Shown here piece by piece: positions 1 through 36,176 of a DNA stretch of 36,176 nucleotides (the first letter of the stretch is position 1; the number at the start of each line of letters is the position of its first letter). The DNA comes from Clostridiales bacterium. Lineage in GTDB: Bacteria; Bacillota; Peptococcia; DRI-13; UBA5745. Both the position numbers and the translations under genes were made by a program. The DNA lies in assembly GCA_009777025.1 (NCBI GenBank), contig WRMS01000003.1:1-36176 (forward strand). The letters are read 5' to 3'. The notes beneath the pieces are model-generated. The model searched no databases and had not been told where the DNA came from. It saw only the letters and a program-made list of their open reading frames with translations.

Positions 1-476
1 TGCCTAAGCTGGCCATGGCGGGGCTCCTGCATGACGGAGCGAAAGCTCTTGAACCAAAGGAATTAATCCGCTACGGGGAATCTCATGCTTTACTAACCGA
101 CCCGGCGGAAAGACTGAACCCTTCCCTGCTCCATGGCCCGGTGGCTGCCTGGCTGGCCTGCCATGCATGGGGGGTCGAAGACCCGGTCGTCCTGGAGGCG
201 ATACGCTTGCATACCGCAGGAGATGCGGGGATGAGTAAAGAAGCGGGTATCGTCTTTATGGCGGATTTGATTGAAGCCGGACGTAACTATGAAGGCGTGG
301 AGAAGCTCCGGCGTCTCTGCCGGGAAGATCTGCAAGCCGCCATGATCGAAGCGATCGAGCAAACCATGGTCTACCTGGAACACATGAAAAAGCCCCTGCA
401 TGGCGGAACGATCCGTTGCCTTGCATGGCTGAAGAAAGAGAGGGGCATGGAATGGAGAGCAAAGAGCAGGCCATAA
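1..476 (+). CDS. yqeK: HD-domain Ap4A hydrolase YqeK (5'-truncated by window edge)
   Basis: Motifs AGLLHD, LLHGPVAA, AIRLHT and FMADLIEAGR. The frame is open to the window start and the gene lies directly upstream of rsfS (usual nadD-yqeK-rsfS order). Confidence 0.88.
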   Translation, partial: PKLAMAGLLHDGAKALEPKELIRYGESHALLTDPAERLNPSLLHGPVAAWLACHAWGVEDPVVLEAIRLHTAGDAGMSKEAGIVFMADLIEAGRNYEGVEKLRRLCREDLQAAMIEAIEQTMVYLEHMKKPLHGGTIRCLAWLKKERGMEWRAKSRP

Positions 477-835
477 TATCCGCAAGGGCAATGGACCAGC
501 GAGGCGGCACAAAGATTACCGTATTGGAGATTGAGCGTCTGTCAACCTTGACGGATTACTTCGTCGTAGGCACGGGCAATACCCGTGTACAGACCCAGGC
601 GATGGCGGACAATATAGCAGACGGGCTAGTTAAGGAGGGGATACGTCCTATTCGAATAGAAGGCTTTGAAGAAGGACGCTGGATCCTTATGGACTACGGG
701 CATGTTATCGTTCATATATTCCAGGAGGATCAACGCAATTTCTATAACCTGGATCGCCTGTGGGCCGACGCCCCCGCGCTGCCCTTTGCGGAAGTCTTTC
801 CGGATAAGGTGACGGAGGATGCCAGGGAAACGTAA
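452..835 (+). CDS. rsfS: Ribosome silencing factor RsfS (Iojap)
   Basis: TDYFVVGTG, WILMDYGHVIVHIF and RNFYNLDRLWADA motifs. Start placed at ATG 452 after GAGAGGGG. Confidence 0.93.
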   Translation: MESKEQAIISARAMDQRGGTKITVLEIERLSTLTDYFVVGTGNTRVQTQAMADNIADGLVKEGIRPIRIEGFEEGRWILMDYGHVIVHIFQEDQRNFYNLDRLWADAPALPFAEVFPDKVTEDARET

Positions 836-839
836 GCGA

Positions 840-3446
840 CTATTGCGCGCTGTCGGCGGCAGGATTTGATTTCTTTAAGTATTTATGCATGATTTCCAAA
901 ACGTCATTGATATGAAGCGGTTTCCCCACATGATCATTCATGCCGGCTGAGAGGCATTTCTTGATATCCTCATGAAACACATTGGCGGTCATGGCAATGA
1001 TGGGAATGGTTTTCGCGTTCTGCCTGTCCAGTGCGCGAATGCGGCGCGTCGCTTCGTAGCCGTCCATTTCCGGCATTTGGACGTCCATAAAAATCATATT
1101 GTAGCGTTCCGGGTTTTCGCTGAACATCTGTACAGCCTCGACGCCGTTCTCCGCAATGTCGATTTGCGTTAAGGTCGGTTCCAGCAGGGTCAGGACTATC
1201 TCCCGGTTGATCTCTACGTCCTCCGCCAGCAATATGCGACTTCCCTCGAAAACACCGCTGATATCCGCGGTGTTTTGCGTCTCTTCCCCCGATATACGGT
1301 GATAGCCAAGAGATTCGCTGATGGTGTCTACGATAGAGGAGGGGAACAGGGGTTTGGGTAGAAAGGTGTGAATACCGGCTTCTTTCGCGTCCTTCTGGAT
1401 CAAGTCCCAGTCGGTGGACGAAATCATCACGACAACACTATTTGTGTCGGATTCCTTTTCTTTCAGCATTTTGCTTAGCTGGATGCCGTTTATACCGGGC
1501 AGCTTCCAGTCCACAAAGTAAATGTTATACGGCCCGTTTTTTTCCACCAGGGCCAGCGCTTCTTCACCGCTTGTCGTGGTATCGCAGGACGTTCCCATTC
1601 CCTGGACTATTTTTTCAAAATACGCTAAAATTTCCGGATCGTCGTCCACGGCAAGAATGCGAATGCCGGCTCGGTCGATGTTTGGATTTGCATACAGGCT
1701 GCGCTTTTGCGCTTGATCTTGAGGTACTTGATTGACCTGAAACGTAAAGGAGAAGGTAGAGCCTTTTCCCGGTTCGGATTCAACCCAAATATCCCCTCCC
1801 ATCATTTCGATAATGTTCTTGGAAATCGAGAGGCCGAGCCCGGTTCCGCCGTACATTCGCGTTGTGTCGCTCTTTGCCTGCGAAAAAGGTTGAAACAGAC
1901 GGGCCTGCTGTTCGGGATTGATGCCGATTCCCGTATCGATCACGGATAGCTTAATCGTACACACGCTGTCTTCTTCGGCCAGAAAACCGGTTTCGATCCG
2001 GATAGATCCGCCCTCCGGAGTGAACTTGATCGCGTTGCCTACCAGGTTCGTGATCACCTGCGCCAATTGTTGGTCGTCTCCAAAAAGAATTTCCGGTATG
2101 CTGCTGTCTATATACACGGAGAACTTCAGATTTTTTTCTTCCGCTTTAAAACTGACCACATTTACTACGCGCTGCAGCATCCTTTCAAAATTAAACTCGG
2201 ATGGGGAAAGCTCAAACTTCCCGGCTTCGATTTTTGACATATCCAGAATGTCGTTGATAATGCCCAAAAGGTGCTTTGCCGCGTCGTCAATTTTGTCGAA
2301 GCTATAATCCTTCCGATTAATATCAGCGGAAGATTTCCCAATCATAGCCATGCCGATGATCGCGTTCATCGGCGTACGGATTTCATGACTCATATTGGCG
2401 AGAAAGTCACTTTTCGCACGGCTCGCTTTTTGGGCGTCCTCCAGCGCTTCGGCGAGTTTTTCCTGAAGATCGATGATTACCGTCATATCATCGATACTCC
2501 CGACCACGCCGGATATCTGGTCGTTTTCATCGTACACGGGTACCGTTCGCGCGCGGAATTTTTTGCCGTCTATCTCGGAAATCCAATCCTGAGGGCCTTC
2601 AATCAGCGTCTTGTGTACATTGTCAATGATGTCGAAATGCCGCCCTTTATGTCTGGCGTAGGTCAGACTTTTCCCTTCGATGAAATCAGGCTCTACGCCG
2701 ATGGTTTTCAGATACAGTCCATTGAAAAGGGTAATCGTTTCATCCTTGTCCACGCTCCAGATCACACCGGCGTAATTCCTGATGACGGCGTCCAGCTTCG
2801 CATTGGTGGCATTGATTCTCCGGGTCATCTCATTTTTCAGTACGGCATTGGAAATCAACAGCCCAACGGAGTACAGGGCATGGATTTCCTCATCGGACCA
2901 GACCCGTTCCTTCCGGCAGTCGTCAACGCTGAAAAGGCCCCAGAACTTATTCTGCAAAAACAGGGGGATGATGACTATGGATTTTACATCATATCCACCC
3001 AGGAAATCCTGGTTGTAATGCGGCATTTTGGACAAGGGACCGTTGATGTACCCTTTACGGATAAACATGTTTTCCCATTCCGGCTTATCGCCGTAGGGGA
3101 ACTTCATCCGTACGGGAACCGGTTTTATCTGATTCCCGCTCTCACTCTGCCATGTGCATTGCTGGACAAAATGCGTGGCGCCATCGATTTCCTCATTTCG
3201 CCAGATATGGATACGGTCTGCGTCTACGCAGCTTCCGATAAGCTCAAAACATTCCACAAGGGATGCTTCAAACTCCGCTTCCGTATCTGCGTCCAGTAAC
3301 ACGACGGCTACACGGTTTGCCATGTTCAGTAAACGGTCCCGTTCTTCGATGAGGAGGATCACCTGTTTGTACTCTTCCGGACTTACGCAATCTGAGGTGC
3401 TAACTCTGTCGTTTTGCTGTATATTACGGTTGTCAATATTTACCAT
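840..3446 (-). CDS. Hybrid sensor histidine kinase (GAF, PAS-like, HisKA, HATPase, two receiver domains)
   Basis: [19 protein letters not shown]-box, [16 protein letters not shown] and GGTGLGL. REC motifs FVDWKLP and FMDVQMP. N-terminal GAF ([16 protein letters not shown]). Confidence 0.93.
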
Positions 3447-5208
3447 TATTATCGGCGCCTGCTATCAACATATAATCATAGAGAGGTGCGGCAGGGGAGC
3501 TTTTCATCTGCCTATTGAACTCCGGCGAAGAGCCATGTGCCACGCTATCCTGCTTGAGTTTAAACTGTGAGATATACGTTCTCAGCATGTCGGACTGTGA
3601 ACTCATTTCTTCCGAAGCGGCTGCGCTTTCCTGAGCGGTTGCACTGTTGTGCTGCACGACCTGTGCGACTTGATCGACGCTGGAATTGATTTGTATAATA
3701 TCCAAAGCCTGCTTTTCCGACGCTTCGGTAATGGCTTCCACAATATGGCTGCTTTCGTTAATGCCGGTGACTATCTCTGTTAAGCTTGCTGCGGTTTCGC
3801 CGGCAATCCGTACGCCCAGATTCGCTTTTTCAATTGAGTTTTCGATCAGGCTGCCTGTGTCTTTTGCTGCAGCAGCGCTTTTGGCTGCAAGATTACGTAC
3901 TTCTTCCGCAACAACCGCAAAGCCTTTTCCCGCCGCTCCCGCTCTGGCCGCTTCCACCGCGGCGTTTAGCGCGAGAATGTTCGTTTGGAAAGCGATATCG
4001 TCAATCACTTTGATAACCTTACTGATCGAACCGCTGGCTTCGTTGATTTCGTTGACCGCCTCGATCATTTCATCCATCTGCTGGCTGCCTCTTTCCGCGT
4101 TGTCTTTTATTAAGTCGGCCAGTTTATTGGCTTGTTCAGCCAGTTCCGCGTTTGCTTTGATTTTCTCCGCAATCTCGGCAATGGAGCTCGATAGCTCCTC
4201 GATGGACGCGGCTTGTTCGGTGGAGCCCTGGGCGAGTGATTGCGCGCCGTCGGCAACCTGCTTCGAGCCTGTGGAAACCTGTTCGGAGGACTGATGGATT
4301 TCTACAAACATATCATTCAGCTTTGTGCTCATCTGATCCAGGGAGTTACCGATCACATCCTGATCCGATAAAACCGATAGCTCGGAGGTCATGTCGCCAG
4401 CCGCGACGGTCTCCAGCACTTTGCTCACATTGGTAATCCGCCCAACGAAATCGGCGCAGGACTTGATCGTTTTCCCGATTTCGTCATTCACCCGGGAAAG
4501 GTGCTTAATCGTCTCCTGATCCTCCGCACTGAGAGAAATGTCGCCATAGGTACTGGCTTTCGTCATATAGGCAACAAGCGGGACGAGCGGCTTGACGATG
4601 CTCTTGGTAATGAACCATGCCAGGATGCAGGATATAGCCAGGGCGACGCCGATCAGCGCAAGGATCACGGCATTCATCAGGACCCCGAATTTTTCAATTT
4701 CAACGCTTTTTCCCTCCATGATGGTGGTATATCGATTCTCCATGCTGGATAACAGGTTGATCACTTCCTGGGTCTTGGGAAGAACGATGTTCGTCAGATG
4801 CTCCCTGGCTTCCCGGGTATTCCCCGACCTTATATATGCGACGATATCTTGCGCTTCATGATGGATCAAGTCGTGGGGTTCTGTGATCTTGCTCAACAAA
4901 GCGCGAATTTCTTGATCCTGTAAGTTTCTGGCTACCTCGCTATCCGTCCATCTGCCGAAGGCGCAAGCGCTCGGGTCGAGGGAACCTGTGAAATCCGCTC
5001 CTGTCATCACGGTTTCGGTAAGCCCCTGCCTCCATACAAAATGGGCGTTCAACACTTCGCTGATGCCGACGCTTTCCTTATGCATAACGTCTAATTCCCG
5101 GGACATACGCGTGAGAATACTGGAAGCCCCCAACCCGACGATACCGGTAATCACCCCGACTACCGCTACAAGAATGAATCCGAATAGAACTTTTTTACGA
5201 ATTGTCAT
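3433..5208 (-). CDS. Methyl-accepting chemotaxis protein with CZB (zinc-binding) sensor domain
   Basis: Two TM segments, HAMP-like region, hairpin tip [23 protein letters not shown] residues AHFVW / CAFGRW / HDLIH lie between the TMs. C-terminus NNGKY. Confidence 0.92.
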
Positions 5209-5480
5209 ATGACTGCCCTTCTTTTTTTTTTGAGTTATACATTTTTACTATAGGAATCCCTATGTATAGAATCATTTAGGGGATTCATATAATAGAATCC
5301 TTTGCGGGATTCCTTTGCACGAGTTTTTTCTGTTGAAATGGATCGAATTTTCGTTTAACACAGGATTCAAACCTATGTTCAAAATATTCCGTACATTATT
5401 AAAGTAGGAATTATCTTTTCAAATATTGTAAATCTTGCGTACTATGACTATAATACCCTAAAATTGAAAAGACGAACCAC

Positions 5481-5510
5481 AAAATACACCCAGAAAACAG
5501 CCGGGTGTTT
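5481..5510 (-). terminator. Putative intrinsic terminator/attenuator about 270 nt upstream of the MCP gene
   Basis: Minus strand ACACCCGG-CTGTTTT-CTGGGTGT followed by ATTTTG. The stem has a G.U pair on the minus strand that is an A-C mismatch on the plus strand. Confidence 0.45.
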
Positions 5511-5751
5511 GTTAAGCCTTGTCCAATTGGCAATCTGTCCGGCGGCGAAGCCTCCGGTTGGCAACATCCTTTACCGTAATTCCGTTCAACGAACCGGGTC
5601 AACGAAGTCGTTTTTTCCCGCGGCGTTAGCAACTGACACTTTTGACTTCTTGTTTTAATATTGATGCCTTTAGGGTGTCAGTTACTAAATTGCTCTAATG
5701 AGTTTTCAAACACGTCCTAAAGCAAGTGATCGGAAAGATACAATCTCCTAC

Positions 5752-5794
5752 TTGACAGGAAGGCAATATTATAGTAGTATAAATATGATATCAT
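5752..5794 (+). promoter_or_regulatory. Sigma-A promoter with adjacent palindromic operator candidate
   Basis: TTGACA (5752)-17 nt-TAGTAT (5775). Perfect palindrome ATGATATCAT at 5785-5794. Confidence 0.6.
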
Positions 5795-5844
5795 TATAGT
5801 ATCATTCTTATTGGGAAGAGCATATGAAACAGGAGGTATTTAGC

Positions 5845-6846
5845 ATGGAAACCAAAAGCTACACAGAAACAGAAAAGGTCGTTCAGGGGCTAAACGGTCT
5901 CGTACTTATGCCCATCCTCATCCTGCTGCATATCAGCACGATAGCCGGTTTTATCATCAGCGCGATACATTCTTCCGTAATGAGCATAGTCCTCTGCGGG
6001 CTTGGGTTTATCATTATACCCCTGTGTTATCCAGGACTGAAGATCATCAACCCAAACGAAGCGCTGGTCCTTGCCTTATTTGGCAAGTATTATGGCACCA
6101 TCCGGCAAGCGGGTTTCCACTGGGTTCATCCTTTTTGTGTGGGGATCAACCCAACGGCGTCGTCAGCGTCCACGCAGTCGAACCTCAAGGAAACGACGAA
6201 GTCGCTTTTCGTCGGTCAACTGAGTTCGGGCGTCGCGGAGGAAAGCAGGACCTCGGGCAAGAAATTGTCCCTGAAAACATTGACGTTGAAAAACGACATC
6301 CAGAAAGTCAACGATGTGCTCGGCAATCCTGTGGAGATCGGCGTCAATGTGATCTGGCAGATTGCGAACACCGCAAAAGCCGTATTCAACGTGGACAATT
6401 ACAAGGAGTATCTTTCGATCCAGTGTGATTCGGCGCTGCGCCACATTGCCAGGAGTTATCCTTACGACGTTTCCGAGCAGGGGGATGAACGATCGCTGCG
6501 AGGCTCCAGCCAGGAAGTAGCGGAAAAGCTCAAGGATGAGCTTCAGGCTAAAGTGGAGGTCGCGGGAATCAAGGTCCTGGAAGTCAGGATCACCCATCTG
6601 GCCTATGCGCCGGAGATTGCCGCAGCTATGCTGCAGCGCCAACAGGCTGTCGCGGTCATCGAAGCCCGGCAGAAGATCGTTGAAGGGGCGGTCGGTATGG
6701 TGGAGATGGCGCTCCATAAGCTGAGTGAGAACAATATCGTCACGCTGGACGATGAAAGGAAAGCAGCGATGGTCAGTAACCTGCTGGTGGTACTCTGCGG
6801 CAACAAGGACGCCCAGCCGATCGTCAACAGCGGCTCGATTTATTAG
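5845..6846 (+). CDS. SPFH/band-7 domain membrane protein
   Basis: N-terminal TM helices, [37 protein letters not shown] and [19 protein letters not shown] precedes ATG 5845. Confidence 0.92.
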
Positions 6847-6892
6847 CGCTCCGAACCACTCGTCAATTGAGCGGAGAAAACGAGGGAAGCCG

Positions 6893-7078
6893 ATGGACAA
6901 AGAACAGAAAAACAGAGATGGGCCGGACAAAGAGAAAAAGCAAATTCTGCTGCGGCTGTCTCCTTCTCTGTGGCGGGACCTGGCGCGATGGGCGGAAGAC
7001 GATTTCCGTTCCATCAACGGGCAGATAGAGTATCTGCTCACAGACTGTGTGAAAAACAGGAAAAAGGAGCGGAAGTAA
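6893..7078 (+). CDS. Arc-family ribbon-helix-helix DNA-binding protein
   Basis: KKQILLRLSPSLWRDLARWAEDDFRSINGQIEYLL is an Arc-like RHH pattern. This gene type commonly follows this SPFH subfamily. RBS GAGGGA. Confidence 0.85.
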   Translation: MDKEQKNRDGPDKEKKQILLRLSPSLWRDLARWAEDDFRSINGQIEYLLTDCVKNRKKERK

Positions 7079-7272
7079 ACGGGATATTGATCGCGGATTG
7101 AAAACATGAATGGATTTGCGCGGATGGGAACGGATTGAAACAAGCGGCGGGGAGTAAAGCGATTTTAGGGTGTACTCTGCGATAGGGAAGTCTGATTTAA
7201 TGGGGGAAAATACCAAGTCGAATCCATCCATGGATCCTGTCTTCGGATGGATAGAAAAAGGAGTGAACCCCC

Positions 7273-8607
7273 ACGAGTAAGGTAATTGTCATTGGCGCCA
7301 ATCATGCCGGCACTGCCGCCGTTAACACCATATTGTCTCAAAATCCGAAACCGGAAGTCCTTGTATTTGACCGCAATTCCAACATCAGCTTTTTGGGCTG
7401 CGGCATGGCGCTTTGGATCGGCAACCAGATCCGTACATCTGACGGTCTGTTCTATTCCAATCAAGCGCTGCTGGAGGAAAAAGGCGCAAAAGTCTATATG
7501 GAAGCCGACGTAACAGAAGTCGATTTTGATCAAAAAAAAGTCTCCGTCACATTGAAGAACGGCGACTGTATCAACGAATCCTATGACAAACTGATTATCG
7601 CAACCGGTTCCTGGCCGATCATTCCAGACGTGCCAGGCGTAGATTTACAAAATGTGCAACTTGTCAAACTGTTTCAAAACGCGGAGGAAGTGATCGAAAA
7701 GCTAAAAAATCCGGAAATTCAAACGATCTCCGTGATCGGCGCAGGCTATATCGGCGTTGAACTGGCGGAAGCGTTCCAACTGCATGGAAAGAAAGTAGAC
7801 CTGATCGACGTGATGCCGCGCTGCCTGTCTTCCTACTACGACGAGCCCTTTTCTCTCGCAATGGACGAAGTCCTTCGCAGCCACGGCATACGCTTGCATT
7901 ACGGTGAAAAACTGTTGGAGATTCAAGGCGGTCAGAAAGTGGAAAGCGTCGTCACAGATAAAGGCAAATACCCTTCCGATATGGTCATCCTCTGCGTTGG
8001 CTTTCGTCCCAACGCCCAATTGGGAAAGGGAAAACTGGAGCAATTCAGAAACGGCGCGTATCTGGTGAACAAGCGGCAGGAAACATCCGTGAAAGACGTC
8101 TATGCCATCGGCGACTGCGCCACCGTATATAACAACGCTATCGATTCCCGCGACTATATTGCGCTGGCTACCAACGCGGTGCGCAGCGGCCTTGTCGCCG
8201 CGTATAATATCTGCGGGATCGATGTGGAGAGTATCGGCGTACAAGGGTCAAACGGCATTTGTATTTACGATTATAAAATGGTCTCCACCGGTATTTCTGT
8301 CCAAAGGGCGGCATCGATGGGAATGGATGTGGCTTATACGGACTACGAGGATCTACAGAAACCGGAATTCATCGAAACGGAAAACCCCAAAGTCAAGATT
8401 CGCATCGTTTATGATAAAAAAAGCCGTGTGGTCATCGGCGCGCAAATGGCGTCCTCTTACGATATGTCCATGGGAATACACATGTTTTCCTTGGCCATTC
8501 AAGAAAAAGTAACCATTGACCGGTTGAAACTGCTGGATATTTTTTTCCTGCCCCATTTCAACAAACCCTATAATTACCTGACCATGGCCGCCCTTAGCGC
8601 CGAGTAG
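7273..8607 (+). CDS. nox: H2O-forming NADH oxidase (start codon position reads ACG)
   Basis: The in-frame extension upstream of the track ORF gives (T)SKVIVIGANHAGTA, the Nox FAD-binding N-terminus. Also ISFLGCGMALWIG (redox Cys), VIGAGYIG and DIFFLPHFNKPYNY. SD AAGGAG at 7258-7263. Confidence 0.9.
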   Translation, partial: TSKVIVIGANHAGTAAVNTILSQNPKPEVLVFDRNSNISFLGCGMALWIGNQIRTSDGLFYSNQALLEEKGAKVYMEADVTEVDFDQKKVSVTLKNGDCINESYDKLIIATGSWPIIPDVPGVDLQNVQLVKLFQNAEEVIEKLKNPEIQTISVIGAGYIGVELAEAFQLHGKKVDLIDVMPRCLSSYYDEPFSLAMDEVLRSHGIRLHYGEKLLEIQGGQKVESVVTDKGKYPSDMVILCVGFRPNAQLGKGKLEQFRNGAYLVNKRQETSVKDVYAIGDCATVYNNAIDSRDYIALATNAVRSGLVAAYNICGIDVESIGVQGSNGICIYDYKMVSTGISVQRAASMGMDVAYTDYEDLQKPEFIETENPKVKIRIVYDKKSRVVIGAQMASSYDMSMGIHMFSLAIQEKVTIDRLKLLDIFFLPHFNKPYNYLTMAALSAE

Positions 8608-8635
8608 CGCTTGCAGGCCAGAACAAAAATGGCTA

Positions 8636-8664
8636 TTGACAGAATGAGAAACGCGGTCTACAAT
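8636..8664 (+). promoter_or_regulatory. Sigma-A promoter of the T-box leader
   Basis: TTGACA-17 nt-TACAAT. Confidence 0.75.
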
Positions 8665-8690
8665 AGCACAATATGATCCACAAGAAATAG

Positions 8691-9125
8691 AGCGATGAAG
8701 GGGATAAAGTTCCGTACTCGGCGCTTCAGAGAGCTGTCGGATGCTGCGAGACAGCGGCCTGTACAGAACATAACTCACCCCGGAGCTTCCCGCCCGAAAG
8801 GATTGTCCGCAAAAAAGACAAGCAGCGAGTCTGTGACGCAGGATTTTTTGGTACTGGCAAGGCAAGCGACGACAGATGGGAAGGAGCATACACGATGGTA
8901 TGTGACTGAGCAGATGGAGGACGCGGACGCAGCCAGGAGCAAAAAAGACAAGTCAGAGTAGGGGGGACGGTGATCCCACCGTTATCAAAGGACCAGCATT
9001 ACCTGAGCCTATCAGACGATGCCGGATAAGAGGGCGGCGAAGACCCGCCAAAGAGAGTGGTACCGCGGAAGTTGAGCTTTCGTCTCTCACTGTTTTACCT
9101 GACAGTGAAGGACGAAGGCTTTTTC
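8691..9125 (+). promoter_or_regulatory. T-box riboswitch, Leu (CUC) specifier
   Basis: Stem I has the K-turn GCGATGAAGGGG...CCCCGGAGC, an AGAGA box and a GCTG loop, with specifier CTC at 8774-8776. AGTA and CCGTTA elements follow, then T-box GAGTGGTACCGCG (~9055-9067) and a terminator hairpin ending GGCTTTTT. Confidence 0.9.
8809..8952 (+). repeat. Divergent copy of the 130-bp structured element inside T-box stem II, flanked by a 14-bp direct repeat
   Basis: GCAAAAAAGACAAG at 8809-8822 and 8939-8952 (130 bp apart). The internal CAAGGC...GAAGGAG-CATAC..GTATG-TGACTGA...GACGCAG layout matches the repeats at 24.7 and 26.2 kb. Confidence 0.75.
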
Positions 9126-9129
9126 ATTG

Positions 9130-9171
9130 AACGAATCTTCGTTCAGCAGAGGATTCGGACCCGTGCCGAAC
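9130..9171. repeat. 42-bp palindromic repeat, left copy (inverted relative to 11788-11829)
   Basis: AACGAATCTTCGTTCAGCAGAGGATTCGGACCCGTGCCGAAC matches the reverse complement of 11788-11829 at 37/42 positions. Confidence 0.85.
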
Positions 9172-9287
9172 GTTAGATGCGTCCATGCACACACGATTCA
9201 CAGCGGCGCTCATTGATTGTGGAAGGCCGGACGGCTGGGAGGAAATACCGATAAGCCGCCGAAAGTATAAGAAAGAGGTGAAGGGCA

Positions 9288-10952
9288 ATGGAAAAGCTTT
9301 GGGAAATCACCCTGGGGGATCTGCTGGACTATCAGGCGGAGCGGCATCCGGATCAGGACTGCGTCATATACAATGACAGGCCTTTCCGGACTACGTACCG
9401 GGAGTTTCGGGACAAGGTCAATTTGGTAGCCAAAGGTTTTCTAAAACTGGGCGTCAAAAAAGGGGATCACATCTCCATGTGGGGAACGAATGTACCGGAA
9501 TGGCAGCTCGCCTTATGGGCGGCTTCCAAGATTGGCGCCGTCCTGGTGACGGTCAATACCGCGTACAAAATCTTTGAGGCGGAGTACCTGCTGCGCCAGT
9601 CGGATACCCATACGCTGGTCATGACAGAAGGCTTCAAGGACAGCGACTATGTGGCGATCATGCAGGAGTTGGTACCGGAGCTGGAAGGCGCAAGCCCGGG
9701 CGAATGGGAAAGCGATGTGCTGCCCTGCCTGAAGAACATCCTCTTATGCGGCGGCAAGGAGCTGTCCGGTATGCGCAACTGGGAATCGCTTTACGAACTC
9801 GGAAAAGAAATCAGCGACGAGACGCTGGCGGAGGCGCAGAAAGCCTGTCATTTCCACGACGTGGTGAATATGCAATACACATCCGGTACGACAGGCTTCC
9901 CGAAGGGCGTCATGCTGACGCACCTGAACATTTTAAATAACGGTTTATCCATCGGCGACTGTATGAAATTCTCGACGGCGGATAGATTGTGCCTGACTGT
10001 TCCCCTGTTTCATTGCTTCGGTTTGGTGCTGGCAACCATGGCGGCGGTCACCCACGCTTCGACGATGTGTATCGTCGAAGCCTTCAGCCCTGCGGCTGTG
10101 CTGAAAACCATCCATGAAGAAAAATGTACTGCCTTTCACGGCGTTCCCACAATGTTTATCGCGATGATGGACCACCCGGACTTTGCCAGGACGGATTTTT
10201 CCCAAATGCGGACCGGTATCATGGCCGGTTCTCCCTGCCCGGTCAAAGTCATGCGGCAGGTGGTGGATCAGATGAATATGTCAGAAATTACTATTGTCTA
10301 TGGGCTGACAGAGTCTTCTCCCGGCTGTACACAGACCACTACGGAAGATTCCCTGGAATTGCGGGTTTCTACGGTGGGGCGCAGTCTGCCCTTCGTCGAG
10401 ACAAAAGTTGTAGACCCGGATACGGGGGAGGAATGCATACCCGGCGTTCCCGGTGAATTTATGGCCAGGGGATATAATATAATGAAAGGCTATTATAAAA
10501 TGCCGGAAGCTACGGCTGCCGCGATTACGGAAGATGGTTGGCTTCACTCCGGCGATCTGGCGACGGTGGACGAAAACGGGTATTATAAAATTACAGGCCG
10601 TATTAAGGATATGATCATCCGGGGGGGCGAAAACATCTATCCAAAGGAGATCGAGGAATGCTACTATACTCATCCAGACATTCAGGATGTACAGGTGATC
10701 GGCATCCCCAGCGAAGCGTATGGAGAGGAAGTTATGGCTTATGTCATACTGAAGCCGGGCATAAGCATGACAGAGGACGAAGCCAGGGAATTCGTACGGA
10801 CGCGGATCGCCCGTCATAAAGTGCCGAAATACGTAGCGTTCATTGATGAATTCCCCATGACCGCCAGCGGCAAGATCCAGAAATATAAACTCCGTGATAT
10901 GGCAGTGGATATGCTCAAGTTGCATGACGCCGCCAGTATCGAGACAGCGTGA
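9288..10952 (+). CDS. AMP-forming acyl-CoA synthetase (ANL family)
   Basis: MQYTSGTTGFPKG, PLFHCFG, YGLTESSP, GWLHSGD, GRIKDMIIRGGENIYP and TASGKIQK motifs. RBS AAGAGGTG. Confidence 0.93.
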   Translation: MEKLWEITLGDLLDYQAERHPDQDCVIYNDRPFRTTYREFRDKVNLVAKGFLKLGVKKGDHISMWGTNVPEWQLALWAASKIGAVLVTVNTAYKIFEAEYLLRQSDTHTLVMTEGFKDSDYVAIMQELVPELEGASPGEWESDVLPCLKNILLCGGKELSGMRNWESLYELGKEISDETLAEAQKACHFHDVVNMQYTSGTTGFPKGVMLTHLNILNNGLSIGDCMKFSTADRLCLTVPLFHCFGLVLATMAAVTHASTMCIVEAFSPAAVLKTIHEEKCTAFHGVPTMFIAMMDHPDFARTDFSQMRTGIMAGSPCPVKVMRQVVDQMNMSEITIVYGLTESSPGCTQTTTEDSLELRVSTVGRSLPFVETKVVDPDTGEECIPGVPGEFMARGYNIMKGYYKMPEATAAAITEDGWLHSGDLATVDENGYYKITGRIKDMIIRGGENIYPKEIEECYYTHPDIQDVQVIGIPSEAYGEEVMAYVILKPGISMTEDEAREFVRTRIARHKVPKYVAFIDEFPMTASGKIQKYKLRDMAVDMLKLHDAASIETA

Positions 10953-10969
10953 GGGAGAAAGGAGAGAAT

Positions 10970-11779
10970 ATGATGAAATACGGTTTTTCTACCATAGGCT
11001 GTCCCGAATGGTTATGGAAAGAAGTCGTTTCCACAGCGAAAGACCTGGGCTATGACGGCATAGAGCTTAGAGGCCTTGCGAACAAAGAGTACCTTCCTTC
11101 AACCCGCAGTTTTTCCATAGAGAATTGCAGCGAGATCCGGCTTCAGCTGGAGGCGCTGGAGCTCTCGATTCCCTGCCTGAGTACTTCCGCGTTTATCTAT
11201 GACAAGAATCTGCAGGAGAAAGCTCAGACAGAGATGCGGGACTACATTAACCTGGCGCCGCTTCTGGATACGCCTTTCGTACGGGTGTTAGCGGATAAGG
11301 AAGCTGTACCGGGTAAAGATGTGGACGAAGGGGTCGTGCTGGAGAACTTACGGGAAATCTCAAGCCTTGCCGAAGACAAAGAAGTCATGATTTTGGTGGA
11401 GTCCAACGGCGTATTTGCGGATTCCCGGCGGCTTGCCGCCCTCATGGAGAAGCTGGACGACCCGAATATCGGCGTCCTCTGGGATATCCATCATCCTTAC
11501 CGATTTTTCGGGGAAAGCCCGGCGGAGACCTATAAGCGCTTACAGGATTGGATATGCTATGTCCACATCAAGGATTCCCTCATGGAAAATGGCAAGGTAG
11601 TGTATAAAATGCTGGGGTACGGCGATATACCGCTCAGGGAAGCGCTGCACAGCCTGCAGGAAGCCGGCTACGACGGCTTTATCGTATTGGAATGGCTAAA
11701 GCGCTGGGTGGCGGACCTGGAAGACCCGGGCGTTGTTTTCGCCCATTTCCCCTTTGCCGTGAAACGGATTATGAAGTAG
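10970..11779 (+). CDS. Xylose-isomerase-like / AP-endonuclease-2 TIM-barrel protein
   Basis: FSTIGCPEW, GYDGIELRG, LVE, LWDIHH, VHIKDS and GYDGFIVLEW metal-binding pattern. RBS AAGGAG. Confidence 0.88.
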   Translation: MMKYGFSTIGCPEWLWKEVVSTAKDLGYDGIELRGLANKEYLPSTRSFSIENCSEIRLQLEALELSIPCLSTSAFIYDKNLQEKAQTEMRDYINLAPLLDTPFVRVLADKEAVPGKDVDEGVVLENLREISSLAEDKEVMILVESNGVFADSRRLAALMEKLDDPNIGVLWDIHHPYRFFGESPAETYKRLQDWICYVHIKDSLMENGKVVYKMLGYGDIPLREALHSLQEAGYDGFIVLEWLKRWVADLEDPGVVFAHFPFAVKRIMK

Positions 11780-11787
11780 AATGAGAT

Positions 11788-11829
11788 GTTCAGCATGGGC
11801 CCGAATCCTGTGCTGAACGATGATTCGTT
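11788..11829. repeat. 42-bp palindromic repeat, right copy; between convergent genes, possible bidirectional terminator
   Basis: GTTCAGCA-15 nt-TGCTGAAC stem. Inverted copy of 9130-9171. Confidence 0.8.
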
Positions 11830-13469
11830 TAGTCAATATCCACTACTTTTCCCGGCCCTTCCATCATCAAAACGGCTTCCGTATCCATCTCGATTTCGGT
11901 TTTGTACTCTCTGTGCCTGGAGGTTATTTCCTCCAGGTATTCTTTCGCATCCTTAAAGAAACTCGCAATGATCAGACAAAACACGATGCCGATGGGAAAG
12001 GCGGCGATGATGGACACCGATTGAAGGCTGTTGATGGAGTTCTCCGCGAAAATCAAGCCGATGGGAAAGATGATGAAAACACAGGCCCAGAACGCCCTGA
12101 CCGGTTTCGCAGATTCTTCGTCCGGGGGAAGGTGGATATAGGAATACGCCGAAATGACCAGGGTCAGGGAATCAAATGTGGTCGAGTAGAACGTCACCAT
12201 CATGACAAAGAGCGCGATCAGCAGGACCTCTGTCAGCGGTAACGTCTCAAAGATTTGGATGATACCCAGATTGACGTCGGTTCCGTCAGCCACCATGCTG
12301 ATGACGTCAATCTTTCCCGCGAGCTGCTGCGAAAGACCATAATTCCCGAATATGATAAAGCTGAGAAAGGTACCGGCAATCCCGTAACCATAGGTGCCGA
12401 GGATCACATTCTTGATCGTCCTTCCGCCGCTGATCATCCCGATAAAGAATGGCGTCGCCACACACCAGGCCATCCAGTATGCCCAGTAGAATATGGTCCA
12501 GTTCTGGGCGAAGCCGTTAATGCCGTCGCCGGAGGCGCGAAGGGGATCCATCCAGGTGGACAGCCCGATGAAGTTTTGAAACAGATTGCCGATCGAGGTT
12601 ATACCGGTCTCGATGATATATCTTGTCTCGCCGCCGACAAATAGGAAGTAGAGCAGCATGGCAAAAAAGATCGTCGTGCATATCGCCGCGGACTTAATGA
12701 TCCCCTGTATCCCGCTGAGGACAGAAATCGTATAGACGGCCGCGATGCAGACGAGGACGCCGATGGTCAGCCCCGCGCTCATAGGAATCGCGAAAACCCG
12801 GCTGAGAGAGGCCGCCAGGAGGGGCGTCGCCAGGGAGAAAGTAGTCGCCGTTCCCGCGAGAAGGGCTAATATAGCGATAAAATCAATGAGTTTACCCACT
12901 GCACCGTCCACTTGATCGCCAAAGAGCGGGCGGCAGGATTCGGAAAACTTTTGCTTGGTCCGTCCTCTGACATGGAGCATAAACGCGAAAGCGACAGCCA
13001 GCATAACGTAGAAACCCCAGGGAATCGGTCCCCAGTGAAACAAAGGGTAGGTGGAAGCCCAGTCCTGGATCCCGCCAAGTTGTTCGACGCGGGGTTCTGC
13101 GGCGTAGAGCGCCCATTCGATAAACGAATAGAAGATAATGTCGGCTGCAAAGACGCCGGTGAAGATCATCGTCGCCCACTGGAAATCGTTATAATGCGGT
13201 TTATCCATACTGCCCAAGCGGATGTGCCCGTATTTGGAAAACGCGATATAAAGGGTGATAAACAAGATTCCCAGCCCGATGAGTATATAGAAAAAACCGA
13301 GCTCATTGCCCAGGAATCCGCGTATCACGTCAGTGATTGCAGTGGATTGCTCCGGCGCGAAAATAAAAATGGCGCAGAGCGCCGCAACGCAAATAAGCGG
13401 TAAAATGATCAGCGGCCAATCCAGCGCTTTCAGCAAGTTGCTCAGCCTATCCTTTGTCATTTGATTCAT
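11829..13469 (-). CDS. BCCT-family (betaine/choline/carnitine) transporter
   Basis: About 12 TM segments, SKYGHIRLG, LFHWGPIPW, and the WTIFYWAYWMAW...FIGMISGGRTIK BCCT signature. Confidence 0.92.
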   Translation of the reverse strand: MNQMTKDRLSNLLKALDWPLIILPLICVAALCAIFIFAPEQSTAITDVIRGFLGNELGFFYILIGLGILFITLYIAFSKYGHIRLGSMDKPHYNDFQWATMIFTGVFAADIIFYSFIEWALYAAEPRVEQLGGIQDWASTYPLFHWGPIPWGFYVMLAVAFAFMLHVRGRTKQKFSESCRPLFGDQVDGAVGKLIDFIAILALLAGTATTFSLATPLLAASLSRVFAIPMSAGLTIGVLVCIAAVYTISVLSGIQGIIKSAAICTTIFFAMLLYFLFVGGETRYIIETGITSIGNLFQNFIGLSTWMDPLRASGDGINGFAQNWTIFYWAYWMAWCVATPFFIGMISGGRTIKNVILGTYGYGIAGTFLSFIIFGNYGLSQQLAGKIDVISMVADGTDVNLGIIQIFETLPLTEVLLIALFVMMVTFYSTTFDSLTLVISAYSYIHLPPDEESAKPVRAFWACVFIIFPIGLIFAENSINSLQSVSIIAAFPIGIVFCLIIASFFKDAKEYLEEITSRHREYKTEIEMDTEAVLMMEGPGKVVDID

Positions 13470-13526
13470 ACGTTTTTTTTAACCTTTCTACATCTGATCG
13501 GATGGATGATCACAGACCAAACTCGT

Positions 13527-15284
13527 TTAAACCTCAAGCTGGTTCAGCGCCTTTTCGATGAGCTTTTTCGCATACTGATGGAAGCGTTTGGAGTATCGGT
13601 ACTGCCGCAGGGAATAATCCCCGTAGTTTACGCCCATTCTGTTTTTGTATTCACACCACACGGACCAGAGGAGGCCTCCGGCTGCGGCGTAGGCATAGAC
13701 TTTAAACCGGTTCAGATCACTGGCTTCCCCATCGAAATATTGATCGATGACGCGATCGGCGCAGCTTTTATCATAGTTGGCATAAAGGCAAAACATGGCA
13801 ATGTCGATGTGGGGATCGCACATGCCGGCGTACTCCCAATCGATCAGATATACCTGGTCGCCGATAAATACAAAATTGTCCGACACCGCGTCGATATGGC
13901 AAAGGCATTTTTCTTTCGGCATGACGCTGAGCAGAGCGGTCAGTTCGAGGATTTTCTCTTTGGTTTCTTCATAATCCGAAAACTGTGGCTCTCCGTCACG
14001 CAGACTCTCATAATGATCAAGTCTCTCCAACAGGTCAAAGGAATGGGAGACTTGCAATTTCATTTCATGGAGCTTCCGAAGATGCCGCATACAGACGCCC
14101 ACATCCTCGTCGTTCTGGATATCGCATACCCTGGCATCGGTCCAATACTCCGCAACTTTGTAACCGTCGTCCGGCGAGATATAGACGATCTTGTCGGAAA
14201 GGTTTTTGTCAGCAAGGAGTTTGTAGACTTCGGCTTCCTGCCGGCGGTTGATGAGTTCATTGCTGCCTTCACCCGGTACACGCAGGATGTAAGGGGAATC
14301 TGCAACAGAAAAGCGCATAAGGCGGTTGGTCATTCCTTTAAATAAACCGGATATATCGGTGATGTCTTCCGGTGTGACGCCGAATATTTCGCCGATCAGG
14401 TTGATTCGCCTTGAGCGCAGATCCTTCGATTCGCTGTCCAGTTCACGCAATTCTTCATACGTGTTGATCACGTAAGCGGTCTGACCGAGCATAACCCGGG
14501 CATAAGGGAGCATCTTGTTGCCGAAGAACAAGGCCCTTTCCCAAGTTTCTCTATAGAATCTGCGCTGCCTGTCCAACCGGATGACCTGCTCCCTGACTTT
14601 CGCCGCTTCGTCTTCCATGAGATAACACAGGCCCGTCATCGAGTTGCCGGCGCTTTCATCCTCTGTATAGACCAGTTCCATCTTGCGGTTCAAGCGTACA
14701 AAGCTATCGTCGTCCACATATTCAGAAATCGCGTACCAGGAAAAGAATTCATTGCTGTTAAATGGATTGCGGGAGACCCATATATTGCTCGGCACGATGT
14801 AGCAATTGGACAAATGACCGGATGCCAGCCTGAGGGTGTGTAGACTGTCCCGGTTGGCAAACTCGTGATCGTAGATTAATTCTACATCAAAGGCGTCCAT
14901 GAGATACTCCAGCTTCTCCATCATGTAGCCGACGACCACATGGATTTCCGTTACGTTCACGTCGTGAAGCTGCCGTATAATCCGTTCGATAAGGGGCTCG
15001 TTGTTTATCTTCAGGAGGCCTTTCGGAACCCGATTGATCGGTACCATCCGGTGTCCCATTCCTGCCGCGAGGATGACGGCTCGCTGCGGCCTGGCGCCCT
15101 CCATATACTTTGCTGTTTTTTCAGTGATGCAGAAACTGTCGTCAATGTAGCCTTCATCGATCAGTTTCTTTAGCGAAGAATTCACAAGCCCGATGGAAAA
15201 ACCGGTTCGCCTTACGATTTCTCTATGGTTAAGATAGCTATAGTTGGCTAGGACCGCCAATACGATCCAATCCCTCTTGTTCAT
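13527..15284 (-). CDS. Winged-HTH / phosphocholine cytidylyltransferase (LicC-like) / choline kinase (LicA-like) fusion
   Basis: N-terminal HTH (HREIVRRTGFSIGLVNSSLKKL), NTP-transferase AVILAAGMGHRM..PKGLL, and kinase motifs GMTN, LRVPGEG, CHID, LIDWEY. Start is uncertain (15284 vs 15335). Confidence 0.88.
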   Translation of the reverse strand: MNKRDWIVLAVLANYSYLNHREIVRRTGFSIGLVNSSLKKLIDEGYIDDSFCITEKTAKYMEGARPQRAVILAAGMGHRMVPINRVPKGLLKINNEPLIERIIRQLHDVNVTEIHVVVGYMMEKLEYLMDAFDVELIYDHEFANRDSLHTLRLASGHLSNCYIVPSNIWVSRNPFNSNEFFSWYAISEYVDDDSFVRLNRKMELVYTEDESAGNSMTGLCYLMEDEAAKVREQVIRLDRQRRFYRETWERALFFGNKMLPYARVMLGQTAYVINTYEELRELDSESKDLRSRRINLIGEIFGVTPEDITDISGLFKGMTNRLMRFSVADSPYILRVPGEGSNELINRRQEAEVYKLLADKNLSDKIVYISPDDGYKVAEYWTDARVCDIQNDEDVGVCMRHLRKLHEMKLQVSHSFDLLERLDHYESLRDGEPQFSDYEETKEKILELTALLSVMPKEKCLCHIDAVSDNFVFIGDQVYLIDWEYAGMCDPHIDIAMFCLYANYDKSCADRVIDQYFDGEASDLNRFKVYAYAAAGGLLWSVWCEYKNRMGVNYGDYSLRQYRYSKRFHQYAKKLIEKALNQLEV

Positions 15285-15430
15285 CGTATCATATTCACTC
15301 CTGTTCATGAAAAGACGATAATTGCATTTGACCAAAATATAAAGCAGACGGACAGGTTTGTCAATACACTGTCCGCCTATTTCTAATTTATTTCTACCTA
15401 TGATTCTACTTTAAGACGAGCTTCGCTCGA

Positions 15431-16102
15431 TTATTTAAGGATTCTGAAAGTGCCGATGAAAGGCAGCTCTTTTGCCTTGCCGGAAAACCCGTTAAGCAAA
15501 CCGATGACGCCGAGGGCTAGGATGACAAGCCGGACCACAGTCCTGATCAGGCTTGTAATAAAAGCAAGCCTCCAGGTAAGAAGGGAAGCCAGTAATCGGA
15601 CAACCAGTTCGGCGGCGACGCCCAGAATCGCCAGGATTAGGCCCTGGTTCGCGTGAAAACGGGCGTATTTTGAATCAGGACAGGAAATAAGCGGCAGAAA
15701 AAACAGAATGTAGGCAAGCCCGCCCATGTTCTTGTTTTTCTCGATATCCGCCGGATCATAGGCTTCGGTTTCATCTGCGGTACTTTCGACGATCGTCTTC
15801 AGCGTGTCTAAATTCAGTTGGCTTTGCAAGCCGGACGCTGCTTTCTCCGGAGGCGGCTGACCCTCCGTTTGCTGGGCTTCGGTTTGCTGTGGGTTTTGCT
15901 GCCCTTCGACGGCCGTCTCCGCTTCAACTACTTGATCCTGGGTATCCTGGGTTTCCTGGTTATCCTGTGCGTCCTGGAATTCAGGCTGCTGTTGATCTTG
16001 CTGCGCATCAACAGCTTCGTCGCCGGCGACCGGCTGACCGCAGGAACCACAAAACCGCGCGTCCTCTGCAATCTGCTCCCCACAATTGTTACAAAATGCC
16101 AT
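15431..16102 (-). CDS. Zinc-ribbon plus DUF4870-like membrane protein
   Basis: FCNNCG..FCGSCG, a Q/E-rich linker, LAYILFFLPL, ARFHANQGL and KELPFIG. Confidence 0.8.
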   Translation of the reverse strand: MAFCNNCGEQIAEDARFCGSCGQPVAGDEAVDAQQDQQQPEFQDAQDNQETQDTQDQVVEAETAVEGQQNPQQTEAQQTEGQPPPEKAASGLQSQLNLDTLKTIVESTADETEAYDPADIEKNKNMGGLAYILFFLPLISCPDSKYARFHANQGLILAILGVAAELVVRLLASLLTWRLAFITSLIRTVVRLVILALGVIGLLNGFSGKAKELPFIGTFRILK

Positions 16103-16197
16103 ACGTAATCCCCCTGTTCTAAGTTTATTATCCATATCTATATACTGATGAAGAAGCTGGGCATTTGGCCGCTATCGGCATTATGCTTGTACTTCAT

Positions 16198-16590
16198 CTA
16201 CTTTTTTGATGAGCGCATAGCTTTGAGATGCTTGATACTCCCGTCAGAAGCAAGGCGTTTGTAGTCTTCTGATTCCACACCGTATATTGCTATTTTACCA
16301 TCTTCGTTGCAGTGAACACCCCAACCGTATTTTTTGCCAAGCGCAGAAGCACGGAAACATGGTTGTGGCTTTGCAAAAAAATCCTCACGCGCAAGTCCCT
16401 TGCGGTTGCCATTTGATTCGTACAGTACATCATCCGAACTGTACGTATATGGCTGATCAATGAGCATTTCATATTCTATCTGAACAGCAGTACGCGGTTC
16501 CTTTACAGGTGGCTTTTCAGCAACAGTTACCGGGCAATCCTCCGCAACTTCAATAAAAGTGTCAAAATAATTTGTGCTATTCTTAGCCAT
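16198..16590 (-). CDS. Conserved hypothetical protein (DUF6157-like)
   Basis: TNYFDTFIEVAEDCP, QPCFRASALGKKYGWGVH and KAMRSSK. RBS GGAGGA. Confidence 0.75.
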   Translation of the reverse strand: MAKNSTNYFDTFIEVAEDCPVTVAEKPPVKEPRTAVQIEYEMLIDQPYTYSSDDVLYESNGNRKGLAREDFFAKPQPCFRASALGKKYGWGVHCNEDGKIAIYGVESEDYKRLASDGSIKHLKAMRSSKK

Positions 16591-16832
16591 AACCAATCCT
16601 CCTTCCGATAGGATCGATGCCAGAATCTTCCGGTTATTCCCGACCATAGTAGAGCAGAAGCCATTTATGAAATAGTATACCCCTTGATTTGTTCCTTGAC
16701 AAGCAGTAGGAGAACAATTCTGAGTCAGATTCTGAGTCAGGTTTATTTGGTTTATACGCAGTTATGCCGCAGGCAGTGATCGCGGCAGGCCGTTTCGATA
16801 TCCCTATAATAATGCGCAGGTTAATCGGTGCT

Positions 16833-16862
16833 TTGACAAGATAGGACGAAACCAATTATACT
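16833..16862 (+). promoter_or_regulatory. Sigma-A promoter of the aminotransferase gene
   Basis: TTGACA-18 nt-TATACT. Confidence 0.55.
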
Positions 16863-16935
16863 GAGGCATAAAACCGTCGTTTGCATGCGGGAGAAAGCGT
16901 TTTTTCCATAGCGCAGCCGCGGGAAGGAGGATGTT

Positions 16936-18111
16936 GTGATTTTATCCGATAAAATGCAGTATTTTGGACCTTCCATCTTTGTCAAACTGAAGGATGCGGT
17001 TGCTTCGTGTTCTTTGCCGATCTGCGATCTGAGCGTGGGAACGCCAGACTTACCGCCGCCGAAGCACATCATAGACGCTTTTCTTGCGGCTGCAGCCGAT
17101 GTCGAAAACTATAAATATGCTCTGGCGGATACGCGCGAATTGCAGGACGCGGTTGTGGAATGGTATCAACGCCGATTTTCCGTGTATCTGGAACGTGAGA
17201 ATATCTGCGGGCTCGTCGGGTCGCAGGACGGACTTGCTCATCTTCCCCTTGCGCTCGCAAATCCGGGCGATCCTATTCTTGTACCGAATCCCGGTTATCC
17301 CATGTTTCTCAGCGGCGCGCGGCTATCGTCAGCCGCTATTGTCTATACCCCGATTCAGGAAGAGAATGGTTATCTTGTAGATTATGAAAGCATATCGCCT
17401 TCTGTCGCACACAGCGCTAAGCTTCTGATTCTGTCATACCCCGCGAATCCGTTGGGACGGCTTGCCCCGATGGAGTTTTTTGAGAAAACCGTTTGGTTTG
17501 CGAAAAAATATGGCATTTACGTATTACATGATAATGCGTATGTGGAGCTTACCTTCGATGGCGCGCAGGGACACAGCTTTCTGGAAATCAAAGGGGCAAG
17601 CGACATAGGCGTGGAGTTCAACAGCCTGTCGAAAAGCTACAATCTTACAGGCGCCCGTATTTCCTTTATGCTTGGCAACGCGGATCTGTGCGCCGCGTTG
17701 ACGCAGCTTAAATCGAATATTGATTATGGGATCTTTAAGCCTGTGCAAGCTATGGCGATTGCCGCAATCTCGGGACCACAGGACGGATTGGTCTCCTTGC
17801 GCGCCGAATACCAGGCAAGGCGAGACGCGCTGTGTTCCACTCTATCGGAGGGAGGATGGCGCGTAACGCCTCCTCAGGGGACGATGTTTGCCTGGCTGAA
17901 ACTTCCGGAAAGATTCCAAGATTCGTTGGACTTTACTTTGAAGTTATTGGATAATACGGGAGTCGCCCTGGTACCCGGCGTCAGCTTCGGGTCCCTCGGC
18001 GAGGGCTATGTGCGTATTGGCCTGGTACGCCCGGCTACTGAAATGACGTCGGCTGCGCAAAAAATCATGGCGTTTATGGAAAAGCCGAACGATGGGCCCC
18101 CCGTGGTATAG
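16936..18111 (+). CDS. PLP-dependent class I/II aminotransferase (DapL/MtnE/AlaC-like)
   Basis: GSQDGL, PGYP, YPANP, HDNAY, FNSLSKSYNLTGARI (PLP Lys) and GEGYVRIGL. GTG start after AAGGAGG. Confidence 0.9.
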   Translation: MILSDKMQYFGPSIFVKLKDAVASCSLPICDLSVGTPDLPPPKHIIDAFLAAAADVENYKYALADTRELQDAVVEWYQRRFSVYLERENICGLVGSQDGLAHLPLALANPGDPILVPNPGYPMFLSGARLSSAAIVYTPIQEENGYLVDYESISPSVAHSAKLLILSYPANPLGRLAPMEFFEKTVWFAKKYGIYVLHDNAYVELTFDGAQGHSFLEIKGASDIGVEFNSLSKSYNLTGARISFMLGNADLCAALTQLKSNIDYGIFKPVQAMAIAAISGPQDGLVSLRAEYQARRDALCSTLSEGGWRVTPPQGTMFAWLKLPERFQDSLDFTLKLLDNTGVALVPGVSFGSLGEGYVRIGLVRPATEMTSAAQKIMAFMEKPNDGPPVV

Positions 18112-18120
18112 CAGCGAAGC

Positions 18121-18243
18121 TTTAGGCTGCCATTGCTCCTCGTACGAGTAGCAATACGTCATGCCAATCGTTTTCATTACGTTGCCGCTTCTCGGATTGT
18201 TCACGTCATGCGTTGCGGTGATAAATGGCAAGCCAGCTTTTTA
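18121..18243 (-). pseudogene. Fragment of a RimJ/RimL-type GNAT acetyltransferase
   Basis: KAGLPFITATHDVNNPRSGNVMKTIGMTYCYSYEEQWQPK resembles the C-terminal part of clostridial RimJ-type GNATs. No N-terminus or RBS. Confidence 0.65.
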
Positions 18244-18289
18244 TCACAGACCCAATTCGTTCTAGCCCGTTATTGTGCGATTTTGCGAT

Positions 18290-18559
18290 TTATTGTGGAG
18301 ATAGCAGTTGACCAACAAATAGTATTATTTCTTCTTCCGTTAATGCTTTCGCCCTTTTAATGGCGAGTACATCTTCACCGCTTGGTAATTTGGTTGTAAG
18401 GTGTATATCACTTGAAAGCTGAAACTTAATTCCACCTTTTGTAGTAGCTTGTACTTCTCCATTTACAAGCAACTCAAAATTGCCCGAAGTAGGCTTGAGT
18501 TCTATTTTGTAATCACCATATTGATAGGTCAACACTTTGCCTTTCGATACGACATCCAT
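18290..18559 (-). CDS. Hypothetical protein (~89 aa, beta-rich)
   Basis: Strong RBS GAGGAGG upstream and an AT-rich ORF with plausible composition. No family recognised. Confidence 0.65.
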   Translation of the reverse strand: MDVVSKGKVLTYQYGDYKIELKPTSGNFELLVNGEVQATTKGGIKFQLSSDIHLTTKLPSGEDVLAIKRAKALTEEEIILFVGQLLSPQ

Positions 18560-18625
18560 ATTCATTCCCTCCTCAACAATAAAATAACAAAGCCAATCGT
18601 ACCATAGTTTCCATAAAATCACAAC

Positions 18626-18707
18626 TGCATATTCAGAAGTTGTGCATATTCAGAAGTTGTTTTTCTCAGAGAGTGTTTTTCTCAGAGAGTGTTTTTTTCA
18701 GAGAGTG
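18626..18707. repeat. Short tandem repeats (2 x 17 bp then 3 x 16 bp)
   Basis: TGCATATTCAGAAGTTG x2 followed by TTTTT(C/T)TCAGAGAGTG x3. Confidence 0.9.
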
Positions 18708-18714
18708 TTTTTTA

Positions 18715-18743
18715 TTGACGCATAAGACGATTCGTGCTAAAAT
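18715..18743 (+). promoter_or_regulatory. Sigma-A promoter (extended -10) of the trpS leader
   Basis: TTGACG-17 nt-TAAAAT with TG at 18735. Confidence 0.7.
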
Positions 18744-18763
18744 CCAGTAAAATCAATACAAAA

Positions 18764-18990
18764 CCGATGATTAAGAATAGTAATCATAACAGCGAAATCA
18801 CAGAGAGCCGCCGGCGGTGGGAATGCGGTATTTCAAATTATGATGAATGGGCTTAGGAGGGCAATCCAAAAGGCTTATGCCGAGTAGGCGTTGACGAAAA
18901 ATCCCGGTCGTTATACGGGAAGCGCATGATGGTGCGAACACATGGAGGTGGCTAACAGAAAACTTCTGTCCTTATGGGATGGGGGTTTTT
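18764..18990 (+). promoter_or_regulatory. T-box riboswitch, Trp (UGG) specifier, atypical antiterminator bulge
   Basis: CGATGA..AGTA, AGAGA box, GGTG loop and GAA-TGG specifier (18848-18850), then AGTA and CGTTA. T-box position reads GAGGTGGCTAAC. G.U-rich terminator ending GGGGGTTTTT. Upstream of trpS. Confidence 0.85.
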
Positions 18991-19078
18991 GTTATGTAAG
19001 CCCATTATCCGATTGCCATTGGCGTCAGGGTAATCATGAAAATCGGCGGCAGCCCATTTTAGAAAGAAGGTTATAGAG

Positions 19079-20062
19079 ATGAGAAAACGCATTCTAACAG
19101 GAGACAGGACAACCGGCAGGCTGCATCTCGGACATTATATCGGGAGTTTGCAAAACCGCGTCAGGCTTCAAGACGAATACGAAACCTTTATCTTGCTTGC
19201 GGACGTACAGGCGCTCACAACCCACTTCGATAAGCCGGAACTGATAAATGAAAGCATCTATGACGTCGCAATCGATAACTTGTCTGTCGGGCTTGATCCG
19301 GAGAAGGCCACGCTTGTTCAGCAATCTCAGGTTTCAGCAATCGCGGAGCTCACTGTTTTCTACTCTATGCTGGTGTCGGTCAATGCGCTCAGGCACAACC
19401 CGACGATTAAGACAGAGGCAAAGCAATATGGTTATGATGATCTATCGTATGGATTCTTAGGTTATCCTGTCAGTCAGGCAGCGGATATTACCTTCTGTAA
19501 TGCCGATCTTGTCCCGGTGGGGGATGACCAGTTGCCTCACATGGAACAAGCCCGGAAAATCGTACGCCGATTCAACGATCTCTATGGCGAAACCATTAAA
19601 ATCCCCAAAGAACTCTTAAGCAAAACACCCCGTCTGGCGGGGCTTGACGGAAACAGTAAAATGGGAAAGAGTTTAGGAAACGCCATCTATCTATCGGACG
19701 ATGAGAATACAGTCATAGATAAAGTGAAATCCGCATTGACGGATACCCATCGAATCGCCATTTCCGATAAAGGCAATCCGGATTTATGTATGGTCAGCCA
19801 ATACCAGAAATCTTTCAATGCGGAAGAATACGACAACATTTGCGAAATGTGCCGCGCCGCAGATATCGGCTGCGTCGCATGTAAAAAAGTACTGTATACA
19901 AAACTGAACGAGATCCTGGCTCCGATCCGTGAGCGCAGGACATTCTACGAGAATCGAAAAGAGGCTGTACGTGAAATGATTGTGACGGGCACGATGAAGG
20001 CGAACGAAATTGGCGCTGAAACCATGCAAAAAGTAAAGCACGCGATGAAGATCGCGTTATAG
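19079..20062 (+). CDS. trpS: Tryptophanyl-tRNA synthetase
   Basis: TGDRTTGRLHLGH (HIGH), YPVSQAADI, VPVGDDQ and KMGKS. Trp T-box upstream. Confidence 0.96.
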   Translation: MRKRILTGDRTTGRLHLGHYIGSLQNRVRLQDEYETFILLADVQALTTHFDKPELINESIYDVAIDNLSVGLDPEKATLVQQSQVSAIAELTVFYSMLVSVNALRHNPTIKTEAKQYGYDDLSYGFLGYPVSQAADITFCNADLVPVGDDQLPHMEQARKIVRRFNDLYGETIKIPKELLSKTPRLAGLDGNSKMGKSLGNAIYLSDDENTVIDKVKSALTDTHRIAISDKGNPDLCMVSQYQKSFNAEEYDNICEMCRAADIGCVACKKVLYTKLNEILAPIRERRTFYENRKEAVREMIVTGTMKANEIGAETMQKVKHAMKIAL

Positions 20063-20209
20063 TCGAAAAATATGGACAAGCGCATCTTATACGTACTATT
20101 GAAGACCACTACCAGACATTGGAGTATAATGGATCTATAGAATACAGCAAAATGACTGCGCATAATCGAGCCAATGGAATATCAGAAAAAATGGGAAGAT
20201 ATGTTGATC

Positions 20210-20650
20210 ATGAATTATGAACTAAAGGAAAATATATTAGCAGCGAAAGACTTCATAAAATTGCGCGATTCTGCGGGGTGGGGCGCTGCGCCGCCAGAGC
20301 ATCAAATTGAAGAGGCTCTAAAAAATTCACTTGTTACGATTTCTGCGGTTTTTGAAGGCCGGATCATAGGCATGGGAAGGCTTGTTGGCGATGGCATGAG
20401 TATTTGTTATGTACAGGAGATGATCATTTATCCCGAATATCAAGGAAAAGGAATTGGAAAAGCGATAATGGATAAACTGATCTCCTATATCATAAAGAAC
20501 GGTTTTACGAATACTTATGTCACAGTAGGACTTTTTTCTGCAAAGGGGAAAGAAGGGTTTTACAGTAAACTTGGTTTTGTAGAACGCCCTAATGAAAAAC
20601 GTGGCGCCGGAATGGAGTTGATTTTGAAAGTAGGTGATCGTGATGATTAG
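20210..20650 (+). CDS. GNAT N-acetyltransferase
   Basis: IGMGRLVGDG, PEYQGKGIGK and GFYSKLGF. Start is uncertain (20174/20201/20210). Confidence 0.85.
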   Translation: MNYELKENILAAKDFIKLRDSAGWGAAPPEHQIEEALKNSLVTISAVFEGRIIGMGRLVGDGMSICYVQEMIIYPEYQGKGIGKAIMDKLISYIIKNGFTNTYVTVGLFSAKGKEGFYSKLGFVERPNEKRGAGMELILKVGDRDD

Positions 20651-21152
20651 GATAATGACTTTGGCCGACGTGCCTCGTGTAGCGGAGATACATGTGTTTG
20701 GTTGGAGAGATGCGTATCGGGAGATCATTTCTGATGATTATTTATTCAACACTATGCTTGTATCAAAGCGCATGAAATATTTCGAGGAAGCTGTTGTCAA
20801 TAATTCGGAAGAAAGCTATGTGTTTGATGATGGAATTCTAAGGGCATTTATGACAATAGGCGCTTGCAGGGATACAGACAAGCCGGATTCGTTCGAGCTT
20901 TGGGGGATTTATGTTGACCCATTCATGCAGAAACATGGAATCGGCTCCAAAATGGTTGGCTATTGTGAAACGAAAGCTTCGGAGAGGGGTTTTAGTGAGA
21001 TATATTTATGGGTGCTTGAGAAAAATGTGAAAGCCATTACTTTTTATGAAAAGTTGGGCTATGTACCGGACGGTTCGGCGAAAACCAGTGACCATCTTCC
21101 GGTCAGTGAGTTAAGATATGTAAAGCATCTATACCAGCAAAGTTCCACATAA
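20643..21152 (+). CDS. GNAT N-acetyltransferase
   Basis: IYVDPFMQKHGIGS and LWVLEKNVKAITFYEKLGY. Overlaps the upstream GNAT. Confidence 0.87.
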   Translation: MIRIMTLADVPRVAEIHVFGWRDAYREIISDDYLFNTMLVSKRMKYFEEAVVNNSEESYVFDDGILRAFMTIGACRDTDKPDSFELWGIYVDPFMQKHGIGSKMVGYCETKASERGFSEIYLWVLEKNVKAITFYEKLGYVPDGSAKTSDHLPVSELRYVKHLYQQSST

Positions 21153-21291
21153 AGTAGAACACAGATGGAATTTCGAAAAAGATTTCCTGGTAATAAATTC
21201 ATTTGCGTATGGAGTCATGCGCATCGCCGTTGTATTCGCTCCTGATTTGCTCCGCAGCCGGTACGTTTCATTAGCTAGAGCGGACGCGCCC

Positions 21292-21405
21292 TTGCCACTA
21301 CGATACCAAGATCCCGGGATGAAGAGCCTCGCAGTGAGGGAGTGGGAATGCCCGGGGTGCGGGACGCGCCACGACCGCGACCAAAACGCAGCGGCGAGCA
21401 TCCTG
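21292..21405 (+). mobile_element. tnpB: Remnant of IS200/IS605 TnpB (C-terminal Zn finger / RuvC-III)
   Basis: KSLAVREWECPGCGTRHDRDQNAAASIL matches the TnpB CPxCG..HDRDxNAAxNI motif. GC-rich patch within AT-rich DNA. The rest of the gene is missing. Confidence 0.8.
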
Positions 21406-21467
21406 CACAACAATAATAGTTGCAAATAATCGGTTCAAGTACAAAAGTGGTGTATCAGTAGAGGATC

Positions 21468-22058
21468 TTGACGAATAACTTGAGTAAAAACAGAAATTGG
21501 ACAGTCCTCTTAGTCGGCGGAGCATCCGGAACGGGTAAATCCTGTTTCGCGAAGGCAATAGCTCGTCACTACGGGATAAGTGTTCTGGAAATCGATGATA
21601 TTAACCAATCCTTAAAAGCGATGACTACGAAGGATACGTTGCCAGCCATGCATTACTTTAGTACCGGTCTGGACTGGATGAACATTGGCGTTTCGGAAAA
21701 CGTGAACTGGCTTATACGTGTCAGCAAGGAAATGATACCCGCACTTACGGCAATAATTAAACGGCATCTGGAGGACGATGTCCCCATCATTATGGAAGGC
21801 GACTTTCTTTGTCCTGATCTTGCGGCAAGCTTTAGTGGAAGTGAGGTTAAATCGTTGTTTATTATGGAGCGGGACAAAAATCAGATATTGCAGAATTTGA
21901 TGAATAGAGAAGGCGGCAGTCCGCAGCACTCTAGAGCCGACATAAGCATTGCCTATGGGGAATGGCTAACTGAGGTATGCAAAAAGAAAGGGATAAATGT
22001 CATTGAATCGAGACCATGGAATAATGCATTAAGCAGGGCATTGGAATATCTGGAATAA
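21468..22058 (+). CDS. P-loop kinase (2-phosphoglycerate-kinase-like)
   Basis: VLLVGGASGTGKS Walker A and IIMEGDFL. TTG start after GAGGA. Confidence 0.75.
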   Translation: MTNNLSKNRNWTVLLVGGASGTGKSCFAKAIARHYGISVLEIDDINQSLKAMTTKDTLPAMHYFSTGLDWMNIGVSENVNWLIRVSKEMIPALTAIIKRHLEDDVPIIMEGDFLCPDLAASFSGSEVKSLFIMERDKNQILQNLMNREGGSPQHSRADISIAYGEWLTEVCKKKGINVIESRPWNNALSRALEYLE

Positions 22059-22110
22059 CGAGGACGTTGTATTGCTATCGCTGAACCGGACACAACGCAA
22101 GACTTAATAA

Positions 22111-22139
22111 TTGTCATTTGCAGCCGAATAGTGTATAGT
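22111..22139 (+). promoter_or_regulatory. Sigma-A promoter of the antitoxin gene
   Basis: TTGTCA-17 nt-TATAGT. Confidence 0.55.
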
Positions 22140-22181
22140 ATTGGCAAGTAAGGAATCCAATGAATTTAAAAAGGAGATCCC

Positions 22182-22445
22182 ATGGAACTGGCAAAAATAA
22201 CGTCAAAAGGACAGATTACCCTTCCAATCAATATCAGGCGCACACTCAAGCTTAACGATGGCGATAAGGTTGCCTTTATCGAAAAAGACGGCCAGTATGT
22301 GGTCATCAACCCTACAATGCTCGCATTCGAGAATGCGCAGAAAGCATTCGAGGGGGAGGTTGAACGGCTTGGTCTCAGAGATGTTGATGATGTTGTGTCC
22401 TTGGTCAAGGAGGTTAGGGCTGAACGGAAAGCGACGCAGGCATGA
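22182..22445 (+). CDS. AbrB/MazE/SpoVT-family DNA-binding protein (antitoxin-like)
   Basis: MELAKITSKGQITLPINIRRTLKLNDGDKVAF. RBS AAGGAG. Confidence 0.9.
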   Translation: MELAKITSKGQITLPINIRRTLKLNDGDKVAFIEKDGQYVVINPTMLAFENAQKAFEGEVERLGLRDVDDVVSLVKEVRAERKATQA

Positions 22446-22465
22446 GAGTGATGCCTGATATCAAC
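22442..22465 (+). pseudogene. Truncated start of a PIN-domain toxin
   Basis: ATGA overlap with the antitoxin stop. MRVMPDIN resembles the PIN N-terminus MRVMLDTN, then similarity ends. Confidence 0.5.
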
Positions 22466-22546
22466 CAAGACATAAGCTGCCGGGCTGTCTGGTATTTTAG
22501 TTATCATCAAATGGCTTGAACTGAAACGATGAAGAGATGAAGAAAA

Positions 22547-24175
22547 ATGAAGAAATTACCGCTTGGAATACAGAATTTCAACGAAATGATCACAGGGGAT
22601 TATGTGTATGTCGATAAAACCCGGGACATTTATAATCTCATCAGAGGTGCGAAATATTACTTTCTATCCCGCCCGAGGAGATTCGGGAAATCCCTGCTCC
22701 TTGACACGATCGGCGAGGTCTTTCAGGGTAACAGGGAACTCTTCAAAGGACTTTGGATAGACGACTCCGATTATGATTTCGCCAAGCATCCGGTGATCCG
22801 CCTCGATATGAGCAATATCCCCAATAAAACGCCGGATATATTGGAGCGTTCTCTTTTCGAAGAATTGAATGCCTGTATTCAGCGAGAAAAAATGAATGTA
22901 AGCGGAACAGAGTCCGCTGTTCTTTTTAAGCGCCTGATCGAAAACTTGCGGGAGAAATACAATCAAAGGGTCGTCGTACTCATCGACGAGTATGACAAAC
23001 CGATACTCGACCACATCGACGATAGGGAGACTGCTGAAGCCAACAAGAAAGTCATCCGGGAATTCTACGGTATCCTCAAGTCGATGGATCCCTATCTCCG
23101 GTTCAGCTTCTTTACAGGGGTGTCGAAGTTCACGAAAACTTCCCTGTTTTCCGAACTTAACAATTTGAAAGATATCACTCTGGATGAAGACTACACAAAT
23201 ATATGCGGCATTCCTATCAATAGCCTCGACTACTATTTCGGCGAACATATCAAGAACCTGGAGAAGCATAAAAGGTTTAAAGATATTCACAATATCCGGG
23301 AAAGAATACTGGCGTGGTACGACGGCTACTCATGGGACGGGGAAACAAAGCTGTTAAACCCCTTTTCGCTCCTCAGTTTTCTCGATCAAAAAAAGTTTTC
23401 TGCGTTTTGGTACGCCAGCGGTACGCCAAGGTTTCTACTGGACTACATCAAGAAGCAGCCGGAATCGTTTTCCGGCCTTAAAAACGCGGAGATTACAGAA
23501 AACATGCTGGATGCGGTAAATCTAGACAATATTATGGTAAGCTCCATGCTCTTTCAAACCGGTTATCTTACGGTGAAGGAAATACCGACCACACAGCACA
23601 CGCCTGTCTATCTGGTGGACATTCCGAACTTTGAAGTCAGGGACGCGTTTAACCATCACGTCCTGTCGTCTCTCATAGAAAGAGACGACGAGTACACGGG
23701 GCGCGCAAAACTGGCCATAGACAGGGCGCTCCGGACGAGCGACCTGCAGCAGATGCTTACCATACTGCGGGGGCTATTCGCTTCTATCCCATACGAACTC
23801 CACGTAGACGCCGAAGCGTACTACCATTCCATATTCTACGCCGTGATGACGGTACTCGGGTTTGACATAGACGCCGAAGTCTCCGTATCCACGGGCAGGG
23901 TGGACGCTGTACTCGATCTTGACGATAAAGTGTACATCATAGAGTTTAAATTTGAACGCTGCCCTGCTAATGCAAGCGAAGAAGACCGGCAAAAACACTT
24001 CGATCAGGCTTTAAGCAAAGCAATGGATCAGATCAAAGACAGGGGTTATCACAAAAAGTACGCGGGAACCGGAAAAACAGTGTATCTGGCGGCTTTCGCA
24101 TTCCTCGGCAGGGACGATATCGAGATGCGGTGTGAACAGGACGTCGCGAAGCACTTGGATCGAGGTTCGATATAA
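22547..24175 (+). CDS. AAA-ATPase-like protein with C-terminal PD-(D/E)XK nuclease domain
   Basis: LPLGIQNF, YVDKT, SRPRRFGKSL, LIDEYDKP, WYDGY and EAYYHS, then EVS..GRVD..IIEFK. Confidence 0.9.
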   Translation: MKKLPLGIQNFNEMITGDYVYVDKTRDIYNLIRGAKYYFLSRPRRFGKSLLLDTIGEVFQGNRELFKGLWIDDSDYDFAKHPVIRLDMSNIPNKTPDILERSLFEELNACIQREKMNVSGTESAVLFKRLIENLREKYNQRVVVLIDEYDKPILDHIDDRETAEANKKVIREFYGILKSMDPYLRFSFFTGVSKFTKTSLFSELNNLKDITLDEDYTNICGIPINSLDYYFGEHIKNLEKHKRFKDIHNIRERILAWYDGYSWDGETKLLNPFSLLSFLDQKKFSAFWYASGTPRFLLDYIKKQPESFSGLKNAEITENMLDAVNLDNIMVSSMLFQTGYLTVKEIPTTQHTPVYLVDIPNFEVRDAFNHHVLSSLIERDDEYTGRAKLAIDRALRTSDLQQMLTILRGLFASIPYELHVDAEAYYHSIFYAVMTVLGFDIDAEVSVSTGRVDAVLDLDDKVYIIEFKFERCPANASEEDRQKHFDQALSKAMDQIKDRGYHKKYAGTGKTVYLAAFAFLGRDDIEMRCEQDVAKHLDRGSI

Positions 24176-24186
24176 AAATGATATAA

Positions 24187-24215
24187 TTGACAAAGCCTTA
24201 TGCGGTTGATATAAT
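24187..24215 (+). promoter_or_regulatory. Consensus sigma-A promoter of the yceD-rpmF-plsX operon
   Basis: TTGACA-17 nt-TATAAT with extended -10 TG. Confidence 0.85.
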
Positions 24216-24252
24216 GACGCTTGATGTTTTTGAGACAAGGTCGGGAATTCCT

Positions 24253-24726
24253 ATGATTGCAGAAATCGGCCGGTTAAGGGACGATCCGGGAGAGTTTACG
24301 GATTATGACTTTGTGTTTGTTCCGGCGGACAGTGGAGAAGATTGCATACTGCTTACCTCGGTTCATTTTACCGGAGCAATGACCTATGGCGGCACTGCAT
24401 TTCTGCTCAAAGGTAAATTGTCCGCCCGTGTGCAGTTGCCTTGCAGTCGCTGTTTAACGCCTGTTGAAGAAAAACTGGACATCGATTTTGATGAAGAGTT
24501 TGATGAGCAGGAGTACCCCGATGAGGATGCGGTAATCGATTTGGAAGATATTGCCTCTGAGATATGGATTACTTCGATCCCCATGCAGGTGCTATGCCGC
24601 GAGGACTGCAAAGGCTTATGTTCGCTATGTGGCAAAAATCTGAATGAAGGCGAATGTGATTGCCTCACAGAAAGCATAGATCCAAGGCTGGAGATCCTGC
24701 GGGATCTGATCAAACCGCAGGATTAA
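24253..24726 (+). CDS. yceD: DUF177/YceD 23S rRNA accumulation protein
   Basis: CSRCL, PMQVLCREDCKGLCSLCGKNLN and IDPRL. Upstream of rpmF. The start must lie downstream of the promoter. Confidence 0.9.
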   Translation: MIAEIGRLRDDPGEFTDYDFVFVPADSGEDCILLTSVHFTGAMTYGGTAFLLKGKLSARVQLPCSRCLTPVEEKLDIDFDEEFDEQEYPDEDAVIDLEDIASEIWITSIPMQVLCREDCKGLCSLCGKNLNEGECDCLTESIDPRLEILRDLIKPQD

Positions 24727-24909
24727 GGCGGACGACGCAGACAACACAGATAACGCCGTATGGCGGAATAAGAACAAGCTGTTAAGTCTGGCGAAGGAAT
24801 TATTTTGCCAGACAAGGCGTCAAGGAAGGCCGTCGAAGGAGTGTATCCAAACATACATGACTGAGGCGGACGACGCAGACAACGCCGTATGGCGGAATAA
24901 GAACAAGCC
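24726..24909 (+). repeat. Structured ~130-bp element (one full unit plus duplicated 3' end) between yceD and rpmF
   Basis: AACGCCGTATGGCGGAATAAGAACAAGC at 24752 and 24881 (129 bp apart). Homologous to 26235-26529. Confidence 0.9.
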
Positions 24910-24927
24910 AGAAAGGATTGGATTGAA

Positions 24928-25116
24928 ATGGGCGTACAACAACACCGTCACTCGAAAGCCAGGGTACGGAGGAGCCGCGCGGTGGTCATGAAAATGCAGA
25001 CCCCCAAATTCGTGGAATGCCCCAAGTGTCATGAGTTTAAGATGCCTCATCGACTCTGTCCGTCGTGCGGTTATTATAATGACCGTATCACGGTTCCGGT
25101 TAAGAACGAGGACTGA
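24928..25116 (+). CDS. rpmF: 50S ribosomal protein L32 (Zn-binding type)
   Basis: RHSKAR..RR, CPKC and HRLCPSCGYY. Synteny with yceD and plsX. Confidence 0.95.
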   Translation: MGVQQHRHSKARVRRSRAVVMKMQTPKFVECPKCHEFKMPHRLCPSCGYYNDRITVPVKNED

Positions 25117-25134
25117 CAACTAAAGGGGAAACGG

Positions 25135-26121
25135 ATGAAGATCGCTTTGGACGTCATGGGCGGCGATCGCGCGCCGGATGAAATCCTGATCGGCGCCAAG
25201 GAAGCCTTAACTTCATTGGAAGAATTAGAATTGCTACTTGTCGGGGACAGGGGAGCCATATTGCAACTCTGGCCTGAGGCGGAGTCAAATCCCAGAACCG
25301 AGATCGTGCATTGTACGGAAGTCATCGAAATGCAGGAATCTCCGGCGGCCGCATACCGCAGAAAGAAAGACGCTTCTATCACGATCGCCTCAAGACTGGT
25401 GAGGGATCAGGAAGCGGAAGCGGTGGTTTCCGCCGGAAGTACAGGCGCTCAACTGGTGGCGGGCTTATTTGAGCTTGGACGCATGGAAGGCGTTGCCCGT
25501 CCGGCGATTGCCACATGTATACCGACGCTGCGAGGGCCGAGAGTGATGTTGGACGTCGGCGCGAATACGGACTCCTCTACGGAGAATCTCCGGCAATTCA
25601 GCTGGTTGGGAAAGATTTACTGCGAGATTGCGCTGGGCATTCGAAATCCAAGAGTCTACTTATTGAGTAACGGCACAGAGCAAGAAAAAGGAAACGAGTT
25701 GACGGTCAATACCTATCAGGTTCTGATGGCGGAAGAAGGCTTGGGTTTCTGTGGTAGCATTGAAGGCAGAGACTTGTTCAACGGAGAAGCGGACGTCATC
25801 GTTACGGATGGTTTTGCCGGCAATGTTGCGCTTAAGACCATGGAAGGAACTGCAGAAGCGCTGTTTACGATGATGAAAGAAGCATTTCGGAAGAGTGCGC
25901 GCAGTAAGCTTGGCGCCTTCCTGCTCATGCCGGCGCTGAAGAAAGTCAAGAACAGTCTGGACTATGAGGAAATCGGCGGCGCCCCTTTGCTTGGCGTCAG
26001 AGGACTCAGCGTAGTATGTCACGGCAGTTCCGGCGCAAAAGCGATTTGCGCGGCGCTGATCAAGACAGCCCAATGGATCGAATCCGGGCTGCAGGAGAAA
26101 CTGGCCGCCAATAAATTTTAA
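25135..26121 (+). CDS. plsX: Phosphate acyltransferase PlsX
   Basis: IALDVMGGDRAP, SAGSTGA, LDVGAN, VTDGFAGN, GGAPLLG and CHGSS. Confidence 0.96.
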   Translation: MKIALDVMGGDRAPDEILIGAKEALTSLEELELLLVGDRGAILQLWPEAESNPRTEIVHCTEVIEMQESPAAAYRRKKDASITIASRLVRDQEAEAVVSAGSTGAQLVAGLFELGRMEGVARPAIATCIPTLRGPRVMLDVGANTDSSTENLRQFSWLGKIYCEIALGIRNPRVYLLSNGTEQEKGNELTVNTYQVLMAEEGLGFCGSIEGRDLFNGEADVIVTDGFAGNVALKTMEGTAEALFTMMKEAFRKSARSKLGAFLLMPALKKVKNSLDYEEIGGAPLLGVRGLSVVCHGSSGAKAICAALIKTAQWIESGLQEKLAANKF

Positions 26122-26161
26122 TGAAATAATCGGATTCCGGTCAAAAACAAGCCGGAAAGTA

Positions 26162-26190
26162 TTGACCGATGCATAGCAACTTGTTATTCT
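26162..26190 (+). promoter_or_regulatory. Putative internal sigma-A promoter upstream of the repeats and acpP
   Basis: TTGACC-17 nt-TATTCT with extended -10 TG. Confidence 0.55.
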
Positions 26191-26234
26191 GAATTGAAGC
26201 AAATGCAAAACGATGACACACCGTATGGTGTAAA

Positions 26235-26529
26235 GCAGACAACGCCGTATGGCGGAAAAAGAGCAAGCCGTTTAAGTTTGGCGAAGAAGTTTTTTCGCCA
26301 GACAAGGCGTCAAGGAAGGTCGGTGAAGGAGTGTATTCAGACATACATGACTGAACCGAACGACGCAGACAACGCCGTATGGCGGAAAAAGAGCAAGCCG
26401 TTTAAGTTTGGCGAAGAAGTTTTTTCGCCAGACAAGGCGTCAAGGAAGGTCGGTGAAGGAGTGTATCCAGACATACATGACTGAACCGAACGACGCAGAC
26501 AACGCCGTATGGCGGAAAAAGAGCAAGCC
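26235..26529 (+). repeat. Head-to-tail tandem of the 130-bp structured element (2 units plus 35 bp); Clostridiales-1-RNA-like
   Basis: GCAGACAACGCCGTATGGCGGAAAAAGAGCAAGCC at 26235, 26365 and 26495. The two units differ by one base (tattcag vs tatccag, in the apical loop). Confidence 0.93.
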
Positions 26530-26544
26530 AAAGGGGGTGGCGAT

Positions 26545-26775
26545 GTGAGCTTATCTGACCAAATCAAATCTATTTTGTCCGCCCATTTAAGCGTTGAGCC
26601 GGATGATTTGACTGATGGCACGAGTTTTGACGATCTGAACGCGGACTCCTTGGATGTGGTGGAAATTATTATGGCGCTGGAAGAGGAATTTGACATTGAG
26701 ATTCCTGATGAGGACGCCGAAAAAATACGTACAGTCGGAGACGTCACGGAATATATCAAAGAGCGCATCAACTAG
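26545..26775 (+). CDS. acpP: Acyl carrier protein
   Basis: [35 protein letters not shown] start after AGGGGGTG. Confidence 0.96.
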
Positions 26776-26790
26776 CAGGCAAGGTTTTTA

Positions 26791-26831
26791 CCGCCTCTTG
26801 ACACCTTTTCCAGTGCAGGAGGCGGTTTTTA
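26791..26831 (+). terminator. Intrinsic terminator-like hairpin after acpP
   Basis: CCGCCTCTTG...CAGGAGGCGG followed by TTTTT. Confidence 0.65.
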
Positions 26832-26890
26832 CATTATAGGAAACGCATGGGTATGGGCGAAGCTCACCTTAGAGAACAGAAGGAAAAAGA

Positions 26891-27628
26891 ATGCAGGAAT
26901 ACCCATTATCAGATATCATTGAGGCACTGAAACTGGACTCTCTGGAAGGCTTTTCCGCGCGAGAAGACTTGCTCCGTCAGGCATTCCGGCACCCTTCCTA
27001 TACGATGGAGCATCCGGAGGAATGCGGTAGGAATCCCTATCTGGAAAGCAACCAAAGAATGGAGTTTTTAGGCGACGCTATCCTGGGGTTTATCGCTGCA
27101 TATAGACTATATCAGGCGAACCCGCAATGCCAGGAGGGAGAGCTGACAAAGAAGCGAGCTTCCCTGGTGCGCGAGAAATCCCTTGCCGCCGCGGCGTCCT
27201 TCATGGGATTGGACCGGTATATCAGGCTGGGCAAAGGGATCGCTGCCAGCGGTGGCGCCGGACAGCCTTCGATCCTGGCGGATACGTTTGAAGCCCTGCT
27301 GGGTGCGCTGCATCTTTGCGGCGCGACGATGCCGGCGCTAGAGGATTTCGTATTCCGGGCTTTGGAGGATAGCCGCCAAATGACCGGCGAAGCGGAAGAT
27401 GAGGATTATAAAGGGCAGTTGCAAGCGTGGATCCAGAAAACGAATGTCCAAAAGCTGTCCTATGCTATACTGGACGAGAAGGGGCCGGATCACCGCAAGG
27501 TGTTTCTGGCTGCGGCCTATCTCGATCAAGATGAAATTGGCAGGGGTTGGGGCAATACGAAGCAGGAAGCCCAGAAAGCCGCGGCAAAGGCTGCCTTGCA
27601 GCAATTGCATGAGGAGACAAAAAACTGA
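26891..27628 (+). CDS. rnc: Ribonuclease III
   Basis: NQRMEFLGDAIL, LADTFEALLGA and dsRBD DYKGQLQ..GPDH. Confidence 0.95.
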   Translation: MQEYPLSDIIEALKLDSLEGFSAREDLLRQAFRHPSYTMEHPEECGRNPYLESNQRMEFLGDAILGFIAAYRLYQANPQCQEGELTKKRASLVREKSLAAAASFMGLDRYIRLGKGIAASGGAGQPSILADTFEALLGALHLCGATMPALEDFVFRALEDSRQMTGEAEDEDYKGQLQAWIQKTNVQKLSYAILDEKGPDHRKVFLAAAYLDQDEIGRGWGNTKQEAQKAAAKAALQQLHEETKN

Positions 27629-27671
27629 GCGCACAAGGGCTGACTGAAGATTGCGGAGGATTCGATAAGCG

Positions 27672-30600
27672 ATGTTCCTGAAAAGATTGGACATACATGG
27701 ATTTAAATCTTTTGCGGATAAAACCTCATTTGAGTTTCAACCCGGGATTACGTTGGTCGTGGGTCCGAACGGCAGCGGTAAATCCAACGTAGCCGACGCC
27801 ATTCGCTGGGTACTCGGTGAGCAGAGCGCAAAGACGCTCCGCGGGGGCAAAATGGAAGACGTTATCTTTGCCGGCAGCGAGAAGCGAAGATCCCTTGGCA
27901 TGGCGGAAGTATCCCTGACAATCGACAATACCAACGGCGGCCTTGCTCTGGAGTTTCAGGAAATCACAGTGACGCGCCGTCTGTACCGCTCAGGAGAGAG
28001 CGAATACTTAATCAACAAAACACCTTGCAGGTTGAGGGATCTCCACGAGCTGTTTATGGATACGGGCATTGGCCGCGAGGGCTTTTCCCTGATCGGGCAG
28101 GGGCGTGTGGAAGAAATCCTCCTGGCCAGACCGGATGAAAAACGGATGATCCTGGAAGAAGCCGCCGGGATCATCAAATATCGTTATCGTAAAAAAGAAG
28201 CTGCAAAAAAACTGGAGGAAACAGGTCAACATTTGCTGCGAATCGAAGATTTGCTGCTCGAACTCAAAGCCCAGGAAGAGCCTTTGGCCCGCCAGGCGGA
28301 AGAAGCGCGGGCTTACAGGATCCTCAAGGAAGAACTGGACGGCTTGGAGATTGGGATGATGGTGGCGGAGATTCGCCAGGCTGACGACCGCCTGCAAAGC
28401 CTGCAGACGGAGCTTTCGGCATTAGAAGAGTCGCTGCTGACCCAGAGGAGCGGCTTTCTGTCGGCGCAAGGCCATGAGGAAAGCCTCCGTTTGGCGCTGG
28501 ATCAAGCCGGCGAGCAGATCAACGGTCTGCAAGAGGATATTTATCGGCGCAGCTTGGAACGGGAGAAGGCGGAAAATGAACAGCGTATAGAGACGGAGCG
28601 CAGCGAAGATCTGGAGAAGCAAGCCAAAACCCTGTCCGACGAGGCCGTCGTGTTGGAAGAAGAATGGAAGGAATTGTCCGAGCAATGGCAGACGCGGAGA
28701 GAACAGGAAGCCCTTTTGGCGGAACGGGTCGACAGAGCAAGCAAGCTTGTCGAAGAGGAAGAAGCCAGTCAGAAAGAAGCAGACGCTGAGACGGAACACA
28801 TCCGGCAAACCCTGGATAAAGGGGACGAGGATCATTTTGAATTGCTTCGGAAAGACAGCGCCCTGCAGAATCAGGAAGTCGGCTTCAGAGAAAACCTGTC
28901 CTCCGCGGAGAGAATGAAGGAACGGATGGCGGAAACCGGCTTGAAGCTTCATCAGGATCTGCAAAATGTGCAGGAACGTATCGCTTCGCTGGAAGCCAGG
29001 CGAACCTTGCATCAAGCGGAGAGCGCCCAAATGGAGAAAGATATACAAACCGCCGGAGCAGCTTTGGAAAAGGCGGCAGGGGAGCAGCAGGCAAAGCAAC
29101 AGGACAACCGGACGCTGGCTGGGGAAAGAGGACAGGCGTTGTCCAGATACAAGTTGCTGGAAGAAATGGAAAAAGAAGGACAGGGTTATGCCCAGGGCGT
29201 CCGGGAAATACTGCAGCGTCGCAGCAAGGAAAGGCTTCCCGGCATTATCGGGACGGTGGCGCAGAACCTTCGCGTCGATAAGGAGTATGAGCTGGCCGTC
29301 GAGACGGCTTTGGGCGGGCAGGCGCAAAACATCATCACCGAGACGGAGCGTAGCGCCCAGGACGCCATTCGCTGGCTGAAGAACTTTGATAAAGGCAGGG
29401 TGACCTTTTTGCCCCTGGATACCGTCAGAAACCGACCAATGCAGGAAGGCGCAGGCCCGAAAGGCAAGGGTATGATCGGCAGGTTGGCGGACCTGGTGGA
29501 TTTCGAAGACCGGCTGCTTCCGGCGATGGAGTTCGTGCTGGGCAGAATATGGCTGGTGGACGAGTTGTCCAATGCAGTAGCAAGAGCAAGAGAGACGGGA
29601 TTTCAATACCGTATGGTGACATTGGACGGGCAGATGGTCAATGCCGGAGGATCCCTGACCGGCGGCAGCGTGCGCTTAAGCGGCGGGGGCTTTATCAGCC
29701 GGCGCAGGCAGTTGGAAGAACTGGACCGGGATATCCGCCAGATGTCCAGAGACCTGGTAGCGGGAGAAGAGCAGGAAGAGGCTTTGCGCGGCAAACGGCG
29801 TCAGGCGAACGATGCGCTGGAAGCGCTGAAAGAACAGCAGAGCCGGAACGGTTTAGCCGCCGCGGCTGTGGAGAACGATATGCTTCACTGCCGACAGGAA
29901 GAAAGCAGGCTCTTACAAGAGCAGGAAATGATCGGCAGGCAGCAGGAAGAAGAAGAACAGGAGCAGGCCAGGATTAGCGCGATGCTGGACGGGTCCGGCA
30001 TCGAGAGAAAACGTTTGGCGCAGGATATCGCGGCAAATCGCGAAAGCATGGAGGCGCTGAGACAGGAACTCCAGACGCGGCAGAGCCAGCGGGCAAACCG
30101 GCAGAGCAGGCTGACAGAGTTGAAGGTGCAGCTTGCCGAGGACAAGGCGAAGACCGACGCCTTTGATCGGGAGGGCAGCTTTCTCCGGAGCCGGATGGAG
30201 CAGATCCAAAGCAGAATCGCCTCGCAGAAAGAAAATAGCGCCCTGAGCATGAGCCGCAGCCGCCAGCATAAGGAAGCGGCGGAGCGCAGCAGCGGGGAGA
30301 TACGATATATAGACGAAATCCTGATTGCACTGGAGGAAGAAAAGAAAAAAGCGCAGGACAAGAGGCTTGCACTGCAGCAGGAAGCAGCCAGCCTGGACGA
30401 AAGCCAGAAGGCGGTCAGCGCGGAGATCGAGAAAAAGCAGGAGAGGCGGCAGCAACTCCTGGTTCAGGAAGGCCGACTCCAGGTAAATCTGGAGGAATGG
30501 AAAAACCGGATGAGCGAACAGTTTTCCCTGGATTGGGAAATTGCTCTGGAAACGGTTCAGCCGGTGCAGGAAAAGCGGCGGGGGCAGCAAAGAGTGAAAG

Positions 30601-31235
30601 AACTCAGAGAAGAGCTGGCTGCTATGCCCGAGGTGAATCTGGCTGCGGTGACAGAGTACGAAAAGCTGCTGGCGAGGCTGGAACTGTTGGGTACACAGAC
30701 GGAGGACCTCCGGCGCGGCAAAGCAGACCTCGAGGCGATTATCAGCGAAATGGACGCTTTGGTATCGGAGCGATTTAAAGAAACCTTTGACCAGGTCAAT
30801 GTCCATTTTGATGCGATATTTCAGCGACTGTTTGCCGGAGGAAGAGCAAGTCTTGTCCTTACCCAGCCGGATAATTTGCTGGAGACGGGAGTGGACGTCA
30901 TAGCCCAGCCTCCCGGTAAGAAGCTGCAGCATCTTGCGCTGCTTTCCGGCGGAGAAAAAGCCCTGTCCGCTATCTCCCTTCTGATGGCGATGCTGCGGGT
31001 CCGTCCCAGTCCTTTCAGTATACTGGATGAAATCGAATCCAATTTGGACGACGCCAATGTGGATCGCTTCGCGGAGCTGATCAAAGAATATAGAGATAGC
31101 GGCAGTCAGTTTATTATTATCACGCACAGGCGAGGCACGATGATAGCGGGAGACGTCATTTACGGCATATCCGCCCAGGAGTTTTCCGGCGTTTCCAAAG
31201 TGATTAGCGTACGATTGGAGGAAGCGGCAAAGTGA
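27672..31235 (+). CDS. smc: Chromosome segregation protein SMC
   Basis: GFKSF, GPNGSGKSN, hinge GRVTFLPLD, LSGGE and LDEIE, with long coiled coils. Confidence 0.97.
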   Translation: MFLKRLDIHGFKSFADKTSFEFQPGITLVVGPNGSGKSNVADAIRWVLGEQSAKTLRGGKMEDVIFAGSEKRRSLGMAEVSLTIDNTNGGLALEFQEITVTRRLYRSGESEYLINKTPCRLRDLHELFMDTGIGREGFSLIGQGRVEEILLARPDEKRMILEEAAGIIKYRYRKKEAAKKLEETGQHLLRIEDLLLELKAQEEPLARQAEEARAYRILKEELDGLEIGMMVAEIRQADDRLQSLQTELSALEESLLTQRSGFLSAQGHEESLRLALDQAGEQINGLQEDIYRRSLEREKAENEQRIETERSEDLEKQAKTLSDEAVVLEEEWKELSEQWQTRREQEALLAERVDRASKLVEEEEASQKEADAETEHIRQTLDKGDEDHFELLRKDSALQNQEVGFRENLSSAERMKERMAETGLKLHQDLQNVQERIASLEARRTLHQAESAQMEKDIQTAGAALEKAAGEQQAKQQDNRTLAGERGQALSRYKLLEEMEKEGQGYAQGVREILQRRSKERLPGIIGTVAQNLRVDKEYELAVETALGGQAQNIITETERSAQDAIRWLKNFDKGRVTFLPLDTVRNRPMQEGAGPKGKGMIGRLADLVDFEDRLLPAMEFVLGRIWLVDELSNAVARARETGFQYRMVTLDGQMVNAGGSLTGGSVRLSGGGFISRRRQLEELDRDIRQMSRDLVAGEEQEEALRGKRRQANDALEALKEQQSRNGLAAAAVENDMLHCRQEESRLLQEQEMIGRQQEEEEQEQARISAMLDGSGIERKRLAQDIAANRESMEALRQELQTRQSQRANRQSRLTELKVQLAEDKAKTDAFDREGSFLRSRMEQIQSRIASQKENSALSMSRSRQHKEAAERSSGEIRYIDEILIALEEEKKKAQDKRLALQQEAASLDESQKAVSAEIEKKQERRQQLLVQEGRLQVNLEEWKNRMSEQFSLDWEIALETVQPVQEKRRGQQRVKELREELAAMPEVNLAAVTEYEKLLARLELLGTQTEDLRRGKADLEAIISEMDALVSERFKETFDQVNVHFDAIFQRLFAGGRASLVLTQPDNLLETGVDVIAQPPGKKLQHLALLSGGEKALSAISLLMAMLRVRPSPFSILDEIESNLDDANVDRFAELIKEYRDSGSQFIIITHRRGTMIAGDVIYGISAQEFSGVSKVISVRLEEAAK

Positions 31236-32122
31236 GCTTGTTCGGCGGTTTATTTCAAAGAATCAGCCAAGCTATGGGCTTAAGCAGAATCAGTGACGAA
31301 TTTTTCGACGCCTTGGAAGAGCAGTTGATCATGGCGGACGTAGGCGCGGCGATTGCCCTTGAATTGACGGAAGAACTGCGTAAGGAAGCCAAAAAGCAAG
31401 GCTTCAGCACAGTGGAGGCTTGTGAAACCTACTTTCGGGAGCGGATTACCGCCATGTTGGCGGAAGGGGAACATGCGCTCCAATTTGCGGAGTCCGGCTT
31501 GACCGTCATTCTGTTTCTCGGTGTAAACGGCGTGGGAAAGACCACGACCATAGGGAAACTGGCCCTTCAATTAAAGGAAAAAGGCTTGTCGGTTCTCGTC
31601 GCCGCCGCGGATACCTTCCGGGCGGCGGCCATCGATCAGTTGGCGATCTGGTGTACCAGGGCGGGAGTCGACCTGATCCGTCAGCAGGAGGGCGTCGATC
31701 CGGGTTCCGTGGTCTATGACGCCATTGCGGCAGCGCACTCCCGCAAGTCGGATGTTCTGCTGGTGGATACGGCGGGAAGACTGCAGACAAAGCATAATTT
31801 AATGGAAGAATTGAAGAAACTGCGCAGAATCATTGAACGGGAGCATCCAGGGCAACCCCGGGAGGTGCTTCTTGTGTTGGACGCCACCACCGGGCAGAAC
31901 GCCCTGTCCCAGGCAAAAATGTTCAAAGAAGCAGCCGGCGTCACCGGCGTGGTACTCACCAAACTGGACGGAACCGCAAAGGGCGGCGTGGTCTTGGGCA
32001 TTACGCACGAGTATGGGCTTCCGGTTAAATTTACCGGCTGGGGAGAGAGTATAGGCGACTTGGAGCTGTTTGACGCCACAGAGTTCAGCCGTCGCCTTTT
32101 TGAGAACGCGGAAGCAGAATGA
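31232..32122 (+). CDS. ftsY: SRP receptor FtsY (short, NG domain only)
   Basis: GVNGVGKTTT, DTFRAAA, DTAGR and TKLDGTAKGG. Follows smc. Confidence 0.96.
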   Translation: MSLFGGLFQRISQAMGLSRISDEFFDALEEQLIMADVGAAIALELTEELRKEAKKQGFSTVEACETYFRERITAMLAEGEHALQFAESGLTVILFLGVNGVGKTTTIGKLALQLKEKGLSVLVAAADTFRAAAIDQLAIWCTRAGVDLIRQQEGVDPGSVVYDAIAAAHSRKSDVLLVDTAGRLQTKHNLMEELKKLRRIIEREHPGQPREVLLVLDATTGQNALSQAKMFKEAAGVTGVVLTKLDGTAKGGVVLGITHEYGLPVKFTGWGESIGDLELFDATEFSRRLFENAEAE

Positions 32123-32196
32123 GGCGCACAAGATTGTGAATCCCGATCCTGTGGAAGCAAAGAACAGTCGGACGCTTTGGGGAAAGGATGATGACG

Positions 32197-33483
32197 ATGC
32201 GGTTGCAAATCAGAGAATATCCGGTCACTTCTTTGGAATGGGCGGATATGAACGGATATGCGGAGGGCAGCCTGACGCTGCATAAGGAGGCGCTCATTCG
32301 CTTTCTGGAGGAAGACGGCGGATTAGCGGAGCTGATGCTTACCGATCTGGAACTGATCTGCCCGCAGACGTCTGCCAGGGTGATCAATATTGCGGAAGTA
32401 CTGCCTGCCCATGCTCGCCTGGGGGAGGGCGCTTCCGACTATCCCGGCTTGGCGGGGCCCTTGCAAACTGCGGGAGAGGGTATATCCGTGCAGCTAAGCG
32501 ACTTTTCTGTGCTGGCTATCGCGAGTCTCCCCAGCCGCTATGTCAAAGTGCTGGATAAAGAAGGGCCGGGAAATGCGCTTTCCCCTTATAGCGGACACTT
32601 TCATCTGGCTTTCCGGGCTGTGCCGCGTAAGCAAGATATGAGGCGAAGCGACTACTTTGCACAATTGAAGAAAATGGGACTTATCCTTGGCGCCTATGTC
32701 GCCAGGGTCGCAGCCGGATCCGGCGCTGCGCCGCATCGGGCGGCTGACTATGACTTGACCCCTTGTGCGGATAAACTGCCGAGGGCGGTCTATGTTTGCA
32801 TGCTCGCTTCCCTCCAGAACTGGGATAAGGGCGAGCCCATACTCTACGGCAACGATCTGGCCAACATGCTCCCCTGCGTCCTGCATCCGAACGAGATGCT
32901 CGACGGCGCCATAACGGCCCAGAACTTCAATCTGGGTATCGATACCTACTCCTTTGTCAACAATCCGGTCGTCAAGGAGTTGTACGCCAGACACGGTAAG
33001 GATCTGGATTTCGCCGGCGTCGTCGTGTACGCATCTCACGCAACCCGTGAGCAGAGAGAACGTTCGGTGCAGATGACCTGCACGCTCGTTAAGCACGTTT
33101 TGCACGCGGATATGGCGATATTGACGAAAGTGGGCGGCGGTATTCCCGAATCTGACGTAATGATGGCGGTGGAGAACCTGGAGAAACAAGGCGTGACGAC
33201 TACGGCTATCCTGTGGTCGCAATGGGGCGACGGCACAATCAAGGATATCCTTTCGGCCTTTTCTCCGGCAGCCGACGCTATGGTTTCGGTGGGCATCAAC
33301 GACACAGCGATCTGCCTGCCGCCGCAGAAGCGCGTGGTGGGCGGACTGACTCTGGATCCGCTGTCAGACGACCCGGAAGCATTACCCCAGCCTGCGGATC
33401 AGGAGATCGTACTGCGTACAAGGGAGTACTGTGGGGCGATCAACCAGCTTGGGGCCTCAAAAGTAGCAATGATCGAGCGATGA
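32197..33483 (+). CDS. Glycine/sarcosine/betaine reductase component B partner subunit (GrdE/GrdG/GrdI family), divergent
   Basis: MRL start, LPRAVYVCML, LHPNEMLDGAI, NNPVVKELYARHGKDLDFAGV, ADAMVSVG and GAINQLG. About 428 aa, immediately upstream of the grdB-like gene. Confidence 0.88.
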   Translation: MRLQIREYPVTSLEWADMNGYAEGSLTLHKEALIRFLEEDGGLAELMLTDLELICPQTSARVINIAEVLPAHARLGEGASDYPGLAGPLQTAGEGISVQLSDFSVLAIASLPSRYVKVLDKEGPGNALSPYSGHFHLAFRAVPRKQDMRRSDYFAQLKKMGLILGAYVARVAAGSGAAPHRAADYDLTPCADKLPRAVYVCMLASLQNWDKGEPILYGNDLANMLPCVLHPNEMLDGAITAQNFNLGIDTYSFVNNPVVKELYARHGKDLDFAGVVVYASHATREQRERSVQMTCTLVKHVLHADMAILTKVGGGIPESDVMMAVENLEKQGVTTTAILWSQWGDGTIKDILSAFSPAADAMVSVGINDTAICLPPQKRVVGGLTLDPLSDDPEALPQPADQEIVLRTREYCGAINQLGASKVAMIER

Positions 33484-33502
33484 CGCCAAAGGAGGAAGCG
33501 GC

Positions 33503-34807
33503 ATGAGCGGGAAAACCTATCGCGTTGTGCAGTATTTGAATCAGTTCTTTGCCGGCGAAGGCGGAGAAGAACAAGCGGGCGCGCGCCCCCATTCCATCGA
33601 TGGACCCGTCGGTCCGGGCCGCCTGCTCGAAGAATCCTCAGGCGGCGCTCTTCGCGTAGCCGCTACGGTCATATGCGGCGATAACCGCTTTGTGGAAGAT
33701 CCCCAGGCGGAGGAGGAGCTCCTTTCCATGATAGCCGGCTTTCGTCCGGAAGCCTTTGTCGCGGGGCCTGCTTTTCTGGCGGGGCGTTACGGAGAGGCCT
33801 GTGCGGAGCTATGCAAAGCAGTGCGGGAAAAGCTCGCCATACCCGTGATCACCGGGCTTGCGCCCGCGCATCCTGCCGTAGACAGATACCGGAGCGCCCT
33901 CCGTATCGTGCGGACGGGGGCGAACGCCGCCGATATGCGAAAAAGCATGCCGCTGATGACAGCCGTTCTGCTGAAGGATCTGTGGGAAGAGGAGCTTTCT
34001 CAGGATGAACAGGACGCGCTATTCAAACGCGGCCTGATTGAAAACGCGGTTTTGTCAGAAAACGCGGCCCGGCGTGGAGTGGCTATGCTGCTGGCAAAGC
34101 AGCGGGGAGAAACGTGGCAAAGCGAGATACCCATTCCCGTATTCGATTATTCGCCGCCTGCGCCACCGGTAACTGGACAGCCGCTCAAGGTCGCCCTTGT
34201 GACCGACGGCGGGCTGATGCTGAGAGGCAATCCGGAGAAAATGCCCTCCGGCCGCTGTGTCCGCTACTATACCATCGATCTGCATGACAGAGCGAGTCTC
34301 GATCCTTCCTGGCTGGAAGTGAATCATTTCGGATACGATACCCGCTATGTAGCCGCCGATCCCCATAGGCTGACGCCCTATGATGTGGTCAGAGATTTAG
34401 AAAAGGCAGGGGAGCTTACCCTTCATCCCAGGCTCTTCACGCTGGCAGGCGTAGCCACCGCAGTGGAAAGCGCAGCCGCTATCGGCAGAGGGATAGCCGG
34501 GGAACTCAAGGAAGCGGGAATTCAGGCGGTCATCCTGACCTCCACCTGAGGCACCAGCACGCGCTGCGGTGCAGTGATCGCCAAAGAACTGGACAGAGCC
34601 GGCATTCCGACCGCGCACATCTGTACGATGCTCAATGTATCCAAAGGCATGGGCGGGAATCGCCTGATCCCTTCGCGAAGCGTACTCCACCCCACAGGGG
34701 ACCCTGAACTCTCCCCCGATGAGGAGTACAGCCTGCGTCTGGAGATCGTCAGAAACGCAATCCGCGCCCTGGGGGCGGACATTCAGGCGCCGCAAGTATT
34801 TGAGTGA
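33503..34807 (+). CDS. Selenocysteine-containing reductase component B subunit (GrdB/GrdF/GrdH family); UGA 34547-34549 read as Sec
   Basis: YLNQFFAGEGGEE, AGPAFLAGRYG, VTDGG and HFGYD..DP. ILTST-UGA-GTSTRCGA continues in frame to 34807, joining two track ORFs into 434 aa. Confidence 0.93.
34550..34573 (+). promoter_or_regulatory. Bacterial SECIS hairpin
   Basis: Immediately 3' of the UGA: GCACC-A-GCA-CGCGC-TGC-GGTGC. Confidence 0.75.
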
Positions 34808-34864
34808 AGCGAAAATCTCCGGACGATTGCGTGATTCTGGATTCCGGACATCCAAATTTTCTAA

Positions 34865-34893
34865 TTGAAATTCTATAGTACATATGATATACT
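34865..34893 (+). promoter_or_regulatory. Sigma-A promoter of the repeat-protein gene
   Basis: TTGAAA-17 nt-TATACT with extended -10 TG. Confidence 0.65.
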
Positions 34894-35002
34894 TGACTGC
34901 ATTGTTAATTTTCTACTTTAATACTGTATTTTTCCACAAACGGATGGAGAACATCATCTTCAACCCGCATTGACAGGAACCATGGAGGAGGGAGAATTCT
35001 TG

Positions 35003-36176
35003 ATGACAAGAAAAATCTTAGCCGTATTTGTTTTAGCAGCCATGATACTCACCGGTATGCCCATGACGGCATGGGCGGGCGGTGTGCAGACAGGGACGAA
35101 TACCGAAATCAATGTCTACGGTTCTGTTATAGAGGGACCCGACAGGCCTGTGCTTGTGCAGCCGATCGGTAACCTGGACGGAAATGGCGATGGCGCGGAA
35201 TTTAACCTGACGATTATCTCACAGAGTGGCTTTGCCGCAGGGGATGAGATATACGTCGCCTCCAGACGGTGTCTTGTGGATTATTTCTATTATTGGGATG
35301 GGCAGGGGAACTGGATTCCTTTTGGCAACGCGCCTGGCGACACGATCGGCAATCCCGGGGAGATGCAGCAAACGGACAGTACGTATGCCCTGCAGATCAC
35401 CTATGGCGATATGCTTCGTCCGGTTGGCAGCAGCGAAACGGTAGCGACAGCGAGAATTAAAGTGGTTTCCGTCGCTGCCGGAGTTTCGCAGATCGTCTTT
35501 GGCAGGGACGCGGCGGATACAGCCACCTATGCCGGGGGTGTGATACCGTTTGACGGGCTTAGCCAAATCATTGGACAAAGAAGTTACCCGGCGGAATATG
35601 CCGCTTCCTTAGGCGGCGGCGTACAGACGGGGACGAATCCCAAAGTCAATGTCTATGGCTCCGTTGTTGAGGGACCCGATAGCGCTGCACCCGTGCAATT
35701 TATTTACAGCTTAGACGGAAATGGCGACGGCGAGGAATTTGATCTGGCAATCCTCTCCGAGAGTGGTTTTGCCGCGGGGGATGAGATATACGTCGCCTCC
35801 AGCCGATATGCAGTCGATTATTTTTTTTATCAGGACGCGCAGGGACGCTGGATCCCTTTTGGTAACGCGCCCGGCGACGAGATTCTCCATCTTAGCAAAA
35901 TGCAGCAAGCAAACAATTCTCATGCTTTGCAGATCACCTATGGCGACATGCTCCGTCCGGTTGATGGCAGCGATACGGTAGCGACAGCGAGAATTAAAGT
36001 GGTTTCCGTCGCAGCCGGGACTTCCCAGATCGTCTTTGGCGCGGACGCGGCGGATACCGCCTCCTATGCCATGGGTGTGACGCCGATTGACGGATTAATC
36101 AGAATTATTGGAGTCAGAAGATATCCGGCCGAATATACTTTTTCATTGGGCGGCGTGCAGACGGGGACGAATACCA
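35003..36176 (+). CDS. Secreted/surface protein with ~178-aa tandem repeats (3'-truncated by window edge; not in the ORF track)
   Basis: RBS GGAGGAGGGAG and signal peptide MTRKILAVFVLAAMILTGMPMTAWA. No stop codon up to the window end. GGVQTGTN recurs with Val codons at 35084, 35621 and 36155. Confidence 0.9.
   Translation, partial: MTRKILAVFVLAAMILTGMPMTAWAGGVQTGTNTEINVYGSVIEGPDRPVLVQPIGNLDGNGDGAEFNLTIISQSGFAAGDEIYVASRRCLVDYFYYWDGQGNWIPFGNAPGDTIGNPGEMQQTDSTYALQITYGDMLRPVGSSETVATARIKVVSVAAGVSQIVFGRDAADTATYAGGVIPFDGLSQIIGQRSYPAEYAASLGGGVQTGTNPKVNVYGSVVEGPDSAAPVQFIYSLDGNGDGEEFDLAILSESGFAAGDEIYVASSRYAVDYFFYQDAQGRWIPFGNAPGDEILHLSKMQQANNSHALQITYGDMLRPVDGSDTVATARIKVVSVAAGTSQIVFGADAADTASYAMGVTPIDGLIRIIGVRRYPAEYTFSLGGVQTGTNT

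Follow-up and report, generated by a model that had tools for sequence, protein, structure and literature searches.

A dispersed, gene-less rod repeat in stem II of a leucine T-box leader, and its possible head-to-tail copying from the 3' end

The leucine T-box leader of the window analysed here (the whole stretch of 36,176 nt, contig WRMS01000003.1 of the Clostridiales bacterium assembly GCA_009777025.1) carries in its stem II a copy of a dispersed, rod-like repeat. Membership of the insert in a repeat family, its absence from orthologous leaders, partial copies that lie on one side of full copies at unit spacing, and a covarying rod are observed. Judging from these sequence features, the repeat was likely copied in head to tail from its 3' end rather than moved by cut-and-paste. 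The full reading, according to which a gene-less, ERIC-like rod repeat was copied into the tip of stem II from its 3' end over slightly more than one unit, has in our judgement about as good a chance of being right as of being wrong; if slightly more than one unit was copied, the upstream of the two 14-nt repeats at this site likely represents the tail end of a second unit that was truncated. The features of the locus and the related copies in the window are collected in Table 1.

Table 1. Features of the T-box locus and further copies of the repeat family in the window
Feature	Positions	Strand	Basis
Promoter-like site, sigma-70-type, TTGACA-17-TACAAT	8636..8664	+	consensus match only
T-box leader, Leu class	8686..9090	+	RF00230
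Specifier codon CUC (Leu)	8774..8776	+	Rfam alignment position; same in 4 aligned orthologues
Stem II basal 5' strand and GAA side of S-turn, intact	8789..8799	+	sequence, alignment
GGATTGTCC; able to pair with GACAA of either 14-mer copy	8800..8808	+	
Upstream 14-mer, likely 3' tail of truncated extra unit	8809..8822	+	
11-nt junction, partial unit to full unit	8823..8833	+	
Full rod-like element, closed by TGAC/GTCA	8834..8955	+	R1 score, fold, covariation
Downstream 14-mer, the element's own 3' tail	8939..8952	+	
GTCAG 3' junction, then AGTA side of S-turn and basal G-run	8952..8966	+	orthologue alignment
T-box bulge UGGUACC of antiterminator	9058..9064	+	Rfam alignment
Terminator hairpin with U-run, predicted	9074..9124	+	predicted fold
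Acyl-CoA ligase family gene, 3' of T-box	9288..10952	+	NF009233
Family copy with 33-nt upstream partial copy	24747..24913	+	R1
Two tandem family copies with upstream partial copy	26235..26533	+	R1

The Rfam covariance model RF00230 matches the leader with 80.6 bits (E 8e-18) over all of its 219 positions, including stem I, the specifier, stem II, the IIA/B region and the antiterminator, and its alignment holds the extra length of the locus, 155 bases, in the loop of stem II. This match, the CUC specifier and the loop-held bases bear out the claim of an earlier note, made from the sequence alone, that a Leu T-box hosts an insert in stem II. The score lies under the gathering score of the family (93), and a search of the whole window at that score does not report the leader. 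The terminator hairpin was missed by a simple terminator scan. The acyl-CoA ligase gene matches NF009233 with 752 bits, under the cut-off of 832 for that family. A tRNA-Leu(GAG) was not found in G000, the 85%-complete assembly that contains the window, which counts against the reading given above. The window contains a second T-box upstream of trpS (18758-18976, 78 bits), which is free of the element. An unrelated-looking dispersed repeat lies directly 3' of the T-box terminator at 9126-9192, with further copies at 11788-11829 (minus strand) and 5338-5368 and 51 blastn matches genome-wide at E<1e-3. Elsewhere in the window we noted a 16-nt tandem repeat (18650-18712) and an ORF (35078-36175) with internal repeats of roughly 535 nt and no NCBIfam match.

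An exact repeat search recovered the perfect 14-bp direct repeat described earlier, GCAAAAAAGACAAG, at a spacing of 130; the next-best exact repeat at spacings of 100-159 is 5 nt long, and when the genome was cut into 11,457 tiles of 183 nt, 42 of these (0.4%) had a comparable repeat. The segment just upstream of the first 14-mer, GGATTGTCC, may be either a native strand or derived from the element. The insert is predicted to fold into a rod (z-scores of -4.65 and -5.22 against shuffled sequences for two cuts) with purine-rich internal loops and an apical helix GCATAC/GTATGT, and the fold contains the three inner pairings named in the earlier note (TTTTTTG/CAAAAAA, CTGGC/GCCAG and CATAC/GTATG). 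The structured rod therein proposed stands; its limits, set from repeat to repeat, are offset from those found here, since the outermost TGAC/GTCA helix covaries across copies and the structured unit is accordingly taken as 8834-8955. With one unit removed, folding reproduces the TTGTC/GACAA hairpin that had been described.

Our covariance model of the family (R1), built from 16 copies that all come from other genomes, scores the insert with 130.2 bits over 8831-8958 and the three copies at 24.7 and 26.2 kb with 74-77 bits. The insert and these repeats had been proposed to be kin, a proposal that a model built from other copies might have contradicted by leaving the segment unscored; R1 scores them all. 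A sequence HMM built without the insert gives it 55 bits when the copy at site C35 is part of the model and 13.7 bits (E 0.04) when it is not. The copy at 24.7 kb lies upstream of plsX, directly before a short ORF that we take to be rpmF, and the ORF that follows the tandem copies at 26.2 kb is presumably acpP. Altogether R1 has 102 matches in nine of the 11 genomes of the bacterial family, the number in a single genome ranging from 0 to 40; 23 further genomes of the order, in each of which 102 candidates were scored, gave no match. An alignment of 62 matches made on R1, which hence leans to the model, has 92% of its cells paired and double changes at 29 of 35 pairs, exceeding all 500 shuffles and all slid controls; double changes occur at 23 of 31 pairs in an independent alignment. 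The motif of the apical core is present in an estimated 5,900 stored stretches of the genome collection, with record titles from many phyla. Among the first 80 of 122 such distant loci, which were chosen by the core motif itself, 79 are matched by R1 (E up to 0.05). No Rfam family for the element was detected in the window at gathering score, around the T-box locus at E up to 10, or in 19 relative loci at E up to 5. Literature searches, mostly of open-access journals and without supplements, returned neither a description of this repeat family nor one of a repeat inserted in a T-box. Several copies from G003-G005 (L033, L034, L036, L038, L040, L206 and L246) are interrupted in their 3' arm by a nested insert of some 50 nt, which at some sites is itself tandemly repeated. 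At L031 (161-287, minus strand) the element continues in frame into a gene, presumably rsgA, and may supply its start codon, as in the gene fusions of the Rickettsia palindromic elements (RPE).

The acyl-CoA ligase gene is matched in seven relatives, and no match to it was found in the 80%-complete assembly of the closest relative, G002. Four orthologous leaders (G003, G005, G006 and G007) keep a T-box with stem II, and none of these holds the element; stem II is gone from the leader of G001 (L005, G001:C13), the 5' half (stem I-II) is gone from that of G004 (L002, G004:C13), and the short locus of G008 shows no visible T-box motif. The empty site that the earlier note had proposed to look for is thus found in four of four stem IIs and, together with the R1 score, upholds the insertion of a dispersed element. 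Its proposal that removal of one unit restores the native site was not borne out: the 14-mer is missing from the four orthologous stem IIs (6, 5, 6 and 10 of 14 positions identical) and resembles the tails of the element, being identical at 10 or more of 14 positions in 40 of 54 full copies. Because it matches the element's own 3' tail and the orthologues lack it, the 14-mer is unlikely to have arisen by target duplication. The suggestion that the site resembles the 3' end of the element holds over GTCAG(A) and fails for the whole 14-mer; GTCAG of the 3' junction is common to the element-free orthologues G003 and G005, and since GTCAG-AGTAGG of the window recurs in both, target and element end agree over 5-6 nt. 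The possibility that stem II of G003 and G005 is an old stump of the element found no support, since R1 gives no score there, yet scores a stump in G002. The latter is found at site C35: the allele of G002 (89% identity) is shorter by one unit here and consists of a collapsed stump, which retains the two ends of the element and receives 22 bits from R1; G004 has no element letters at this site. The site upstream of the presumed rpmF is free of the element in three relatives; in G001 it is occupied by a truncated copy from another subfamily. Metagenome scans found no alleles of the Leu T-box at 8686-9090. Among 78 T-box hits in 11 genomes two overlap the element, both in stem II. The second (L026 510-635, corresponding to G001:C8:12459-12584) is a different T-box with the specifier AUC, as read by eye, and with 89.6 bits it likewise falls under the Rfam cut-off; its counterparts in G000:C94 and G002:C148 have a short stem II. 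The orthologous Leu T-box of G007:C8 (L006, about 1560-1830) has a GC-rich insert of roughly 270 nt between stem IIA/B and the antiterminator, to which R1 gives no score.

The 14-mer repeat, offered earlier as the best evidence that the element is mobile, is surpassed in this respect by presence and absence at orthologous sites and by the partial copies of the family. Of the 62 family matches we set aside 16, namely array members that lie upstream of another copy, matches that were short and partial, and a number of copies with a nested insert. The other 46 were tested: 27 have a direct partial copy at most 150 nt upstream and none has one downstream, counts that overstate independence because six of the 46 copies represent one orthologous site. 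Without three arrays, whose last copy was chosen by hand, the figures are 24 of 43 upstream versus 0 of 43 downstream. The partial lies 119-131 nt from its full copy in 25 of 27 cases, the 5' starts are scattered from position 1 to 109, and most partials end right after GACAA(G), before the rod-closing strand, although some upstream pieces (C35, L228 and L193) are internally deleted units or 5' pieces rather than 5'-truncated ones. In 21 of the 27 cases the partial has its highest similarity to the neighbouring copy; three cases are ties, and in three another copy scores better, these last including the T-box partial (29 with its own neighbour versus 30 with another copy). The upstream bias is weaker outside the bacterial family: after 32 of 133 loci were dropped as short, multiple or duplicate, the remaining 101 comprise 13 with a partial upstream only, three downstream only, two on both sides and 83 with neither. 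The 14-mer of the T-box is best read as the shortest case of this family-wide scar.

The surroundings of the copies were counted for 45 of the 46 (one row was lost). The downstream flank is read in sense in 26, in antisense in seven and undecided in 12, an SD-like motif accompanies the 3' end in 16 of 45 and the other end in one of 45, and G-U outnumbers A-C in the copies (94 vs 31). In relatives, copies are found directly 5' of 5S rRNA and tRNA genes, and tRNA genes directly follow copies in four of 60 distant loci scanned. Part of this pattern could be a product of short operon spacers and selection. At L238 (467-592, minus strand) the closing strand coincides with the first four bases of a putative tRNA-Gly gene and the 5' strand is complementary to it, an overlap that hints at target pairing or later compensation.

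We infer a series of enzyme-driven steps from GTCAG(A) onward. A copying enzyme would start at the short match between the target and the element end, GTCAG(A), and run through one unit from the 3' end; it would then jump from the 5' end of the rod to the adjacent 3' tail, or continue round a circle, and an early stop inside the second unit would leave the truncated partial upstream. The fixed 3' end, the unit spacing and the ragged 5' end fit such a single copying event, and this readable scar, with its truncated 5' copy, argues against plain cut-and-paste. We favour an RNA template and a reverse transcriptase (RT) acting in trans, leaning to RNA because the copies are mostly in sense and end beside ribosome-binding sites and the 5' ends of tRNA and 5S genes; alternatively, single-stranded DNA could serve as the template. 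Searches for mobilisers covered the Y1, Y2 and RT families in incomplete assemblies. RT and Y1 transposase had no match in the two element-richest genomes, G001 and G007 (83-85% complete), and neither co-occurs with the element over 34 genomes, many element-free genomes having both. In the G000 assembly no Y1 or Y2 transposase was matched, the Y2 search finding none in controls either, and the sole RT match, L268 1144-2208 (minus strand, G000:C57), is of the group II intron type and under the family cut-off.

Two other routes of entry deserve consideration, both of which we regard as improbable. A 130-nt circle could have recombined by a single crossover with a similar 14-nt sequence that stem II had beforehand, either native or an older stump, and so duplicated the 14-mer. 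Such an event would account for the exactness of the 14-bp repeat, for the tidy TTGTC/GACAA hairpin of the allele minus one unit and for the pairing of 8800-8808 with the 14-mer in the manner of a native strand; GTCAG is moreover shared by G003 and G005, and a "minus one unit" allele does occur at another site in G002. The latter is element-derived, however, with G004 lacking element letters at that site, and the 14-mer occurs in none of the four orthologous stem IIs. Nor would a pre-existing target be expected to share the private letters of the neighbouring copy, as partials do in 21 of 27 cases, or to give repeats that range from 14 nt to a whole unit among sites. The same variable length, and the derivation of the repeat from the element, led us to reject a fixed-length target-site duplication of the MITE type, and a TA target duplication was rejected as TA lies near both ends in only two of 39 copies. 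A MITE-like insertion of a single unit by a transposase in trans, followed by tandem duplication and by collapse of one rod through replication slippage, would agree with the stumps that keep both ends (G002:C38 and G000:C35), with the perfect tandem arrays at 26.2 kb and C99, and with the classification of ERIC, the closest relative, as a MITE in the part of PMC2229807 available. Yet it requires two later events at more than half of the sites, always on the same side (27 vs 0, n=46), and the closing helix differs among copies instead of forming a fixed inverted repeat, while the scarcity of TA ends sets the family apart from ERIC.

It is more doubtful still that the host retains the rod because it serves a purpose in 5' leaders, be it stabilising or processing the RNA or binding a protein, and that the T-box copy tunes leucine regulation. 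Strong covariation and conserved purine-rich loops would be expected of a functional RNA, the sense bias and the location near SD motifs and the starts of tRNA and 5S genes point the same way, both element-bearing T-boxes have it in stem II, and ERIC changes mRNA stability in Yersinia according to the part of PMC2229807 available. The patchy occurrence at orthologous sites, the spread from 0 to 40 matches among genomes of one family and the G001 orthologue of the Leu T-box, which does without any stem II, speak against it. This reading is in any case compatible with head-to-tail copying, which we continue to prefer as an explanation of how the insert arose.

It is plausible, from modelled folds, that the T-box tolerates the insert by looping it out. 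Tolerance is predicted because both strands of the S-turn are intact (GAA at 8796-8798 and AGTA at 8957-8960, as aligned with the orthologues), and the S-turn is the chief functional part of stem II in the part of PMC7583486 available. When the domain is folded alone, the base-pair probabilities of stem II are 0.49-0.99 with the insert versus 0.81-1.0 without it. The minimum-energy fold of the whole leader with the insert does not recover the base of stem II, and forced folds give two nearly equal arrangements (-51.7 vs -50.9), with the register of stem II one base off. Inserts of this kind push real riboswitches under the Rfam cut-off (80.6 and 89.6 bits vs 93), and the insertion of repeats may account for part of the hitherto unexplained differences in stem II length among T-boxes.

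A lineage-specific insertion in a T-box has a counterpart in stem Sa of the glyS leader from Staphylococcus aureus. This stem is conserved and adds 42 nt to the antiterminator/terminator domain. The main text of the paper on it uses neither "repeat" nor "mobile", whereas the insert described here is traced to a dispersed repeat. Head-to-tail units with one fixed and one variable end are also characteristic of retrozymes, viroid-like circles and the IS91/REP rolling-circle elements. Unlike retrozymes, the present repeats matched no Rfam ribozyme family, either at the T-box locus or in 19 relative loci, and they differ from IS91/REP elements in that the G000 assembly has no match to a Y1 or Y2 transposase, with the reservation made above for Y2.

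The closest likeness is to the ERIC/IRU/RU-1 repeats of enterobacteria, which are similarly about 127 nt long, form a long imperfect rod and contain no gene. R1 aligns end to end to 21 of 22 ERIC-core loci, which were chosen by the core motif and include duplicates, with 21-47 bits on one strand; the opposite strand receives at most 9 bits and a core-only locus 12.7, and the aligned sequences have letters in common also outside the core motif. By eye, these loci resemble the reverse complement of the Salmonella RU-1 given in the available part of PMC2759123. A sequence-only profile finds two of the 22, and blastn searches against E. coli genomes, which are too distant, gave no match. From these sequence comparisons the family of the T-box insert looks like a distant relative of ERIC. 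The two differ in several respects: TA ends are present in 10 of 15 ERIC loci versus two of 39 family copies, one-sided partials in 27 of 46 family copies versus none of 14 ERIC loci, which lack the upstream bias, and the closing helix here is variable and adjoins a purine-rich loop, while ERIC is defined by a fixed short terminal inverted repeat. Since its copies rarely have TA ends and show no fixed-length target duplication, we do not class the family as ERIC or as a MITE. As of 2007, the mechanism by which ERIC-type repeats move was without experimental support according to the available part of PMC2229807, and our searches, mostly of open-access journals, found no later work on it. A bolder reading, to which we give little credence, would place ERIC and the present repeats in a single superfamily, spread across bacteria, of mobile elements that involve no protein of their own and use an RNA template. 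The rod RNA would be reverse-transcribed round its joined ends and land where processed RNAs have their 5' ends (at tRNA and 5S, ribosome-binding sites and riboswitch loops), the 5' strand of the closing helix pairing to the target. If true, it would provide a bacterial counterpart of SINEs and retrozymes and recast the view of how ERIC spread.

The RPE repeats, rods of 105-146 bp found inside the genes of tmRNA and RNase P M1 RNA (PMC2229807, in the part available), resemble the present case, by their description there, in that a repeat is tolerated inside a functional RNA; their hosts are tmRNA and M1 RNA, while the host here is a cis-acting riboswitch. Given this precedent, a single insertion in a T-box would by itself be a modest curiosity, and the weight of the finding lies in the copying scar and the link to ERIC more than in the lone T-box event.

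Follow-up and report, generated by a model that had tools for sequence, protein, structure and literature searches.

A candidate small insertion element carrying a strand-specific structured RNA core in a Clostridiales genome

The window, i.e., the whole stretch of 36,176 nucleotides of contig WRMS01000003.1 analysed here, contains four units of about 130 nt on the forward strand: one in the yceD-rpmF spacer, a tandem pair in the 5′ untranslated region (UTR) of acpP and a diverged copy in a T-box leader. Four such units at three loci had been proposed from the sequence alone, and both a repeat search and blastn bore this out. The repeat search of the window returned a 130-nt family at 26235–26364, 26365–26494 (99%) and 24745–24874 (68% ungapped), together with a second family, 46 nt long, whose five copies are spaced by 129, 1360, 130 and 130. 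By blastn, the two units at 26.3 kb are one base apart (99.2% identity over 131 nt), and the unit at 24.8 kb is 88–89% identical to both. All four units match the strand of the YceD, L32, PlsX, ACP and T-box genes, in line with the transcribed sense originally assigned to them.

In the yceD-rpmF spacer, a 5′-truncated leading unit (C′, 24728–24779)—a copy of the following unit's 3′ arm with a 9-nt insert—begins directly 3′ of the yceD stop codon. It is followed by a full type-1 unit, a predicted rod hairpin (24780–24912), the 3′ end of which overlaps into the Shine-Dalgarno (SD) sequence of rpmF (start at 24928). The acpP array lies 3′ of a promoter-like site predicted from sequence (TTGACC-17-TATTCT with TG, 26162–26190), which is also kept in relatives with an empty acpP 5′ UTR. 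The array is headed by a C′ that duplicates 35 nt of the unit's 3′ arm (26235–26269) and continues with the type-1 units a (26269–26398) and b (26399–26528), the latter ending at the SD of acpP, ahead of the GTG start at 26545. Tandems like this assembled pair occur on contig C99, in genome G007 and, as four units, at metagenome locus L214. The copy at 8.8 kb (8806–8960, core 8847–8943) is of type 2, a diverged subtype; it is led by a short duplicate of its 3′ end, and its nearest relative lies 5′ of flgD on contig C35 (80.6% over 124 nt). This copy forms a 155-nt insertion within the apical loop of Stem II of the host T-box leader (8686–9090), itself located 5′ of an AMP-binding enzyme gene (9288–10952). 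Against RF00230 the leader scores 80.6 bits (E 8e-18) over the full model span; the insertion of 155 nt keeps it under the gathering score of 93.

The duplicate upstream of the acpP array is identical over 35/35 nt (38/38 in a longer comparison), the one at the yceD-rpmF locus matches over 44/50 nt (88%; 24731–24779, with the insert of 9 nt) and the one at 8.8 kb over 17/18 nt (at about 8807–8824). Hence, among the lengths given in the original prediction (14, ~28 and 35 bp), the 35 bp stand, but the 24.8-kb duplicate is longer than ~28 bp and that at 8.8 kb is the 17/18-nt match just described. The accompanying statement that every locus is preceded by a duplicate holds for the type 1–3 loci of this genome (6/6) but for only about 26 of the 55 copies across the family; at the C35 locus, the preceding sequence repeats the 5′ part and, over a short length, the 3′ end. 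The terminal redundancy itself is genuine and appears again in unrelated lineages, in every case as a 5′-truncated leading unit, with truncation points spread over unit coordinates 13 to 103. No lone 3′-truncated downstream partials were found in 73 metagenome hits, and none were noticed by eye in the flanks of the family copies. At an old orthologous site, duplicate and 3′ arm change in concert, lineage by lineage. The duplicate also includes loop segments that have no pairing partner.

Each unit consists of variable stem arms flanking a conserved core of ~95 nt, which runs P1, CAAGGC, P2, P3, GA(R)GGAG, a G·U-closed hairpin, UGAC(Y)GA, P3′, P2′, AACGCAG and P1′. The units gave fold z-scores of −4.96 and −5.87, with none of 200 shuffles as stable. 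The covariation noted at first in the outer, middle (TCGGT/ACCGA vs CCGTC/GGCGG) and apical (TGTAT/ATACA vs CATAC/GTATG) stems is present in the sequence, and compensatory change affects 16 of 36 pairs among seven units compared. Across 93 distinct sequences from elsewhere, in an alignment that was fitted to the model and so leans towards the structure, 86.7% of the paired cells were complementary (60.6% in shuffles), both-sided change occurred at 23 of 24 pairs and 0/500 shuffles reached the pairing seen. Covariation thus supports the predicted rod fold. The modelled strand folds better than its complement in 47/47 family copies and 81/82 metagenome copies, and the stems hold 137 G·U against 56 A·C oppositions; by these predictions, one strand only is built to fold. 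The loop nucleotides, GGAG among them, are invariant over a GC range of 0.30–0.70, and the G·U closing pair is found in 90 of 92 sequences. For the type-1 units, two near-isoenergetic folds were predicted: in one, the minimum-energy structure, the A segment forms a hairpin with the 5′ arm (B), and the other is the long rod.

Turning to genomic context, 24 of the 55 family copies have their 3′ end within 25 nt of a co-oriented open reading frame (ORF) with an SD, as opposed to 0/55 in the mirrored test. Three copies adjoin tRNA 5′ ends with a gap of 0–7 nt, and others sit within an rRNA leader and in the Stem II loops of two different T-boxes. Judged from the sequence, most family copies share the direction of transcription, and their 3′ end meets an SD and start codon or a tRNA 5′ end. 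A divergent pair in G001, in which each unit faces its own gene, disfavours replication direction as the cause of this orientation bias; one copy, in the rplF-rplR spacer, is antisense and is kept in three genomes of two genera. The 18 downstream genes that could be typed have unrelated functions (e.g., TatD, NUDIX, SpoU and XseB), which agrees with the initial view that the element is not a cis-regulator of one pathway; a consistent link to one gene family or pathway, as for a riboswitch or regulon leader, was not seen. A coding role was rejected: an ORF begins within the 3′ strand of the core, yet the units recur every 130 or 129 nt, and inspection by eye revealed a different frame at rpmF and rpsN as well as copies beside tRNAs and inside a T-box. 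The units are non-coding, and no mobilising enzyme is encoded within the window, as had been noted at the outset.

Copy numbers in the 11 family genomes, which are metagenome-assembled and 80–100% complete, were 44 (in G001, 83% complete), 31, 17, 13, 12, 9, 5, 3, 1, 0 and 0. All 12 sites that are filled in G001 and could be compared are short, element-free spacers in this genome (G000). Conversely, the yceD-rpmF spacer is empty in three of four nearer relatives and the acpP 5′ UTR in four of four, with its promoter retained. At the rpmC-rpsQ site, this genome holds a lone 3′ arm and G003 a full element; no counterpart to the flanks of the filled ffh-rpsP site of G002 was found in the assembly of this genome. 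Since sites filled in the congener G001 are empty here and both window loci are empty in nearer relatives, the units are insertions, and the proposal that they are mobile is upheld to the extent that copies come and go in the DNA of related genomes. Dispersed copies in G001 have a median identity of 67% (68–89% between nearest neighbours), and orthologous copies in close species are 98–99% identical; by sequence divergence, the dispersed copies are old. The copy-identity comparison gave no sign of recent movement, a picture that slow turnover of a functional element would also produce.

The core extends well beyond the family. Of 80 metagenome loci (GC 0.30–0.70), 78 contain it, with 96 matches among them; a further eight matches fall in seven of 15 viral contigs, and six of 150 other genomes of the phylum carry the core. 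Its carriers include Bacteroidota-like and clostridial contigs as well as phages, and their ends are unrelated. In some phage contigs, the core lies directly 5′ of major head genes (L147 and L137) or between the genes for the tail sheath and a tail protein (L144); rRNA operon leaders and spacers are among its other contexts. Of the 96 metagenome copies, 31 lie directly against a convergent gene's stop codon and only 14 precede a co-oriented start. In one Bacteroidota-like branch, eight of nine related loci display the inverted ends GAGA(C/A)TGTTGCA...TGCAACAGTCTC, with perfect 5-bp target duplications in five loci and a 4/5 match in three. These ends are those given for ISPg4 (IS5 family) and MITE464/PgRS in Table 2 of PMC4596501, and this core-bearing branch is, by its sequence features, a classical IS5-type MITE. 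Two stretches that bear the core had no blastn match among named phages and plasmids. We found no published description of the core in the literature searched; only the inverted ends of the one branch are in print.

A search for known RNA families gave no assignment. At gathering thresholds, Rfam 15 returned zero families over the whole window; at E ≤ 10, the region 24600–26650 matched only RT-17 (19.2 bits, E 1.7), HTH-XRE and sR44, the first of which we treated as a chance match. Over the 8.8-kb copy, Rfam 15 found nothing but the host T-box, and over the type-4 copy, seven viral loci and 14 metagenome loci no family covered the element, ribozymes and riboswitches included. The resemblance to the Clostridiales-1 RNA suggested in the original prediction was not upheld, in that this family matched neither at gathering over the whole window nor at E ≤ 10 over 24600–26650. 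The hammerhead and hairpin ribozymes, group II intron domain V, the K-turn, the integron attC site and the CsrA site were likewise rejected, as their defining features do not fit and Rfam gave no match.

The search for a mobilising enzyme was equally negative. RVT_1 does not track copy number and is absent from the assemblies of G001 (44 copies), G002, G007 (31) and G008 (17). Y1_Tnp (PF01797) is present in five of 11 genomes without tracking and was not found in G000, G001, G003 and G007; TnpB does not follow copy number across the 11 family genomes, so that neither TnpA nor TnpB shows the tracking expected of IS200/IS605-derived elements with a guide RNA scaffold; and Y2_Tnp gave zero matches in family genomes and in its control genomes alike, a result that carries no information. 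Clustering of 735 ORFs from about 85 loci revealed no neighbour protein recurring in more than three loci and no reverse transcriptase (RT), HUH or transposase gene recurring beside the copies. A longer autonomous parent was sought by its 5′-end pattern in five genomes and none was found (38 hits against one control hit); the two additional ones in this genome fall within ORFs and were set aside as chance matches. Filled and empty sites gave no readable target duplication or defined inverted termini for the clostridial copies.

Taking these observations together, we consider it about an even bet (probability roughly 0.5) that the units are a small, non-coding, non-autonomous insertion element of a MITE/REPIN-like kind that carries a strand-specific structured module. 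The units are small, non-coding, multi-copy and present or absent at orthologous sites, as MITEs are; the arms of the window family are complementary to each other, but its filled and empty sites show no readable target duplication. The transcript would fold onto itself as a rod and leave the flanking RNA working—inside a T-box Stem II loop, for example, or in tRNA leaders and intercistronic spacers—and selection would therefore keep sense-oriented copies, with an A-rich tail 3′ of the rod that may keep the SD free. Recombination between direct repeats of the 3′ arm could drive tandem growth, homogenisation or collapse to a lone 3′ arm, and the conserved core would be a passenger RNA module with its own partner, found on carriers with differing ends and in phage leaders. 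Against the insertion-element reading, the sense bias, the SD fit and the phage head and tail positions suit a host-useful RNA equally well, cut-and-paste transposition does not account for the rule that arrays open with a 5′-truncated unit and never close with a 3′-truncated one, no tested enzyme tracks the copies, the dispersed copies are old, one conserved copy is antisense, and clostridial target duplications were not found.

The foremost alternative, which we hold possible but clearly less probable, is that the core is a cis-acting RNA module serving host or phage in processing, stabilisation, translation enhancement or antitermination, and that carriers merely spread it; either the rod together with the free tail rich in A, or a 5′ end processed at a defined position, would then raise the output of the downstream cistron. 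The sense bias with SD abutment (24/55 vs 0/55), the placement before major head genes and between tail sheath and tail protein, the copies in rRNA operon leaders and spacers and beside tRNAs, and retention at orthologous sites across genera all speak for such a module, as do the loops invariant across GC 0.30–0.70 and the G·U closing pair (90/92), both of which suggest a universal partner. However, presence at a given gene varies between congeners, many of the downstream genes are ordinary (TatD, NUDIX, SpoU, XseB), metagenome copies lie at convergent stop codons (31/96) more than before co-oriented starts (14/96), and both the T-box Stem II insertion and the antisense copy in the spc operon are ill-suited to one expression function.

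We regard as unlikely a broader proposal, namely that the core is a new class of RNA that is either self-acting (self-cleaving or processing) or machine-binding (ribosome, RNase) and rides promoter-less elements and phage late genes, the clostridial copies arising by rolling-circle copying of unit-length circles or multimers; if true, such copying would be the reason why arrays start with a 5′-truncated unit. The hypothetical circle or concatemer route is by itself compatible with the data. A replicon model built on the original idea seems quite doubtful: an RNA or single-stranded DNA would exist as a circle of unit length or as a multimer, be propagated through rolling-circle (reverse) transcription, and insert with a fixed 3′ and a variable 5′ end, so leaving head-to-tail copies longer than one unit. 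In several unrelated subfamilies, arrays do open with a 5′-truncated unit and close with a full one, the truncation points vary (13 to 103), and sense-strand copies lie inside strongly transcribed host units, which is where promoter-less retroelements sit. A bacterial precedent is DRT2, for which PMC11100668 and PMC12039810 report rolling-circle reverse transcription of an RNA template of ~120 nt. Yet RVT_1 is lacking in the searched genomes richest in copies (G001, G007 and G008), no RT or HUH gene recurs beside the copies, roughly half of the family copies lack a leading duplicate, and a core-bearing sister branch is a cut-and-paste MITE of the DDE type. The concerted change of duplicate and 3′ arm at an old orthologous site also counts against a replicon, since recombination between direct repeats explains it with no circle required. 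Finally, a ligand- or protein-operated switch, in which the 5′ strand of the outer stem pairs with either the upstream duplicate (in type 1, the adjacent A segment) or the true 3′ arm and so alters the state of the SD-proximal tail, is very improbable: the two near-isoenergetic type-1 folds, the duplicate that follows 3′-arm changes lineage by lineage and internal loops that may resemble aptamer cores are set against neighbours with no gene theme, copies that adjoin tRNAs, sit within rRNA leaders or run antisense to genes, a competitor strand missing in half of the copies, and loop segments of the duplicate that have nothing to pair with.

Returning to the insertion element, comparison with known systems shows partial likenesses. 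Clostridiales-1 is an orphan structured motif from Clostridia, a description that would also fit the present core, but its Rfam model is unmatched here at gathering or E ≤ 10. Self-cleaving ribozymes of the hammerhead, twister, hatchet and pistol classes occur on mobile elements and phages with a patchy distribution across phyla, in tandem copies and intergenically in operons, with conserved loop nucleotides between covarying stems, but the core matches no Rfam ribozyme family. Correia (NEMIS), ERIC and MIRU repeats are small, are co-transcribed with their neighbours and sit in intercistronic spacers; some MIRU copies are in tandem and Correia is processed as RNA. Their sequences are unrelated to ours, and to our knowledge none has a conserved three-loop core or a leading 5′-truncated unit. 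REPINs and REPs, mobilised by RAYT transposases, are short non-coding multi-copy extragenic hairpins of ~100 nt, and the features described in PMC3116915 and PMC3337134—compensating changes that keep the stems, vertical inheritance and long persistence—are reminiscent of the window element. Unlike them, the window element has no tracking Y1 (RAYT-type) gene, its hairpin does not consist of two short REPs paired as a doublet, and it displays internal loops conserved across phyla, a strong sense bias and start-site abutment. As for the P. gingivalis IS5-type MITEs (MITE464/PgRS and BrickBuilt; PMC4596501), compared by their listed ends, the ends are common to the Bacteroidota-like core branch, which has short target duplications; the type-2 and related family copies end GCAGGAUUUUU... 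/ ...AAAAAGACAAG, those of type 1 are slightly different, and the window copies revealed no target duplication.

Unlike common dispersed hairpin repeats, the core keeps both sequence and fold across very different hosts and unrelated carrier ends; its persistence across GC content, hosts and carriers suggests a module with a function of its own. For genome annotation, the insertion drops a probable T-box below the Rfam threshold and lengthens the acpP 5′ UTR by about 290 nt. Moreover, the core module may account for the survival of small elements within host units that are essential and highly transcribed, such as operons for ribosomal proteins, tRNAs and rRNAs, and even within a loop of a leader that resembles a riboswitch.

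We put the probability that the units in the window are copies of a non-autonomous insertion element at roughly 50%. One full unit of ~130 nt (24780-24912) occupies the spacer between yceD (24187-24726) and rpmF (24928-25116), preceded by a ~50-nt duplicate of its own 3' arm that starts directly after the yceD stop codon. Between plsX (25135-26121) and the GTG start of acpP at 26545, a promoter-like site (26162-26190) comes first, and a 35-nt duplicate of the 3' arm (26235-26269) leads a head-to-tail pair of units (26269-26398, 26399-26528) with a single-base difference, the array ending at the acpP SD sequence. Just 5' of this array lies a small hairpin, ACACC-GUAU-GGUGU (26213-26232), whose loop, GUAU, is shared with the small hairpin that the element carries in its 3' arm. 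A diverged copy (8806-8960) was placed by cmscan as a 155-nt insertion in the Stem II apical loop of a T-box leader, upstream of an AMP-binding enzyme gene. This leader (8686-9090) is complete; it scores 80.6 bits (E = 8e-18), under the Rfam gathering score of 93, solely because of the 155-nt element in Stem II. The AMP-binding (acyl/aryl-CoA ligase-like) gene is an unusual T-box target. The window also contains three to four head-to-tail 16-nt repeats resembling TCAGAGAGTGTTTTTC (18650-18712, intergenic), a short TnpB/Cas12f-type zinc-ribbon match (21334-21402; PF07282, 30.1 bits) within an open frame of 101 aa that looks like the remnant of an IS605-type gene, and 534-537-nt repeats of 75-93% identity (35077-36175) in an open frame running past the window's end, which are probably repeated protein domains.

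Further copies in the same genome (an 85%-complete MAG in 170 contigs) were sought with blastn and R1, a covariance model built from seven of its units. These comprise a tandem pair headed by a partial unit, lying between rplE and rpsN and cut off by the end of the contig; an isolated 3' arm at the rpmC-rpsQ site; upstream of flgD (contig C35), a type-2 copy, the subtype seen at 8.8 kb; and a third-subtype copy, antisense to the operon, in the 317-nt rplF-rplR spacer (C99:6598-6746, or L176:1478-1626), which has a 43-nt terminal direct repeat and is conserved in position across three genomes from two genera. Two copies (C58:12464-12589 and C11:17800-17923) combine the same arms, or outer stems, with a different core; another such copy lies in a congener, G001 (L045:2047-2172). 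The alternative core reads GAUGAGG ... CUGUGGUAU ... ACCGAAG, and the G001 copy had no Rfam match at E ≤ 10. An upstream duplicate was present at all six type 1-3 loci of the window's genome, that at flgD repeating the 5' part of the unit and, over a short stretch, its 3' end.

Among named records, uncultured Clostridiales/Clostridia MAGs come closest to the window's PlsX, with 75% and 71% identity; the third-closest reaches at most 55%. In nine of the 11 genomes of the GTDB family, R1 found 44, 31, 17, 13, 12, 9, 5, 3 and 1 copies, and in both genomes of one genus none—these relatives being MAGs, 80-100% complete, whose assemblies may lack repeats and mobile genes. Of four nearer relatives, three have only ~30 nt of plain spacer between yceD and rpmF and the fourth holds a decayed copy of another subtype there, while the acpP 5' UTR is element-free in all four, with its promoter conserved. 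Moreover, all 12 sites filled in G001 and matched by synteny to the window's genome are short there and lack the element. Because empty orthologous sites thus occur on both sides, the copies are insertions gained and lost between relatives, and the case that would have spoken against the original prediction, an absence of empty sites, does not apply. At rpmC-rpsQ, a full element in a family relative (G003) corresponds to the 3' arm alone in the window's genome, which looks like collapse via direct-repeat recombination. Median identity among G001 copies is 67%, each being 68-89% identical to its nearest neighbour, and orthologous copies of close species are 98-99% identical; copies within one genome are old. 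Across the 11 family genomes, RVT_1, Y1_Tnp and TnpB did not track copy number.

The units have fold z-scores of -4.96 and -5.87, none of 200 shuffles being as stable. Among the seven units of the window's genome, two-sided changes preserve pairing at 16 of 36 predicted pairs; the stem covariations first quoted were indeed found in the sequences. In an alignment of the ~95-nt inner cores from outside this genome, fitted to the covariance model, 86.7% of cells pair, compared with 60.6% for shuffles; two-sided changes occur at 23 of 24 pairs, and 90 of 92 sequences retain the closing G.U pair. The more stable strand is the modelled one in 47/47 family and 81/82 metagenome copies, and G.U outnumbers A.C by 137 to 56. 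Rfam 15 yielded no match to the units at the gathering threshold across the whole window and just three chance-level matches at E ≤ 10 in 24600-26650, so the suggested resemblance to Clostridiales-1 is not supported. Among the stretches scanned from other subtypes and from distant members, there was likewise no match.

A pattern for the core's apical part hit 15 viral contigs and >119 metagenome stretches. With R2, a model built from 40 diverse cores, 96 sites were recovered in 78 of 80 retrieved metagenome loci (GC 0.30-0.70), one of which, L189, carries family-type copies; R2 and R1 together gave eight core sites in seven of the 15 viral contigs. Elsewhere in the phylum, R2 matched 6 of 150 sampled genomes; within the class it matched 11 genomes from a second family, almost all belonging to one genus. 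Elements of genus g38 in that second family (L157-L160) have clostridial arms, GCAGGAUUUUU ... AAAAAGACAAG, around another core, GACGCGUAC ... GUACGCGAG, and lie near gene 3' ends, not ahead of start codons. In genome G107, two core copies (L168 and L170) sit within a ~290-bp repeat, 96.6% identical between two contigs, with no transposase-like ORF found nearby. Among nine related metagenome loci, eight bear the inverted ends GAGA(C/A)TGTTGCA...TGCAACAGTCTC, in common with those listed for Porphyromonas gingivalis ISPg4 (IS5 family) and MITE464/PgRS in Table 2 of PMC4596501. Five loci of this branch show perfect 5-bp target duplications (ATTTA, TATAT, CAATT, TATCC, AAGAA), three more match at 4/5 positions, and one complete element measures 173 bp. 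These ends and duplications indicate that in one lineage the core is carried by a genuine DDE-type MITE, whereas clostridial carriers place it on unlike arms.

Genomic settings were tallied for the 55 of ~135 family R1 matches with sequence retrieved, with ORFs called by a simple rule instead of a gene-finding program. In 24 of 55 copies (nine genomes), the 3' end is followed at ≤25 nt by the start of a co-oriented ORF that has an SD, against 0/55 in the mirrored test. Three copies lie 0-7 nt from a tRNA 5' end, one abuts the 3' end of a convergent tRNA, one stands between promoter and 16S rRNA gene, and the Stem II loops of two different T-boxes hold one each. The second T-box (G001, L052) carries its element at the same structural spot as the window's. 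Two G001 arrays stand back to back, each pointing at its own gene; orientation therefore follows transcription, not replication. On two phage contigs the core occurs immediately 5' of a gene for a major head protein, and on a third it separates tail sheath from tail protein; in phage leaders it is flanked by short stems only. That the core serves mainly as an expression signal for host or phage nevertheless seems unlikely to us: just 14 of 96 metagenome copies have a co-oriented start downstream, and 31 have a convergent gene's stop codon ≤45 nt from the 3' end, these genes being unrelated (S46 peptidase, DnaK, ValRS, GH20, glycogen phosphorylase, others). No recurrent protein family was found among ORFs neighbouring core copies.

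The original prediction had a mobile structured RNA or ssDNA integrating as a unit-length circle or concatemer, a route that predicts the polarity seen in family and metagenome arrays. Upstream duplicates of the 3' part accompany ~26 of 55 family copies, range from ~18 nt to almost a full unit and are often perfect (31/31, 35/35, 38/38, 93/93); they also precede 18 of the 73 metagenome copies with enough flank. Downstream duplicates occur in eight of these 73, always where a further unit or part follows, and one metagenome array comprises four units at a 147-nt period behind a truncated leading unit. At the old rplF-rplR site, the duplicate and the true arm have lineage-specific changes in common and therefore evolve in concert, which direct-repeat recombination explains, although it does not explain array polarity. 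We regard a circle or rolling-circle route as improbable. That the element is a switch we consider highly implausible; the 18 downstream genes typed are functionally unrelated (FloA, GlmU-like nucleotidyltransferase, NrdD, IMPDH, FliK twice, PGI, RsgA, Mfd, NUDIX, L20, L14, rubredoxin, CoaD-type cytidylyltransferase-like, SpoU, TatD, XseB and flavoprotein).

Returning to a non-autonomous insertion element, its core does not look like a transposase site. Its retention on unrelated carriers, on one strand only and with invariant loop nucleotides, argues for a functional single-stranded module, most simply RNA. The survival of copies in T-box Stem II, beside tRNAs and between cistrons is consistent with a transcript folding away on itself, in which case the sense bias would stem from selection.
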